Assembly: GCA_043797265.1 (NCBI GenBank)
Contig: JAZDPV010000012.1
Span: 58,016 to 122,015 of the forward strand
Direction of reading: 5' to 3'
DNA: 64,000 nucleotides
DNA from: an archaeon
GTDB lineage: Archaea; Nanobdellota; Nanobdellia; Pacearchaeales; GW2011-AR1
Positions within the stretch are counted from its first letter, which is position 1; every line of letters begins with the position of its first letter. Under the pieces are notes generated by a model. The model was given only the letters and a program-made list of their open reading frames with translations. It was not told where the DNA came from and searched no databases. Shown piece by piece: positions 1 through 64,000 of this stretch. A program made the position numbers and the translations under genes.

Positions 1-1649
1 CCCGAATAAACATAATACTCCTTGCTCCCTTTCTTGATTTTGTAAAACGGCGCAACCGCAACAAAAATATGCCCGCCCTCAATCAACGCCGGCACATAAC
101 GATAAAACAAAGTAAGCAACAACGCCTTGATATGCTGCCCATCAACATCCGCATCCGTCATAATTATAATCTTATTATATCTCAACTTCGAAATATCAAA
201 CGAATCACCGACGCCCGTCCCAATTGCCGTAATCAAATTCGAAATCTGCTCCGACCCCAGCGCCTTCACCGGATTCGACTTCTCAACATTCAAAACTTTT
301 CCACGTAAAGGCAAAATCGCCTGCGTCTCCCTGTCTCGCCCGCCCTTCGCCGTCCCGCCAGCAGAATCCCCTTCGACAACATACAACTCCGTCGTCTCTC
401 GCCTCTTGCTCGAACAATCCGCCAACTTCCCCGGCAAACCCGAACCAACACTCAACGCATTCTTCCGACGAACCAACTCCTTCGCTTTCTTCGCCGCCTC
501 CCTCGCCTTCAACGCCGAACTCGCCTTCGCCAAAATCACCTTCGCAACCGCCGGATTCTCCTCGAGAAAATCAGTCAACGCCGAACTCGCCATCGAATCA
601 ACAATCCCTTTAATCTCCCCATTCCCCAGCTTCGTCTTCGTCTGCCCCTCAAATTGCGGCTCCGACATCTTCAACGAAATCACAGCGGTAATCCCCTCGC
701 GAACATCCTCGCCCGACAACTTCTGTCCATTCTTGAAAGCCCCCGTCTTCGCCCCATAATCATTAATCGCCCTCGTCAACGCCGTCTTCAACCCCGCGAC
801 ATGCGTCCCACCCTCAATTGTATTTATCGTGTTCACAAATCCCTGAATATTCTCATTATAAGAATCCGAATATTGAATCGCAACCTCAACCACCGTCTTC
901 CCCTCTTCTCTCTTGAAATAAATCGGCTTCGCGTGAATCGGCTTCCTCGTCTTGTTCAACCAGCTAACAAACTCGACCAACCCGCCGCTATAACAAAAAG
1001 AACTAACCTTCTCTTCCTCTCTAAAATCACTAAACACAATTTTCAACCCCGCATTCAAAAAACAAGTTTCCCTAAACCTCGTCGCCAAAGTCTTGTAATC
1101 AAAATCAATCACGGAAAAAATCGCGCCATCAGGAATAAAACTAACCTTCGTCCCATGCTTCCCCGCGTCCGCCTTCCCGACAACCTCAACATCCCTCTTC
1201 GGCTTCCCAATCACATACTCCTGCGCATAAACCTTCCCGTCCTTCGTCACCTCAACCCTCATAAACTTCGACAAAGCCGAAACAACAGAAATACCGACGC
1301 CATGCAAACCGCCCGAAACAGCATACGCCTTGTTGTCAAACTTCCCGCCCGCGTGCAACTTCGTGACAATAATTTCCATCGCCGACTTCTTGTAAATCGG
1401 ATGCTCATCAACCGGCATCCCACGCCCGTCATCCTCAACAACAACCGACCCGTCCTTATTCAACGTAACATTTATCGTCGTCGCAGCCCCAGCCATGTGC
1501 TCATCAACCGAATTATCGACAACCTCATAAACCAAATGATGCAAACCATACTTATCAGTAGAACCAATATACATTCCCGGTCTTTTCCGCACCGCCTCAA
1601 GTCCTTCCAAAACCGTAATATCTTTCGCAGAGTAATTATCGTCAGCCAT
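1..1649 (-). CDS. gyrB: DNA gyrase subunit B (3' end outside window; not in ORF track)
   Basis: Manual translation: MADDNYSAKDITVLEGLEAVRKRPGMYIG...HHLVYEVVDNSVDE (GHKL ATPase); Toprim motif IIIMTDADVDGQHI near the window start. Confidence 0.95.
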   Translation of the reverse strand, partial: MADDNYSAKDITVLEGLEAVRKRPGMYIGSTDKYGLHHLVYEVVDNSVDEHMAGAATTINVTLNKDGSVVVEDDGRGMPVDEHPIYKKSAMEIIVTKLHAGGKFDNKAYAVSGGLHGVGISVVSALSKFMRVEVTKDGKVYAQEYVIGKPKRDVEVVGKADAGKHGTKVSFIPDGAIFSVIDFDYKTLATRFRETCFLNAGLKIVFSDFREEEKVSSFCYSGGLVEFVSWLNKTRKPIHAKPIYFKREEGKTVVEVAIQYSDSYNENIQGFVNTINTIEGGTHVAGLKTALTRAINDYGAKTGAFKNGQKLSGEDVREGITAVISLKMSEPQFEGQTKTKLGNGEIKGIVDSMASSALTDFLEENPAVAKVILAKASSALKAREAAKKAKELVRRKNALSVGSGLPGKLADCSSKRRETTELYVVEGDSAGGTAKGGRDRETQAILPLRGKVLNVEKSNPVKALGSEQISNLITAIGTGVGDSFDISKLRYNKIIIMTDADVDGQHIKALLLTLFYRYVPALIEGGHIFVAVAPFYKIKKGSKEYYVYS

Positions 1650-1782
1650 CATCCCTCACACACTAAAAAATCAAACTCACTTTAAAAATCTTTGTAAGAT
1701 TTTTTCGAGAATCATCTTTAATGATACTCTATAAACATTTGCCCGCCAAAAATCAATTTTACCGACGACAAATCAAAATTCA

Positions 1783-1953
1783 TTAATTCTTCTTCCCCTT
1801 CTTAACCCACTTAACTTTCTTGCTCAACCGCCCCATCGCAAAATTTTTCCGGCACTTCGACCCGCAAAAATACTTCACGCTCCCATCTTTCTGCACAACC
1901 GTCACGCCCCGCGGAAACTCATACCCTCTCTTGCAAAAACTACAAACTGGCAT
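1783..1953 (-). CDS. rpl24e: 50S ribosomal protein L24e (56 aa; not in ORF track)
   Basis: MPVCSFCKRGYEFPRGVTVVQKDGSVKYFCGSKCRKNF...; CxxC...FCxxKC TRASH motif; AGGAGG SD; rpl7ae-rps28e-rpl24e context. Confidence 0.93.
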   Translation of the reverse strand: MPVCSFCKRGYEFPRGVTVVQKDGSVKYFCGSKCRKNFAMGRLSKKVKWVKKGKKN

Positions 1954-2212
1954 TTATCCTCCTTCTGACTGATAAAAAATAATTATAATCTATATTCCCC
2001 CCCTCACCCGCGCAAGGTCTAGCAATAACCTCACTCGAATAAACTACTCCGTATCCTTCCCATAAAAAATTTTTAAAACCTATTGCTCTTCCAATATCTC
2101 CCCCAAAAGGAATTTCAACCAACTGAACCTCACTTCCTAACCTATCATCAACCATTTTAATCAAAGCATCATTCAAGGAAGCACAAACCATCTCTTCAAA
2201 ACTTTTTCCCAT
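1940..2212 (-). CDS. hypothetical protein inserted between rps28e and rpl24e
   Basis: 90-aa ORF with purine-rich SD; overlaps rpl24e start; no recognisable motif. Confidence 0.55.
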   Translation of the reverse strand: MGKSFEEMVCASLNDALIKMVDDRLGSEVQLVEIPFGGDIGRAIGFKNFLWEGYGVVYSSEVIARPCAGEGGNIDYNYFLSVRRRINASL

Positions 2213-2252
2213 TAATCTCTCCCCCTACAATTTACACAACCCGCCAAGTCAC

Positions 2253-2310
2253 ACTTCCAGCGAAGCGGACTTCCAGCGAAGCGGACTTCCAACTTCCAGC
2301 GAAGCGGACT
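2253..2310 (+). repeat. ACTTCCA heptamer / GCGAAGC mini-hairpin array
   Basis: acttcca-gcgaagcgg x2, acttcca, acttcca-gcgaagcgg. Confidence 0.9.
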
Positions 2311-2329
2311 GATTAAAATGCTCCGCATT

Positions 2330-2644
2330 TTAATCTCTTCCCCCAAATTTATTCTTCCCTATCCATCTCGCTTCAATCTCCGTCTCCCTCAACATCAAAA
2401 TATCTCTCTTGTCAACCGGCCCCCGAACATTCCGCCTTATCGACTTCCCCCGATTTTTCCCCTGCAAAATCTTGCACTTCACCTGAGTAATCTCGCCACG
2501 CGTCCCGCCCCGCCCCAAAGTCGCCTCGACAATCGCCGGCACGACACCGCCCTCCGTCAACTTCTCGGCGCCCTTCGACCCCGCGCTCTTCTTCTCTTGA
2601 TTATCCTGCTTCTTATCCTGCTTCTTATTTTCCTTTTTAGCCAT
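2330..2644 (-). CDS. rps28e: 30S ribosomal protein S28e with Lys-rich N-terminal extension
   Basis: GRGGTRGEITQVKCKIL...IRRNVRGPV..DILMLRETEIEAR. Confidence 0.93.
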   Translation of the reverse strand: MAKKENKKQDKKQDNQEKKSAGSKGAEKLTEGGVVPAIVEATLGRGGTRGEITQVKCKILQGKNRGKSIRRNVRGPVDKRDILMLRETEIEARWIGKNKFGGRD

Positions 2645-2666
2645 CTTAAATCCTACCCCCTACCTC

Positions 2667-2966
2667 CTACTTACTACCTTCTATCTTAGCTTCCCCAACC
2701 TCGATAACCGCAACCGCCGACGCCGGCCGATTAATCCCAACAGAAATCCCCAACTTCTCACGCGAATCAACCTCGACAAACTTAATATTTTTCTCCTCAC
2801 ATAAAATACTCAAATGCTGCGTCAGCTCCTTCGGCTCAACATCCTTCGCGACAACAACCATTTTCGCAACCCCCCGCTCGACCGCCTTCGTCACCTCATT
2901 CACGCCCTTATCAACTTTCCCGGTCTTCGCCGCCTTCTCAACCACATCATAAACACTATTCGCCAT
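2667..2966 (-). CDS. rpl7ae: ribosomal protein L7Ae
   Basis: KGVNEVTKAVERG.AK.VV.A.DV.P...HL..LCEEK motif. Confidence 0.95.
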   Translation of the reverse strand: MANSVYDVVEKAAKTGKVDKGVNEVTKAVERGVAKMVVVAKDVEPKELTQHLSILCEEKNIKFVEVDSREKLGISVGINRPASAVAVIEVGEAKIEGSK

Positions 2967-2982
2967 TTCAAATCCAAGAATC

Positions 2983-3003
2983 CCTCAGGGAATCCTTCAT
3001 CGG
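2983..3003 (-). promoter_or_regulatory. kink-turn in rpl7ae 5' UTR (L7Ae autoregulatory site)
   Basis: Minus strand CC-GAU-GA-AGG-auuc-CCU-GA-GG: C-stem, 3-nt bulge, tandem G.A pairs, NC-stem, 16 nt upstream of the ATG. Confidence 0.7.
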
Positions 3004-3072
3004 TAAAAACATTCCGAAAATTCAGTTTATAAAACTATCGGCAAAAAAACCCTTCCATAATTTTGATTAATG

Positions 3073-3176
3073 GCAGAGAATTTCGCAACATAAAAATTTT
3101 CGGCTTTCGCACATAAGAAAAATTTTACCCCAACACTCCGCAATTCGGGGTATGCCGAGCGGCGACCAAGAAATTA
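3073..3176. repeat. dispersed intergenic element, copy 1 (homologous to 37720-37791)
   Basis: Shares gcag.gaatttcgc / tcgcacataagaa / ccaagaaatta blocks with the copy downstream of EF-1a. Confidence 0.65.
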
Positions 3177-4265
3177 CCGCCAGGAATCACAAATTACTTC
3201 ATCCGTCCTCTCCCTCGGCGAAATATCAACCTTATCCAAATCCCAATAAACTCCTGACGCCTGATTTCTGACGCCTGATTTCTGCGCCGCGCGCCACATC
3301 TTCAACCCCAAATACCCAATCATCCCCGCATTATCAACCAGCAAACTCCTCGGCGGCACAAATAACTTGCAACCTCGCTCCTCGCACATAATCCTGCACA
3401 TTTCCTGCAACCGCGAATTACAAGCAACCCCGCCGCCCAACAAAAGTTCTTTCTTTCCAGTATGCGCCAACGCCCTCTCCGCAACCTCAACCAGCATCGC
3501 AAACACAACCTCCTGCATCGAATACGCAATCTTAAATTTATCCTCGCCCCTCTCAATCAAATTCTTAATCTTCGTCTGCATCCCCGCAAACGCAACATCC
3601 ATCCCCTTCACCGAATACGGCAACTCCAAAATCTCAACCCATTTTCTTTTAGATTCGTGTCCATCTGTGTTCATTCGTGAGCAATTATTTTCTTTCAATG
3701 TCCGTGAGATATACTCCTCCGCCATCTTCTCAATCTTAGGCCCAGCAGGAAATCCAAGTTTCATAAATCTCCCAACCGTATCAATAAAATTCCCAACTCC
3801 CAAATCCAACGTCTCACCAAAAACCCGATACTTCCCCGCCTCGTAAGCAATCACCTGAGTATTCGCTCCCGACGCATAAAGCATAACCGGATCCCTCGCC
3901 CCGACACTCTCCCCAATTTCCAAATGTGCAACACAATGATTAACACAAACAACCGGTATACCAAGCCGCCCCGCAATCTTCTTCACAAATTCCATCCCCT
4001 CCAAAAGACACGGGGCCAACCCCGGCGCATTCGAAAACGCAACAGCGTCGATATTTTCCTCAGAAATCCCTGCCTCATCCAAAGCCCGCTTATACAAACC
4101 ATCGCCAACTTTCCTATGATGCTTCCGAACTTCCAAAGGAATCATCCCGCCTTCTTCAGTAAAATATGAATCCTTAACATTAGAAAGTATATTCCCTTCT
4201 ATATCAACAACCGCCACACCAAACGTATGCGCCGTACTCTCAACCCCCAAAATAAACTTTCCCAT
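3174..4265 (-). CDS. kae1: tRNA t6A threonylcarbamoyltransferase Kae1/TsaD
   Basis: LGVESTAHTFG, VNHCVAHLE, SGANTQ, GGVACN, DNAGMI motifs; two repeat-derived insertions. Confidence 0.96.
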   Translation of the reverse strand: MGKFILGVESTAHTFGVAVVDIEGNILSNVKDSYFTEEGGMIPLEVRKHHRKVGDGLYKRALDEAGISEENIDAVAFSNAPGLAPCLLEGMEFVKKIAGRLGIPVVCVNHCVAHLEIGESVGARDPVMLYASGANTQVIAYEAGKYRVFGETLDLGVGNFIDTVGRFMKLGFPAGPKIEKMAEEYISRTLKENNCSRMNTDGHESKRKWVEILELPYSVKGMDVAFAGMQTKIKNLIERGEDKFKIAYSMQEVVFAMLVEVAERALAHTGKKELLLGGGVACNSRLQEMCRIMCEERGCKLFVPPRSLLVDNAGMIGYLGLKMWRAAQKSGVRNQASGVYWDLDKVDISPRERTDEVICDSWR

Positions 4266-4337
4266 CCCAATCCAATAAAAATCTATTTTAAAAAACTTTA
4301 GATAAAATTATAAATACCCTTTATGCCATTTTAAACC

Positions 4338-5381
4338 ATGGTGATAGAAAAAGAAAAAACATTTTTGGATTTTATAAAATTAGTCTCACCCGGAACGCTT
4401 CTAAGAAATGTAATCGACGACCTAATCCGCTCAGACCTCGGCGGCACAATTGTATTCAACAGCCCCGAACTCTATTCCCAAAATATCGCCGAGGGCGGCT
4501 TCCGAATCAACTGCCGATTCACACCGCAAAAACTTTTCGAACTCTGCAAAATGGACGCCGCCGTGATAATATCTCCCGACCTAAAAAGAATTCTCCAGGC
4601 AAACGTCACGCTGACCCCGGACTCGTCAATACACACAACCGAAACCGGCACGCGACACAAATCAGCCGAACGAACCGCGAAACAAGCCCACACATTCATC
4701 ATCGCAATTTCCGAACGACGAAAAAAAACAACCCTCTATTACGACACCTCTCGATACTATCTCAAATCAATAGACGAACTAATCAGAAATATCAGCTCAA
4801 CTCTTCAGCTCCTCGAAAAACAAAGAGAAATCTTAAACGAAAACACAGCGAACCTCAACATCCTCGAAATGTCCGAAATCGTCTCCATCAGCGACGTCTG
4901 CCAAGTCATCCAAAGAACCGAAATGATTCAAAAAATATCAAACTCAATCAAGCGAAATTTCACCGAACTCGGAAAAGAAGGCAACATCATGCACATGCGA
5001 TACCGCGAACTTCTAAAAGACGTCGAAAAAACCGAAAACGATATTCTCCGAGACTACTCAACCCTCCCGCTACGACGCTCCAAAACTCTCCTCTCAAACC
5101 TGACCTTCGACGGACTCCAAGACCTCGACTCAATCGCAAGACTAATCATAGACAAACCCCTTGAAAAAATCATCGCCCCAAAAGGTTTCAGGTTCCTGTC
5201 ACACCTCACCCTCTCAGAAAAAGAAATCTCTCAAATAATAAAACAACATCACGACATAGACAAAATAATAAAAACAGAACCGACCGACCTTGAACCAATA
5301 CTAAAAAATCGCGCCGACACAATCCATAAAGAAATCAGAAACCTCCGCGAACAAGTCCTGAACGGAAAAACAATTTGCTAA
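4338..5381 (+). CDS. disA: DNA integrity scanning diadenylate cyclase DisA
   Basis: VSPGT.LR, ELCKMDAA, TETGTRHKSAERTAKQ, ISERRKKTTLY, ELGKEG..., PKGFR.L: DAC + linker + HhH layout. Confidence 0.88.
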   Translation: MVIEKEKTFLDFIKLVSPGTLLRNVIDDLIRSDLGGTIVFNSPELYSQNIAEGGFRINCRFTPQKLFELCKMDAAVIISPDLKRILQANVTLTPDSSIHTTETGTRHKSAERTAKQAHTFIIAISERRKKTTLYYDTSRYYLKSIDELIRNISSTLQLLEKQREILNENTANLNILEMSEIVSISDVCQVIQRTEMIQKISNSIKRNFTELGKEGNIMHMRYRELLKDVEKTENDILRDYSTLPLRRSKTLLSNLTFDGLQDLDSIARLIIDKPLEKIIAPKGFRFLSHLTLSEKEISQIIKQHHDIDKIIKTEPTDLEPILKNRADTIHKEIRNLREQVLNGKTIC

Positions 5382-6415
5382 TGCTAACCAAAACTCAACT
5401 CAACGAAATCAGAAACCATTTAGAAACCTCACAAAACCCCCTCTTCTTTTTCGACAACGACGCCGACGGACTCTGCGCATTCCTAATTCTCAGACGAGCA
5501 ATCAACCGCGGCAAAGGCGTCGCAATAAAATCATTCCCCGACCTGAAAAAACAATACCTGAAAAAAGTCGACGAACTCAACCCCGACGCGATATTCATCC
5601 TCGACAAAGCCGAACTAAGCAAAGAATTCGCCGAAACAATAGAACAAAAAAACATCCCGCTAATCTGGATTGACCATCACGAAACAAAAACCCCGGAAGA
5701 AATCATCAAAAAAACTTTCTACTACAACTCGCTCCCGTCCGCCGAACCAACTACCTACATCGCACAAAAAATTTTCAACCGCCAAGAAGACCTCTGGCTC
5801 GCAGTCATCGGATGCATCAGCGACGCGTATATGCCAGACTTCGCAAACCAATTCGCAAAACAAAACCCAGAATTATTAAACCCAAACATCGAACCCCTCG
5901 ACGCGCTCCACTCAACAGAAATCGGAAAAATAATCCGCCTGCTAAATTTCGGGCTCATGGACACGACGACAAATGTCCTCACAATGATAAAATATCTTTC
6001 CAAAGCAAACAACGCCCAAGACATCCTCGAAGAAAACCACAGCACAAAACAACTCCACAAAAGATACTCCCAGCTCAACGGATTCCTAAACAAACAAGTC
6101 GAAAAAGCCGAATCAAACTTCGACCCAAAATCAAAAGCCCTTTTCTTCTCTTACGCCGGCAACACATCAATGTCATCTGAAATCGCAAACAAACTTTACT
6201 ACAACCATAAAGACAAAATAATCGTCGTCGCATTCAAGCGCCCAGAAAAAATCAACATCTCAATCCGCGGAGACAACGCACTCAAAATAACAAAACAAGC
6301 AATCGCAAACATCGAAGACGCAACCGGCGGCGGACACGAAAAAGCAACCGGCGCAATGATTCCCGTCGACAAATTCGAGCAATTCAAAAAAAATATCAAG
6401 CAATTCACAACTTAG
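5381..6415 (+). CDS. DHH/DHHA1 family phosphoesterase
   Basis: DNDADG, IDHH, SIRG, GGGHEKATG motifs; start overlaps disA stop (TAATG). Confidence 0.9.
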   Translation: MLTKTQLNEIRNHLETSQNPLFFFDNDADGLCAFLILRRAINRGKGVAIKSFPDLKKQYLKKVDELNPDAIFILDKAELSKEFAETIEQKNIPLIWIDHHETKTPEEIIKKTFYYNSLPSAEPTTYIAQKIFNRQEDLWLAVIGCISDAYMPDFANQFAKQNPELLNPNIEPLDALHSTEIGKIIRLLNFGLMDTTTNVLTMIKYLSKANNAQDILEENHSTKQLHKRYSQLNGFLNKQVEKAESNFDPKSKALFFSYAGNTSMSSEIANKLYYNHKDKIIVVAFKRPEKINISIRGDNALKITKQAIANIEDATGGGHEKATGAMIPVDKFEQFKKNIKQFTT

Positions 6416-6502
6416 AAACACTTAAAAACTAACAAAAATCAATAACACTATGACTAACACATTAGCAATCCCAATCAACTAAACTAGTCGCAACACTTTC
6501 TC

Positions 6503-7477
6503 ATGAGTTCCAAAAACAAAGAACAAATTGCAAAAGAAAATATCCTCCGCGAAAGCGAAGAAGCCGAAGGTATACCAATCAAAGGATACGATTTCGACAA
6601 CGGCATAAACTACGAAAAACTAATCGACTCCTACGCAACAACCGGCGCACAGGCATCAAACCTCGCGCAAGCAATAAAAATAATAAAAAAAATGCGCGAA
6701 CAAAAAGCATTCATCTACCTCGGCTACACATCCAACATGGTTACCTCCGGACTAAGAGATATCTTCAGATTCCTCGCAAAACACAAACTCGTCGACGTAA
6801 TCGTGACAACCGCCGGCGGAATCGAAGAAGACATAATAAAATGCCTCGGCGATTTCAAGCTCGGCGATTTCAGATTAAAGGGCGCAACCCTCCGCGAAAA
6901 AGGAATCAACCGCGCTGGCAACATCCTAATTCCAAATTCAAGATACTGTAGATTCGAGGACTTCATAATTCCAATTCTCGAAAAACACAAAAACGAAACA
7001 ATTCCCGCATCAAAACTAATCAACCTATTAGGCGAAAAAATAAACAACGAAAAATCCATCTACTATTGGACACAAAAAAACAAAATTCCGGTATACTGCC
7101 CGGCAATAACCGACGGAAGCTTGGGCGACATGGTATACTTCTTCAAAAGTAAAAATCCAAATTTCAAAATCGATGTATCCGACGACATAGTCGAACTAAA
7201 CAACTCAACAATCGGAAAAGAAAAAATCGGCGTCATAATTCTCGGAGCAGGAATAATAAAACATCACATCCTAAACGCAAACATGTTCCGAAACGGCGCC
7301 GATTTCGCGGTCTACATAAACAGCGCACAGGAACACGACGCTTCCGACGCTGGTGCACTTCCGGAAGAAGCAATTTCGTGGGGCAAACTTACCAAGGAAT
7401 GTGAATCTGTAAAAGTTTACGGCGACGCAACAATTTTATTCCCTCTAATCGTCGCAAAATGTTTTGCCAAGAATTAG
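6503..7477 (+). CDS. dys: deoxyhypusine synthase
   Basis: LGYTSNMVTSGLR, TTAGGIEED, GINRAGN, TDGSLGD, EAISWGK. Confidence 0.96.
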   Translation: MSSKNKEQIAKENILRESEEAEGIPIKGYDFDNGINYEKLIDSYATTGAQASNLAQAIKIIKKMREQKAFIYLGYTSNMVTSGLRDIFRFLAKHKLVDVIVTTAGGIEEDIIKCLGDFKLGDFRLKGATLREKGINRAGNILIPNSRYCRFEDFIIPILEKHKNETIPASKLINLLGEKINNEKSIYYWTQKNKIPVYCPAITDGSLGDMVYFFKSKNPNFKIDVSDDIVELNNSTIGKEKIGVIILGAGIIKHHILNANMFRNGADFAVYINSAQEHDASDAGALPEEAISWGKLTKECESVKVYGDATILFPLIVAKCFAKN

Positions 7478-7487
7478 ATCTTTAAAA

Positions 7488-7715
7488 TTATTCTAATTTC
7501 TTAGAACGCATATGCCTTGCAGCAAACCTCAAAATAGCATCTTCTCCTGTGCAGAAACTTAATTCAAGTATACAAGGAACATAAGAATCATAAACATCTT
7601 CAGCATGAGAAACCCTATAAGAAATACCAGCCTTACTTAATGCCCGTTTCAATAAATCAGTTTTAACTAATCTAGTATTCGCAACTAACGTATAATCTTT
7701 TCGACCAAAACCCAT
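7488..7715 (-). CDS. hypothetical protein
   Basis: 75-aa ORF with atypical composition filling a gap. Confidence 0.45.
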   Translation of the reverse strand: MGFGRKDYTLVANTRLVKTDLLKRALSKAGISYRVSHAEDVYDSYVPCILELSFCTGEDAILRFAARHMRSKKLE

Positions 7716-7766
7716 ACCAACCCCAACACACTCCCCTTTTTAAAAATTTCTATACTAAAACATATA

Positions 7767-8057
7767 TCACCACTTAATCGTCCTCGGTTCCCGTCGAATA
7801 TATTGAAAATCTCCAACCAACTCGTAAACTTCCAACGACGTTTCAACCTGGTCATCAAAATACCGAATCTGATACTCCCGCTCGTTCTCCGGATTATAAA
7901 CTTCAATAATCATTTCATTAGTATCCCTATGCTTCATAAACAAATAATGTTTATCGACGACCATCGCCTTCCCATTAATCCAAACCTTATCTCCCTCCTT
8001 CAACTTCCCAATCGCCTTCGACTGCCCCTCAATCTTCAACACAACCTCATCATCCAT
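7767..8057 (-). CDS. hypothetical protein (beta-rich, SH3/KOW-like)
   Basis: ORF with host-like codon bias; LKEGDKVWINGK. Confidence 0.7.
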   Translation of the reverse strand: MDDEVVLKIEGQSKAIGKLKEGDKVWINGKAMVVDKHYLFMKHRDTNEMIIEVYNPENEREYQIRYFDDQVETSLEVYELVGDFQYIRREPRTIKW

Positions 8058-8093
8058 AATCAAAAAACATTTTAACAATTTATAAAATTATCC

Positions 8094-9578
8094 TCAATAA
8101 CTCTTCCCCGCATAAACCTTAACCTTCGCGACCTTCCCACAAAACAAACACTTCCCCAACTTCTTCCCTGAATCCTGAATTCTGAATTCTGACACCTCGC
8201 TTGCACCAGCAAGCGTCCCCATCACCCTCGCCTGTAATTCCTTCTCGACAAACTCCGCGCACTTCTCCCCGTCCTTGTCACACGAACAAAAACTAAACCT
8301 CGCAACCTCCCCAGAATCCAACGCCTTCTTCACATCACCCTTCGACGCGCAATCAACAATCCTCGACGCAAAATCTTCATCCGCCCGCGCAATCAACCTC
8401 TCATCATATTCCGCTCCAAGATTTTTAATTGTCTCAACCAAATCCCCAGTCTTCACCGAAACCTTTTCTCGACTATCACGAATAAAAACCTCAACGCTCC
8501 CTGACTTCAATTCCTTCTCACCAATCTCAACCCGAAACGGCACACCCTTCATCTCCCAATAAAAAAACTTCTCGCCCACCCGCTTCTCCGAATCATCAAT
8601 CTCAACATCAATATAATCCCTCATCAAATCCGCCCGAATCTTATCTACTAATTCTGACACCTGAATTCTGACACCTGAATTCTTTGGCTCCATTGGAATT
8701 ACAACAACTTGCAACGGCGCCAAAATATAAGGCAAAACCAAACCATTATCATCCCCATGAACCGAAATCACCGACGCCAAAATCCTCGACATCGCCGGCC
8801 CATAACAAGTCAGCCACGGCACTTTATCCTTCCCCTTATTATCCTTAAAACTCAAATCAAACGCCTTCACAAAATGTTGCCCAATCAAATGCGTCGACGG
8901 CTGCTGAATAATCCGCCCGTCCGGCAAAATCGAATCCGACCCAATCGTATACTCCGCCCCCGGAAATTTGTCCCACTCCGGCCTCTTCATCGCCAAAAAC
9001 GGCACACCAAAAATCTTGTGCATCACTTCCTTCGTCATCATAACATCATCCCAAACCTGCACCTCCGCATCTTTCTTCGTCGCAAAAACATCATGCGCCT
9101 CAATCCAATGAAATTCCCTCGAACGAATCAACGGCCTCGTCGCCTTCGTCTCATTCCGAAAAACATTCGCCCGCTGATACAACTTCAACGGCAAATCCCG
9201 ATGACTCCTAATCCAAATCTTATACAAATCATAAAACGCCGTTTCGCTCGTCGGACGCAACGCCAACCTTTCCTCGCCCTGCTTTTTCTCCAGCCAAAAA
9301 ACGTCAGGCGCAAATCCCTCGACATGACTGCTCTCTTTCTCAAAATTCCCCTCAGGAATCACCGCCGGAAAAATCACCGGAGAATGTCCCGTCGCCCTCA
9401 ACGCCGATTCATAAATCCGATACATCTTCTCAATAATTCTCGCGCCCCACGGCCGAATCACAACAAACCCCTTCACCCCATATCTCAAATCAACAACCTC
9501 CGCCCTCGCTAAAATCTCCGAATACCACTCGCTAAAATTATCCTCCTTCGAAATATTAAAAGTCACTTTCTTACTCAT
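8094..9578 (-). CDS. proS: prolyl-tRNA synthetase (archaeal/eukaryal type)
   Basis: FSEWY, HVEGFAP, LRPTSET, TRPLIRSREF, KFPGA; C-terminal ...GKSY. Confidence 0.97.
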   Translation of the reverse strand: MSKKVTFNISKEDNFSEWYSEILARAEVVDLRYGVKGFVVIRPWGARIIEKMYRIYESALRATGHSPVIFPAVIPEGNFEKESSHVEGFAPDVFWLEKKQGEERLALRPTSETAFYDLYKIWIRSHRDLPLKLYQRANVFRNETKATRPLIRSREFHWIEAHDVFATKKDAEVQVWDDVMMTKEVMHKIFGVPFLAMKRPEWDKFPGAEYTIGSDSILPDGRIIQQPSTHLIGQHFVKAFDLSFKDNKGKDKVPWLTCYGPAMSRILASVISVHGDDNGLVLPYILAPLQVVVIPMEPKNSGVRIQVSELVDKIRADLMRDYIDVEIDDSEKRVGEKFFYWEMKGVPFRVEIGEKELKSGSVEVFIRDSREKVSVKTGDLVETIKNLGAEYDERLIARADEDFASRIVDCASKGDVKKALDSGEVARFSFCSCDKDGEKCAEFVEKELQARVMGTLAGASEVSEFRIQDSGKKLGKCLFCGKVAKVKVYAGKSY

Positions 9579-9620
9579 AGAAACAAATAATCACCGCCAT
9601 ATTTAAAACCACCGCCCAAA

Positions 9621-9745
9621 CCTCGCGCCGCGCGAGGCGGCGAAGCCGCCAAAGATCTGAGAACCGAAGGTTCTCTAATTTTCCCCTTCCCCACCTCCCC
9701 CAACCTCACCCATCCTCGCGAAGCGCCCATCCCCAAATTATTCCC
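9621..9745 (+). repeat. hairpin-head/C-rich-tail element, degenerate copy
   Basis: cctcgcg-ccg-cgcgagg, gcggc-gaa-gccgc, gagaacc-gaa-ggttctc followed by C-runs; homologous to 43833 and 63874. Confidence 0.8.
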
Positions 9746-9794
9746 AGCACCCATAAATCACAAACCCTTAAAAACAATTATAACATAAAATCCT

Positions 9795-10043
9795 ATGGAA
9801 ACAACTCTATTATCTATTATCTATTATCTATTATCTCTCTCTTTGGCCATCCCCCTCGGAATCATCCTCGCCAAAACAACCAAAGACGAAAAACAAATTT
9901 ACAAAAAATACTTCCCAAAAATCCTAATTATCCTCGCAATCCTAACAATCACCTCACTCATCCCCCCTACATCCTACCACCTACCTCCTACCATCTACTT
10001 CCTATTTCTATTCATCACAACCCTCGTCTGGCACAAAACTTAA
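9795..10043 (+). CDS. small membrane protein
   Basis: Three hydrophobic segments; contains two heptamer repeat tracts. Confidence 0.7.
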   Translation: METTLLSIIYYLLSLSLAIPLGIILAKTTKDEKQIYKKYFPKILIILAILTITSLIPPTSYHLPPTIYFLFLFITTLVWHKT

Positions 10044-10067
10044 AACCCCAAATTCTCTCTCAAAACT

Positions 10068-10787
10068 ATGACACTAAATTTAATCAGTCTCGGTATGAAT
10101 GCAAACTCTCTCACAGCCGAAGCCCTCGACGCGATAAAATCCTCAGACAAAATCTACCTCGAAAACTACACCGTCAACTTCCCCTACAAAATAAAAGACC
10201 TGAAAATAAAAGTCACGGAACTTTCAAGAGAACAAATTGAAAACGAATCAATCCTCAAAGAAGCAAAAACAAAAACAATTTCACTATTAGTTTACGGCGA
10301 CGCACTCTCAGCAACAACTCACATCCATCTAATCCTCGCCGCCAAAAAACAAAACATTCCATACAAAATTTTCCATAATGCCTCAATCCTAACCACCGTC
10401 GCTGAAACCGGACTCTCTCTCTATAAATTCGGCAAAACAACATCGATGCCAAACTGGGCAGAACACACCAACAAACCAAAATCCTTCGCAGACTACATCG
10501 CCCAAAACCAATCCATAAACGCCCACACACTCCTCTTAATCGACATCGGACTCAAAATCAAAGACGCAATTAACCAACTAAAACAATCAGCAAAAAATCT
10601 TCCAGAAAAAATTGTCCTGCTCTCAAACGCCGGCACGCAAAACCAAAAAATTTTCTACGATACTCCAAAAAATCTCACTACCACCTACCCTCTACCATCT
10701 ACTCCCTATTGCCTAATCATCCCAGCCGAACTGCACTTCTTAGAAGAAAAAGCGCTAAATGAATTCAAAACAAATCTTAATCATTAG
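10068..10787 (+). CDS. dph5: diphthine synthase
   Basis: LISLG, YLENYT, GDALSATTH, HNASI, GLSLYKFGKTTSMP, HTLLLIDI, LHFLEE. Confidence 0.95.
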   Translation: MTLNLISLGMNANSLTAEALDAIKSSDKIYLENYTVNFPYKIKDLKIKVTELSREQIENESILKEAKTKTISLLVYGDALSATTHIHLILAAKKQNIPYKIFHNASILTTVAETGLSLYKFGKTTSMPNWAEHTNKPKSFADYIAQNQSINAHTLLLIDIGLKIKDAINQLKQSAKNLPEKIVLLSNAGTQNQKIFYDTPKNLTTTYPLPSTPYCLIIPAELHFLEEKALNEFKTNLNH

Positions 10788-11517
10788 GCAAAACAATCAC
10801 CTGACAATCCGAATAAAACACATTCAAATCACTCCACTCCGAATGTAAATCGCCATCCCTGCCAATGCCCACTCCCGCAATCCCGTCACCTTTCGCAAAC
10901 CACGACCTTCTCCCTTCACACACAAAAATAGGCAATCCTTTTTTATCCACCTTATTAAACCTTCCATTCCCGCAAAAATATGAAAGTCTATCATCGTGAA
11001 GAATCTCAAATTTAGATAAATCACCGCCAATAGGTGCAACATTAATCCCATACCCTCCCTCCTCTGCAACCAACTCCAGCCCTGAAACTCTAAATGGAAA
11101 ACTAATCTCTTCCTTCTCTTCCTTTTCTCTCACCAACTGAACCACTCTCCCTAAAATCATAGCATTATAAGGACGAGTCAGCTCAATTTTCCTCACATCA
11201 AGACACGGATAAACAACACGATACCCTCCCCCAATCATCTCGCTCAACGGACTTCTATCCTCATCATAAGGCATCGCCACCCTCATCCCGCTCTTCCTCG
11301 CAATCTCATCCGCCAAAACCGCGACAAAAAAATTACAATCAGTTATTCTCCTCTCTCCTCCCTCATATCTAAATTTCTTCAAGCAATCCGGACTTCCCAA
11401 TTCCTTTATTCGTTCCTGCATCGCCCCATAAAACGCCCCCGCATCACACTCCTGAGGAAAACTCGAAAACACTTTCGAACTCTTCCGCTCAGCCCTCCGC
11501 AACCATTCCCCTATCAT
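10777..11517 (-). CDS. hypothetical protein
   Basis: ~250-aa ORF with no recognisable motif. Confidence 0.65.
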   Translation of the reverse strand: MIGEWLRRAERKSSKVFSSFPQECDAGAFYGAMQERIKELGSPDCLKKFRYEGGERRITDCNFFVAVLADEIARKSGMRVAMPYDEDRSPLSEMIGGGYRVVYPCLDVRKIELTRPYNAMILGRVVQLVREKEEKEEISFPFRVSGLELVAEEGGYGINVAPIGGDLSKFEILHDDRLSYFCGNGRFNKVDKKGLPIFVCEGRRSWFAKGDGIAGVGIGRDGDLHSEWSDLNVFYSDCQVIVLPND

Positions 11518-11567
11518 GCAAGACAACAAAGCCAACTATTTATAAATCTTCCCAACCTGATAAACCA

Positions 11568-11786
11568 ATGAAAAAAGAACTCATCGAAAAATTCGCCACA
11601 CTCATCACCGCCGCATTCGGTCTAATTACCGCCCTCGCTTGGAACTCCGCAGTCCAAAAAATCTTTCAGCAAATCTTCGGCGAACAAAGCTCAATCACAG
11701 CAATGCTAACCTACGCAATCCTCGTCACAATAATCGCAGTCCTCGCAACCCTCTGGATCGGCAGAATCTCCCAATCTAAAAAATAA
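11568..11786 (+). CDS. DUF5654-like two-TM protein
   Basis: LITAAFGLITALAWNSAV...YAILVT. Confidence 0.8.
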   Translation: MKKELIEKFATLITAAFGLITALAWNSAVQKIFQQIFGEQSSITAMLTYAILVTIIAVLATLWIGRISQSKK

Positions 11787-11825
11787 ATTCAATAATCTTA
11801 AATATCCTTCTCCCCAAACCAAACT

Positions 11826-14716
11826 ATGACATCAATCAATGAAACAGAAAAAGAAATTTTAACCTTCTGGAAAAAGGATAAGACATTTGAAAAATCACTA
11901 AAGAAAACCGAAAAAGGAAAACCCTATATCTTCTACGACGGCCCGCCATTCGCAACCGGTCTCCCGCACTACGGACACCTCCTCGCCTCGACGCTGAAAG
12001 ACGTCTTCCCAAGATTCTTCACGATGCAAAGCAGATACGTCAAACGAAACTGGGGATGGGACTGCCACGGACTCCCCGTCGAATCCATCGCTGAAAAAGA
12101 ACTCGGCATAAACTCAAAAAACGAAATCGAAAAAATGGGCGTCAAAAAATTCAACGACTTCTGCCGAACTAAAGTCCTAACCTACGCCGACGACTGGAAA
12201 AAATACATCGACAGAATCGGACGATGGGTCGACTTCGACGACGGCTACAAAACAATGGACACCAACTACATCGAATCGGTCTGGTGGGCATTCAAGCAAC
12301 TCTACGAAAAAGGATATTTATACGAAGGCGAAAAAATTCTGCTCTACTGCCCCCGATGTTCAACCCCGCTATCAAAATCCGAAATCGCAATGGACAACTC
12401 TTACAAAATAACAAAGGACACAACCGTCGTCGTAAAATTCCGCCTTCTGCCTACTTCTAGCGAAGCGGACTACCAGCGAAGCGGACTACCAGCGAAGCGG
12501 ACTTAAATTTTTCCGAAGGAAAAACTTACGCCCTCGCTTGGACAACAACCCCATGGACACTTCCCGGAAACCTCGCCCTCGCAGTCAATCCAAAAATGAC
12601 ATACGCATACATCAAAGACAAAAACGACGGCAACACCTATCTCCTCGCAAAAGAACTAATACAAAAATTCTACAAATCCAAAGACGAATACACAATCACC
12701 AAAGAAATCAAAGGCAAAGAACTCGAAGGACAAAAATACGAACCACTCTACCCCTACTTCAAAGACAACCCAAACTCTTTCAAATTCCTGCTCGGAGATT
12801 TCGTAACAGCCGAAGACGGAACCGGAATCGTCCACGTATCTCCAATGTTCGGCGAAGACGACAACACTATATGTCGAAAATATGAAATCCCCTTAGTAAA
12901 CCCCGTCGACGAAAACGGGAACTTCACAAAACTCGTAACCGACTACGCAAACAAATACATCCACGACACAAACGAGCAAATCGCAGCCGACCTCAAAAAA
13001 AATAACAAAGCAATCATGATAAAAAAAACGGAACACGAATACCCGTTCTGCTACCGATGCGACACAAAACTAATGTATCGCGCGCTCCCCGCTTGGTTCG
13101 TCGACATCCAAAAAATCAAAGACAAACTTCTAAAACTAAACCTCAAAATAAATTGGTTCCCAAAAAATCTCAAAGAAGGCCGAATGCAACACAACATATC
13201 AACCGCCCCCGACTGGAACATCACACGAAACAGATACTGGGCAACCGCAATCCCAATTTGGAAATCACCCTCGGGAAAAATAAAAGTTCTCGGCTCAATC
13301 AAAGAATTAGAAAAACTAACCCATAAAAAAATAACAGACTTGCATAAAGACACCTTGGATAAAATAAAATTATTCCAAGACGGAGAAACCTACACAAGAA
13401 TTCCCGAAGTCCTTGACTGCTGGTTCGAATCCGGCGCAATGACCTTCGCACAATTCCATTATCCATTTGAAAACAAAAAATATTTCGACGAACACTTCCC
13501 GGCTCAATTTGTCGTCGAATACATCGCACAAACCCGAGCATGGTTCTACTATATGATCGTCCTCTCCGCAATCCTCTTCGACAAAATCCCTTTCGAAAAC
13601 GTCCTGACAACCGGAACAATACTCGCGGAAGACGGACAAAAAATGTCAAAGTCCCTGAAAAATTACCCAGACCCTCTCGAAGTCATCAACAAATACGGGG
13701 CAGACACTCTGAGATTCTACCTCCTCCAATCTCCGCTAATGAACGCCGAAAACTTCAACTTCTCGGAAAAAGGCCTCGACGAAACATACAAGCGAATCAC
13801 AACCCTGCTCTACAACATCTCAAACTTCTATAAAGAATACCAGCAAGACGACGACAAAAATTATCAAAAATCAGACAACCCAATGGACAAATGGATAATC
13901 TCACGAACCGAAAACCTAAACACAACCATCCAAAAAAACCTCGAAAAATACGACACAATAAAAGCCTGCGCGCTCACAAAAAAATTCATAGACGACCTCT
14001 CGACATGGTACATCAGAAACTCCCGCGACAGATTCAACGACGACGACAAATCCGCAAGAAAAACATTAAGATACGTTCTTGAAAAAACAACAAAAATCCT
14101 CGCACCAATAATCCCATTCGCCACAGAAAAAATATACCAAGATATGAACGGCAAAAAAGAATCAGTCCACCTTCAAGACTACCCCAAGCCAAATCAAAAA
14201 CTAATAAACAAAAACCTCGAACAAGAAATGGAAATCGCAAGAGAAATAGTTTCAATCGCGCTAAAAGAAAGAGACAAAGCCCAAATCGGAATCAAGTGGC
14301 CACTCGCAAAAGCGCAAATCAAGGCACCAATAAAATTGACAAAAGAGCTCGCAGAAATAATAAAAAAAGAACTCAACATAAAAGAAATTGAAATTAAAAA
14401 CTTCAAAACCAATGAAACAATAACCGCAATCCTCGACACAAAAATAACTCCCGAACTCGAAGCCGAAGGATTTGCAAGAGAAATCTCAAGAAAAATCCAG
14501 GCAGCGCGAAAAAAAGCAGGACTATCAAAACCCGATTCAATCGAACTCGAAATAATATCAGAGTTCAGCGACAAAATAAAATCGCAACTCGACTTCATTC
14601 AAGAAAGAGTCGGAGCAAAAACAATCTCCCTCGACAAATCCAACAAGAAATTTAATCACTTTGAAGAAGGAAAAATAAAAGACAAACCCTTCACAATAAA
14701 ATTCAACAAAATTTAA
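11826..14716 (+). CDS. ileS: isoleucyl-tRNA synthetase, frameshifted at a 16-bp tandem repeat (12453-12500)
   Basis: DGPPFATGLPHYGH and GWDCHGLP in the first frame; AWTTTPWTLPGN, GTGIVH, WFESG, KMSKS in the -1 frame after the repeat. Confidence 0.95.
12453..12504 (+). repeat. 3 x 16-bp (ACTACCA-GCGAAGC-GG) array inside ileS
   Basis: acttctagcgaagcgg actaccagcgaagcgg actaccagcgaagcgg actt. Confidence 0.95.
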
Positions 14717-14798
14717 CAGCGTCGGTAAAACATTTTCACCCCTTGTTTCCAAAACAATTTGAAGAAACATTTAAATACTATTCAACACTAAAACACTT

Positions 14799-15605
14799 AT
14801 GATAGTCAAAGAGGAATTTTTAAGTCGGCTAAGAAAAATATTCGACCTAAATCTCTACGAGGTAAAGGTTTGGACAGCACTCCTATCCAGAGGAACCTCG
14901 ACAGCCGGCGAACTCTCATCAATCTCCGACGTCCCGCGCTCCCGAACATACGACATCCTGGAGTCCCTCGAGAAAAAAGGATTCATCGTGATGAAACTCG
15001 GCAAGCCAATAAAATTCGTCGCGCTAAAACCAGAAGAAGTAATTGAACGGGTAAAAAAGAATCTCGTGATAACCGCAAGAGAAAAATCAAAAATTTTAGA
15101 AAAACTAAAAGGCAACGATGTTCTCGAAGAATTAAAAAGTTTATTCACAGACGGAATTAAATACATTGAACCTACCGACCTGTCTGGCGCGCTCAAAGGA
15201 CGACAAAATATTTACAACCATTTGGACATGCTCGTCAGGGAAGCACAAAACGCAATCACGCTCGTGACAACCGCAGACGGACTAAGCCGAAAACTTGAAA
15301 TCCTCTTGCCGTCATTGGAAAAAGCAAAAAAGCGAGGCGTAACAATTCGAATCGCCGCACCAATCACCGAAGACAACAAGCAAGTCGCAAAAGATTTTGC
15401 AAAAGTAGCCGAAGTCCGAAATGTCGAATCACTCCGGGCACGATTCATGATAATCGACAGCGAACAACTAATGTTCATGCTTCTAAACGACGAAGACGTC
15501 CACCCAACTTACGATTTGGGAGTATGGCTAAACACAAAATTTTTCGCCCAAGCCCTCGAACAACTTTTCGAAATCGCCTGGAACAATTTTAAGCAAGTTA
15601 AATAG
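14799..15605 (+). CDS. TrmB family transcriptional regulator
   Basis: LNLYEVKVWTALL..G.STAGELS.IS.VPRSRTYDILESLEKKG wHTH; PLD-like C-terminal domain. Confidence 0.92.
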   Translation: MIVKEEFLSRLRKIFDLNLYEVKVWTALLSRGTSTAGELSSISDVPRSRTYDILESLEKKGFIVMKLGKPIKFVALKPEEVIERVKKNLVITAREKSKILEKLKGNDVLEELKSLFTDGIKYIEPTDLSGALKGRQNIYNHLDMLVREAQNAITLVTTADGLSRKLEILLPSLEKAKKRGVTIRIAAPITEDNKQVAKDFAKVAEVRNVESLRARFMIIDSEQLMFMLLNDEDVHPTYDLGVWLNTKFFAQALEQLFEIAWNNFKQVK

Positions 15606-15684
15606 TTCTAACATTAACCATCCTCAAATCTATACAACAAGCAAGGATAAATACATTTTTATAACAAATAACCTATAAGACAAT

Positions 15685-16197
15685 ATGAAATTCATATTTA
15701 AAAATAATAATCCGCAACCCCAAGAAAAAGAAATACCATTAATTTGGGAAAAAAATGAACCAAAAATTATTAAAAATATTTATCAAATAACGGGCTTAAA
15801 ATTAAAAACAAACAAAATAATTTGTACAATCGATAATTCAACTTCTCACGGACTTTATGGATACAAAAATATAACACTTGGAATAAAAGGAGGAATCACT
15901 AAAGACGATATACTTATGGTAATTACCCATGAACTTTTTCATATTTTTTATTGGGGAAAAATTAGAAAAATAAAATTATCAAAAGGGTTCCTCGGCAAAG
16001 AAACAAAAAAAGAATGGGAACTCGCAGAAATAACCGCCTTTTTTATAACAAGCGAACCAAAACTAAAAAAATTTTGGCCAAATGCAAAAGTATATCTTTA
16101 CCCTGAGACCAAAGAACTATATAAAAAAGTAAAAAGATTTTGGAAGAAAAAAGATTTTGAATATTTTTTGAAAAATTCATATAAGCAAGTCAAATAA
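15685..16197 (+). CDS. AT-rich hypothetical protein with HExxH motif
   Basis: ITHELFH, followed later by ELAE; 3' end duplicates the TrmB 3' end. Confidence 0.7.
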   Translation: MKFIFKNNNPQPQEKEIPLIWEKNEPKIIKNIYQITGLKLKTNKIICTIDNSTSHGLYGYKNITLGIKGGITKDDILMVITHELFHIFYWGKIRKIKLSKGFLGKETKKEWELAEITAFFITSEPKLKKFWPNAKVYLYPETKELYKKVKRFWKKKDFEYFLKNSYKQVK

Positions 16198-17850
16198 TTA
16201 CATCTCCTCCAACGTCTCAATCCCCAACAATCCCAAACCCTTTCCCAAAACTTCTTTAAATTTAGAAACAATCGCCAATCTAAAACCTTCCTCCCTCGAA
16301 TCAATCACCGGACACGAATGATAAAACTCATTAAACAGCGTCGCCAACTCAAAACAATAATTCGCAACCAAATTCGGCGCCAAATTCTCGTAAGCCCTCT
16401 CGACAACCTCGCCAAAAAAATCAATCTTCTTCAACAACTTAACCTCAACATCCTCAAGCTTACTGAAACCTGAAACCCGAAACCCGAAACCTCGTCGATT
16501 TTTCAAAATCGACGACGCCCTCGCATACGAATACAAAAGATACGGCCCCGTATCTCCTTCAAAACTCAAAAACTTATCAGCATCAAAAACCATGTTGTTC
16601 TCCCGGGAATTTTTCAAGTCACCATAAAAAATCGCCGCCAACGCAATCTTCCGAGCCCTCAAACCCAACTCTCTCGATGACAATTTCCCTCTCTCTAACA
16701 AACTCTTCTTCGCCTTCTCAACAACCTCATTAAAAATATCCTTCATAAAAATCGTTTTCCCGCTCCTCGTCGCCAACTTTTTCCCGTCGCTGCCCAAATA
16801 TAATCCATGCGAAACATGAACACAATCCTTCGCCCACTCATATCCCATCTTTTCAAGAACTCTAAAAAATTGTTTGAAATGCAAACTCTGCTCGCATCCC
16901 ACTTCATAAATCATTCTATCAAAATTATACTTCTCCTTCCTATCAATCGCCGCCGCCAAATCTCTCGTCGCATAAAGCGAAGTCCCGTCGCTCTTCTCGA
17001 TTAAAACAACCCCTAAATTCTCGCCAGCCAAATCAACAATCTCCGCCCCCTCGTTTTTCTTCAGTAACTTCTTCTTCCGCAACTCATCAACGACCACACC
17101 CATCTTATCATTATAAAAACTCTCCCCAGAAACAACATCAAACTTAACCCCAAGCAAATTATAAATCTCATTAAACTCCCCCAACGACAATTTCCTAAAC
17201 CTCTTCCACAATCTCACATTCTCAGCGTCGCCATTCTCCAATTTCCTAAACTCCTCTCGCGCCGCATCCTCAAATTCACCGGCACTCGCCAGAACATACA
17301 AATCATACAAATGTTCAACCGGACTCTTCTTCAACTTCTCCTCGCTACCCCATTTCTTAAAACCAAAAATCACTTTCCCAAACTGCGTCCCCCAATCCCC
17401 GAGATAATTAATCTTCACGACCTCAAACCCATTCGCCTCGCAAATTTTCCCAATAGAATTCCCGATAATCGTCGACCTCAAATGTCCAATCCCAAACGGC
17501 TTCGCAATATTCGGCGACGACATATCAATCACAATTTTCCCCATTTTCTTCGCAACTCTTTTCTTCTCCGTAAAAACTTTTTTCGCCAAAACTTTCTTAT
17601 CAATAAAAAAATTCACATAAGCCCCGCGCGAATCAACATTTGAAATCCCCGTCGGCAAATCTTTCTTAATCTTCTCTGCAACATCCTTCGCAACAATCAA
17701 CGGATTTTTCTTCACCGACTTCGCCAACTCAAAACACGGAAAAGCAAAATCCCCCATCTCATCCTTCGGCGGAACCTCGACCAATTTCGCAACTTCACCC
17801 TCGGACAAACCAACTTCCCTTGCCAACAAGCCAATAACAACTTCCTTCAT
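16198..17850 (-). CDS. argS: arginyl-tRNA synthetase
   Basis: SSPNIAKPFGIGHLRST, NYLGDWGTQFG, KSDGTSLYATRD, GDTGPYLLY, C-terminal EEM. Confidence 0.97.
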   Translation of the reverse strand: MKEVVIGLLAREVGLSEGEVAKLVEVPPKDEMGDFAFPCFELAKSVKKNPLIVAKDVAEKIKKDLPTGISNVDSRGAYVNFFIDKKVLAKKVFTEKKRVAKKMGKIVIDMSSPNIAKPFGIGHLRSTIIGNSIGKICEANGFEVVKINYLGDWGTQFGKVIFGFKKWGSEEKLKKSPVEHLYDLYVLASAGEFEDAAREEFRKLENGDAENVRLWKRFRKLSLGEFNEIYNLLGVKFDVVSGESFYNDKMGVVVDELRKKKLLKKNEGAEIVDLAGENLGVVLIEKSDGTSLYATRDLAAAIDRKEKYNFDRMIYEVGCEQSLHFKQFFRVLEKMGYEWAKDCVHVSHGLYLGSDGKKLATRSGKTIFMKDIFNEVVEKAKKSLLERGKLSSRELGLRARKIALAAIFYGDLKNSRENNMVFDADKFLSFEGDTGPYLLYSYARASSILKNRRGFGFRVSGFSKLEDVEVKLLKKIDFFGEVVERAYENLAPNLVANYCFELATLFNEFYHSCPVIDSREEGFRLAIVSKFKEVLGKGLGLLGIETLEEM

Positions 17851-17911
17851 GCAACACCATAGCAAAATCAATTTATTAAACTTTTGAAACCCTACGGGTT
17901 AAAACATATCC

Positions 17912-17985
17912 ACTTCCAGCATCGACAAAGTCGACGCGAACTTCCAGAAAAATCAAGGATTTTCGAACTACCAGCGAAGCGGACT
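17912..17985 (+). repeat. heptamer/hairpin-cassette array
   Basis: acttcca+gcatcgacaaagtcgacgc, acttcca+gaaaaatcaaggattttc, actacca+gcgaagc. Confidence 0.85.
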
Positions 17986-17989
17986 GAAA

Positions 17990-19867
17990 TTAAAAAATCG
18001 CCCAATGATTTTTTAATTTCTGCTCCCTGTCCAAAACACTCCCCCTCTTGTTAATCCTCGGCCTCCCACTCTCTTTATCTTTTCTCAAAGTAATATCCAA
18101 ACTTTTCAACAATTCACCAACCCCATCTTCAAAATTCCTAACCTCACTCGCCTCACAAACCCCAACTCTTTTCTTTAATTCGTGTTCATTCGTGTTCATT
18201 CGTGAGCCCTTACTTTCTCCGTCCATCCGCGAGCCGACCTCAGAAAAATTAATAATCAAATCCGCCAAATACGAAACCAACAACAAATCGTGCTCGACGA
18301 CAAACGCCGTCTTTCCCCTCTCGACCATCACATCCTTAATCGCCTTCGCAACCAAAATCCTCTCCTCAACATCCAGATAAGCCGACGGCTCGTCCAAAAA
18401 ATAAACATCCGCGTCCTTCGCCAAACATCTCGCAACGCTAAATCTCTGCAACTCCCCGCCAGACAATTCCCTCAATTTCTTCCCAACCAAAACCCCAAGA
18501 TTAAACACCGACGACAATTTCTTATTTATCTTCTCCCTAAAAACAATATCCCGAACAAACTCCTCGCTCTCGCTAAACAAATACTGCGACTTATAAGAAA
18601 TATCCAAACCTAAATCAAGTCCGTGTTTGTCCGTGTTTGTCCGTGTGCTATTTTTCTTACCACCAAGTCGTTCAGATATCTCCACATCACAAGAACAATT
18701 TTCATCGAGCTCGCCCACCAGCGCCCGCACAAATGACGTCTTCCCCGTTCCATTCTTTCCCAAAATCCCAATCACATGATTCTCCCTAATTTCCCCACCC
18801 TTCACATTTAACTCAAACCCCGAATCAAATCTCAAATTAAAATCAGGCCACTCCCCGATTTTTCCCCCAGACACCGACGCATTTTTCGTAAAATTAAAAT
18901 TCAATTCCTTATCCCGAATCAATAAATTCTCCTCTTTCAAAAATCCCTTCAGATAAGCATTAACACCTTCCCTCGAACTCTTGACCCCACTCACCGTCCC
19001 GAAAACTCCCTGCGCCCCATAAAACACATTTAAATAATCCGTCAAATAATCCAGCACCAACAAATCATGCTCGACGACAATCACCGTCTTATCTCGACCA
19101 ATCTCCTTGATAAAATCCGAAACTCTCAATCTCTCTCCAATATCCAAAAACGCCAACGGCTCGTCGAAAAAATAAATATCAGCGTCGCCCAAACTCGCCG
19201 CCAAAATCGCAACTCTCTGCAACTCACCACCGCTAAGCTTGTCCATCCTATTCCCCAAAATATTCTCGACATTCAACTTCTTCGCTAATTCCCTAATTTC
19301 TTTTTTGTCCCCACGATTCTCCAACAACTCCATCACACCAATGTCCTTCGCCAACACCGACAAATTCTGCGGCTTATACGAAACCTTCTTGTCTCCAAGT
19401 AAATCAAAATATTTCTGCAACTCACTCCCCTTGAATTTCCCAACATCAATTTCTATATTTCCAGACAAAATTTTTACAGCAGTCGATTTCCCAATCCCAT
19501 TCCTCCCGAGCAAACCCAAAACTTTCCCAACCTTAGGAATAGGCAAACCATACAACGCAAACCCATTCGCCCCATATCGATAAACCAAATCTTCCTCACT
19601 CACCGACGGCAAATTCACAATATCAATCGCACCCAACGGACATCGCTTCACACAAATCGCGCACCCAACACAACTTTTCTCATCAATAACACACTTGCCC
19701 GATGAAGGTGGCACCTTGGTGCCCTCTATAGAGGGTATGCCGCGTGCGGCGCTACCAATAACGACGCAACTATCAGACTCCTTCTTCTCAACCGGACAAT
19801 ATTTCTTACACTCGCGCCCGCACACCGTCGGCTTACATTTCTCCCGATGAACAATCGCCAATCTCAT
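17990..19867 (-). CDS. ABCE1/RLI ribosome recycling ATPase
   Basis: N-terminal Fe-S Cys motifs (CKP..C..EC..YCP; CVGCAICVKRCP); two ABC domains (NGIGKST, NGTGKTS, LSGGELQR). Confidence 0.96.
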   Translation of the reverse strand: MRLAIVHREKCKPTVCGRECKKYCPVEKKESDSCVVIGSAARGIPSIEGTKVPPSSGKCVIDEKSCVGCAICVKRCPLGAIDIVNLPSVSEEDLVYRYGANGFALYGLPIPKVGKVLGLLGRNGIGKSTAVKILSGNIEIDVGKFKGSELQKYFDLLGDKKVSYKPQNLSVLAKDIGVMELLENRGDKKEIRELAKKLNVENILGNRMDKLSGGELQRVAILAASLGDADIYFFDEPLAFLDIGERLRVSDFIKEIGRDKTVIVVEHDLLVLDYLTDYLNVFYGAQGVFGTVSGVKSSREGVNAYLKGFLKEENLLIRDKELNFNFTKNASVSGGKIGEWPDFNLRFDSGFELNVKGGEIRENHVIGILGKNGTGKTSFVRALVGELDENCSCDVEISERLGGKKNSTRTNTDKHGLDLGLDISYKSQYLFSESEEFVRDIVFREKINKKLSSVFNLGVLVGKKLRELSGGELQRFSVARCLAKDADVYFLDEPSAYLDVEERILVAKAIKDVMVERGKTAFVVEHDLLLVSYLADLIINFSEVGSRMDGESKGSRMNTNEHELKKRVGVCEASEVRNFEDGVGELLKSLDITLRKDKESGRPRINKRGSVLDREQKLKNHWAIF

Positions 19868-19901
19868 AAAAATAAATAGAATCATTCAGTTTTAAGTTTA
19901 C

Positions 19902-20231
19902 CTAAATCTCTATCCCCGTTTCAACCGCTTCTCTCACAATCGTAACCTGATTTTTCAATCTGTCAAATTCTTCAGGAGTATAACACAAAAAATCAACCGG
20001 AAGCCCAATATCCGTTTTCAAATGCCATTCCAAATACAAATCCGGCGACCTCTTGAACGAACTCACTCCTTCAAACTTTTTACTTACTATTATCAAATCT
20101 ACATCACTATCCTCGTGTGGTTTCCCCGACGCCCTGCTTCCAAAAAAAATAATTTTCTCAGCACCATACTTTTTAGAAATTTTATTCTTAAACCTCTTTA
20201 ATTTTTTTATCAAAGATTCTTTTTTACCCAT
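19902..20231 (-). CDS. minimal nucleotidyltransferase (MNT) antitoxin
   Basis: FGSRA.G....DSDVDL, VDFLCYTPEEF. Confidence 0.9.
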   Translation of the reverse strand: MGKKESLIKKLKRFKNKISKKYGAEKIIFFGSRASGKPHEDSDVDLIIVSKKFEGVSSFKRSPDLYLEWHLKTDIGLPVDFLCYTPEEFDRLKNQVTIVREAVETGIEI

Positions 20232-20581
20232 TTCAAAACCTCCTCGGCAAACTCAACAATTTTATTACACTCCTCCGCAGAATAAACTCCTCCATTGTCC
20301 GGGTATCTAATTGCAGTATAAACCGGATTTATCAAAGAACATAATTTTATTATTTCACTCGGCGCACCTGCCAATTTAGCAAGCTCAATCAAATCATGAA
20401 TTTTAGGAAACTGACTACTCTTCTTTATTAAAATTGCCTTAAACGCTTTCTCTGCAGACTGTTGAGCAAAAAACACCGCAGCATCAAGCATACTGCCATC
20501 CAAATTGTACTTAGCAATCTTCATATCGCTATCGGACTTTTCAATCCACTTCCGAAAACTTTCATCTTCTTGCCATACCAT
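20210..20581 (-). CDS. HEPN domain toxin
   Basis: AVFFAQQSAEKAFKA, KIHDL..L, IRYP. Confidence 0.9.
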   Translation of the reverse strand: MVWQEDESFRKWIEKSDSDMKIAKYNLDGSMLDAAVFFAQQSAEKAFKAILIKKSSQFPKIHDLIELAKLAGAPSEIIKLCSLINPVYTAIRYPDNGGVYSAEECNKIVEFAEEVLKWVKKNL

Positions 20582-20605
20582 AACAACTAAAAATAAAACT
20601 CATAT

Positions 20606-20680
20606 TTAAAACTTCTTACAACCCACACGCCGCCAGCTTACATTCCTCCTTATGAACAATCGCTAACTTCATAAAAAGCA
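20606..20680 (-). pseudogene. degenerate duplicate of the ABCE1/RLI 5' end
   Basis: Encodes MKLAIVHKEECKLAACG versus RLI MRLAIVHREKCKPTVCG. Confidence 0.85.
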
Positions 20681-20716
20681 AACAAAAAATAATTTTATAA
20701 ACCCACCAACACCCCA

Positions 20717-20822
20717 AGCGGCGAAGCCACCCCGTATCCAAAAACGAAGTTCTCCAAATGGCTCCTATCCCAAAATTGCCCCCTCAATTCCTAACAGCTA
20801 ATAGCTAATAGCTAATAGCTAA
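20717..20822 (+). repeat. degenerate hairpin-head element followed by (GCTAATA)n heptamers
   Basis: gcggcgaagcc...aacgaagttctccaaa, then ctaacagctaatagctaatagctaatagcta. Confidence 0.7.
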
Positions 20823-21022
20823 CATCTAGCGCCGCACTCACTACAAAACTTCACACCCGACTCAATCGGCCAACCACACTCGCACCTCCGAACCTTCTCG
20901 ACCTTCGCCTCCTCGACAATTTCATAATCACTCCTCCCCGACAAAACCTTCCCAAGAATTTTCCTTATCTTATTTCTGTCCTCGCCTTCTTCCTGATACT
21001 TCGTCAAATCAAACCCATCCAT
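20819..21022 (-). CDS. small zinc-ribbon protein
   Basis: CECG...KFCSECG. Confidence 0.75.
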   Translation of the reverse strand: MDGFDLTKYQEEGEDRNKIRKILGKVLSGRSDYEIVEEAKVEKVRRCECGWPIESGVKFCSECGARC

Positions 21023-21073
21023 GAAATATTTTATTACCGATAATTTTTAAAGTTATCCAAACATAAAATACAA

Positions 21074-21146
21074 GCCTCCGTAGCTCAGTTGACAGAGCAT
21101 TTGCTTCGTAAGCAAAGGGTCACGGGTTTGAATCCCGTCGGAGGCT
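21074..21146 (+). tRNA. tRNA-Thr(CGT)
   Basis: Acceptor GCCTCCG/CGGAGGC; anticodon arm TTTGC-TT-CGT-AA-GCAAA; T-loop TTTGAAT. Confidence 0.93.
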
Positions 21147-21257
21147 TAGATTCAAACCTGTGACGTCACGGGTGAGCAATTCGCTTCGAGCGAAAACTAT
21201 TCAAAAAATTATTTTCGCGAAATGCAAATTGCGAATAAAAGAATCCCGTCGGAGGCT
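21147..21257 (+). mobile_element. tRNA-associated unit: inverted T-arm + hairpin core + duplicated tRNA 3' end
   Basis: gattcaaacctgtgac (antisense T-arm) | gtcacgggt | 67-nt core | gaatcccgtcggaggct. Confidence 0.75.
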
Positions 21258-21264
21258 TAATGTC

Positions 21265-21367
21265 AAATTTAATTTTTAGCAGGTTCAGGCAAGGCGCGAG
21301 GTTGCGTGGCGTATACTAATACGCGAGCGGAATCGCAACGAAGCATCAACCGCTAAAAATTAAATTT
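21265..21367. repeat. MITE-like element with 16-bp perfect terminal inverted repeats
   Basis: aaatttaatttttagc ... gctaaaaattaaattt, with nested internal stems; right TIR overlaps the copA stop. Confidence 0.65.
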
Positions 21368-23510
21368 TAACTCGTCGAAGCAAATTCGCATTCGTAACAA
21401 CCGTTATCGACGACAAGGCCATCGCCAACTCCGCAACAACCGGATTCAAAACCCCAGCCACCGCCAACGGTATCGCAACCACATTATAAAAAAACGCCCA
21501 AAACAAATTCTGTTTAATCTTCCCAAAAGTCGCATTCGACAAATTAATCGCCTCAACAACTCCCGTCAAATTCCCCTTCGCCAAAACAATATCCCCAGAT
21601 TCAATCGCAATATCCGTCCCCGTCCCAATCGCAATCCCAACATTCGCCTGCTTCAAAGCCGGAGCATCATTTATCCCATCACCAACAAAAGCAACCATCC
21701 CTCGCCTCTGCAATTCCTCAACCTTCTTCGCTTTATCCTCAGGCATAACTCCAGCAATCACCTCACTAATCCCAACCTGCCGAGCAATCGCCCGAGCAGT
21801 AATCTCATTATCCCCAGTAATCATAACAGTCCTAAACCCTCCATCATTCAACCGAGCAATCGCCTCCCGAGAATCCTCCTTAATCGCATCAGCAACACCA
21901 ATCACTCCCAACACTTTTTTAGTTTCAACAACAACCATCACACTCTCACCATTCTCAGCAAAACCCTTAACAACCTTAGCATAACTCCCAAGCACAATCT
22001 TCCTATCCTTCATCAAAGCCTCATTCCCAACAATATACTTCTTCCCCCCAATGGTCCCCTCAAGCCCCTTCCCCCGAATAATCTTAAACTTACTTACAGC
22101 CCGATACTTCTTAAGCCCCGCCCGTTTAACAATCGCCTTAGCCAATGGATGCTCCGATAACTTCTCCAAACTCCCAGCAATCTCAAACAACTTCTTTTCA
22201 TCCTTCGCAAAAACCTCAACAACCTCCGGCTCGCCCTTAGTAATCGTCCCAGTCTTATCAAAAACAACAATCTTAACTTCCTTCATCGTCTGAATCGCCT
22301 CGCCCTTCCTAATCAAAATCCCCCGCTTAGCTCCCATCCCAGAACCAACCATCAAAGAAATCGGAACAGCCAGGCCCAAAGAACACGGACACGCAATAAC
22401 CAGAACCGCAATCCCAACCCCAATCGCCCGACCAATCTCAGCACCGACGACAAAATACCAAGTCAAAAAAGTAAACAAACTAAGCACCAAAATAATCGGA
22501 ACAAAAATCCCCGTCACACTATCCGCCAACTTCTGAATCGGAACCTTCGTCCCTTGCGCCTCCTCAACCAACTTAATAATATGCGCCAAGAAAGTATCCT
22601 TCCCAACCTTCGAAGCTTTCACATGCAAAATTCCATCCTGATTCAAAGTAGCTCCAATAACCAAATCTTCAACTCCTTTCTCGACAGGCAAACTCTCCCC
22701 GCTAATCATCGACTCATCAACAGCACTCGCACCCTTAACAACAACCCCATCCGTCGGAATCTTCTCACCAGGCTTAATAATCATAACGTCCCCAATCTTA
22801 ACTTCAGCAATATCAATCTCAATCTCTTTACCTCCTCGCAAAACCCTCGCCTTCTTCGCACCAAGCTCCAACAACTTCTTAATCTCCGACGTCGCTCGCC
22901 CCTTAGCCTTCGCCTCGATAAACTTCCCCGTAATAAAAATTGTCATAATCATTCCAGACACACCAGCAAAACTCGTCACATCAATCCAAAAACTAAGAAT
23001 CCCTGTCAAATAAGCAACAACCGTCCCAAGACCAATCAAAGAATCCATCGTAAATTGCAACTTCCAAAAACTCCTTGCTCCAGACTTTATCGTATGAAAA
23101 CCAAAAATAAAAATAATTGGAAAACTCAAAATTAACATCCAAGGTGTCATCCATTTCATCGGAACAAGAGCAACGCCAAACAAAGGTTCAAAATACATAA
23201 TCGCTATAATAAAAATAGTCAAAAACCAAGTCCCAACCAACTTAACCTTCCAACTAGAAAGCTCATCCTTCTTAGAATCCAAAACCCCAGAATCCCGAAT
23301 ACCGGAATTCCGAAGCTTAAACCCCGCATCCTTCACAGCCTTTCCAATCTGCTCAGCAGAAACACCGTCGCCAACTTCAGCAAAAGCCTTCCCACTAACC
23401 GGATTAACACTAACATTCCGAGCACCAATTTTCTCAAGCTCCGCCGTCATTATCTTCGAACACGAAGCACAATGCATTCCTTCAATGTCTAACTTTATTT
23501 TTTTTGCCAT
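21360..23510 (-). CDS. copA: P1B-type Cu(+)-exporting ATPase
   Basis: GMHCASC HMA domain, [29 protein letters not shown]. Confidence 0.95.
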
Positions 23511-23566
23511 TTATTTTTCCTCCAATTTATTTATGGTACTCTTCGAGCTTTTTATTTTTCTCCAAT

Positions 23567-23773
23567 TTATTTTTTTTGTATTTGTTTAATTAACAAAACT
23601 ATAATCAATACCAAGATAACCACAACTAACAAACCAATTATCCAACCATAGAACATCCCGCCAAAGCCATAATTACCAGACATCATCCCATACATACCAT
23701 AATCATCGGCATCAGCCGAAACCAAAGTAAATAAGGAAACCAATACAAAAAAGCTAGACATTATTTTTTTCAT
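23567..23773 (-). CDS. small membrane protein with Gly/Met-rich motif
   Basis: Signal peptide, GMYGMMSG, TM helix. Confidence 0.7.
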   Translation of the reverse strand: MKKIMSSFFVLVSLFTLVSADADDYGMYGMMSGNYGFGGMFYGWIIGLLVVVILVLIIVLLIKQIQKK

Positions 23774-23849
23774 CTTATTTTTCTCCAGATTTAGTTAGTT
23801 AATTATAGTGAACAAAAGATATATATCTTCCGCCCCCTAAAATCGATAC

Positions 23850-24011
23850 CTATCTCACCACCCTCCTATTAATAGTATTAAATTTTCTCATACAAAGTCT
23901 ACAACAAAACTCCTCGAGATTATCCGTTAGCATCCCACACATCCGACACCCTCCACCAACTCCAGAAAAAACTTCCTTCTTACAAACCGGACAACTCATA
24001 ACATCTCCCAT
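23850..24011 (-). CDS. small Cys-rich metal-binding protein
   Basis: CPVC...CRMC...FCCRLC. Confidence 0.65.
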   Translation of the reverse strand: MGDVMSCPVCKKEVFSGVGGGCRMCGMLTDNLEEFCCRLCMRKFNTINRRVVR

Positions 24012-24012
24012 T

Positions 24013-25452
24013 TTATCCTCCACACCCACAGCCACCAGCGCCACAAGTTCCACCAGCGTCGGAAATAACCTCGGCCTCTTTAATCTGACTCGCCGAAGCA
24101 ACTCCATCATCAGTCACAATAAACGTCCCCGGAATCATTCCCATCCAACAACTCCATCGAACCGTCCCAACCTTATCCGGCACAAACTCCACAACATTCA
24201 TCCCCTTCTTCAACTTAGCATCCAAACCATAGTCCCGAACAATTATCTCATTATTACAACCCGTCAATTCCTTAACATCAATCTCCCACCGAACCGGCAC
24301 GCCCTTCTTCAAACTAAAACTATCCGGCGTCCAACCATATCTCGTAACTTCCATTTTAATTACCTGAACATCTCCATCATAAACAACTCCAGATAAACTA
24401 GCAATAGAATTACCACTAGCTCCCATAACGCTAGCAGTAATCGCCTCAAATGAGTAATCACTCCCCAAAACAACCAACCCTCTATTCAGCATAACCAAAC
24501 CAAGAATCAAAACAAGAACCGCCGCAATTTTCAAAATTTTCTTCGTCGCATTTTTGCTAATCACCGACGTCAAACTGCCAAATCCAATCAGTACAGGCAA
24601 CGTCCCAAGACTAAAAGCTCCCAAAGAAAAAAACCCAGTCCAAAAACTCCCAGTCCCAGCCGCATACAAATACAAAGCCTGCAACGGACCACAAGCAATA
24701 AACAAACCACCAAGTATACCTGTCATAAACGGCGCCTTGTAATAACCCTTCGAATCATGCGTCGTCTTTGCTGCCCACCTCGTCAAAAATTTCGGATTAA
24801 AAGAAAATCTCCTAAAAAAACCAACGCCTAACATACTCAACGCATAAAATATCATGAACACCCCAGCAAAAATCGCAATCCCCGCACGAAGCCCAACACT
24901 AAAAGAAAACACCCCACCAATCAAACCAAAAATCCCGCCAATCACAGCATAAGAAATTGTCTTTGCTCCACCATAAACAAAATGCTGTTTGAATCCTTTA
25001 TGCCCACGACTCGCATTACTAGTAGTATACCCGACGACAAACGCCCCACACATCGAAACGCAATGAAACCCTGTCAATAACCCAACAAAAAATAATATAA
25101 TAATCCCAGAACTCTCGCCCACCGCCGGAATCGAAAAACCCGAAGACGAAACCCATCCATAAACAAAATAAGCAAAAACCAATAGAACCCCAATCATAAA
25201 CCAAAACCCAATCCTGTCTCCAGTATTCCCACTCTTACTCTCTTCCTTTAATCCACCAACCCCAAACTCACCACCCTCCTCAATTAATTTAACAATCTCT
25301 TTCTCAGAAATTTTATCCTCATCAAACTCAACCTCAACCTCTCCCATAGAAAAACTAGCATCAACTTTTATAACCCGCCCCTTCAATTTCATCTCAATAA
25401 GATTTGCACATGAATTGCAAGTCATCCCATCAACTCTAAAAACTTTTTTCAT
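24013..25452 (-). CDS. HMA + DsbD/TauE-like membrane domain + cupredoxin-like protein
   Basis: GMTCNSC; HCVSMCG; ACGPLQ; GCNN...SCWMGM. Confidence 0.88.
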   Translation of the reverse strand: MKKVFRVDGMTCNSCANLIEMKLKGRVIKVDASFSMGEVEVEFDEDKISEKEIVKLIEEGGEFGVGGLKEESKSGNTGDRIGFWFMIGVLLVFAYFVYGWVSSSGFSIPAVGESSGIIILFFVGLLTGFHCVSMCGAFVVGYTTSNASRGHKGFKQHFVYGGAKTISYAVIGGIFGLIGGVFSFSVGLRAGIAIFAGVFMIFYALSMLGVGFFRRFSFNPKFLTRWAAKTTHDSKGYYKAPFMTGILGGLFIACGPLQALYLYAAGTGSFWTGFFSLGAFSLGTLPVLIGFGSLTSVISKNATKKILKIAAVLVLILGLVMLNRGLVVLGSDYSFEAITASVMGASGNSIASLSGVVYDGDVQVIKMEVTRYGWTPDSFSLKKGVPVRWEIDVKELTGCNNEIIVRDYGLDAKLKKGMNVVEFVPDKVGTVRWSCWMGMIPGTFIVTDDGVASASQIKEAEVISDAGGTCGAGGCGCGG

Positions 25453-25504
25453 AAAGATTTCAAAATAACTTTTTATTTAACCGCTTCGCTGAAACTAGTT
25501 TCAA

Positions 25505-25984
25505 TCACTTCACTAAAACAATAATATTATTCATCCCTCGACGCTTCCTCTCAACAATTCCCTTCGACTCCAACCTATCCATCATCCTCGTAATCTTAAC
25601 CTTCCCAACGCCCAACTCTTCCATTAAACTCTTTTGAAAAACCGCGCCATTCTCCCTCTCTAAAATCCCAACAACCTCTCGCTCACTCTTATCTAACCCA
25701 GACAAATCAATCTTTTTCTTCCGAACCCTCTCTTTGATTTTCTTTACGATAATCTTCTCATTCTCCCTCGCAAAAATAAAAAACAATCCTATCAGCAAAA
25801 CCAAGCCCGCGACCGCCAAACTCAAATTCGTCTGCAATGAAATCGTATCATACATTTCACAATCACTCCCATGATTACAGGTCTGCCCAACAATCTTATT
25901 CAACCCAGAATTGAACAACAAGATTATAACAACTATCAAAACCGCAACTCCTACAATCAAGAATCCAACATTTCTATTTTTCAT
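25505..25984 (-). CDS. membrane-anchored winged-HTH (MarR-like) regulator
   Basis: Two TM helices with C..H...C loop; QKSL...KVKITR..DRLE.KG.VER.RRG. Confidence 0.8.
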   Translation of the reverse strand: MKNRNVGFLIVGVAVLIVVIILLFNSGLNKIVGQTCNHGSDCEMYDTISLQTNLSLAVAGLVLLIGLFFIFARENEKIIVKKIKERVRKKKIDLSGLDKSEREVVGILERENGAVFQKSLMEELGVGKVKITRMMDRLESKGIVERKRRGMNNIIVLVK

Positions 25985-26046
25985 AAATCTATAACCGTTC
26001 CCTTCTATATAAAACTTTATAAGTAATTCCAAATTTACAAATACAC

Positions 26047-26130
26047 GTGGGGGTGCCGGAGTGGCCAAACGGGCAGGACTTAAGATCCTGTGGCTTATGC
26101 CTTTCGGGGGTTCGAATCCTCCCCCCCACA
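26047..26130 (+). tRNA. tRNA-Leu(TAA)
   Basis: Acceptor GTGGGGG/CCCCCAC; CAGGA-CT-TAA-GA-TCCTG; long variable arm; GTTCGAATC. Confidence 0.94.
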
Positions 26131-26131
26131 T

Positions 26132-26382
26132 ATGATTTGGCAAGATATTATCCTAACATTAGCAAACCTCATCTTTGGCTACGCCCTCATCCCTCAAGTA
26201 TACCACGGCTTCAAGTACAAAAAACCACGATAACCATCCAGACATCGCTCCTCACAACAATCGGGCTTTTCGCATCTTCCGTCGCATTCCTCTCTTTCGA
26301 TTTAATTTTCTCCGGAATTATCTGCACATTCAACGCGACAATGTGGGCACTCCTCCTAATCCAAAAACTTATCTATCATTAA
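26132..26382 (+). CDS. PQ-loop (SemiSWEET-like) membrane protein, apparent frameshift at A6 run 26219-26224
   Basis: MIWQDIILTLANLIFGYALIPQVYHGFKYKK continues as TTITIQTSLLTTIG... if one A is added. Confidence 0.65.
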
Positions 26383-26421
26383 TCCCAAACTTTAAAAGCC
26401 GGATTCTTCTAACGAAAACAT

Positions 26422-26497
26422 AGCGGGGTAGAGCAGCCTGGTCAGCTCGCGAGGCCCATAACCTCGAGGTCACGTGGTTCAAATCCCGTCCCCGCTA
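26422..26497 (+). tRNA. initiator-type tRNA-Met(CAT)
   Basis: A1-U72 acceptor AGCGGGG/CCCCGCT; D-stem GAGC/GCTC; CGAGG-CC-CAT-AA-CCTCG. Confidence 0.88.
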
Positions 26498-26711
26498 TTG
26501 ATTTGAAACACGTGACTCACGTGGCGAGTCGATTCGCTTTGAGCAAAACTAAATCTTAAAAATTTTGCGAAATGCAAATCGCGAGTAAAATCCCGTCCCC
26601 GCTATTGATTTGAAACACGTGACTCACGTGGCGAGTCGATTCGCTTTGAGCAAAACTAAATCTTAAAAATTTTGCGAAATGCAAATCGCGAGTAAAATCC
26701 CGTCCCCGCTA
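26498..26711 (+). mobile_element. two identical 107-bp tRNA-associated units (inverted T-arm + hairpin core + tRNA 3' end)
   Basis: Units 26498-26604 and 26605-26711 each end in aatcccgtccccgcta; core homologous to 21174-21240. Confidence 0.8.
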
Positions 26712-26742
26712 TTCTTATAAACTCCCTCAATTTATTTCTACA

Positions 26743-27396
26743 ATGACACTCCTCCTCGGAATCGACGACGCCGGTCGCGGCCCCGTTCTCGGCCCAATGA
26801 TTTTAGCCGGTATACTGATAAAACCCGAAGACGAAAAAATAATAAAATCGTGGGGCGCAAAAGACTCGAAACTCCTCACGCCAACAATAAGAAACAAAAT
26901 AAAAAACCAACTAATCGAAAAATTCCAATACCACACCGAGCTCTCAACCCCAACCGAAATCGACAACTCAACAAATCTAAACTACCTCGAAGCAATCAAG
27001 TCCGCAAAAATAATAAACACGCTAACCAAAAACCTAAACGAAAAAGTAAAAATAATAATCGACTGCCCCTCGACAAACATAAAATCATGGACAACTGACG
27101 TTCAAAAATTAATCGACAATCCTAAACTAATCCACCTAATCTGCGAACACAAAGCCGACCTAAACCATCCAGTTGTCTCCGCAGCGTCGATAATCGCAAA
27201 AGAAAAACGCGAAGACGAAATCCAAAAACTAAAACTCCAACTAAAAACCGACTTCGGCTCAGGCTACCCCGCCGACCCCAAAACAAAAAAATTCATCGCC
27301 GAAAATTTCAACAACCCAAAATACAAAAACCTAATTCGATTCTCATGGAAAACCGTCAAAAAACTCACACAAGAAAAACAACAAAAACTATTCTAA
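26743..27396 (+). CDS. rnhB: ribonuclease HII
   Basis: GIDDAGRGPVLGPM, KDSKLL, EHKAD, VSAASIIAK, GSGYP.DP. Confidence 0.96.
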   Translation: MTLLLGIDDAGRGPVLGPMILAGILIKPEDEKIIKSWGAKDSKLLTPTIRNKIKNQLIEKFQYHTELSTPTEIDNSTNLNYLEAIKSAKIINTLTKNLNEKVKIIIDCPSTNIKSWTTDVQKLIDNPKLIHLICEHKADLNHPVVSAASIIAKEKREDEIQKLKLQLKTDFGSGYPADPKTKKFIAENFNNPKYKNLIRFSWKTVKKLTQEKQQKLF

Positions 27397-27927
27397 CTAC
27401 AACCCCTGCCCGCCCTCATGCTTAGAACCAATCTTCTTCATCAAAAAATCCCTAATTTTCTCAGCCTTCTCAATCGACACAGCAGGAATAGACCCCTCTG
27501 CCCCAGCCCCTCGCCCTCTCGAGCTATACGAAAACCCAGCCGTCTGAATTGCAACCGTCGAAAACCCACACATCCTCGCTATAACCCCTCGATGGATATC
27601 AACATTCTGTACTCTCTCATAAGGAACATTCGAATACTTCTTCCAAATTATCCCCCTCTCTATCTTTAAGTTCGTCGAAGTAAACTCATAAAACCACCTA
27701 TCATAAGCCATCCTCGCATAAATTTCCGCAAAAATAATTATCAAAATAACATAAACGACAAAACCAATAAGAACAACCGACAAGACCGCATCAGAACCAA
27801 ACATCAACACACCGAGAAATCCAATAATCGGAAACAAAATCCAGCCCAAAAACATCATCAAAAAAAACGCTCCAAAATACCCACCAATTCTAAACAACCA
27901 CTTCGCTCCAGGATGCAACTTTTCCAT
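27397..27927 (-). CDS. membrane protein with bacterial PH (bPH_2) domain
   Basis: Two TM helices; ERGII.K....VPYERVQNVDI..G...R..G...V.IQTAG. Confidence 0.85.
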   Translation of the reverse strand: MEKLHPGAKWLFRIGGYFGAFFLMMFLGWILFPIIGFLGVLMFGSDAVLSVVLIGFVVYVILIIIFAEIYARMAYDRWFYEFTSTNLKIERGIIWKKYSNVPYERVQNVDIHRGVIARMCGFSTVAIQTAGFSYSSRGRGAGAEGSIPAVSIEKAEKIRDFLMKKIGSKHEGGQGL

Positions 27928-28026
27928 AAAACTAAATAACTTTCAAACTTAAAAACCTTTCTAACCCCAACAATCTTAAAAACCCCTCTCCCTAAAACCT
28001 AATACCTAAAACCTAATACCTAGATA

Positions 28027-30891
28027 ATGACCTACATAAAAAAGATAGTGATGCACGGATTTAAATCCTTCGCGCGAAAAACCGAAATCCCATTCGAGAA
28101 CGCAATGAACGTCATCGTCGGACCAAACGGCTCCGGAAAATCCAACATCACCGACGCACTCTGCTTCGTCCTCGGTCGACTCTCAATCAAATCAATCCGA
28201 GCAACAAAAGCCGCAAACCTGCTCTTCTCCGGAAACAAAATATACAAAGGCTCGAACGAAGCAATAGTAGAACTCATCTTCGACAACTCCGACAAAACAT
28301 TCGGCATCGACACGAACGAAATCACAATCAAAAGAATCGTCCGAAAAGCCGGCCAATCAATTTACAAAATAAACAACGAAACAAAAACCCGTCAAGAAAT
28401 TCTTGAACTAATGGCACAAGCCGGCGTCGACCCAAACGGTTTCAACATCGTTCTCCAGGGCGAAATCCAATCCCTCGTAAAATCAACACCAGAAGACCGA
28501 CGAAAAATAATCGAGGAAGTCGCCGGCATTTCAATCTACGAAACCCGAAAACAAAAATCCCTGAGAGAACTCGAAAAAACCGAAGAAAAACTAAAAGAAG
28601 TCTCCGCCGTCCTAAAAGAACGAAGCTCCTACCTGAAAAATCTCGACAAAGAAAGACAAGAAGCAATCTCGCACCAAAAACTCGAAACAACAATAAAAAA
28701 ATGCAAAGCAACCCTCCTCTCAAAAATAGAAAAAGAAAAAGAAAAAGAAATCTCGATAATCAACAAAACAATCGTAGACTACGACATAGAAATAGAAAAA
28801 CTCAAAAAAATAATCAACGAAAAAAACATTCAAATTAACAAACTCCAAGACAAAATCCTCATCATCAACAAGCAAATCCAATCCTCGACGAGCAACGAAC
28901 AAGAAGTTCTCCATCGGGAAATCTCCGACATAAAAGCCAACCTCGCAGGACTCGGCGTCAGATACGAAAATTTCAACAATAGAACCACGCAAGGAAAAGA
29001 AAAAATAGAAAACTTCAAAAACAAAATAGAAAACTTAAACCTTGAAATTTCAAAAATCAGAACATCCTCGCCAGAAATAAAAAAACAGCAAGAACAAAAT
29101 AAAATTCTACAAGAAAGACTAGATAAGCTCGAGCAAGAAAGAAGAAAATTCTATGTCCTAAAATCCGACTTATCGACGACAGAAAACCAAAAACAACAAA
29201 AAGAAAAACTCCTAATCGAATCCTCTAAAGAAATCCAACTAATCGAGCAAACAATCACCTCCCTTTTCTACGAAATAAAATACTCAAAATCTATCGAGGA
29301 AAACGAAAAACTCAAAACCGAAACCAGAAATAAAATAGAAACAACAATGGAACAAATATTAAAATTAGAAAAAGAAATCCTCGAGAAAGAAAAAAGAAAC
29401 GCAATTCTAGAAACAACAATCCAAAGAGAAGAAAAACTAAAAGCCGACATCGTCCAACTAAAATTCTGCCCAATTTGCAAACAAAACGTCAGCGAAGACC
29501 ACAAGCACAACATTTCATCGACGGCAAACGCAAAAATAGATTCAACAAAAAAAGAAATCGAAGAAAACCTTCGGACAAAAATCGAAGGCAACACAAGGGC
29601 AACCGACCTCAAGGAAAAATTATCGACGCTGAGAATCAAGTTAAATGAATTAGACATAGACCAGCTAAAACTAAAAAACTCCCAAGAGAAAAAAGAACAA
29701 ATAAAAAAAATCACGAAAAACCAAGAAGAAGCAAAAAAAGAACTGGTATACCTAAACGAAAAATTTCATTCGATAAAAACGGAATATGAAAAACTAAAAA
29801 ATATAGAAGAGAAATACGACGAAACAAAACTAAGCATCCAAGAAATCTCATTCATCGACATGGACATCGACACAGAAATAATAATCAAGAAAAAAGAAGT
29901 AAACCGACTCTCGATGGAACTCAAATCAACAGAAAGAGATATCGAAGAATCTGAAATCGAAGTGAAAAAAATAGAAATTGTAATAAAAGAAAAAGAAAAA
30001 GAAGCGGTAAAAAAAGAAATCGAAGAACAAAAATTATATGAAAAAGCGCAAAAATTCTTCGACGAAAGAAATGAAACTCAAGACCAGCAAAAAGCAATCG
30101 AAACCGACGTCATCGGAGCACAGCACACGATTAAAAATTTCGAAGACAGAATAAACCAAAATAAAATACAAAGAGCGCAACTCTCGGCACAAATAGATTC
30201 AATAAAAATAGAACTCGCAGAATTCGGACAAATAGAAATCCTCCAGCTACCAACCGACCAAATAAAAGAACGACTTCAAAAAGCCCAATTCCAAATATCA
30301 AGACTCGGCAACGTAAACATGCGAGCACTCGAAGTTTTCGACACCGTCGAAGAACAGGTAAAATTAATCCAGGACAAAATCACAACAATCCAATCAGAAG
30401 AAGAAAAAATCAAAACCATCATCGCCGAAATCGACAAAAAGAAAAAGAAATCTTTCCTAACAACATTAACCGCCATCAACGAATTTTTCACAAGAAACTT
30501 CACGCAACTCTCGCACAAAGGACAGGTTTTCCTCTAACTCTAAAATAAAAACGCCCCATTCGAAGGCGGACTAAACATCTTAATAAAAGTCTCGCGAGGA
30601 AAATATTTCGACATCGCATCTCTTTCCGGCGGCGAAAAAACCCTAGTCGCCCTCTCGCTAATCTTCGCAATCCAAGAATACCGCCCATACTGCTTCTACG
30701 TTTTCGACGAAATCGACGCCGCCCTCGACAAACACAATTCAGAATTATTAGCCGCCCTCATAAAAAAATATATGACATCCGGCCAATACATAATCATCAC
30801 CCACAACGACACGCTAATCTCCGAGGCCTCAAACCTCTATGGCGTCTCCATGCAAGAAAATATTTCAAAAATAATTTCTCTAAAAGTATAA
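28027..30891 (+). CDS. smc: SMC-family ATPase with central CxxC; two in-frame TAA at 30535 and 30541
   Basis: GFKSF, GPNGSGKSN, LQGEI, coiled coils, CPIC; after the TAAs the same frame gives PFEGG, LSGGEK, FDEIDAALD, ITHN. Confidence 0.9.
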
Positions 30892-30930
30892 GAAAAAAAT
30901 CCTCAAAAAAACAAAAGAGGAAAATTAAAA

Positions 30931-32163
30931 TTAATAATATGAAGTTTCTACTTCTTCAATTGGTTTTTCCTTCCGTGTAAGAAGAACAATCAATACTGCC
31001 AAGAGAACAACAAAGATAATCACAAGGACTACCGTCAAAGCAACAACCGAAGTCGAAACACTTTCGCCAACAACGTTCGCGCCAAAAACAATTTGTTCAC
31101 CGTTAACACCAACAGAGAAAGTATAAGTTCCAATCTCGGCATCTTCTGCCGCAGTCACGCTAATAGCAACACTCTCGCTTGAACCAGGGCCAACAGTAAT
31201 TACTGAAGGAACTGAAACGCTCAAAACATTACCAGAAACAGACTCTATATTGAAAACCTTAACACTGTCCGCGGAATTAACAATAACCAAATCATAAGTT
31301 ACTGTCTCTCCAGCATTCAAATCCTTATTCTTCGCAGCAGCCAAAACCATAGTCGAAGTCGAATCGCCAACACTAATTAACTTAGTGGCAACAACTTCAG
31401 CATCGTCGTTATATGCCTTAATTTCCAACTCATAAACACCACCTTTGGCGTTTTCAGGAACCTTCAAGGGAATAACTATTTCCATAGAATCTTCATCGTC
31501 GCAATTACTTACAACAACATTATCGTAGCCATCTTCAGACAAGACGCAATCTTCTGTAGGAATCAAATCCCCAACATACCCTCGCGAAGAAATCGCCAAG
31601 GCGGGAATCGAAACCTGAACATAAACATCGTCTAATCTATCGTAACCATTGTTTTTAACAACAACAGAAACCGGAACAACATCGCCAGCCGAAATTCTCG
31701 AAGAATAATCAGCACTCAAAACTTCGATAGTATAAGATTCTCTCTGCATACTAACGGTATACTCCTGCTCTGTTCTTTTATCTTTAGAAACAATCTCAAC
31801 ATAGAGAGTATATTCCTCGGACAACTTATCAGAATCAGAAGGTAGCTTCAAGCTCAAAAGCTTTGTATAAACATTGCCACTTTCAACATCAAATCTGCTA
31901 GTCGAAGCGGAAATATCCTCACGATAGCCTTCCATGGAAACTTTGACTTTTACGTCACTCTCGTCGCTCGAAGCCGCAAATGTTACTCGCACTGGAACAA
32001 CATCGCCAACATTACCAACCATGGTAGTTGAAGCTCCCAACCCGACACTGTTAAATTCCACGTCGACGCCAGTCGCAAGACCAGCCGAAGCGAAACCCAC
32101 AATCATCAGAGTTACAACTGCAACAAAAGGAATCAAAAGCAAATTTCTTTTCATTTTTTCCAT
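30931..32163 (-). CDS. surface/S-layer-like protein with Ig-like domains
   Basis: Signal peptide, acidic beta-rich repeats, C-terminal TM helix and ...EEVETSYY. Confidence 0.8.
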   Translation of the reverse strand: MEKMKRNLLLIPFVAVVTLMIVGFASAGLATGVDVEFNSVGLGASTTMVGNVGDVVPVRVTFAASSDESDVKVKVSMEGYREDISASTSRFDVESGNVYTKLLSLKLPSDSDKLSEEYTLYVEIVSKDKRTEQEYTVSMQRESYTIEVLSADYSSRISAGDVVPVSVVVKNNGYDRLDDVYVQVSIPALAISSRGYVGDLIPTEDCVLSEDGYDNVVVSNCDDEDSMEIVIPLKVPENAKGGVYELEIKAYNDDAEVVATKLISVGDSTSTMVLAAAKNKDLNAGETVTYDLVIVNSADSVKVFNIESVSGNVLSVSVPSVITVGPGSSESVAISVTAAEDAEIGTYTFSVGVNGEQIVFGANVVGESVSTSVVALTVVLVIIFVVLLAVLIVLLTRKEKPIEEVETSYY

Positions 32164-32291
32164 CCTAATTTAGTTAAACTCTCAACAAATAAAAGCTATT
32201 TAAACCTTAGCATTGTCGTAATTTCAAAAGGACAAAAAGATTTAAATAGTATACCAACGTATACCAAATATCGTAAATCAGAGTAACAAAA

Positions 32292-32555
32292 ATGACAATT
32301 AAAAAAATACCAGCCGGAAAAATCACAACCATAAAACTTTTGGACGAAACAAAACTCCGAATCGAAAAACTCCGACAAAACAAGGGCGAATCCTACGACG
32401 ACATTCTAAGAAAAATTCTCTACATCTTAAACACCGCCCGAGACGAACCCGACAAGGCAAAACGAATCCTTGAAAGAATTTCTGAACTTCGAAACCGAAT
32501 GCTCGAAGAAGAAAGACAACAAAAAGAAGATCTAAAGAAAGAAAATGGAAAATAA
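32292..32555 (+). CDS. ribbon-helix-helix-like DNA-binding protein
   Basis: ITTIKL..ETK.R.EKL....ESYDDILRKIL. Confidence 0.75.
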   Translation: MTIKKIPAGKITTIKLLDETKLRIEKLRQNKGESYDDILRKILYILNTARDEPDKAKRILERISELRNRMLEEERQQKEDLKKENGK

Positions 32556-32942
32556 TAATGAAAAAAGAAAACCCCTTTAATAAAAAATCCAAAAAATAAC
32601 AGAAGAAAGAACTACTCAAGAATTTAAAGAATATATCGTCGGAGGAACTATATACTTTTATACTCTTCTAACATATCCTCACGAAATATCTCTTAAAGAA
32701 GCAAAAAACTAGAAAAACTATGTGACGAAAATGGATTTTTTCATGAACAAAAAATTATTCCAAATACCCCCCTTGCCGAAATCTACGATACATCTTTAAA
32801 GACGATATGAACAATAAAAATTCCTATAGCCTTAATCATTACAAAAGATTAGGAAAACCAAAAATCATAAAAAATACAAAAAAGAAATTTGTATTTTAGA
32901 ATCTATCTTTCAATAATCCGCCTTCTTCCTATAACCTATCCT

Positions 32943-33731
32943 CTATTGTCTATTAACTAATTCCCACTCTCTCATCCCAACAACCGAATCCACAACAGCG
33001 TCGGGACTTTCGCAAATCAAAACAATATCCTTATCTAAATCCCTAAGAAAATCAAGCAACTTTCTCCACTCAGACAAAGGCGTCACCAAATGTTTCTTCT
33101 CCCCCTTCTCACCAAACTCAATCCCAGAAAAATGCACATGCCAATTCTTCAACTTAAACTCGTCCCTAATTTTATCAAACTCATACTTTCCATAACGAGC
33201 CAACACATGCGCAATATCAATACAAACCCCACATCCTGTCTCGCGAACCAACCGACCAACCTCATCAATCGAACCAAAAACATTCACCTTCCCCATCACC
33301 TCCGGACACAACTCAACATCCCATTTATTTTCCTTCACAACTTTCATCATCTCAATTATTTCCCCCGCAATTTTATTCCCAACTTCCTCCGAACTCATAC
33401 CAGTATAAAACCCCGGATGAAAAACAACTCGCTTCGCCCCAAGCCACGACGCGACCTCGCAACATTTCAAAATCCTCGTCTTCGACATCTCAACTTTTTT
33501 CTCGTCCTTCGAATTTAAATTAACCCAATACGGCGCATGCACCGACAAAAAAATCCCCAACCTCTCCGCGACCCTCCCAATTTTCACCGCGTCCTCTTTC
33601 TCTTTAATATAAACCCCATAAGTAAACAAAACCTCCGCCGCTCGAAATCCCAACTTGTGATACATTTCCAAATTCGCAACCGCGTCACCAACCGGACCAA
33701 TCCCCGTCGGTCCAAACTTTATTTTCGACAT
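32943..33731 (-). CDS. nfo: endonuclease IV family (AP endonuclease 2) TIM barrel
   Basis: HAPYWVNLNS, VFHPG, EVMGK..VFGS, CIDIAH, HVHFSGI, H...ESP. Confidence 0.9.
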   Translation of the reverse strand: MSKIKFGPTGIGPVGDAVANLEMYHKLGFRAAEVLFTYGVYIKEKEDAVKIGRVAERLGIFLSVHAPYWVNLNSKDEKKVEMSKTRILKCCEVASWLGAKRVVFHPGFYTGMSSEEVGNKIAGEIIEMMKVVKENKWDVELCPEVMGKVNVFGSIDEVGRLVRETGCGVCIDIAHVLARYGKYEFDKIRDEFKLKNWHVHFSGIEFGEKGEKKHLVTPLSEWRKLLDFLRDLDKDIVLICESPDAVVDSVVGMREWELVNRQ

Positions 33732-33794
33732 ATAACAAAAACAATAAGCAACAATTTAAATTTATCCATCTTCCTTAAAAATTAAAACCCATAA

Positions 33795-34052
33795 TTAATT
33801 ATAAACATTGTCCCTCTTGTCAATTTTCACCACGACAATTCTTTTCTCTTCGTAGTTCACACGATAAAGCACTCGATACTTCCCAATCCTTATTCTAAAC
33901 GTCGGCAATTCATATCCTAAAACTCTTTTAGCATTATGCGGAACGGGATTTTGTTTCAAAATTTCAAGTTTCTCAGAAATTCTCTCAAAAAGTTTATTTT
34001 CACACCGAGAAAGAAAATATTCAGACTGCTTATCAACTTTTATTTCGAACAT
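33795..34052 (-). CDS. RelE/ParE family toxin
   Basis: NPVP...FRIRIGKYRVLY...IDKRDNVY. Confidence 0.9.
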   Translation of the reverse strand: MFEIKVDKQSEYFLSRCENKLFERISEKLEILKQNPVPHNAKRVLGYELPTFRIRIGKYRVLYRVNYEEKRIVVVKIDKRDNVYN

Positions 34053-34227
34053 CTCTAATTTCCTCTAAAGAAACCAAATTCCCAGATTTCTCGTTTCTCA
34101 CACTCTCGTCAAGCATTCTTCTTTCTTCTTCAGTCACAATAACATCTGCATCAACCATGTTCTCCTGTATACATTTCAAAATCTTCTCAATCCTATCTAA
34201 TCTAATATCTATATTTTGCTGCTCCAT
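34033..34227 (-). CDS. putative antitoxin of the RelE toxin
   Basis: Small acidic protein (TEEE...G.LVSLEEI) overlapping the toxin start. Confidence 0.8.
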   Translation of the reverse strand: MEQQNIDIRLDRIEKILKCIQENMVDADVIVTEEERRMLDESVRNEKSGNLVSLEEIRDVRNKS

Positions 34228-34274
34228 AAACAATCAACACTTCATGCCTATATAAAATTTTCTGAAACATCATC

Positions 34275-34349
34275 CTACAAAAGCAAATTTAAACCTTCCG
34301 CGTCACCAACCGACCCAATCCCCGTCGGCCCAAACTTTATTTTAGACAT
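34275..34349 (-). pseudogene. degenerate duplicate of the nfo 5' end
   Basis: Encodes MSKIKFGPTGIGSVGDA versus nfo MSKIKFGPTGIGPVGDA. Confidence 0.9.
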
Positions 34350-34373
34350 AATAAACACAAAACAAAAGAGAAT

Positions 34374-34523
34374 CTAAAGATTTTCATCAATCTCTTCAAG
34401 TCCTCTCGGACAAATATAAATAACAACACTTTGGTCACCCAAAACTTCTCTAAGATATTCTTCACTAACACATCTCGTTTCAATATACCTTCTCATTTCT
34501 CTCACTATTGTTTCTTCGTCCAT
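34374..34523 (-). CDS. possible 49-aa hypothetical protein
   Basis: MDEETIVREMRRYIETRCVSEEYLREVLG...; fills the gap; length only. Confidence 0.3.
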   Translation of the reverse strand: MDEETIVREMRRYIETRCVSEEYLREVLGDQSVVIYICPRGLEEIDENL

Positions 34524-34528
34524 ATTCT

Positions 34529-35002
34529 CTAACTCGGCACATCCAAAATTTCTAAATTAATCTTCCCCAAATTCTGAACAAGATAAGTATGCAACTTCTT
34601 AATCACCAAATCCTGCAATCCCTCTTTCAACAAACCATGACATCTCCCAATATTACTCTCCGGAATCATCACAACACCGTCGGGCAACACGCAACTCATC
34701 TTCTGATTTTCCAACTTAATCGAATCCTGATTATTCAACTCCCCCATCAACAACTCAACATCAACCATACACCCGGCATCCGAACTACCTTTAATGGTAT
34801 ATTCAAAAATCATATCCGTCCCTCCAACAAACTTCGTCTTATCACAACTCTTCAAATTCTCATTGAAACAATCCCAGTTATCACAACTTTTATAATTAAG
34901 AAACCAAAACCATACGACAACCAAAACCACAACCAACAAAATCAAAACCACAACCAACTTCCAACTTGAATACCACGACCCCTTTTCTTTTAACATCCAC
35001 AT
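34529..35002 (-). CDS. membrane-anchored Cys-rich hypothetical protein
   Basis: N-terminal TM helix; C...DCF...C...C...C...CHG. Confidence 0.75.
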   Translation of the reverse strand: MWMLKEKGSWYSSWKLVVVLILLVVVLVVVWFWFLNYKSCDNWDCFNENLKSCDKTKFVGGTDMIFEYTIKGSSDAGCMVDVELLMGELNNQDSIKLENQKMSCVLPDGVVMIPESNIGRCHGLLKEGLQDLVIKKLHTYLVQNLGKINLEILDVPS

Positions 35003-35070
35003 TAAAACAAAACAAACTATATAAAACTTATCAAAATAAAAAATAAAGACCCTCAAACGAGGGATTAATA

Positions 35071-36222
35071 TTACAACGAAATTAATTGAACACTATCCGA
35101 CGAAACTTTGCCAAATGTCTTTGCCGCCACCGCTCTCGAACCAAGTTTCTCAGCAACCTCGATCACAACATCAGTCGCAGACAAAACCATCAAAACAAAA
35201 GCATCTCTCGCGTCAACGCTATCAAGTCTCGAAACAGAAATATTCTTGACAACTTCCAAATCCTCGTTCACAACAAGAACATTCCGTCCCTTGATTTCTG
35301 AAGCAATTTCTCTCAACTTGGCAATATCGTCGTCGCCCAAATTTCTTCGAACAACTTTGTCGCTCGACTCGACAACCGCTCTGCTCAAACCAGAATCAGA
35401 CTTGTTCAAAAAAACATTTGCCGGAACTTTTTTCCTAAGTGCTTGCAAAATTTCTTTTCCAGCCAGCTCTTCAACTTCCTTGCCATCTGGCGCAACAGCG
35501 ATATAAACAACTTTCGCATTGTCACAAACATTTTGCGCAATCAGCTTTCCGCCCCTGTCACCGTCGACAAACAAAGTCAATTCCTTGCTCTCACCCAAAA
35601 CTGCAATCGTCTTCGGAAATCGCGTCCCCTGCATGCCAACAACATTCTTAATTCCGCACTTCAGCAAATTGATAACATCAGCTCGCCCTTCAACAACAAT
35701 AACCTCATTGGACGAATCAACATCAGGACCCGCAGCCAAACTTTCTGGACCATAACTAACAACCTTCGCGGTTCGACTCGACTCTCTCAATTCCGTTCCC
35801 ATTTCTGTCGAATCCATTCCTTCGTTCTTGATCCCAGCCAACAAAGCCTTCGCTCGTTCCATGATATAATCCCGCTTAGAACCACGAACATCAGAAATAT
35901 CTCGAATCGTTATCTTCGCATCAGTCGGACCAATCTTGTCAATCGTTTCCAAAGCCGCAGCAATAATCGTCGTCTCGGTTTTATCCAAGGCAGTCGGAAT
36001 AATAATCTTACCAGTTGTCTTCCCGCCCTCGCTAGTCAAATCAACTTCGATACGACCAATCTTTCCTTCCTTCTGAAGCTCTCTCAATTCCATATCAGAA
36101 CCAAGCAATCCTTCAGTCTGTCCAAACAAAGCCCCGATAACATCAGGTTTCTGGAACGGACCTTCCGCTACAAAATCTGCCACAATCGAATATTTTATCG
36201 ACGTCGGACTTATCTTTGCCAT
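35071..36222 (-). CDS. dnaG: archaeal DnaG-like protein
   Basis: KPDVIGALFGQTEGLLG, GKIGRI, VEGRADV, DGDRGG, APDGKEVEEL. Confidence 0.95.
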   Translation of the reverse strand: MAKISPTSIKYSIVADFVAEGPFQKPDVIGALFGQTEGLLGSDMELRELQKEGKIGRIEVDLTSEGGKTTGKIIIPTALDKTETTIIAAALETIDKIGPTDAKITIRDISDVRGSKRDYIMERAKALLAGIKNEGMDSTEMGTELRESSRTAKVVSYGPESLAAGPDVDSSNEVIVVEGRADVINLLKCGIKNVVGMQGTRFPKTIAVLGESKELTLFVDGDRGGKLIAQNVCDNAKVVYIAVAPDGKEVEELAGKEILQALRKKVPANVFLNKSDSGLSRAVVESSDKVVRRNLGDDDIAKLREIASEIKGRNVLVVNEDLEVVKNISVSRLDSVDARDAFVLMVLSATDVVIEVAEKLGSRAVAAKTFGKVSSDSVQLISL

Positions 36223-36632
36223 TTCTCAGACCTCCGAGAAATGGTCAATGAATGATTTACAATCATACTTTGCCATTTTCTTCTCCATATTTAATTCATT
36301 AGAAATATACCTATCTTGAACTACTAACCGTGAATATGATAATCATGAAATACAGGTCATCCCTAACAAAAAACACAACAAATTTCAACTTATAAATCTT
36401 TCCAAATCAAAAATTCCACACATCCAGCAATTCCCAACACAAATATTTATAAAGATTTCAGCTCAGTAAAAACTAATTAAAGAGGGTAAAATAAAAAAGA
36501 CCGCAGCCCGACGACGAATAATAACTTAAAACAAAATGTCTGAAAACGAAGAAAGCATAAATGCAGAATACCAGGATTTAGAAAACGAGTTTGACCTTGA
36601 AGAAGACCTCGAATAATTTTCTTATTTTATTT

Positions 36633-37196
36633 TTAATTGTCCCCTAATAACTTTGCCTCTCTAAACATACCCAACGCTTTATACATGCCAAACAATTTCC
36701 CCCTAATCTCACCCCTCTCAATCTCGTCCAAATCCATTTTAATCAACTTCTCATAAAATTTCACCGCCCCCAATCTCTTCCCCTTCATCTCCAAATCCCT
36801 CGCCAAAACCAAATAAATATTTTTCCTCGCCAATTTAATTTTCATCGCCTCCGCACCCTTCGCGTCCCGCCCCGCCCGAATAAACATTTCCTCAGCGTCG
36901 TCAATCTTCCCAATTTTCGTAAACAACTCCGCCGCATTCAAATAACTTTCAATCTTATCGCGAGCCATAACTTCCATCCCCGCCTTGTTCACCATCGCCT
37001 TCGCCGCCTTCTCAAACATTTTCCTCTCCTTATACAACTCACACAACTCTCCCCACAAAAATCTCTTAATCTCAAAATTAAATCCCGGAATTTTCACCGC
37101 CGACTCTAAATAAATAATCTTGTTCAAAGCCGTGTTCATCCCTTTCAACTTCTCCCCAATCTCCTCAACCGTCCGCTCCCGCACTTGAATCCCCAT
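36633..37196 (-). CDS. helical-repeat (TPR-like) hypothetical protein
   Basis: Amphipathic helical repeats. Confidence 0.75.
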   Translation of the reverse strand: MGIQVRERTVEEIGEKLKGMNTALNKIIYLESAVKIPGFNFEIKRFLWGELCELYKERKMFEKAAKAMVNKAGMEVMARDKIESYLNAAELFTKIGKIDDAEEMFIRAGRDAKGAEAMKIKLARKNIYLVLARDLEMKGKRLGAVKFYEKLIKMDLDEIERGEIRGKLFGMYKALGMFREAKLLGDN

Positions 37197-37245
37197 CACA
37201 AAAAAATGAAGAGAGAGTTTTTAAGAATTTATATTGTAAAACATC

Positions 37246-37650
37246 TTAAGACAAATCCCTTCCTTGACAAACATACATTGTAGTTTGCACTCTAAACCAT
37301 CTCGAAAGTTCTCTTTCAAATTGAGAAGTATCCTTTTTAATCCTATTTCTTATCTCAACAATCTTTTCACAAGGTATATCTACATCCGAAATCCGCCCAC
37401 CATCAATATACGAGACACCACAAAATTTTCTCCCATATTCTTCTCCATTAAACGAATATTCTACTGAGACATTACACTTTCTCATCAAATCCCCAACCTC
37501 ATTCCTCAACCTCGCCTCGTCCTCAACTTCCTCACTCCACGCAACATCACGTCGACTAGAAGAACCATCAATCACCGACGCGAAATAACCAAGCCCCAAG
37601 CCAGCCCCGACGACGCCCCTCATAAAATCCCTTCTCGTAACCTTCTCCAT
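37246..37650 (-). CDS. hypothetical protein with twin-arginine-like N-terminus
   Basis: TRRDFM followed by a hydrophobic stretch. Confidence 0.6.
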   Translation of the reverse strand: MEKVTRRDFMRGVVGAGLGLGYFASVIDGSSSRRDVAWSEEVEDEARLRNEVGDLMRKCNVSVEYSFNGEEYGRKFCGVSYIDGGRISDVDIPCEKIVEIRNRIKKDTSQFERELSRWFRVQTTMYVCQGRDLS

Positions 37651-37719
37651 AAAAAATCCAACAGAACTTACTTTTTAAAAATTTGCATACTACAAAAAGA
37701 AAAGAAAAAATTAATTTAT

Positions 37720-37791
37720 AGCAGGGAATTTCGCCGTGTAAAAAAATTCGCGATGTGCTCTCGCACATAAGAATTTTTTTACCAAGAAATT
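37720..37791. repeat. dispersed intergenic element, copy 2
   Basis: Homologous to 3073-3176. Confidence 0.65.
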
Positions 37792-37816
37792 ATCGCTAGA
37801 AATTAAATTTTTGAAA

Positions 37817-39097
37817 TTATATTTTTTTCTCGACGAGACTTTTGCAAACACCCGCCGCAACTGTAACCCCAGCATCTCGAATCGCGAATCTCGCCATGTT
37901 TGGATTCTTATCAACAGACTCCAATACAAGATTCCCAATCGGCTTGATTCTTACAATAGCGACATCCCCATTCTTCAAAAAGTCTGGGTTCTGTTGCATA
38001 ACCTGTCCCGTAGCCGGGTCCAACTTCGCTTTAAGTTCAATAAACTGACATGGAACTTGAGCCGTGTGAACATGGAAAACTGGTGTATAACCTTTAGCAA
38101 TAACAGTCGGATGATTAATCACAGCAATCTGCGCTTCAAATTCCTCGACCATACTTGCCGGATGAGCCGCGTCACAAATAACATCACCTCGAGCTACGTC
38201 TTTCTTGCCAATACCTCGAATGTTAACACCAACGTTATCTCCAGCTTCAGCTTCTTTCAACTGCTCATGATGAGCTTCGATACTTCGAACTTCACCCGCA
38301 ATACCAGCTCCAGACCGTCCTGGAATCACAATAATTTTCTGTCCAACTTTCATAACCCCAGTCTCAACCTTTCCTACAGGAACCGTACCAATTCCAGTAA
38401 TTTCATAAACATCTTGAATCGGCATTCTCATTGGCAACCCCGTTGGTTTCTCGGGTGCAGGAAACTTATCAATCTGTTCCAAAACAGTAGGACCGGTATA
38501 CCAAGCCATCTTATCAGATTTCTTAGAAATATTATCTCCCTTCAAAGCGGAACCCGCAATAAAAGGTATATCCTTATATCCTACCTTACTAATAACATCA
38601 GTAACATTTTTCTTGACTTCTTTAAACTTCTCTTCAGAGTAATTCACAACATCCATCTTATTAATAAGAACAGCAAGTTGTTTAACTCCCATAGTTCGAA
38701 GCAAAGAAACATGTTCTCGAGTTTGTGGCTGAACACCACCATCAGCCGCTACAACCAAAAACGCCGCGTCCGCTTGCGAAGCACCCGTAATCATATTCTT
38801 AACAAAATCTTTGTGCCCCGGCGCATCAATAATGGTAACCTCAAAATTCTTGGTAACAATTTTCTTATAAGACAAATTAATTGTAACTCCTCTCTCTCGC
38901 TCTTCCTTAAGATTATCCATTACATAAGCAAACTCAAATCCGGCTTTGCCATACTTCGCTGCCTCTTCCTTAAACTTCTTCATTTCCTGTTCAGAAACCA
39001 AACCACAATCATAGAAAAGTCTACCAACACAAGTCGATTTCCCATGGTCAACATGTCCAACGAAGACAACATTCATTCCTGGTTTTTCTCTAGCCAT
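37817..39097 (-). CDS. tuf: elongation factor 1-alpha
   Basis: [26 protein letters not shown]. Confidence 0.98.
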
Positions 39098-39356
39098 ATT
39101 ATATAATTAAAATTTAGCTTTTTAAAGATTGTGGTTGTAAAAAAATTTTAAAAAAATAAAAATAAAATTTGCAATCACAAACCAGACAACCGAAAACTAT
39201 ATGACATTATCTCCGACGACAACTCCAAAAAATTCACTACCAACCTATCCTAACAAAAAATCCGTGTCATCCGTATTAATCCGTGCCAATCCGTGAACCT
39301 CCTCGGCACAAATACAAAGACTTCACATCGCTCACAAATATTTTCCCAAAATAAAT

Positions 39357-41528
39357 TTACTGATTCTCCGCCAATCCTTTCCTCGCCCTAATCTGCTTAA
39401 TCACTTTCACCTGCAAATCCGACGGCAATCTCTTAAACGACTGTGACACTAACGACGAAGAACCCCTTCCCTCCGTCGCTGAACGCAAATCTGAAGTCCA
39501 TCCAATCATTTCTTGAACCGGAAGTTCCGCACGAATCGTAATCCCACTCTCGTCCTGCTGAACATCAACCAACGTCCCACGCTTTGTAGAAACAAGAGAA
39601 GTAACCGCGCCCATAAAAGAAACCGGCGCCTCAATCTGATGAATCTGAACCGGCTCATAAATCGCAGGGACCGCCTTCGCGAACGCTTCCTTAATCGCAT
39701 CACGAACCGCCGGATAAACTTGCGCCGGCCCTCGATGAATCGCATCCTCATGCAACTTCATATCAACAACCGAAACTTTCATCTTATGACACGGCTCTCT
39801 CGCCAACGGCCCAGCATCCATCACCTGCTCAAACGAATCCAACAACAATTCAATAACCTCACCAATCTGCACAATCCCTTTCGTCCTATCCAAAAAAACC
39901 GAACCCTTGTAAATATCCCGATACTGTTGCGCCTCATCCCGCGGAATTCCCAACTTAACCAGCGTCTCATCCAATGTCTTATCTTTCTTTTTCATTCTTC
40001 CCTTCGGCAAAGTCCCGTCGGCAATCGCATTTACAATCGATTCCTCCAACGGCTCAACCGTCACGAAAAAATCATTATGCTTGTTTGGCGTTCTCCCGAC
40101 GGCAACACCACTATTTTTCACAACCGACTCACGGAAAACAACAATCGGCGGACCCATCACAACCTCGAGTCCCTTCTCGCTCTTAATCCTGTTCTCGATA
40201 ATTTCCAAATGCAATTCTCCCATTCCAGAAATCAACGACTCTCCCGTCTCGTCATTAATTTCAATTCTTAATCCCGGGTCCTCTTTCCCAACCTGCCTCA
40301 AAACCTCAATCAGCTTCGGCAAATCCGCAGTTCTCTTCGCCGCAATCGACTTCGTGACAACCGGCTCAAACAAATGACTAATCGCCTCAAACGGCTCAAT
40401 CGGATTTCTCGAAACCGTTTCCCCGACGACGACATCTCTCAACCCAACAATCCCGACAATATTCCCAGCGACGACTTCATTCATCTGAATCCTCGACGCG
40501 CCCCTATAAATCGAAACCTGTTGCGCCCTAACTTTCGTCCCAGCAATATTCATATACAACTCATCACCCTGTTTAATCTTCCCCGCAAACAATCTGCCAC
40601 AAGCAACCTCGCCAGCGTGCGGGTCAATCACAATCTTAATCGGCACAAACGCAACTTCACCGTCGATATTACAAGTTTTCAAATCCTTCCCAACCTCGCT
40701 ATTAATATCTCCGTGCCAAATTTTCGGAATTCTATAACTCTGCGCAACAACCGGGTCTGGATGATTATTAACAACCATGTTCAAAATAACCTCATGAATC
40801 GGCGCCTTCTTCGCCAACTCCTTATAATTTTCCCCGCCCTTTTCATAAGCATCAATAATCTCCTTGAATGAAATCCCTTTCTTCTTCATATACGGGATGC
40901 TCAACGCCCAATTATGAAACGCCGACCCAAACGCGACGCTCCCATTCGCAACACTAACCTGAAACTTCTGCTTATACTCCGGCTCCGCAATTTCCGCAAT
41001 CAATCCATTCACTGAATTAATAATCTCAACAAATCTCTTCTGCATCTCCTCCGGCGTCAACTTAACTTCTCGAATCAACCTATCAACTTTATTAATAAAT
41101 AAAATCGGCTTAACCCTCTCTTTCAACGCCTGTCTCAAAACTGTCTCAGTCTGTGGCATAATTCCCTCGCTCGCACAAGTCAAGACAATCGCACCATCAA
41201 CCGCTCTCATCGCCCTCGTCACGTCCCCGCCAAAATCAACATGCCCCGGCGTATCAATCAAATTAATTAAATAATCCTGCCCCTCAATACTATGAACCAT
41301 CGACACCGACGCTGAATCAATAGTAATTCCCCGCTCCGCCTCGTCCTCATGAAAATCCAACGCGCATTTTTTCCCCGCTAATTCCTGCGAAAGCATCCCA
41401 GCCCCCGCCAAAAGATTATCCGAAAACGTCGTCTTCCCGTGGTCAATGTGCGCGCAAATCGCAATGTTCCGAATATGCTTCGGCTCATTCTGCAATTCCT
41501 TAACTCTTATCGTCATATCAACTGCCAT
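39357..41528 (-). CDS. fusA: elongation factor 2
   Basis: AHIDHGKTT, RGITI, DTPGHVDF, NKVDR, diphthamide loop HEDAIHRGPAQ. Confidence 0.98.
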   Translation of the reverse strand: MAVDMTIRVKELQNEPKHIRNIAICAHIDHGKTTFSDNLLAGAGMLSQELAGKKCALDFHEDEAERGITIDSASVSMVHSIEGQDYLINLIDTPGHVDFGGDVTRAMRAVDGAIVLTCASEGIMPQTETVLRQALKERVKPILFINKVDRLIREVKLTPEEMQKRFVEIINSVNGLIAEIAEPEYKQKFQVSVANGSVAFGSAFHNWALSIPYMKKKGISFKEIIDAYEKGGENYKELAKKAPIHEVILNMVVNNHPDPVVAQSYRIPKIWHGDINSEVGKDLKTCNIDGEVAFVPIKIVIDPHAGEVACGRLFAGKIKQGDELYMNIAGTKVRAQQVSIYRGASRIQMNEVVAGNIVGIVGLRDVVVGETVSRNPIEPFEAISHLFEPVVTKSIAAKRTADLPKLIEVLRQVGKEDPGLRIEINDETGESLISGMGELHLEIIENRIKSEKGLEVVMGPPIVVFRESVVKNSGVAVGRTPNKHNDFFVTVEPLEESIVNAIADGTLPKGRMKKKDKTLDETLVKLGIPRDEAQQYRDIYKGSVFLDRTKGIVQIGEVIELLLDSFEQVMDAGPLAREPCHKMKVSVVDMKLHEDAIHRGPAQVYPAVRDAIKEAFAKAVPAIYEPVQIHQIEAPVSFMGAVTSLVSTKRGTLVDVQQDESGITIRAELPVQEMIGWTSDLRSATEGRGSSSLVSQSFKRLPSDLQVKVIKQIRARKGLAENQ

Positions 41529-41622
41529 TCCATCCAATCGAAAATTCGCTTTAAAAACTTTTGGCAAAACTACTTAGTAATTTTCCAAAGTTCTTCAAAA
41601 TACTTTTTTATTTTTATTCTAC

Positions 41623-41826
41623 TTAACACAAACTCAAAGATTCAACAGCACTTGTTGGCAAAATCTTTTTCACATCCAATATCTCGATGCCCAAAGTTTT
41701 CCCGTCTTTATCGACGTCAATATTCACAGAATCATTCAAAGAAATTGTCTGGACTACTTCTCCCGCTTCTATTTCCTTAAAATAAACATACACCGAATCA
41801 GATTCTTTGTCATATTCAATTCTCAT
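41623..41826 (-). CDS. DUF2283 family protein (putative antitoxin)
   Basis: YDKESDSVY..F...D.DKDG..LGIEIL. Confidence 0.85.
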   Translation of the reverse strand: MRIEYDKESDSVYVYFKEIEAGEVVQTISLNDSVNIDVDKDGKTLGIEILDVKKILPTSAVESLSLC

Positions 41827-42034
41827 TTCCACATCAAAGTTATCACATTTATATAATTATCCATCTCCGAATAAACTATTTTCAAAACTTTATAATCCAT
41901 TTTTTATAAGCCTCTTTCTTATTCCCCTTCGAAATTATATAATCCGGCATTTCAATCGTTCTCTCAACATCTTGTATTTGAATGCCTCTTTCGACTAATC
42001 TCTCTTTTGCATGACGAGATAAAACCATTCTCAT
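41823..42034 (-). pseudogene. DUF4258-like toxin, frameshifted at A6 run (41900-41905)
   Basis: MRMVLSRHAKERLVERGI...PD...; adding one A gives ...VLKIVY...INVITLMWK* with an ATGA overlap into DUF2283. Confidence 0.75.
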
Positions 42035-42163
42035 TAGATTTTATAAAAACCAAACTATAAAACTGTTTTCATTAATCTTCTCATTTCCAACATTCTAAAA
42101 GAATTCTTACACTACTTGAGTGCCACCAATTCCTCCTAACAAAAAATCCAGCACCAAGCTCTC

Positions 42164-42262
42164 ACTCACAGGCGAAGCCGAACCCAAGAAAAATTTCTTT
42201 GAAATTTTTCAAACTCACAGCGTCGACAAAATCGACGCGAACTCACAGCGAAGCGAACTGCA
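42164..42262 (+). repeat. heptamer/hairpin-cassette array
   Basis: actcaca+ggcgaagcc, gaaaaatttc-ttt-gaaatttttc, actcaca+gcgtcgacaaaatcgacgc, actcaca+gcgaagc. Confidence 0.85.
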
Positions 42263-42275
42263 AGATAATCAAGAA

Positions 42276-42872
42276 TTACCTCGCCGCATCCGCAGCTTTT
42301 TCCGAATCATTCCTCTTAGAAATCGCATAACTCTCACTCGAATTTGCCGCCGCCAACATCAACTCTTTCGCCAACGCCTCGACAATCGTCGCCTTCTTGT
42401 TGAATGCTTTGTCATAAGAACCATTAACAAAATATCTCAAAACTAAATTCAATCTTCTCCTCGGCGAAACGTCAACCGCTTGCGGATATTTTGCCCCGCC
42501 ATACTCAATCGACGTAACCTCATCTCTCGGCGCCGCATTCTCAATCGCCCTCATAAAAACTCTCAACGGATTTTCCCCCGTGCTCTTCTCGATAATCTTA
42601 AACGCATCAATCACAATCTTCGTGCACCTCGTCTGCTTCCCACTAATCCACCCAGTAATAATCCGGTGCTTCTTCCCCCTCGAGCCCGGCACCTGCAACA
42701 AATTAACCAATCTCTCGACGACATTCACCTTCGCTCTCGTCGGGTCCCACTTAATTCGCCCATGACTTTTTAACAACAACTTCGGCGACAAATTCACAAC
42801 CTTCTTCAATCCCGGGTCCTCAACTCGAACCTCCGACGCATCAAACAACCCAAAAACTTTCATCTCAACCAT
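42276..42872 (-). CDS. rps7: 30S ribosomal protein S7
   Basis: VERLVN, AIENAAPRDE...YGG..YPQAVDVSP.RR, ALAKEL. Confidence 0.96.
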   Translation of the reverse strand: MVEMKVFGLFDASEVRVEDPGLKKVVNLSPKLLLKSHGRIKWDPTRAKVNVVERLVNLLQVPGSRGKKHRIITGWISGKQTRCTKIVIDAFKIIEKSTGENPLRVFMRAIENAAPRDEVTSIEYGGAKYPQAVDVSPRRRLNLVLRYFVNGSYDKAFNKKATIVEALAKELMLAAANSSESYAISKRNDSEKAADAAR

Positions 42873-42873
42873 T

Positions 42874-43086
42874 TTAAAAAATATTTGACCCACAAATTAC
42901 TGAATTTATTTTACTAGACCTACCAAACAAATAAATTTCACGCTGACCCCTCTCTTTGTCTTCTTCTCTAATAATCGTCATATCACCAAAACATTCGACA
43001 TCTACAAGACTATCATACCTACTCGCAAAATTATCATTACCAAAATCAGGGTTCTCAAAATCTCTTAATTTTTTTTCTTTCATCAC
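42874..43086 (-). CDS. hypothetical protein inserted between rps12 and rps7
   Basis: 70-aa ORF with GGAGG SD, abutting the rps7 start. Confidence 0.5.
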   Translation of the reverse strand: MMKEKKLRDFENPDFGNDNFASRYDSLVDVECFGDMTIIREEDKERGQREIYLFGRSSKINSVICGSNIF

Positions 43087-43176
43087 ATCAACCCTCCAAC
43101 AAAATCCGTGTTAGTCCGTGTTAGTCCGTGTGCTATTTCTCCAGTTGCACAACTCAAACCAATCCGCCCAAGCCCC

Positions 43177-43255
43177 GCACGAAGTACAACCATCGCGTCG
43201 AAGACGCAACCATCGCACGAAGTGCAACCATCGCGTCGAAGACGCAACCATCGCG
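43177..43255 (+). repeat. AACCATC heptamers alternating with two GAA-loop hairpins
   Basis: gcacgaagtac-aaccatc-gcgtcgaagacgc-aaccatc-gcacgaagtgc-aaccatc-gcgtcgaagacgc-aaccatc. Confidence 0.9.
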
Positions 43256-43272
43256 ATAAAATGTAAGACATT

Positions 43273-43695
43273 TTATCGCCGTCCCTTCTCAATCTTTCCC
43301 ATCCACAATCTGTCCAAAGGTTGGTCATTTACTTTTATAACTTGAAATCTAATTCCAGACAAATCTCCTTTCGTCCGTCCCTGCTTCCCGCCAATTCTCT
43401 CAATCACAACCTCGTCATGCTCATCGATAAAAGTCTGTGCCAAATTCCCCGGAATAAACGCTGTAATCTCTTTCCCATTTTTAATCAACTGAACCTTGCA
43501 ACATTTTCTCATCGCTGAGTTCGGTTGCTTCGCCTCTTTCTGAACTTTCTTAATTACAATTCCCTTCGCCTGCGCCGCTCGTCCAATCGGGTCGAACTTC
43601 AAACTAATTCCAAGTCGCCTTTTCTTGTACGGCAATTTATTATCACGAAATTTCTTTCGGTCCTTCTTTAACTTTCGCCCACTCATTATTCCCAT
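43273..43695 (-). CDS. rps12: 30S ribosomal protein S12
   Basis: EAKQPNSAMRKC.KVQLIKNGK..TAF.PG...FIDEHDEV; start set at MGIMSG. Confidence 0.96.
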   Translation of the reverse strand: MGIMSGRKLKKDRKKFRDNKLPYKKRRLGISLKFDPIGRAAQAKGIVIKKVQKEAKQPNSAMRKCCKVQLIKNGKEITAFIPGNLAQTFIDEHDEVVIERIGGKQGRTKGDLSGIRFQVIKVNDQPLDRLWMGKIEKGRR

Positions 43696-43832
43696 GATAC
43701 TTAAGTGAAAAATCCCTTTAAAAACTTTTAGCAAAAGTTTTTGATGAAACATTTTCAATATTACTTTTATAAAACTTCCTCTCTCTAAAAATTTTAATAA
43801 CATTTCCCTACAACTTAATCCCCCACCCCCAA

Positions 43833-43998
43833 TCCGCGCCCCGCGCGGAGCGGCGAAGCCGCCGTAAATCCGAGAACCGAAGGTTCTCCAAAATCCCCTC
43901 CCCGTTCCAAAATCCCCTCCCCGTTCCCAATTCCCCTCCCCGTTCCAAAATCCCCTCCCCGTTCCCAATTCCCCTCCCTGTTTCAATTCCCCTCCCCA
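43833..43998 (+). repeat. hairpin head + ~6 x 19-bp C-rich tandem repeats
   Basis: Three hairpins followed by (ccaaaatcccctccccgtt)n; near-identical head at 63874. Confidence 0.92.
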
Positions 43999-44219
43999 TA
44001 AAATTTTAGATTCGGGTTGTCCGTCGTGAAGCAATGAACAGTGCCAGCGAACAACTCGCTTCCTCGAAGAGGTTCTTATGCCCCGAAGGGGTATCTCGAA
44101 AAATCCTGACTATCTTTCAAAAATATAAATTGCGAGATAAAAAATTTTAATTTGCATTAAATTGTAAACAAAGTTTACCAAACTAAGAGAATATACAGCG
44201 AAGAGAAATATCTCCCACA

Positions 44220-44645
44220 CTAAATAATCTTCAACCTAACAATCCCAAAAAAATTTCTCAAAACATCAGCTAACTCTTTCTCCCTCTGTCGACCTCGCCC
44301 AATCAACGCCGCCTTGCTTTGCCGCCCAGCCGTAAGAATAGCCGAATCATCCTTTACTTCAATCTTGTTAAAATCAATCGGCGCGACAACATCCTCGACA
44401 AATTTCCCAATCTCCTCCGAGCTATCCACCGACGGCATCGCGACAACTTTTATTTTCCTTCGCAAAATTTCATTCAACCTCTTGACATTAACCGCCCCTT
44501 TCCCAATCGCCAAAGAAACCTTAGACTCCGGAACCGCAAAAACAATTTGATTATTATAAAGAAAAACTTTCATCGTCTGAACCTGCGTCGTCCTCTCAAA
44601 CAAATTAATATATCTCATCAACTGCATATCAATCGTCCCCGCCAT
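44220..44645 (-). CDS. nusA: NusA-like KH-domain transcription factor
   Basis: AIGKGA.NVK, KAALIGRG; rpl30e-nusA-rps12 context. Confidence 0.9.
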   Translation of the reverse strand: MAGTIDMQLMRYINLFERTTQVQTMKVFLYNNQIVFAVPESKVSLAIGKGAVNVKRLNEILRRKIKVVAMPSVDSSEEIGKFVEDVVAPIDFNKIEVKDDSAILTAGRQSKAALIGRGRQREKELADVLRNFFGIVRLKII

Positions 44646-44757
44646 CACAATTCCCTCCTAAAAAATCCGTGTTCATCCGTATAATCCGCGCCAATCCGTG
44701 TTTTATTTCCTCTAACATAATTTATATCAAACAACCCATCTCGTCTACTATCTACCA

Positions 44758-44997
44758 TTATTTTTTCAAAGAAAAAACTTCACACTCGAAGTCAAGATTT
44801 AATTCCTTGGCAACATCTTCCTTCGACTTCAAAACATCAAACTCAATCCTCGCACTCTCCAACTTCTCAACAGTTTCATCTCGAGTATCTCTGCAAATAA
44901 AAACTCCCTTCAAATTTTTCCCACCCTTCAACGCCTCTCTCAATCCAAAAGAAACCTTTCCTTTTTCCATCGCTTCCGCCAAATCTTTTACCGTCAT
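44758..44997 (-). CDS. rpl30e: ribosomal protein L30e-like (short)
   Basis: GKVSFGLREALK motif; position between rpoA and nusA. Confidence 0.75.
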   Translation of the reverse strand: MTVKDLAEAMEKGKVSFGLREALKGGKNLKGVFICRDTRDETVEKLESARIEFDVLKSKEDVAKELNLDFECEVFSLKK

Positions 44998-47900
44998 TTT
45001 TTACTCCTCTTGTCAGCCAAACTTCCAGTAACTTTTACCAACAACCCCGGCAATCCCGTCCCGACCGGAACCGGCTGATTCAAAATAATATTCTCAATCA
45101 CCGACGCTAATCTGTCCTTCTTCCCCGTCTTCGTCGCTTGAATAAATTGTTTAACCGGTGTCTCAAAAGATGCCCTCGCCAAAATCGAACTCTTGTCAGA
45201 AATAATTCCCATTCTCGTAATCCCTTTTACCACGCCCGAACCAACCATCGTATCCGCAATCAACATCGCGTGCTTACCATCAACCGCCAATCCCTGCGAA
45301 CCAATCATCTTGTTAATCTCGTTTATAATCAATTGCCGTGCCGCCTCAATCCCAAGAACACTCGCAACCTCATGAATATCATTGCTCAAAACCTTATCGC
45401 CATCAACCCCTTTGAAAACCAAAACATCTTTCAAGTTTGAACCCGCCGTCAAAATCACATAATCTTTCCCTCTCTTGACAACCAAAACCTGAGAAATCTT
45501 TTTAATCCCCGTCAAAATAACTTCCTTAATTTTTTCCTTAGTTTTATAAATAGTTTTAAAATCTTCTTTCGTCATATCCAACACAAATCCATCAGACAAT
45601 TTCTTTACATTATAACCTTTCACCTTCAATACCTCCGCAACTTTATCCATTCCAATATGAACCGACTTCAATGCCTTCGCATCAATACTAATTTTAATTT
45701 TCTTCGCCCCAAAATCAATTCCAATTTCAGAAATAATTTCCTTTAATTTAACTTCCTTGATTTTCTCCGCAACAATCTTCGCATCTTTTTCATTATTATG
45801 TTCCTTATCTAAACAAATTTCCATCGACGGTGTTTTCGGCAACTTCCTCGCATCCAAAATTTCAATAATACGTGGCAATCCTTGCGTAACCTGCATCTCA
45901 GCGACACCAGCAGAATGAAACACGTTCAAAACCATTTGTGTCGACGCCTCACCAAAAGATTGAGCAGTCACGACACCAATCGCCTCACCCGGAGCAACTT
46001 TTTTATCATTGTGTCTCTCAGAAATATCCACGCCATCAATGCCATACACAAACTGAACAATATTATTTGAAGCGTCTCTAACCGTCCCATCATAAGCCAT
46101 AACCAAATCCTGCAACGCATTCGCCAATCTTCTATACAAGTAACCAGACTTCGGCGTCCTAAGCGCAACATCCATTAAACCATCTCTTCCCGTCATTGCA
46201 CCAAAGAAAAATTCATCAGGCTTGAACCCATCCATCAACGAACTATAAACAAACCCACGCGCCCTCGGCGACAAATCATTTTTCTTGAAAAACGACAACG
46301 TCCTTCCAGTATACCCAAAATCAATTCTCCTCCCGTGCAAAACTTGTTGTCCAACCGAACATGCAATCTGAGTAATATTCAACATACTACCCGACGCTCC
46401 AGACCCAATCATCTTCCTCGCCAAATTATCTTTCGGAAAACCATCCTTAACGACATCCCCAATCTCAGTCCTTGTCTCGTTAAGCACTTGCAAAATCTTC
46501 GTCTCCCTCGTCTCCTCCGCACTCTTCCCAGGCAACAAATCCAAACTCTTGTTATAATAACTCTCTATAATCTCTTCCGTCTTCAATTCAGCAGTCTCTA
46601 TAATTTTCTCAGTTTTTTTCTTAACAGCGTCGGGAACGTTCAAATCATCAGCCGAAAGCGTAAACCCAGTCCTCGACAAAAAAATCGTCCCCAACATAAA
46701 AACCTGTCTCAATAATTCCATTGTCGCATCCCTACCCAACTTTTTATCCGCCGCCCTCAAAACATCGCCCCGACCCGTCTTGAAACTCGTCGCATTAAAT
46801 TTCCCAGCAACTTCCTTCGGCACAATCTTCCCAAAAATATCTGCTCCCGAATTCATCTTATTCAAACCGCTAACTTTAATCCCCGACTCATATAATAATT
46901 GCGTCGCATCTTCTTTGTGTAATTCCGACTCATTCAAAATAAAATTCCCTAAAACAGAATCCTTAACACACCCAATAAAATTCATATTATTCTTTGGTGA
47001 AAATAAATTAGCATTAACATTCAAAAGCAACTTCGCCTCGGCTCTTGCCTCTTCAGTTTGTGGCGCATGAATATTCATTTCATCTCCATCAAAATCCGCA
47101 CCATAAGGAACACAAGTAGCCGGATGAATTCTAAAAGTTCTACCCGGAATTATCTTGATAAAGTGCGCCATCAACGAAGCCCGATGCAAAGAAGGATGTC
47201 TGTTAAACAAAACCACATCACCGTCGACGAGCTGTCTCTCGACGATATACCCAACCTCCAACTCCTCCATCAACTCCTCTCTCAAATCATCCGTAATTTT
47301 TTTCCTTTTTCCATCCGACCTAATAATATAATTCGCCGCCGGATATTCCGTCTTACCAACCAACGCCTTCATTCTTTTCATGTTAACGCTCGTCACTCTC
47401 TCTGCAACCGTCAAAATTTTCGCAACCTCAATCGGAATCCCAACTTCGTTCAATCTCATATTAAGGTCGGGCGAAATCACCGTTCTCGCAGAATAATTAA
47501 CTCTCTTCCCCGCCAAATTCTTTCTAATCCTTCCCTCTTTACCTTTAATCCTCTCCGTAATTGTCTTCAACGGTTGCCCACTCCTGTGCCTCGCCGGCGG
47601 AATCTTCGCAATCGAATTATCAAAAAAAGTCGTAATATGATATTGCAACAAATCCCACAAATCCTCGATAATAACTTCCGGCGCCCCAGCATTCAAATTT
47701 TCCCACAACCTCTGGTTCGACCTGATAATATCCGACAACTTGTGAGTCAAATCATCCTCTGACCTCTCCCCAGACTCCAAAGTAATCGACGGACGCACAG
47801 TCACCGACGGCACCAGCATCAAAGTCAAAATCGTGCTCTCTGGTCTCAACGTCGCGGCATTAATCCCAAGAATTTTCAAATCAGCGTCGCTAACTTTAAC

Positions 47901-48398
47901 CAACCTTTCCCTAATCTCCGACGGAAATAATCTTCTTCGCCCACTCCTAAAAGTCGTCGGCTTCTCCAACTTCACCCTTTCCTGAATAATTCCACAATGC
48001 GGACACTTCTTCCCATCCTTCGCCTTCTTAATTCTCCCAATCAAACCCTTCGCCAAATCTTTCTCATCCTTAATCAAAGCTTTCCCGCACGCCTCACAAG
48101 TGCACCTCAAAACCAAATCGATAATCGGCAAATATTTTATATGAATCACCGGACGCGCCAACTCAATCATCCCTGGATGCCCAAGACATTCTTTCAACCG
48201 CCCGCCACAAGTCCGACACCGAACCCCGGGGTCAATCGCGCCAAGCCTCAAATCCATCAAACCACCGTCGACAGGATAACCATCAACGTCATACAACTCC
48301 GGCGTCACAATCTTCGCAACCGACAATTTCTTAATCTGCTCCGGATTCAACAAACAAAATTCCATCCCCTTAACCTGCTTCTTCACCGGCCTATTCAT
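44994..48398 (-). CDS. rpoA: RNA polymerase subunit A, fused A'+A''
   Basis: Zn motifs, GKRVNYSAR, ADFDGD, SGYLYRRL, then directly PGEAIG...TQM..., GLPRIIE, LGIEAAR, ARASFE. Confidence 0.96.
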   Translation of the reverse strand: MNRPVKKQVKGMEFCLLNPEQIKKLSVAKIVTPELYDVDGYPVDGGLMDLRLGAIDPGVRCRTCGGRLKECLGHPGMIELARPVIHIKYLPIIDLVLRCTCEACGKALIKDEKDLAKGLIGRIKKAKDGKKCPHCGIIQERVKLEKPTTFRSGRRRLFPSEIRERLVKVSDADLKILGINAATLRPESTILTLMLVPSVTVRPSITLESGERSEDDLTHKLSDIIRSNQRLWENLNAGAPEVIIEDLWDLLQYHITTFFDNSIAKIPPARHRSGQPLKTITERIKGKEGRIRKNLAGKRVNYSARTVISPDLNMRLNEVGIPIEVAKILTVAERVTSVNMKRMKALVGKTEYPAANYIIRSDGKRKKITDDLREELMEELEVGYIVERQLVDGDVVLFNRHPSLHRASLMAHFIKIIPGRTFRIHPATCVPYGADFDGDEMNIHAPQTEEARAEAKLLLNVNANLFSPKNNMNFIGCVKDSVLGNFILNESELHKEDATQLLYESGIKVSGLNKMNSGADIFGKIVPKEVAGKFNATSFKTGRGDVLRAADKKLGRDATMELLRQVFMLGTIFLSRTGFTLSADDLNVPDAVKKKTEKIIETAELKTEEIIESYYNKSLDLLPGKSAEETRETKILQVLNETRTEIGDVVKDGFPKDNLARKMIGSGASGSMLNITQIACSVGQQVLHGRRIDFGYTGRTLSFFKKNDLSPRARGFVYSSLMDGFKPDEFFFGAMTGRDGLMDVALRTPKSGYLYRRLANALQDLVMAYDGTVRDASNNIVQFVYGIDGVDISERHNDKKVAPGEAIGVVTAQSFGEASTQMVLNVFHSAGVAEMQVTQGLPRIIEILDARKLPKTPSMEICLDKEHNNEKDAKIVAEKIKEVKLKEIISEIGIDFGAKKIKISIDAKALKSVHIGMDKVAEVLKVKGYNVKKLSDGFVLDMTKEDFKTIYKTKEKIKEVILTGIKKISQVLVVKRGKDYVILTAGSNLKDVLVFKGVDGDKVLSNDIHEVASVLGIEAARQLIINEINKMIGSQGLAVDGKHAMLIADTMVGSGVVKGITRMGIISDKSSILARASFETPVKQFIQATKTGKKDRLASVIENIILNQPVPVGTGLPGLLVKVTGSLADKRSKK

Positions 48399-48741
48399 TA
48401 TCTGTTGCCTCCAATTCTTCAATCAAACTTCGCAATCTAAAACTTTTTCCAAGCCCCTTTACAAAATTAACTGGGCTTCTTATAACAGAAAAAGAACAAC
48501 GTTCATTATGAGTGATTGTTCCCCCGTCAATTTTAACAGAATCATCGCGAACCAGTATATAATAATCCCCACTTCTAAAAACATTAGTATCAGGCCAACC
48601 CTGAGCTCGCCCCATCCCGATATAATTTCCAATAACAACTTCATCTTGAGGATACAATTGAACCCTATAATTTTCTCCTCTTATAAATCCGTGTTCGTCC
48701 GTGTTCGTCCGTGTGCTAATTTTCTTCAATACCATAATCAC
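48391..48741 (-). CDS. hypothetical protein inserted between rpoB and rpoA
   Basis: 116-aa ORF overlapping both neighbours; N-terminus contains a 10-mer repeat; carries the rpoA SD. Confidence 0.55.
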   Translation of the reverse strand: MIMVLKKISTRTNTDEHGFIRGENYRVQLYPQDEVVIGNYIGMGRAQGWPDTNVFRSGDYYILVRDDSVKIDGGTITHNERCSFSVIRSPVNFVKGLGKSFRLRSLIEELEATDNE

Positions 48742-51700
48742 TCGTACTTATTTTTGAGCTCAAATTTAGTTAACAAATGTAAACCCTGCAACTCCTCAAT
48801 CAACAACTTGAACGCATACGAAACCTCGACGGGCTCAACCTGATTCGAATGACAAAGCGAACAAACTTTCTTGTTATGAATCTGGTCATCGATAACAATC
48901 GACCCGCACTTCGTGCAAATATTAATCACGACCTTGTCCGAATCATATCTCTCTTTCAACAACAGCGACGCCCCATGCCCAACTAACGCCTCTTGCTCCA
49001 TTTCCCCAAGTCTCAAAGCTCCGCCTCGCGACCGTCCCTCAATCGGCTGTCGCGTCAACAAAGCAATTTTCCCCGACGCTCGCGAATGCATCTTGTCCGC
49101 AACCATATACTTCAATTTCAAATAAAACATATTCCCAATAAAAATCTTCACAGGCATCCGCTTCCCCGTAATCCCGTTATACATTACCTCTTTCCCATTC
49201 TCTCTAAATCCAAGCTTCTTCAAATTATTTTCCAAACTATCAATCTTCTCCCCCGAAAAAGCCGAAGCATCAACAATTCTCCCAGACAACGCAGCAACCT
49301 TTCCAGCCAAGACATCCATCAAATAACCAACCGTCATACGCGAAGGTATACCATGCGGATTAAACATTATATCAGGACGTATACCACTAACCGTAAACGG
49401 AACATCACACTCCGGCACAATCATTCCAAGTATACCCTTCTGCCCATGAGGAACAGAAAATTTATCGCCAATCTCAGGAATTCTCAACTCTCTCGTTCTC
49501 ACATGAACAACCATGTTCCCCTCTTGGTCCTGTGTCACAAAAACAGCGTCGACAATTCCCGTTTCCTCTTGCCTAATCGCCGAAGAATTTTCCTTTTTAG
49601 TCTGAATAGAAATCTCCCGCGCCTCACTCAAAAACTTAGGAGGGCTAACTTTCCCAATGACAATTTCTCCCTCGACCATCTCGGCCTCAGGAAACACAAT
49701 CCCATCATCTTCCAAAAATCTATAATTTTCCTCAAGTCTATAACCCGAAACATCTTTGTTTGGAACAGTTATCTCATCTTTAAGTCCACCAGCATAATTC
49801 AACTCAATCGAAGTATACGGCCTGAATCGCGAACTCCTGCCAAATCCTCTATCAACAGAACCGCCATTCAAAACAGTCGCATCCTCCATATTATAACCTT
49901 CATAAGGCATAACCGCCAAGACAACATTCTGCCCAACTGGATGAACATCTAAAGTGTCATAAATAAAACTCCTCACCAACGGCTTTTGTGGATAATGCAA
50001 AAGCGAAACATCCGTATCAATCCTCACCGGAAAATTCCCAGCATAAATTCCAAGTCCCTGCCTATAAGCTCTCGAACCGCCCTTTACCATTCTCGCCGGC
50101 GGGTCATGGTCAGCAAACGGAATCAATGAAACACTAACTCCAAAAATATCTATCGCATCAATTTCCAAATGCGTGTGCTCCTTCGTCAAATCTTTCTCAT
50201 CCAAACAAACATAACAATCATCTTCCTCAGCCGCATCCAGATATTCCAGAATCCCTTTCTCAAACAAACCCTCCCAAGTCAAAACCCCATCCTTGACCAA
50301 TTCAAGATGCTCGTTCTTCAACCTTGAAACTCCATCCTCGACGACAATCAACGGTCGAATCACCCGCCCAATTTCAGAACTAATAAAAACCGTATCCAAA
50401 AACCTATCAAACCTCACAGAAACTTCAAACGGCAATCTCCCCTCTCTCCTAAAATTCCTAACTTTCCCAATAAACTTATCAACATCATCAACAGCCCCAA
50501 TAAATCTCCCGTTATAAAAAACATCAACAGCCCCCTCGATATCTTCCATCCCAGAATCTCTCAATACTTTCAAAACATTATCATATTCTATCGTCGTCCT
50601 CGTCGAAATTCTCGCCAACAAAGCCAAATTTTTCCTAAGCCCAATCTCCGTTCCCTCTGGAGTTTCAATCGGACAAAACCTGCCATAATGAGTTGGATGA
50701 ACCGTCCTCGCCGCCAAATTTTCCTGCTCGCCCGGCAAAGTCGAAGTCACCCTCTGTAACTGCGACATAACCGCAAACGAATTATTATGGTCCATATTTT
50801 GCGTCACGCCACTCCTTTCTCCAATCCACGAGCCAGTCGCAATCGCCGATTCAACCCGATGAGTAAACAAAGTAGATTTCGCAATCGTCTTTATCGAATA
50901 AAACTTCCGCCTCTTCACCGTCTTTTGCAAAGTATGCTGGACCTCTCTCAAAAGAATATTAATATTAACCCTAAACAAATCAGACAACAAATCCCCGGAC
51001 AACCTCACTCTCTTGTTCGCATAATGGTCCTTGTCCGTCATCGCCACGCCGGGATTTTCTCTCGCAACATAAAACTGTTTTATAAATTTACAAAGCGTCC
51101 TCGCCTTTTCCAGCCTCGAAACCTTATCTAAACCAATGTGCGGCAAAAAATACGAATCAATCCTCTGCTTAACTCTATCCAACATTTCTTTATTCGTCCC
51201 TTGCAACGAACTTTTCTCCGCAATCCACATCAAAGCATCATTAACATTTCCCGTGCCCGCAAATTCATAAAGATTCACAATCAAACCATCCGTCTGCTTC
51301 CCAATTAATTTCACAATATCAGCGTCGCTCGTCAACCCCAACGCCTTCAACAAAACAATCGCCGGAATATCCCTGAACCTCGAAAACGAAATCTCCAAAA
51401 TTCCAAAAGGATTTTCAACCAACGAAACCGGAATTTTATACGCCCCTCTCTGAGAAAACAATCTCAACATCAATCTATTCCTCGTCTTCTGCCACTCAAC
51501 AAAAGTCTGATTCGACGCCAAATCCTCCGCCATCACCATAACTCTCTCATTCCCATTAATCAAAAAATAACCACCATGGTCTTTCGAATCAATATAATTT
51601 TTTATCAAATCCTCCTCGCTCATTCCATTAAGATTACAAACTCCACTCTTCACCATAATCGGAATTCTCCCCAACTGAACATCCTCGGTCTCAACCTGCC

Positions 51701-51992
51701 CCGCATAATTAATCATCATCTCCATCCAAATCGGTGCCGAATAAGTCAAGTTCCTAAGTCTGACTTCCGCCGGCATAACAGGTCTCGAAGAACCATCAGC
51801 CTCGACAATATTAGGTTTCCCGACGCGAATTTTCCCCAATTTAATTTCAAAATCATCCGTCGACAAAGAATTAGACAACTCCGTCACAATCTCCTGCATC
51901 CTGTTCTCAATAAAATCATTAAACGATTTAATATTTGACTCAACTAAAGAATGACTTTTCAAAAACTCTTTAACCAAAACATGCTCAGACAT
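48738..51992 (-). CDS. rpoB: RNA polymerase subunit B (single chain)
   Basis: RNLTYSAP, GGYFLINGNER, CPIETPEG, GYNMED, HGQKG, RLGEME, C-terminal Zn finger. Confidence 0.97.
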   Translation of the reverse strand: MSEHVLVKEFLKSHSLVESNIKSFNDFIENRMQEIVTELSNSLSTDDFEIKLGKIRVGKPNIVEADGSSRPVMPAEVRLRNLTYSAPIWMEMMINYAGQVETEDVQLGRIPIMVKSGVCNLNGMSEEDLIKNYIDSKDHGGYFLINGNERVMVMAEDLASNQTFVEWQKTRNRLMLRLFSQRGAYKIPVSLVENPFGILEISFSRFRDIPAIVLLKALGLTSDADIVKLIGKQTDGLIVNLYEFAGTGNVNDALMWIAEKSSLQGTNKEMLDRVKQRIDSYFLPHIGLDKVSRLEKARTLCKFIKQFYVARENPGVAMTDKDHYANKRVRLSGDLLSDLFRVNINILLREVQHTLQKTVKRRKFYSIKTIAKSTLFTHRVESAIATGSWIGERSGVTQNMDHNNSFAVMSQLQRVTSTLPGEQENLAARTVHPTHYGRFCPIETPEGTEIGLRKNLALLARISTRTTIEYDNVLKVLRDSGMEDIEGAVDVFYNGRFIGAVDDVDKFIGKVRNFRREGRLPFEVSVRFDRFLDTVFISSEIGRVIRPLIVVEDGVSRLKNEHLELVKDGVLTWEGLFEKGILEYLDAAEEDDCYVCLDEKDLTKEHTHLEIDAIDIFGVSVSLIPFADHDPPARMVKGGSRAYRQGLGIYAGNFPVRIDTDVSLLHYPQKPLVRSFIYDTLDVHPVGQNVVLAVMPYEGYNMEDATVLNGGSVDRGFGRSSRFRPYTSIELNYAGGLKDEITVPNKDVSGYRLEENYRFLEDDGIVFPEAEMVEGEIVIGKVSPPKFLSEAREISIQTKKENSSAIRQEETGIVDAVFVTQDQEGNMVVHVRTRELRIPEIGDKFSVPHGQKGILGMIVPECDVPFTVSGIRPDIMFNPHGIPSRMTVGYLMDVLAGKVAALSGRIVDASAFSGEKIDSLENNLKKLGFRENGKEVMYNGITGKRMPVKIFIGNMFYLKLKYMVADKMHSRASGKIALLTRQPIEGRSRGGALRLGEMEQEALVGHGASLLLKERYDSDKVVINICTKCGSIVIDDQIHNKKVCSLCHSNQVEPVEVSYAFKLLIEELQGLHLLTKFELKNKYE

Positions 51993-52005
51993 TTTTCACC
52001 TCTTC

Positions 52006-52044
52006 GAAAAGTGAAAAGTGAAAAGTGAAAAGTGAAAAGTGAAA
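52006..52044 (+). repeat. (GAAAAGT)5 heptamer tandem repeat
   Basis: Five perfect copies between rpoH and rpoB. Confidence 0.95.
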
Positions 52045-52064
52045 TAAAAAAAAATTTGTTTTTT

Positions 52065-52259
52065 TCATATTACCACCCTATAATAAACTTCATCCGAACG
52101 AAGAACTTTAACCACATCTCCTTTCTCGCAACCCTCAGGAAGTCCAACATCACTTTTTGAAATCTTCGGCAGCTGCACCAAAGAAATATTAAATTCCCGA
52201 AGAACTTTCTCAGCCTCGGTAGAACTCAACTTCACATGTTTGGATTGGAGCACGTGCAT
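52065..52259 (-). CDS. rpoH: RNA polymerase subunit H
   Basis: HVLQSKH, QLPKI...D, GDVVKV.R, YYRVV. Confidence 0.93.
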   Translation of the reverse strand: MHVLQSKHVKLSSTEAEKVLREFNISLVQLPKISKSDVGLPEGCEKGDVVKVLRSDEVYYRVVI

Positions 52260-52377
52260 TTTTAGAATATCGTCTTTAGATATTCAAAACACCAAAAGTG
52301 GCTTTAAAAACTTTTTGCTTTCGTTATTTCAAAGTAGTTCGTGTCAAAATCACAATTTATTTTCTATTTTCTAAATA

Positions 52378-52476
52378 TGGCCCCGACGGGATTTGAACCC
52401 GCGACACCTGGATAACTTCCCCAGAAATACATCCAGGGTAAAAGTCCAGTGCTCTACCAAACTGAGCTACGGAGCC
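52378..52476 (-). tRNA. tRNA-Lys(TTT) with 25-nt BHB intron at 37/38 (52414-52438)
   Basis: Acceptor GGCTCCG/CGGGGCC; CTGGA-CT-TTT-A[intron]A-TCCAG; CUUU/GAAG 4-bp helix with two 3-nt bulges. Confidence 0.92.
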
Positions 52477-52575
52477 ATCAACAAACTGAGAGAGACCAAT
52501 TTAAAAAATTATGCTTTAACTTCATATATACTTCATCATACATATCTTTTTAAAAAATTGTAATAACTCCTTCTG

Positions 52576-53133
52576 ATGTCTAACTCATGCAAAGATAGAC
52601 CCAGTTGGAATAATTATTTTATGTCTATAGCAATCGATATAGCCACCCGCTCTTCTTGTCGTTATATCGACGCAGGAGCTGTCGTTGTTAATGACAAAAA
52701 CAGAATCCTATCTACAGGATACAATGGCGCACCTCCAGGAGACAGAGAAAACTGTCTTTACAATGGATGTAGAAAAGACCAATTAAGAATTCCTCAGGAA
52801 ACAAAAGGAAAAGGAAAATGCAAAGGAACACACGCAGAAATGAACGCTCTCCAAAAAGCCGGTGAAGATGCCACTGGAGCAACTCTCTACACGGTAATAT
52901 TGCCCTGTTCTCATTGCGCAAAACAAGCCGCATCAGCAGAAATTAGAAAAATCGTCTATGCAATAGAATATGTAGAAAAAAGAAATGGAACAGATGAAAC
53001 AGAAGGTGACGTCACAAGAGGAATATGCCGACGCTCCGGAATAGAACTAGAACACTTGGCAATGGAAGAAGAAACCATATTACAAAACAAAAGAAGAGAA
53101 GACGTCTTAAAAAATAATTTCAGATCTAAATAA
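52576..53133 (+). CDS. dCMP deaminase
   Basis: RPSW..YFM, RSSC, TGYNG, HAEMNA, PCSHC. Confidence 0.93.
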   Translation: MSNSCKDRPSWNNYFMSIAIDIATRSSCRYIDAGAVVVNDKNRILSTGYNGAPPGDRENCLYNGCRKDQLRIPQETKGKGKCKGTHAEMNALQKAGEDATGATLYTVILPCSHCAKQAASAEIRKIVYAIEYVEKRNGTDETEGDVTRGICRRSGIELEHLAMEEETILQNKRREDVLKNNFRSK

Positions 53134-53152
53134 ATATACTCCAAAATATATT

Positions 53153-54823
53153 TCAACCCTGCTCATAATTTTTCCCTTCTTTCAAAGCCACTTCAGCGCG
53201 AGCAAATTCCTGTCCCAAATATACAGCATGAGGCGTCTGTAAATCCATCCTCGCACAAATTTTATCTCTCAACTCACTCGCCGTTCTGCCCCGATAAATT
53301 TCAAGTTCCCTGCCCGTATTTGGATGCGTCAGCGTCGCACATATTTCTCCATCGCCCAAACCAATTCTAAAATTTCCTCTCTTATCACTACAATTTCCAA
53401 CCAAATGCCCATACTTCTCAAGCATATTCCCCACCTGATTATAATAATTACCATATATTTGCGCACTTCCAGAAATCATCGTCAATAAACCCGGTTCAAC
53501 ACCAATCCCGTCGGCAATTTCTTTTTGCACCGCCACACAACCATACGCGTTCTCCGGCCAACCCTGAACCATATCATGACTTCTAAAGAAATTTGTCAAA
53601 TTCAATTTCTCATTCTGAACCAACGCCTGCATATAAACAAGACACGGACTACTCTTATGTTTCCTCATTAACTCATCGCCCGGATGCCAAGTCATAGCAA
53701 CGCACGCTTTCGAATACGAATCCCTTTTCAAAACATCAATCATATCCGCAACCTGATTCACCTTACAAAAACCATCATCCAAATAATTTATATTCCTATC
53801 GTGAACCTCGCCAGGAAATTCCCATCCCAACCGCGCACTCTCTCCGGCAGCTTCCGCATCATCCACAAGACCAGCAAGACTTTTTTTATGCAACAAATAT
53901 GCCCTCAATTTATTTCCATAAGTATACGCCTTCCCCTCGGGCAAAACAGAAGAAAGCATTTCTGCCTGATAAACTCTAATTTTTTCCAAAGTCATCGGAA
54001 CAAGAAAAGGATTTACTCCTAAACCCTCATCCTGAGAATCCTCGACGACAACAGTCATATTATTTATCTCTTTCACTTTTCTGTCCGTCCCAGCATTCAT
54101 TAAATTAAAAACTCCAAATCTATTTATTACAGAAATCATTCTAACCCACGCCTCGGGAATATTCCTCCCATGCACAATCAATGACCCCCCTTCATAAGGG
54201 AAAGAGTCGCTCATTTCTTCATAACCAAAAGTCTGCGGCCTGCCAAATGGATTTCCTCTCTCAAACCTATCCATTAATTTATTTGCCCTTTTAATCTTAA
54301 CATCAAGAGACGCTCCCAGCATTACCAAATTCAAATCAACCAAATCGACATTCCTTCTAACTTTATCAATCTCCTCCGTCGGAATATTTTTATCAAAATA
54401 AATTGAATTACCAAACCCTTCAAGTTTTCTGTTAGAAGTTATTCCCCTTTTAAAAAAAGCACGAATCGCATTAGCACTCGTCATTTCATTAGTGCTCCTG
54501 CCTCCTGCCGCAAAATCAGTCCTCGAAGAATACTCATCCCCAAGCATAATAACATGTCTAATAAAAGGATTTCCCAAAACATTTCTAACCATCCCCTCAA
54601 GCCCTGAAGGAGTATAAAAACTTGTAGCAATCGCAAGATTACTTTTATCTAAATTAGGAACAACACCCATCCTCTCCGTCCACAAAAATGTAACACCAGC
54701 ACTTGCATCACTAACAACCGACTCCTTGGGATGCGGAAAATGAATTCTATCACGAACAGCGACGGGCCAACCCCTTTCTCCATTAGAACCAACCTGATTT
54801 TTTATTTCATCAACTAAACTCAT
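53153..54823 (-). CDS. MtrA-like domain + thymidylate synthase + DUF4346 fusion
   Basis: GLEGMVRNVLGNPFIRHV (MtrA-like); YTYG, SPCL, FRSHDM..GWPEN, SAQIY (ThyA); DKRGNF...HAVYLG.E..RAE..L....YEQ (DUF4346). Confidence 0.82.
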   Translation of the reverse strand: MSLVDEIKNQVGSNGERGWPVAVRDRIHFPHPKESVVSDASAGVTFLWTERMGVVPNLDKSNLAIATSFYTPSGLEGMVRNVLGNPFIRHVIMLGDEYSSRTDFAAGGRSTNEMTSANAIRAFFKRGITSNRKLEGFGNSIYFDKNIPTEEIDKVRRNVDLVDLNLVMLGASLDVKIKRANKLMDRFERGNPFGRPQTFGYEEMSDSFPYEGGSLIVHGRNIPEAWVRMISVINRFGVFNLMNAGTDRKVKEINNMTVVVEDSQDEGLGVNPFLVPMTLEKIRVYQAEMLSSVLPEGKAYTYGNKLRAYLLHKKSLAGLVDDAEAAGESARLGWEFPGEVHDRNINYLDDGFCKVNQVADMIDVLKRDSYSKACVAMTWHPGDELMRKHKSSPCLVYMQALVQNEKLNLTNFFRSHDMVQGWPENAYGCVAVQKEIADGIGVEPGLLTMISGSAQIYGNYYNQVGNMLEKYGHLVGNCSDKRGNFRIGLGDGEICATLTHPNTGRELEIYRGRTASELRDKICARMDLQTPHAVYLGQEFARAEVALKEGKNYEQG

Positions 54824-54878
54824 CTCTCCTCAAAAATTAAACACTTAATAAAAACTACTACACTTCAATATATATATT

Positions 54879-55922
54879 TCAATTACCCACGCCCTCAAAC
54901 ACAATCTGCGCAATTTTCATTCCCGGATAAAGTTTAATCGGCAACGGACTCACATTAAATAATTCTAAAGTCAATTGGAACAAATTACCAGGATGTAAAA
55001 GACCTGGCAAAACAACTAACCCAAGTTTCGCAAGAGAATTTTTTCCCTCGAGCCGACCAATATGTTTTTTATCAACACCAGTAATTTCCTTCACCCAACC
55101 CAAAGCAAAATTTCCCGGATGCAAAATAAAAAAATCCCGCCCATCCAAATTAACATCCTCCATTAAATCCCTCGACAAATTTTTCGTATCAACAATTTCT
55201 GTCACATACGATTTAAAAATTTTAAACCGCCCATCCAAATGCAAATCATAACTCGCCGGCTGAACACATCCTTCATCATACGGAACAATTTTAATTTCGC
55301 CACTCGCAACCTTTCTCTTAATCTGAACATCATTCAAAACCCCAGGACAAAAAATCTCTCTACTTTTTTTATCTCCATTCTCAAAAATCTTCTCCAAAAC
55401 TCCATCCAACTTTCTATGCAACTCTGCAATCGTCCAATCATTCTTGAAAACATAATCAGCCATCTCGACACACTTTTTCAAATTCTGCTCATTCAAACTA
55501 CCAGACATTATTTCTTTTTGCTCCTGCTCCATAAACTCATCAAACGAAGTCGTCGAATTCCCATCCTCGATAATTCTCGCATATCTCGTCTCGACGTCCG
55601 CATCAACTCCAAATAAAATAAATTCCTTTTTATTTTTCAAAGCCACAGCCTCGCCAGGACATCGCACGCCCTCTATGACACAATTCCCTCCCTCTTTCTC
55701 TGCCTTCTTATATAATTCCTCGACGATATAACTCATCCCAAACCTCTCCCTCAAATCATTCACAACCAAAACAACATTCACTCTATTCAAACTCAACCCT
55801 CTCTTTAAAATTTCCTCGCTCAAAAAATCCTGAACAGAATAATGTCTAAATCCTTTTTTCTTAAGATACTCAACCATAACTCCTCTCCCAGCACCCAACG
55901 TCCCACTAACTCCAACAATCAT
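54879..55922 (-). CDS. P-loop NMP/dephospho-CoA kinase-like domain fused to dCTP deaminase-like domain
   Basis: IVGVSGTLGAGRG...EGVR.PGE; VQPASYDLHL...LTLELFN...LYPGMKIAQIVF. Confidence 0.8.
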   Translation of the reverse strand: MIVGVSGTLGAGRGVMVEYLKKKGFRHYSVQDFLSEEILKRGLSLNRVNVVLVVNDLRERFGMSYIVEELYKKAEKEGGNCVIEGVRCPGEAVALKNKKEFILFGVDADVETRYARIIEDGNSTTSFDEFMEQEQKEIMSGSLNEQNLKKCVEMADYVFKNDWTIAELHRKLDGVLEKIFENGDKKSREIFCPGVLNDVQIKRKVASGEIKIVPYDEGCVQPASYDLHLDGRFKIFKSYVTEIVDTKNLSRDLMEDVNLDGRDFFILHPGNFALGWVKEITGVDKKHIGRLEGKNSLAKLGLVVLPGLLHPGNLFQLTLELFNVSPLPIKLYPGMKIAQIVFEGVGN

Positions 55923-55994
55923 TCTAAAAAATCGCCTCCCAACCTTATAAAAATTATTACACTCTATCATATAAATAGAAACCCAAACATTAAC

Positions 55995-56046
55995 GGGCGA
56001 AGCCCACTACCAGCGAAGCGGACTATCAGCCGAAGGCGGACTATTT
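55995..56046 (+). repeat. heptamer/GAA-hairpin array
   Basis: gggcgaagccc-actacca-gcgaagc-gg-actatca-gccgaaggc-gg-acta. Confidence 0.88.
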
Positions 56047-56466
56047 CCCCGTCGAACCCCACGCCCCATCTCCTCTCTCACTCTCCGACAACTCATCAAC
56101 AACCTCAACCTCCGCCGTCGCAACAGGCAAAATCAAAACCTGCGCAACTCTATCACCAGCCTTAATCTCAAAATCCTCATCACCCGTATTTAAAAAAATA
56201 ACTCCATATTCCCCTCGATAACCATGCTCAATAACTCCACCCAAAATACAAATCCCTTTCTTCAAAGCCAATCCACTCCGCCCCCGAATATTCGCCCAAT
56301 AACCCTCCGGCAACTCCATCGCAATCCCCGTCGACACCAAAACCCTTTTCCTCGCGCCGACGACATAATCCTCCGTCGAACACAAATCCATCGCCGCGTC
56401 TCCATCGTGTGCATACCTCGGCACAACCGCATTCCCCTTTAACTTCTTTATCTTAACTTTCACCAT
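56041..56466 (-). CDS. dut: trimeric dUTPase
   Basis: AAMDL, RSGLA, GVIEHGYRGE, GDRVAQ, RGDGAWGSTG. Confidence 0.95.
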   Translation of the reverse strand: MVKVKIKKLKGNAVVPRYAHDGDAAMDLCSTEDYVVGARKRVLVSTGIAMELPEGYWANIRGRSGLALKKGICILGGVIEHGYRGEYGVIFLNTGDEDFEIKAGDRVAQVLILPVATAEVEVVDELSESERGDGAWGSTGK

Positions 56467-56555
56467 CAATCAAACCACCAACCCACCTTTATAAAAATTA
56501 TTACGCTCAACCCCTACCCCCTACCAACTACCCTCTACCATCTACCCTCTACCAA

Positions 56556-57350
56556 CTAAACCCTAACCCCAACTTCCTCAAAATAATCTTTCACAACCTC
56601 CCTAACCCCAGACAAAAATTCCTCACCAACATCTTTCTCGTCGACAAAATCTAAACTAACCATCGCCCCTTTATTTTTAAACCCCTGCAAAAAAATCCTC
56701 TTCGGCTTCCCTCCGCAAACTTCATTCATCCACCTCGCCATCTCAACCAAACTCTCCCGCGAATGCAACCGCCCAACAACCGTCGTCCTAAACTCATAAT
56801 TATTTTCCTGACCACTCCCTTTTACCTTTTCTAAATTTTCATCCGTGTTAGTCCGTGTTAGTCCGTGTGCTAAATTTCTTTCCCCACTAAGTCGTCCAAA
56901 CCCATAAACAATCTTCATCGACTCCTCAATCTTAGAAACATCAACATCAACATTTGTTATTCGGAAATAATCATCCCTGCAACCCTTCACATCCATCGCA
57001 ACATAATCAACCAACCCCTCATCAATCATCTCTCTCAATCGAATAGGAAACGACCCATTCGTATCAATCTTAATTTTAAATCCCATCTCCTTTATCCGAC
57101 AAACAAAATCAAAATCCAAACTCATCAACGGCTCACCCCCGCTAATACAAACTCCATCCAGCTTCCCAACCCGACTTTTCAAAAAATCCAAAATATACTT
57201 CTCTGAAAATCCCACATCACTTTTGCCGACGACAAGTTCCGGATTATGACAAAACCCGCAACGAAAATTACAACCCTGCAAAAAAATCACGCAACAAACC
57301 TCCCCGGGATAATCAATCGTCGAAACTTTTTGCAACCCAGCGATTTTCAT
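56556..57350 (-). CDS. nrdG: class III RNR activating radical SAM enzyme
   Basis: IDYPG, GCNFRCGFCHNP, ISGGEP, DTNGS, YEFRTT. Confidence 0.93.
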   Translation of the reverse strand: MKIAGLQKVSTIDYPGEVCCVIFLQGCNFRCGFCHNPELVVGKSDVGFSEKYILDFLKSRVGKLDGVCISGGEPLMSLDFDFVCRIKEMGFKIKIDTNGSFPIRLREMIDEGLVDYVAMDVKGCRDDYFRITNVDVDVSKIEESMKIVYGFGRLSGERNLAHGLTRTNTDENLEKVKGSGQENNYEFRTTVVGRLHSRESLVEMARWMNEVCGGKPKRIFLQGFKNKGAMVSLDFVDEKDVGEEFLSGVREVVKDYFEEVGVRV

Positions 57351-57475
57351 TCTCCACATTCACAATCGAACATTGTTCGGTCCCTAAACTCCGCAACTTT
57401 CCCTTCATTCCATTGCGCAGTCGGTCGCAAATACCCAACAACTCTACTCCACACCTCGCATTTAGTCCTCTCCAT
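57347..57475 (-). CDS. stand-alone NrdD glycyl-radical domain (42 aa; not in ORF track)
   Basis: MERTKCEVWSRVVGYLRPTAQWNEGKVAEFRDRTMF; GGAGGTGA SD; ATGA overlap with nrdG. Confidence 0.88.
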   Translation of the reverse strand: MERTKCEVWSRVVGYLRPTAQWNEGKVAEFRDRTMFDCECGE

Positions 57476-59633
57476 CTTCACCTCCAAAATTTAATTTCAA
57501 TCTAATTGGCACCAAAACCTCATGTTCAACTCTCGGCTCTTCAAGTAAAACATTATCAACACCGACGACGACCGACGACTCAATCTCTACCTCAGCCATC
57601 TCCTTCTTATTGCTCTCAACTTCCATTGCTACAACCTCACGCTCAGCGTCGCACTTAGGACAATACTCATGCTCACCCGCAAGATAACCATGAATCGGGC
57701 AAATAGAAAAAGTCGGCGTAATCGTAAAATATGGCAAACGATAATTCCCAGAAATTTTCTTCACCATCCTCTTCACCGCATCCTTCGTCATCCTCTCCCC
57801 AACAAAAGTATGAAACACCGTCCCACCGGTATACTTACACTGAAACTCGTCCTGCAAATCCAACGCCTCAAAAACATCGTCGGTAAAATTCACCGGCAAG
57901 TGCGACGAATTCGTGTAATACGGCTCAGCCCCTTTTTGAACAACCACATCATTCGCGACAATAATCCGCCCAAATCTTTTCTTATCCATCCTCGCAAATC
58001 TATAAGTACAACCCTCTCCTGGCGTCGCTTCCAAATTATAAATATTCCCAGTCTCCTCCTGAAACTCCTCTAACTTGCTCCTCATAAAATCCAAAATCTT
58101 CAAAGCAAATTCCCGCCCTTTCTCCGTCGCTATACTTTCCCCTGGCATAAAATTCAAAATCGCCTCATTCATCCCCAACAACCCAATCGTCGCGAAATGA
58201 TTTTTCCAATAACACCCAAACCTCTGGTATACCTGCCTCAAATAAAACTTACTATACGGATACAACCCAACCTTCGTAAAATTCTCAATCACTTTCCTCT
58301 TAATCTCAAGACTCTCCTTCGCCAACTCCATCAACCTACCAAGTCGCCCCATAAAATCCTCGTCGCTCGTCGACACATAACCCAACCTCGCCATGTTAAT
58401 CGTCACAACTCCAATCGAACCCGTCTGCGGATTACTCCCAAACAACCCACCGCCTCGCTTCCTCAACTCCGTCTGGTCCAACCTCAACCGGCAACACATC
58501 GACCTCGCATCCTCCGGCTTCATATCCGAATTAACAAAATTAGAAAAATACGGTATACCATACTTCGCCGTCATCTCCCAAATCAAATCATACTCTGGAT
58601 TATCCCAGTCAAAATCCTTCGTGATATTATAAGTCGGAATCGGAAAAGTAAAAACCTGCCCCGCCGCATCTCCATCCAGCATACATTCTGCAAACGCCCG
58701 ATTCAACATGTCCATCTCTGGTTTGAATTCCTTGTAAGTCTCAATCTGCGGCTGCCCACCAATAATCACGTGCTCATCTCTCATATAATCCGGCACTTTC
58801 AAATCCATCGTGATATTCGTGAACGGCGTCTGGAACCCAACTCTCGTCGGCACCGCCATGTTAAATAAAAAACTCTGAACTAATTTTTTCACTTGCTTAT
58901 ATTCCAAATTCTCATATCTAATAAACGGCGCCAACAATGTATCAAAATTAGAAAACGCCTGCGCCCCAGCCGACTCTCCCTGCAAAGTATAAAAGAAATT
59001 CACAATCTGCCCCAATGCTGCACTAAGATGTTTCGGCGCTCTCGACTCAACCTTTCCTCTAACTCCCCTAAACCCAACCATCAACAAATCTTTCAAATCC
59101 CACCCGACGCAATACGCGCCCAGCGTCCCCAAATCATGAATATGAATATCACCAGCCTCGTGAACTTTCCTAATCGCCTCCGGATAAACTCGCCTCATCC
59201 AATAATTCGCAATAATCTTCGTCCCAATATAATTATTCAAACCCTGCAACGAAAAACCCATATTCGAATTCTCCTTCACCATCCAATCATTCAACCCAAT
59301 ATAATCCTCGACCGCCTCGATAGTATCAAACAAACCCTTAACCTTTCGCAACTCATCATGACTCTGCCGATAAAGAATATATGCCTTCGCAACCTTCGCA
59401 TGCCCTTCCTCAATCAAAATCTTCTCGACCAAATCCTGAACCTCCTCGACGTCAGGAATCCCAAACTCTCCATAAACCTCATCAAGTTTCTCGACGACCA
59501 TATCCGCCAACCTCACCGGCCTCTCCTGGTCCTTCCCTCCAACCGCCCGCGCCGCTTTCCAAATCGCCTCGGCAATTTTTTCCTTCTGGAAAAACACAAC
59601 ACTCCCATCCCTCTTACGAATTTTCTTAACCAT
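57462..59633 (-). CDS. nrdD: anaerobic (class III) ribonucleotide reductase with ATP cone, lacking the glycyl-radical tail
   Basis: ATP cone (IRKRDG), HIHDL...YC, SMCCRL, EATPGEG, YTGGT, CPIHG...CPKC. Confidence 0.95.
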   Translation of the reverse strand: MVKKIRKRDGSVVFFQKEKIAEAIWKAARAVGGKDQERPVRLADMVVEKLDEVYGEFGIPDVEEVQDLVEKILIEEGHAKVAKAYILYRQSHDELRKVKGLFDTIEAVEDYIGLNDWMVKENSNMGFSLQGLNNYIGTKIIANYWMRRVYPEAIRKVHEAGDIHIHDLGTLGAYCVGWDLKDLLMVGFRGVRGKVESRAPKHLSAALGQIVNFFYTLQGESAGAQAFSNFDTLLAPFIRYENLEYKQVKKLVQSFLFNMAVPTRVGFQTPFTNITMDLKVPDYMRDEHVIIGGQPQIETYKEFKPEMDMLNRAFAECMLDGDAAGQVFTFPIPTYNITKDFDWDNPEYDLIWEMTAKYGIPYFSNFVNSDMKPEDARSMCCRLRLDQTELRKRGGGLFGSNPQTGSIGVVTINMARLGYVSTSDEDFMGRLGRLMELAKESLEIKRKVIENFTKVGLYPYSKFYLRQVYQRFGCYWKNHFATIGLLGMNEAILNFMPGESIATEKGREFALKILDFMRSKLEEFQEETGNIYNLEATPGEGCTYRFARMDKKRFGRIIVANDVVVQKGAEPYYTNSSHLPVNFTDDVFEALDLQDEFQCKYTGGTVFHTFVGERMTKDAVKRMVKKISGNYRLPYFTITPTFSICPIHGYLAGEHEYCPKCDAEREVVAMEVESNKKEMAEVEIESSVVVGVDNVLLEEPRVEHEVLVPIRLKLNFGGEDGED

Positions 59634-59680
59634 ACAAACCACCATGAAATTCGTAAATGAAAATCTTTGATTTACTTTTC

Positions 59681-60085
59681 CTAATCTTCTTTACTATCTT
59701 CACCACCTCTATATTTTTTATCTTCCTCAAACCCACTCCACTTAACCATCGTCCCACCTCGCTGAGCATCGACAAAACTAAACCCATTAGGATATCTCTC
59801 TTTCAACTTATCAACATTACCCTGCAAACAATCCGACAACTTCCATCCAAAAAAATTACAAATCATCGCCGCATACCACATCATGTCCCCAATATTTTCC
59901 TTAATCCCATTCGTCACCTTATCATTCTTATGAACAAAAGTTTTTTTTATACAACTCGCAACATCACCCGCCTCACCCGCAATCCCAAGCCCCCAAGTCG
60001 CAATCTCAGTCTCCGAAGTCGCAAACTTTTTCGACGTTCTCTTGCAAGCCTCCTGATATTCACTCAATTCCATATTATTATTCAT
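59681..60085 (-). CDS. MazG-like NTP pyrophosphohydrolase
   Basis: LGIAGEAGDV...KE.IGD.MWY...N..KL.ERYP.GF. Confidence 0.88.
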   Translation of the reverse strand: MNNNMELSEYQEACKRTSKKFATSETEIATWGLGIAGEAGDVASCIKKTFVHKNDKVTNGIKENIGDMMWYAAMICNFFGWKLSDCLQGNVDKLKERYPNGFSFVDAQRGGTMVKWSGFEEDKKYRGGEDSKED

Positions 60086-60155
60086 CCCTCGACGACGACA
60101 GTCGTCGAAAACCTCCTCACCCCTCTCTCAACCTCACCCAACCTAAAACTCAAAC

Positions 60156-60596
60156 TCACTTAAGTTTCTTTATCTCCTCCTTAAAATCGTCAATATCCCC
60201 GAAATCCCGATAAACCGCCGCGAACCGAATATACGCAACCTTGTCAATCTTCTTCAACTTATTCATAACCATCTCCCCAATCTGCGAACTCTTGATGTCC
60301 TTTCCCTTCGCGACCCGATAAACATTCGCTTCAATCTCGTCGACAACTCTATCTATTTCCTCGCTCGTGAACGGCCGCTTCTGCAAATTTTTATCAACCC
60401 CGACAAACAATTTCTCCCGCGAAAATTTCTCCCGTCTCCCGTCCTTCTTAATAACATTCAAATCCAACTCAACCCGCTCATACGTCGTGAACCGCTTCCC
60501 ACATTTCAAGCACTCCCTCCTCCGACGCGTCACAGAATCACAATCGCGTTTATCAGTAACCTTCGTCTCCGCCGCCGTACAATATGGACATTGCAT
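60156..60596 (-). CDS. nrdR: transcriptional repressor NrdR
   Basis: CPYC...RRRRECLKCGKRFTTYE, ATP cone, DKVAYIRFAAVY. Confidence 0.96.
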   Translation of the reverse strand: MQCPYCTAAETKVTDKRDCDSVTRRRRECLKCGKRFTTYERVELDLNVIKKDGRREKFSREKLFVGVDKNLQKRPFTSEEIDRVVDEIEANVYRVAKGKDIKSSQIGEMVMNKLKKIDKVAYIRFAAVYRDFGDIDDFKEEIKKLK

Positions 60597-60614
60597 TTTA
60601 TTATTTTACAATGA

Positions 60615-60662
60615 ATACAAGATATTGTATCTCGCACCCCTTTTTGCCACAATCTCTTGTGG
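60615..60662. promoter_or_regulatory. tandem NrdR boxes
   Basis: atacaagatattgtat (60615-60630) and ccacaatctcttgtgg (60647-60662): 16-bp palindromes 32 bp apart, between the TATA-like TTTAAATA (~60690) and the nrdR start. Confidence 0.8.
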
Positions 60663-60727
60663 TTGTAAACAATACTACCCAAACGACTATTTAAAGATTA
60701 TTGTAACCCACAATACATATATCGAAA

Positions 60728-61147
60728 TCAACAACCAGAACCAAAATACTTTCTCATTTTTTGAACAGCATCCTTGACTTCAGAAATATTTTTTTCGTCA
60801 GTCATCTCGCACTTTGAATATTCTATAATCGGCCGTATAGACTGAATTTTATCTCCAAACTTGTCCATCCAATCATACCTCGGAAAAATCCACAAATGAA
60901 ATAATTTATGATGGGTGCTCTCGTCCTGAAAAAAATAAACTTCATTGATACCAAGAACTTCTTTCATCCCTTTTCTCAACTTAAAAACTAACTCAAAAAA
61001 TTCCTTCCTCTCATCGTCGTCAAAATCCAATAGCGACACTCTTTTCTTTACAGAGGCAACAATAAAAAAACCCGGAATCGGAACATCCCAATCCTGATGA
61101 ACATCAAAATTCTCAGTAACAATAATTTTCTCGTTAGGAAATAACAT
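60728..61147 (-). CDS. HIT family protein
   Basis: QDW.VPIPGF, FQ.E...HLWIFPRY.WM. Confidence 0.8.
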   Translation of the reverse strand: MLFPNEKIIVTENFDVHQDWDVPIPGFFIVASVKKRVSLLDFDDDERKEFFELVFKLRKGMKEVLGINEVYFFQDESTHHKLFHLWIFPRYDWMDKFGDKIQSIRPIIEYSKCEMTDEKNISEVKDAVQKMRKYFGSGC

Positions 61148-61180
61148 AAAATCCTACCAAAAACCAAATTAATAAATCTT

Positions 61181-61657
61181 TCAGTAAAACCTAAACTTCC
61201 CGCACAATTCCCAAACCTTTTCCCAAATTTTCTTTTTCAATTCAGCGTCCCTATAATTCTCTATCACATCCGCAATCCAATTCCCAACGACAACCATCTC
61301 ACCATCCTTCATTCCCATCGTCGTCAAAATCGGAGTTCCAAGTCGAATTCCCGACGGCTTAAACGGAGTCGAAGGGTCAAGGGGAATCGTATTCGCATTA
61401 ACAACAATCCCCTTCGAAGCAGACCTATCCTCCGCATAAAAAATCGAAGCCAATCTCGCATCGACATCATTCGCCGGACCAAACTCCCCGTCAAGATACC
61501 TCCGAACAATTTTCCCCGTCGGCGTCAAATAATTCGGAAAATCCAAAGTCACAACCCCGCGATTCATCGACCACAACTTCTCAATCAATAAATTAATTTG
61601 AGTCGACTTCCCAGAACAATCCGTCCCTTCAAAGACAACCAATTTTCCCCTATTCAT
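61181..61657 (-). pseudogene. chimera: N-terminal half of dTMP kinase fused to C-terminal tail of serine hydroxymethyltransferase
   Basis: FEGTDCSGKSTQ...FPNY.TPTG...YAEDR (Tmk), then GIVVNANTIP.DP..PF.PSGIRLGTP..TT.GM (GlyA). Confidence 0.85.
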
Positions 61658-62808
61658 ATTACCCTATCAATCGCATGCTTAGCGCCAAAACTACATCCCC
61701 CTTTTTTACATCCGTCTTTAGACACAATACAACTTGCCCCTCTTAATTTTCCCATCTTGGGAACTTGCTCTGAATATCGTTTCAATAAACCATCCATAAC
61801 CCGGACTATCTCAAGTTGAGCAAGTCCACAATTTCTTTCTCTTAACTTCATCTCCAAATCCTCTCGAAGCCCTCTTTCTGCAACTTTTAACAACTGCGCT
61901 TGTGGGAAATCTCTTTCGGCAACATTCTCCAAATCCGAACACCACTCATTAGATAAATCTTCCGTTTGAATAATCGGAGGAACAAAAAATCCCATCGAAG
62001 CCCCCTCGTCCCATCCATCAACAATATGATTATGAATCGCCCTATGTCGATGATTCTGCGCCAAGCAAGCAAAACTCATCACCAAATTAGCTGAATAAAC
62101 ACTCTCTCCAAAATGTTCTTCAACCTCGTCGCCAAATAATTTCACACCTCTATAAGATTTATCTTCAAGCCCATTAATTCTGAATCTCTTAACAACCTCC
62201 GACGCCAAAAAAGGAATCATCCCTTCCCTAAACAATCTCTGCTTAAACCCATCACCACGAATCTCACCCTCAAACTTTTCAAAATTATCAGCCAAAATAT
62301 TTAATTGCCTCAAAGAAATCGTATACCCCATTTTCGTCGGCGTAAAAACACTCGTCATATAACGCGCATTCTCCTGAGCAAGTTTTCTAATTTTCACATC
62401 CCTGCCATCGACGATAGGAAAAACTTCGCCAATTCTATCAACAAAAATTCCCATCCATTTATCATATACAACTTCTTGTCTCTCAGACATTCCCTCCATT
62501 GCCGTATACCTCGCAGATTTCTCAGAAGTAGCAAGCGGAGGTTCATTATTCAAAACCATTGCCATCACCTTCGGCAAACCATCCAAATACAAACTCACAT
62601 TAAAATGATCAAAAACACTGTGATGCCCACTTTTAATTAATCTCTCATCAACCAACCCAGAATTATACCCCTCCTTCCTAATCTCACCAAAACTATTCGA
62701 AGCATAACAAACTCTCGCAAAATTCTGGCAATATCTTTTCGCACCCTCTAAAGTCGAAATCACATTCGGCGTACCAACAACATCAATCCTCATCCCCAAA
62801 CTCAACAT
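61654..62808 (-). CDS. thyX: FAD-dependent thymidylate synthase-like protein (long, two-domain ThyX)
   Basis: ARVCY, GHHSVFDH, SEKSARYT, AQENARY, LAQNHRHR, RERNCGLAQLEI. Confidence 0.82.
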   Translation of the reverse strand: MLSLGMRIDVVGTPNVISTLEGAKRYCQNFARVCYASNSFGEIRKEGYNSGLVDERLIKSGHHSVFDHFNVSLYLDGLPKVMAMVLNNEPPLATSEKSARYTAMEGMSERQEVVYDKWMGIFVDRIGEVFPIVDGRDVKIRKLAQENARYMTSVFTPTKMGYTISLRQLNILADNFEKFEGEIRGDGFKQRLFREGMIPFLASEVVKRFRINGLEDKSYRGVKLFGDEVEEHFGESVYSANLVMSFACLAQNHRHRAIHNHIVDGWDEGASMGFFVPPIIQTEDLSNEWCSDLENVAERDFPQAQLLKVAERGLREDLEMKLRERNCGLAQLEIVRVMDGLLKRYSEQVPKMGKLRGASCIVSKDGCKKGGCSFGAKHAIDRVI

Positions 62809-62846
62809 CCAACCTTAATAAAAAAATATATTCTCTAATATATACA

Positions 62847-63692
62847 TCACAAGCACTCGAAAATCTTGCACGCATTACAAACTCTCCCGCTCGCCGGCTC
62901 CTCGCACTTCTCACAATTCCTCATTTCCTTATCCTCAACCTTCAAATTTAAATTCAAAAAACCTTCAACAATTTTCAACTTCTCAGCGTCACTAATTTCC
63001 TTCATCCAATCCCGCGTCTCAACTCGATAAGTCCCAAACGCACACGGACATTTATCATACAAAATATCAAACTTCTTCGCCTTCGCGAACTTCCTAATCT
63101 CCAACTCCGGCACAAAAAACAACGGCTTAACTCTCTGCACAAACCCACTTTTCGAAATCGACAGATTTCGAAAACCTCTCCCATCCTCTCCCATCCTCTC
63201 CCACCCCGTTTTGGGCGTACTCCTCGCGCCCAAAAACAAATTCCCTTTCAAAAAATTCATCAAAACATTTTGACATTCATCGTCGAGATTATGCCCCATC
63301 ACCAACTTATCCGCCCCCAACTTTTTCGCCCACCGATTCAAAACCCACCGCTTCACCGTCCCACAAACCGAACACCCCGTCAACCCCTTCTTCTTTTTCA
63401 AAACAGCCTTGATAAAACAAATCCCCTGCCCCAACTCCGCCTTCAAATCAACAATCGTCAACGGCACATCCAACTCCCCGCAAAACTTTTTCATATTCTC
63501 ATTATGAATCTTGCTCCACTCGCCAAGCCCCAAGTCAATCATCAACCCCGAAACATCATAGCCCAACTTCTTCAAAATATACAACACCGACGTCGAATCC
63601 TTCCCACCCGACAACGCCACCAAAACCTTGTCCGACTTTTCCAACAACCCGTACTTCCCAATCGTCTCGACAACTTTCTTTTCAACATTCAT
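62847..63692 (-). CDS. tRNA 2-thiolation PP-loop protein (TtuA/Ncs6 family)
   Basis: SGGKDS, CSVCG, GHNLDD, RVKPL, CP, C-terminal CxxC...CxxC. Confidence 0.9.
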   Translation of the reverse strand: MNVEKKVVETIGKYGLLEKSDKVLVALSGGKDSTSVLYILKKLGYDVSGLMIDLGLGEWSKIHNENMKKFCGELDVPLTIVDLKAELGQGICFIKAVLKKKKGLTGCSVCGTVKRWVLNRWAKKLGADKLVMGHNLDDECQNVLMNFLKGNLFLGARSTPKTGWERMGEDGRGFRNLSISKSGFVQRVKPLFFVPELEIRKFAKAKKFDILYDKCPCAFGTYRVETRDWMKEISDAEKLKIVEGFLNLNLKVEDKEMRNCEKCEEPASGRVCNACKIFECL

Positions 63693-63873
63693 AGACAAAT
63701 CTCTGATTTGTCTCCGCGTTTTCCCAACGGGAAAACAAGACAATCTTCTTCTTGTGTCCCATAAATTAATTATCATAAACCAAAAAAGAAAACACTCTTT
63801 TTATTAATTACTAAACCCATCCCAAAATTTCTCAACCCCACACCCTCTCCCCGCAAATTAATTTTCCCAAACT

Positions 63874-64000
63874 CCCGCGCCCCGCGCGGGGCGGCGAAGC
63901 CGCCGTAAATCCGAGAACCGAAGGTTCTCCAAAATCCCCTCCCTGCTCCAATTTCCCCTCCCTGCCCCAATTTCCCCTCCCTGCTCCAAAATCCCCTCCC
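63874..64000 (+). repeat. hairpin head + 19-bp C-rich tandem repeats (runs off window end)
   Basis: Head nearly identical to 43833; tail units ccaa(a/t)(a/t)tcccctccctgc(t/c). Confidence 0.92.

What the first reader, a model, noticed from the sequence alone, without database searches (positions are those of the whole stretch)
21147..21257. tRNA-tailored element after tRNA-Thr: inverted T-arm + shared hairpin core at the T-loop + duplicated 3' end
Seen: right after tRNA-Thr comes gattcaaacctgtgac (reverse complement of the tRNA's own gtcacgggtttgaatc, one mismatch). It is followed by a direct copy gtcacgggt, a 67-nt nested hairpin in place of the T-loop TT, and then gaatcccgtcggaggct (tRNA 3' end). 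The same architecture follows tRNA-Met at 26498, with a homologous core (gag..attcgctt.gagc..aaaacta...ttt.gcgaaatgcaaat.gcga.taa) but flanks matching that tRNA. Known: tyrosine-integrase elements target T-loops and duplicate 3' ends. I know of no such element carrying an inverted, target-specific T-arm. Inference: a non-autonomous ~110-bp element whose ends are copied from each target (fold-back/template-switch synthesis), or a cis-antisense module affecting pre-tRNA folding or processing, or a decoy att site.
Basis: partly seen in the sequence, partly recalled or inferred. Interest (0 to 1): 0.85.

Follow-up and report, generated by a model that had tools for sequence, protein, structure and literature searches.

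The report
Hairpin element that rebuilds tRNA ends
Behind the threonine and methionine tRNA genes of this tiny archaeon sits a small mobile DNA hairpin inside a dead copy of the tRNA's tail, joined to the working gene by an inverted copy of the tRNA's own arm, a scar that shows how insertions into essential genes can be survived.

Summary
It is one copy of a family. A conserved 63-nt hairpin occurs 20 times in this 625-kb DPANN genome, and 19 copies lie at tRNA genes.

The hairpin alone is mobile. Copies that match at 62 of 63 and 60 of 61 positions sit at different tRNAs with different flanks. The flanks are copies of the local target:
- an inverted copy spanning the insertion site;
- a direct copy, mostly 8 nt;
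- a copy running from the insertion site to just past the gene end.

The same pattern occurs at D-loops, anticodon loops and the 3' ends of protein genes. Two to four target bases are lost at the hairpin.

New here:
- The intact gene lies 5' of the hairpin's defined strand in 67 of 77 tRNA-linked copies.
- In this genome all 20 hairpins lie on the G-poor DNA strand whatever the tRNA's direction. This also holds in G005 (6 of 6) but not in G158 (10 of 21).

Best reading (the mechanism is inferred): a replication-linked, strand-biased hairpin insertion, followed by resynthesis of the gene end and fold-back ligation.

It is not an intron, a classical att site or an IS200-type element. The scan met this class before on other DNA. 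My literature searches found no description.

The parts
21074..21146 (+). Intact tRNA-Thr(CGU), the working gene copy
   Evidence: Rfam RF00005, 68.1 bits, full model; ARAGORN
21119..21134 (+). Segment H of the intact tRNA (variable-loop end, T-stem 5' strand, T-loop), the source of the inverted copy
   Evidence: I3
21147..21148 (+). 2-nt trailer that is part of the duplicated end
   Evidence: Both copies of the end run through these 2 nt (D1)
21149..21164 (+). H': inverted copy of H. It spans the insertion site and includes the T-loop bases that the interrupted copy lacks
   Evidence: 16 nt, 94% complementary to 21119-21134 (I3); own-tRNA score 13.5 against a maximum of 11 for other tRNAs
21165..21172 (+). 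A: 8-nt direct copy of tRNA nt 46-53. It forms a palindrome with the end of H'
   Evidence: I9
21173..21235 (+). Mobile hairpin core (family R1): terminal Y-R pair, tandem G.A pairs, two helices and a conserved internal loop
   Evidence: Covariance model match 21173-21237, 74.8 bits; helices supported by covariation; 62/63 identical to the copy behind tRNA-Arg(UCG) on another contig
21236..21240 (+). Variable 3' junction filler (2-5 nt in other copies, usually Y-A) standing where 2-3 T-loop bases are missing
21241..21259 (+). B: dead copy of the tRNA from nt 57 to 2 nt past the discriminator
   Evidence: D1
26422..26497 (+). Intact tRNA-Met(CAU)
   Evidence: Rfam, 56.2 bits
26500..26606 (+). 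Unit 1 behind tRNA-Met: H' 26500-26516, A 26517-26524, hairpin 26525-26585, filler 26586-26587, B 26588-26606
   Evidence: model match 26525-26587, 68.6 bits
26607..26713 (+). Unit 2, identical tandem copy of unit 1
   Evidence: D1 (100% identity, spacing 107); model match 26632-26694

Best explanation
SHOWN
- A genus- and family-restricted 63-nt DNA hairpin is the mobile unit.
- It lands in loop or stem-loop DNA close to the ends of genes. Most targets are tRNA T-loops; others are D-loops, anticodon loops and the last ~30 nt of protein genes.
- It removes 2-4 target bases.
- The tRNA-specific flanks are not carried by the element. They are fresh copies of each target.
- On the hairpin's strand the product reads: intact gene end, then an inverted copy spanning the insertion site (H'), then a direct copy of about 8 nt (A), then the hairpin, then 2-5 nt of filler, then a copy from the insertion site to just past the gene end (B). 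This is a forward-inverted-forward triplication that leaves a working gene beside a dead, interrupted end-copy.
- In non-genic DNA the hairpin sits without these duplications.

INFERRED (mechanism)
1. The hairpin enters one DNA strand during replication. In this genome that is always the G-poor strand.
2. Its 3' end is joined or extended onto the target with a few filler bases.
3. The interrupted strand is open about 8 nt 5' of the hairpin. The gene end is resynthesised from the untouched complementary strand by strand displacement.
4. The displaced flap, protected by the hairpin, is not removed.
5. The new 3' end copies back across the site to the flap's 5' end (this makes H') and is ligated to it.
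6. Only products that restore the essential gene survive. This explains why duplications stop just past the gene end and why sites lie near gene ends.
For: Family and tRNA linkage
- There are 20 copies in G000, and 19 are at tRNAs.

The hairpin
- 88.9% of cells are paired against 78.2% in shuffles. 14 of 16 pairs show compensatory changes. 0 of 500 shuffles reach the observed value.
- The terminal pair covaries: CG 30, TA 18 of 62.

Mobility of the core alone
- Thr-CGU against Arg-UCG: 62/63 identical. Gly-CCC against Ile: 60/61 identical. In both pairs the flanks differ.

Flanks copied from the target
- H' scores 8 or more against its own tRNA in 37 of 51 units.
- H' abuts A as a palindrome in 28 of 52 strictly parsed units. 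A is 7-9 nt in 26 of those 28. H' runs 3 nt or more beyond A in 19 of 28, so it was templated by an uninterrupted target.
- 3 nt are missing in 12 of 24 units.

Polarity
- The intact gene is 5' of the hairpin's plus strand in 51 of 60 copies and in 16 of 17 copies in G158.
- 5'-end units are mirror images of the 3'-end units.

Strand bias
- All 20 of 20 G000 hairpins are on the G-poor strand, with GC skew -0.27 to -0.47.
- G005: 6 of 6, on both sides of a skew switch.
- All 8 copies in relatives that are opposite to their tRNA follow the skew.

Other targets
- The same architecture is seen at two protein-gene ends, and plain insertions are seen in three non-genic places.
Against: - No step of the mechanism was observed directly, and no run holding this DNA was found.
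- The strand rule is not general. G158 shows 10 of 21. Relatives show 39 of 51 with short flanks, and 17 of 24 when the doubtful ones were re-measured.
- Which strand is leading is not established. No G000 contig has a skew switch, and the orc1/cdc6 gene of G005 lies in uniform skew.
- 10 of 77 copies break the polarity rule.
- I saw no microhomology at the junction between the gene end and H', so an end-joining route is equally possible.
- Whole-gene tandem copies that include the promoter (Trp, Phe, Cys, Arg) need very long duplications or another route.
- How free hairpins would arise is unknown.
Confidence: 0.6

Rival explanations
1. A host or element tyrosine recombinase (XerA-like, integron- or CTX-like) integrates the folded single-stranded hairpin into stem-loop DNA. 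The partial tRNA copies are att-type products.
For: Tyrosine recombinases are present in all 10 genomes checked, and G000 has two XerA-type paralogues. tRNA arms are classical integrase targets. The hairpin is folded DNA with a strand preference. In T-loops the junctions fall at the edges and the centre of the symmetric TTCGAA loop in both orientations.
Against: There is no difference in recombinase content between 5 hairpin-rich and 5 hairpin-free genomes. No sequence is shared between the hairpin ends and the many different targets. Target bases are lost and filler is added at one junction only. Site-specific recombination does not explain an inverted copy templated by the intact target. Fifteen or more tRNAs, plus protein genes, are hit.
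Confidence: 0.15
2. A cut-and-paste enzyme or a double-strand break leaves a hairpin-capped DNA end about 8 nt from the insert. Off-centre opening of that cap gives the palindrome (as with P-nucleotides), and end joining to a broken sister copy gives the duplication.
For: The H'/A junction is a true palindrome with 0-3 extra bases. I saw no microhomology at the other junction. Filler bases are present.
Against: It needs two breaks at defined places in two sister molecules. H' carries the bases that the interrupted copy lacks, so the cap would have to form on a heteroduplex. No hAT- or RAG-like gene was looked for or seen. The polarity and strand bias are left unexplained.
Confidence: 0.1
3. 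RNA-level element: either a mobile BHB-type tRNA intron, or a 3'-trailer or antisense module that controls pre-tRNA folding or processing.
For: Insertion points coincide with positions where archaeal non-canonical introns occur (recalled; review PMC4090602 seen only in a search listing). The whole Thr locus folds well as RNA: -73.8 kcal/mol, z -6.3. The genome does have a BHB-type intron, in tRNA-Lys.
Against: The interrupted copies lack most of the tRNA and lack 2-4 loop bases, so splicing cannot give a tRNA. The hairpin lies opposite to its tRNA in 12 of 60 tRNA-linked copies (7 downstream, 5 upstream) and in 7 of 17 in G158. It also lies at protein genes and in intergenic DNA. G-T (33) and A-C (27) mismatches are balanced, so there is no single folding RNA strand. 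There is no Rfam family.
Confidence: 0.04
4. Assembly or amplification artefact (chimeric inverted joins at tRNA genes).
For: Inverted joins are a known chimera type (recalled). Arrays in two relatives contain runs of N. No reads could be laid.
Against: The same ordered architecture, with covarying hairpins, occurs at more than 70 sites in more than 20 independently assembled genomes.
Confidence: 0.01

Closest known systems
MITEs and REP/REPIN-type palindromic repeats (including Rickettsia palindromic elements)
   Same: Short, non-coding and multi-copy. It has a hairpin shape with covarying arms, is restricted to a lineage, and has near-identical copies at different sites.
   Different: There is no fixed short target duplication on both sides. 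Instead, target bases are lost, and on one side there is a long, gene-end-sized direct copy plus an inverted copy. There is a strong preference for gene ends and tRNA loops. No partner transposase was found.
IS200/IS605 single-strand transposition and its hairpin derivatives (PATEs; REP with RAYT)
   Same: Hairpin DNA. [quoted passage not shown] There is no classical target duplication at the hairpin itself.
   Different: The Y1 transposase is absent from 5 of 5 hairpin-rich genomes, and G000 holds only one truncated copy. There is no conserved 4-5-nt target. Target bases are lost. Templated flanks are unknown for that family.
Partial tRNA genes (attL/attR) left by integrase-bearing elements in archaeal and bacterial tRNA genes
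   Same: A working tRNA gene is followed by a direct copy of its 3' part. The sites lie in T- and anticodon loops. Partial duplication on integration is described in PMC9897764 (passage) and in the abstract of PMC3293823.
   Different: The insert is 63 nt with no gene. The same insert serves 15 or more tRNAs and has flanks made to measure. It carries an extra inverted arm, has mirror-image 5' versions, and also occurs at protein-gene ends.
Archaeal non-canonical (BHB) tRNA introns and their proposed transposition
   Same: Similar short structured inserts occur at several tRNA positions and are shared between different tRNAs.
   Different: Here the insert sits in dead partial copies, in both orientations, with loop bases missing, beside an uninterrupted gene.
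Forward-inverted-forward triplications and templated fold-back insertions made by replication template switching or alternative end joining (recalled from eukaryotic and bacterial genetics; no paper read here)
   Same: The same topology: two direct copies with a short inverted copy between them, and a palindromic junction with a few extra bases.
   Different: Those are sporadic rearrangements. Here the pattern recurs at each insertion of one small element and is only 10-40 nt in size.
Insertion with long target duplication of gene cassettes (named in earlier scan notes e1-4810521 and e1-4810523 for this genome; the paper was not read)
   Same: An insertion near a gene end with a duplication that keeps the gene intact, in the same genome.
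   Different: Those inserts carry genes. Whether they share the inverted piece or the machinery was not established. My look at the five IVP-family genes gave nothing.

Membership tests
MITE (DDE-transposase derived) | Terminal inverted repeats | tested here: met
   The hairpin arms pair and covary
MITE (DDE-transposase derived) | Short direct target duplication of fixed length abutting both ends | tested here: not met
   The left flank ends at target nt n and the right flank resumes at n+3 to n+5. Three nt are missing in 12 of 24 units
MITE (DDE-transposase derived) | A longer autonomous relative with the same ends | tested here: inconclusive
   All model matches in 151 genomes span the full 64-position model and are 54-76 nt long. 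No dedicated search for separated ends was made
IS200/IS605 derivatives / REP-RAYT | Y1 (HUH) transposase in the genome | tested here: not met
   PF01797 is absent in 5 of 5 hairpin-rich genomes. One truncated 103-aa copy in G000 has no hairpin nearby
IS200/IS605 derivatives / REP-RAYT | Insertion next to a conserved 4-5-nt target, without loss of target bases | tested here: not met
   The replaced bases vary (mostly pyrimidine-rich and ending in C) and are lost
IS200/IS605 derivatives / REP-RAYT | Orientation bias with respect to the replication strand | tested here: inconclusive
   20 of 20 in G000 and 6 of 6 in G005, but 10 of 21 in G158. Fork direction is not known
tRNA-integrating elements with tyrosine integrase | Integrase encoded within the inserted DNA | tested here: not met
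   The whole insert is about 110 nt with no ORF
tRNA-integrating elements with tyrosine integrase | Direct repeat of the tRNA 3' part at both ends | tested here: met
   D1/D2
tRNA-integrating elements with tyrosine integrase | One element, one tRNA target, with the att copy carried by the element | tested here: not met
   Near-identical hairpins sit at different tRNAs with different flanks. Fifteen tRNA genes are hit in G000
Archaeal BHB tRNA intron | Interrupts a complete gene whose exons rejoin to a full tRNA | tested here: not met
   Most interrupted copies hold only 17-40 nt of the tRNA and lack 2-4 loop bases
Archaeal BHB tRNA intron | Sense orientation only | tested here: not met
   The hairpin is antisense to its tRNA in 12 of 60 tRNA-linked copies (7 downstream, 5 upstream) and in 7 of 17 in G158
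Integron attC site | R''/L''-L'/R' boxes and a neighbouring IntI with its extra domain | tested here: inconclusive
   The two strong recombinases are XerA-type (235.8 and 231.4 bits, above the 220 cut-off) and fall below the integron-integrase cut-off. The boxes were not modelled

The most novel reading that the evidence does not exclude
The hairpin may be a parasite of the replication fork that needs no transposase. A free hairpin DNA gets built into the discontinuously made strand like a primer. It resists flap removal. It is fixed only when the cell's own resynthesis and fold-back ligation rebuild the gene end. This would be a new way for selfish DNA to spread, and a general source of gene-end duplications and fragmented tRNA genes in small-genome archaea and bacteria.
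Probability: 0.15. Interest if true: 0.9.

Novelty: new variant of a known kind. Interest (0 to 1): 0.72.

Why it matters
It shows how a minimal genome with single-copy tRNA genes can be colonised by insertions into essential genes without losing them: each surviving insertion carries a made-to-measure repair scar. The scar has several regular features. There is an inverted copy templated by the intact site. The direct copy is mostly 8 nt. Filler occurs at one junction only. Duplications end just past the gene end. The polarity is consistent, and in two genomes so is the strand. These features give concrete, testable constraints on an unknown insertion and repair pathway in DPANN archaea, for which there is almost no experimental genetics. 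The finding also bears on the origin of tRNA gene fragments, split and interrupted tRNA genes, and gene-end duplications. In addition, it warns annotators about dead tRNA tails.

Tried and rejected
- **Reads.** No public run holds the stretch. The best share was 0.13 of the sampled words, and no RNA holder is listed. Laying four runs gave only short pieces from relatives, with none on the unit and no joints.
- **Rfam.** No family matches apart from tRNA.
- **RNA-strand test.** G-T 33 against A-C 27, so there is no signal.
- **Partner enzyme.**
  - The Y1 transposase is absent from both hairpin-rich and hairpin-free genomes.
  - Tyrosine recombinases are present in both sets.
  - One reverse transcriptase is present in G000; I did not follow it up.
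  - The splicing endonuclease family PF01974 was not detected in the 83%-complete genome.
- **Gene-cassette link.** The five PF05635 genes show no hairpin ends or matching repeats.
- **Leading or lagging strand.** This could not be assigned.
  - No skew switch occurs in any of the 10 G000 contigs of 20 kb or more.
  - The orc1/cdc6 gene of G005 lies in uniform skew.
  - Long ORFs lie on the G-rich strand in 276 of 423 cases, which is only an indirect hint.
- **Palindrome before hairpin.** tRNAs without units lack inverted copies, except one likely scar behind Thr-UGU.
- **DNA fold of the unit.** It is only modestly better than shuffles (z -2.1; 6 of 200 shuffles fold as well).
- **Literature.** Full-text searches listed no description of such an element. 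Supplementary files were not consulted.

Full report
**1. Observation**

The window holds tRNA-Thr(CGU) at 21074-21146 and tRNA-Met(CAU) at 26422-26497. Behind tRNA-Thr, in order, lie:
- a 2-nt trailer;
- a 16-nt reverse complement of the tRNA's own 21119-21134, with one mismatch (I3);
- an 8-9-nt direct copy of the T-stem 5' side, which forms a palindrome with the inverted piece (I9);
- a 63-nt hairpin with a 5-nt tail;
- a 19-nt copy of the tRNA from T-loop nt 57 to 2 nt past the discriminator (D1).

The interrupted copy lacks two to three T-loop bases. The inverted piece contains them. Behind tRNA-Met the same 107-nt unit stands twice in tandem at 100% identity. It missed only the second Met unit.

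**2. Organism**

- The genome is 624,983 bp in 18 contigs and 83% complete.
- It encodes ABCE1/RLI.
- tRNA-Lys carries a 26-nt intron at the canonical position.

These features indicate a DPANN-type archaeon. Earlier scan notes also call it that.

**3. It is a family**

- An HMM built from the two window cores finds 19 copies in the genome. Of these, 18 lie within 300 nt of an ARAGORN tRNA.
- A covariance model finds 19.
- Together there are 20 copies.
- One apparent exception, on contig C6, lies behind an intron-bearing tRNA-Asn that ARAGORN missed. Only one copy, on C14, is not at a tRNA; it sits inside another palindromic repeat and has no duplication.
- Fifteen tRNA genes carry units. There are 31 ARAGORN tRNAs plus two intron-bearing ones. 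tRNA-Leu(AAG) has the same architecture around a different insert made of 33-nt repeats.
- The model matches 11 of 151 genomes sampled from the order. All are in one family, and most are in this genus, with 1-23 copies each.

**4. The hairpin**

In 46 aligned copies:
- 88.9% of cells are paired, against 78.2% in shuffles.
- 14 of 16 pairs show changes on both sides.
- No shuffle out of 500 reaches any of the five measures.

The stem reaches the very ends. There is a covarying terminal pair (CG 30, TA 18 of 62), then tandem G.A/A.G pairs (52 and 53 of 62), then two helices separated by a conserved internal loop. G-T (33) and A-C (27) mismatches are balanced, so nothing points to one folding RNA strand. 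No Rfam family matches.

**5. What moves and what is copied**

Hairpins behind tRNA-Thr(CGU) and tRNA-Arg(UCG) are identical at 62 of 63 positions. Those behind Gly(CCC) and Ile are identical at 60 of 61. Their flanks nevertheless match their own tRNAs. So the hairpin is the mobile part, and the flanks are made from each target.

- **H' tracks its own tRNA.** Across 51 units, the inverted piece H' scores 8 or more against its own tRNA in 37. In 29, fewer than 5% of other tRNAs reach the own score.
- **H' goes with units.** In G000, inverted copies occur only where units are or were (8 of 31 tRNAs; 7 with units, one likely scar).
- **Geometry of the junction.** In a strict automatic parse, 28 of 52 units have H' abutting the direct copy A as a palindrome. 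A is 7-9 nt in 26 of the 28 and exactly 8 nt in 15. H' reaches 3 nt or more beyond A in 19 of 28. Three target bases are missing in 12 of 24. Many units that failed the parse have mismatched, older H' pieces.
- **The two junctions differ.** The 5' junction of the hairpin is tight. The 3' junction carries 2-5 variable bases, usually Y-A, and these differ even between near-identical hairpins.
- **T-loop insertions.** Forward hairpins join at 53|54 and 56|57. Reversed ones join at 56|57 and 60|61. This fits the symmetric TTCGAA loop.

**6. Other targets**

- 5'-end units are exact mirror images: a copy of the tRNA 5' end, the reversed hairpin, a D-loop copy, its inverted copy, and then the intact tRNA (Leu-CAA and Leu-UAG).
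- Anticodon-loop and variable-region insertions exist.
- Whole extra tRNA copies interrupted by the hairpin exist too, some with a duplicated promoter (Trp, Pro, Arg, Phe, Cys).
- In relatives the same order (gene end with stop codon, H', A, hairpin, copy of the gene end) stands at two protein genes.
- Three copies in non-genic DNA (one in G000, two in relatives) show no duplication.

The duplication thus goes with essential targets, and it ends within a few bases of the gene end.

**7. Polarity and strand**

Define the hairpin's plus strand as the one on which the filler and the end-copy B follow it.
- The intact gene lies on the 5' side in 51 of 60 tRNA-linked copies (downstream/same 46, upstream/opposite 5, against 7 and 2).
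- The same holds in 16 of 17 copies in G158.

In G000 every one of the 20 copies has its plus strand on the G-poor DNA strand, with local GC skew -0.27 to -0.47, whatever the tRNA's direction. That makes 18 independent sites. tRNAs on that strand carry 3' units. tRNAs on the other strand mostly carry 5' units. The three copies that break the polarity rule (Arg downstream, Asn, Pro upstream) still obey the strand rule, and they sit in older dead copies.

| Genome set | Hairpins on the G-poor strand |
|---|---|
| G000 | 20 of 20 |
| G005 (on both sides of a skew switch) | 6 of 6 |
| Relatives, 800-nt flanks | 39 of 51, including all 8 copies opposite to their tRNA |
| Doubtful relatives, re-measured with larger flanks | 17 of 24 |
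| G158 | 10 of 21; both ends of same-strand tRNAs are colonised |

The strand rule is therefore strong in the two genomes with uniform, strong skew and not general.

I could not establish which strand is leading. Long ORFs lie on the G-rich strand in 276 of 423 cases. Under the usual rule (recalled), this would make the G-poor strand the discontinuously made one.

**8. Mechanism (inference)**

Four facts constrain it:
- The inverted piece must have been templated by an uninterrupted target.
- The palindrome centre lies a fixed ~8 nt from the hairpin.
- Only the 3' junction has filler.
- The intact copy is 5' of the hairpin.

A scheme that fits all four:
1. The hairpin enters the nascent or exposed strand at the fork. 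Its 3' end is joined or extended onto the target.
2. The interrupted strand is open ~8 nt upstream.
3. Strand-displacement synthesis from that 3' end restores the gene end from the intact complementary strand.
4. The hairpin-protected flap persists.
5. The new end copies back to the flap's 5' end and is ligated.
6. Selection keeps only products with an intact gene. This explains the near-minimal duplications and the preference for sites near gene ends.

None of these steps was observed. An end-joining route through a hairpin-capped break, or a recombinase acting on folded DNA, remains possible.

**9. Enzymes**

- G000 has two XerA-type recombinases, one divergent integrase and one truncated IS200-type gene with no hairpin nearby.
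- The Y1 family is absent in 5 of 5 hairpin-rich genomes and in 5 of 5 hairpin-free genomes.
- Tyrosine recombinases are present in all ten.
- No specific partner emerged.

**10. Comparison and novelty**

The element resembles MITE/REP-type repeats in form. It resembles IS200/IS605 elements in strand bias (passages of PMC5027513). It resembles integrase att scars in leaving tRNA tails (PMC9897764 passage; PMC3293823 abstract). It fails a defining test for each of these (see Membership tests). It cannot be an intron.

Searches of the held literature listed no description.

Earlier notes of this scan describe the same class on other DNA. One of them shares words with this hairpin and calls it a target-duplicating hairpin element of DPANN archaea. 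So the class is not new to the scan. New here are:
- the quantified inverted piece;
- the ~8-nt offset;
- the one-sided filler;
- the polarity rule;
- the strand rule in two genomes.

Noticed in passing
window 52378-52476 (-): tRNA-Lys(UUU) has a 26-nt intron at the canonical 37/38 position. Rfam finds it and ARAGORN does not. The splicing endonuclease family PF01974 was not detected in this 83%-complete genome.
   Followed up: partly
window 21265-21367: Directly behind the Thr unit lies a 103-nt structure with perfect 16-nt inverted arms 71 nt apart (I2). No second copy was found in the genome by short-word BLAST.
   Followed up: partly
G000 contig C18:81228-81475 (locus L026): tRNA-Leu(AAG) is followed by the same architecture (inverted T-loop, direct copy, copy of the 3' end) around a different insert of 2.7 tandem 33-nt repeats. 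Here the duplication also includes the inverted piece.
   Followed up: partly
G000 contig C9:270-470 (L025); L009: A second hairpin family has the same terminal pair, G.A pairs and Y-A tail but a different interior. It alternates with the first family in tandem arrays behind tRNA-Ile and, in G008, behind tRNA-Thr(UGU).
   Followed up: no
G000 contig C14:21990-22130 and C17:3540-3640: Another nested palindromic repeat (AT-rich outer arms, GC-rich inner hairpin) occurs behind tRNA-Cys and on C14. On C14 the R1 hairpin is inserted at its inner base without any duplication.
   Followed up: partly
G000 contig C18:8700-8800 (L018): The interrupted extra copy of tRNA-Pro upstream of the working gene differs from it by paired changes that keep the first acceptor pair and a T-stem pair. 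This is what would be expected if the copy came from another lineage's functional gene.
   Followed up: no
G000 contig C2:12689-12700 (L027): tRNA-Thr(UGU) carries only a 9-nt inverted T-loop copy 3 nt behind the gene and no unit. Its orthologues in G013, G002 and G008 carry full units. It is probably the scar of a lost unit.
   Followed up: partly
G000 C1:25989-26471 and C18:84904-85377: There are two XerA-type recombinase paralogues (235.8 and 231.4 bits against a cut-off of 220) in a 0.6-Mb genome. The second lies 1.6 kb from a truncated IS200-type gene.
   Followed up: partly
G000, five loci (L072-L076): There are five genes of the 23S-rRNA-IVS-protein family PF05635, one of them with an internal TAA. 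This fits earlier scan notes of mobile cassettes in this genome.
   Followed up: partly
G005 contig C3, about 28-30 kb (L118): GC skew on one strand flips from about +0.4 to about -0.35 within a few kb. This is a candidate replication origin or terminus in a close relative. The single orc1/cdc6 gene of that genome lies elsewhere, in uniform skew.
   Followed up: no
L033 (G001:C48) and L064 (G021:C29): Runs of N lie inside tandem arrays of units behind tRNA-Arg(UCU) and tRNA-Lys(UUU). They are either scaffold gaps caused by the repeats or withheld bases.
   Followed up: no
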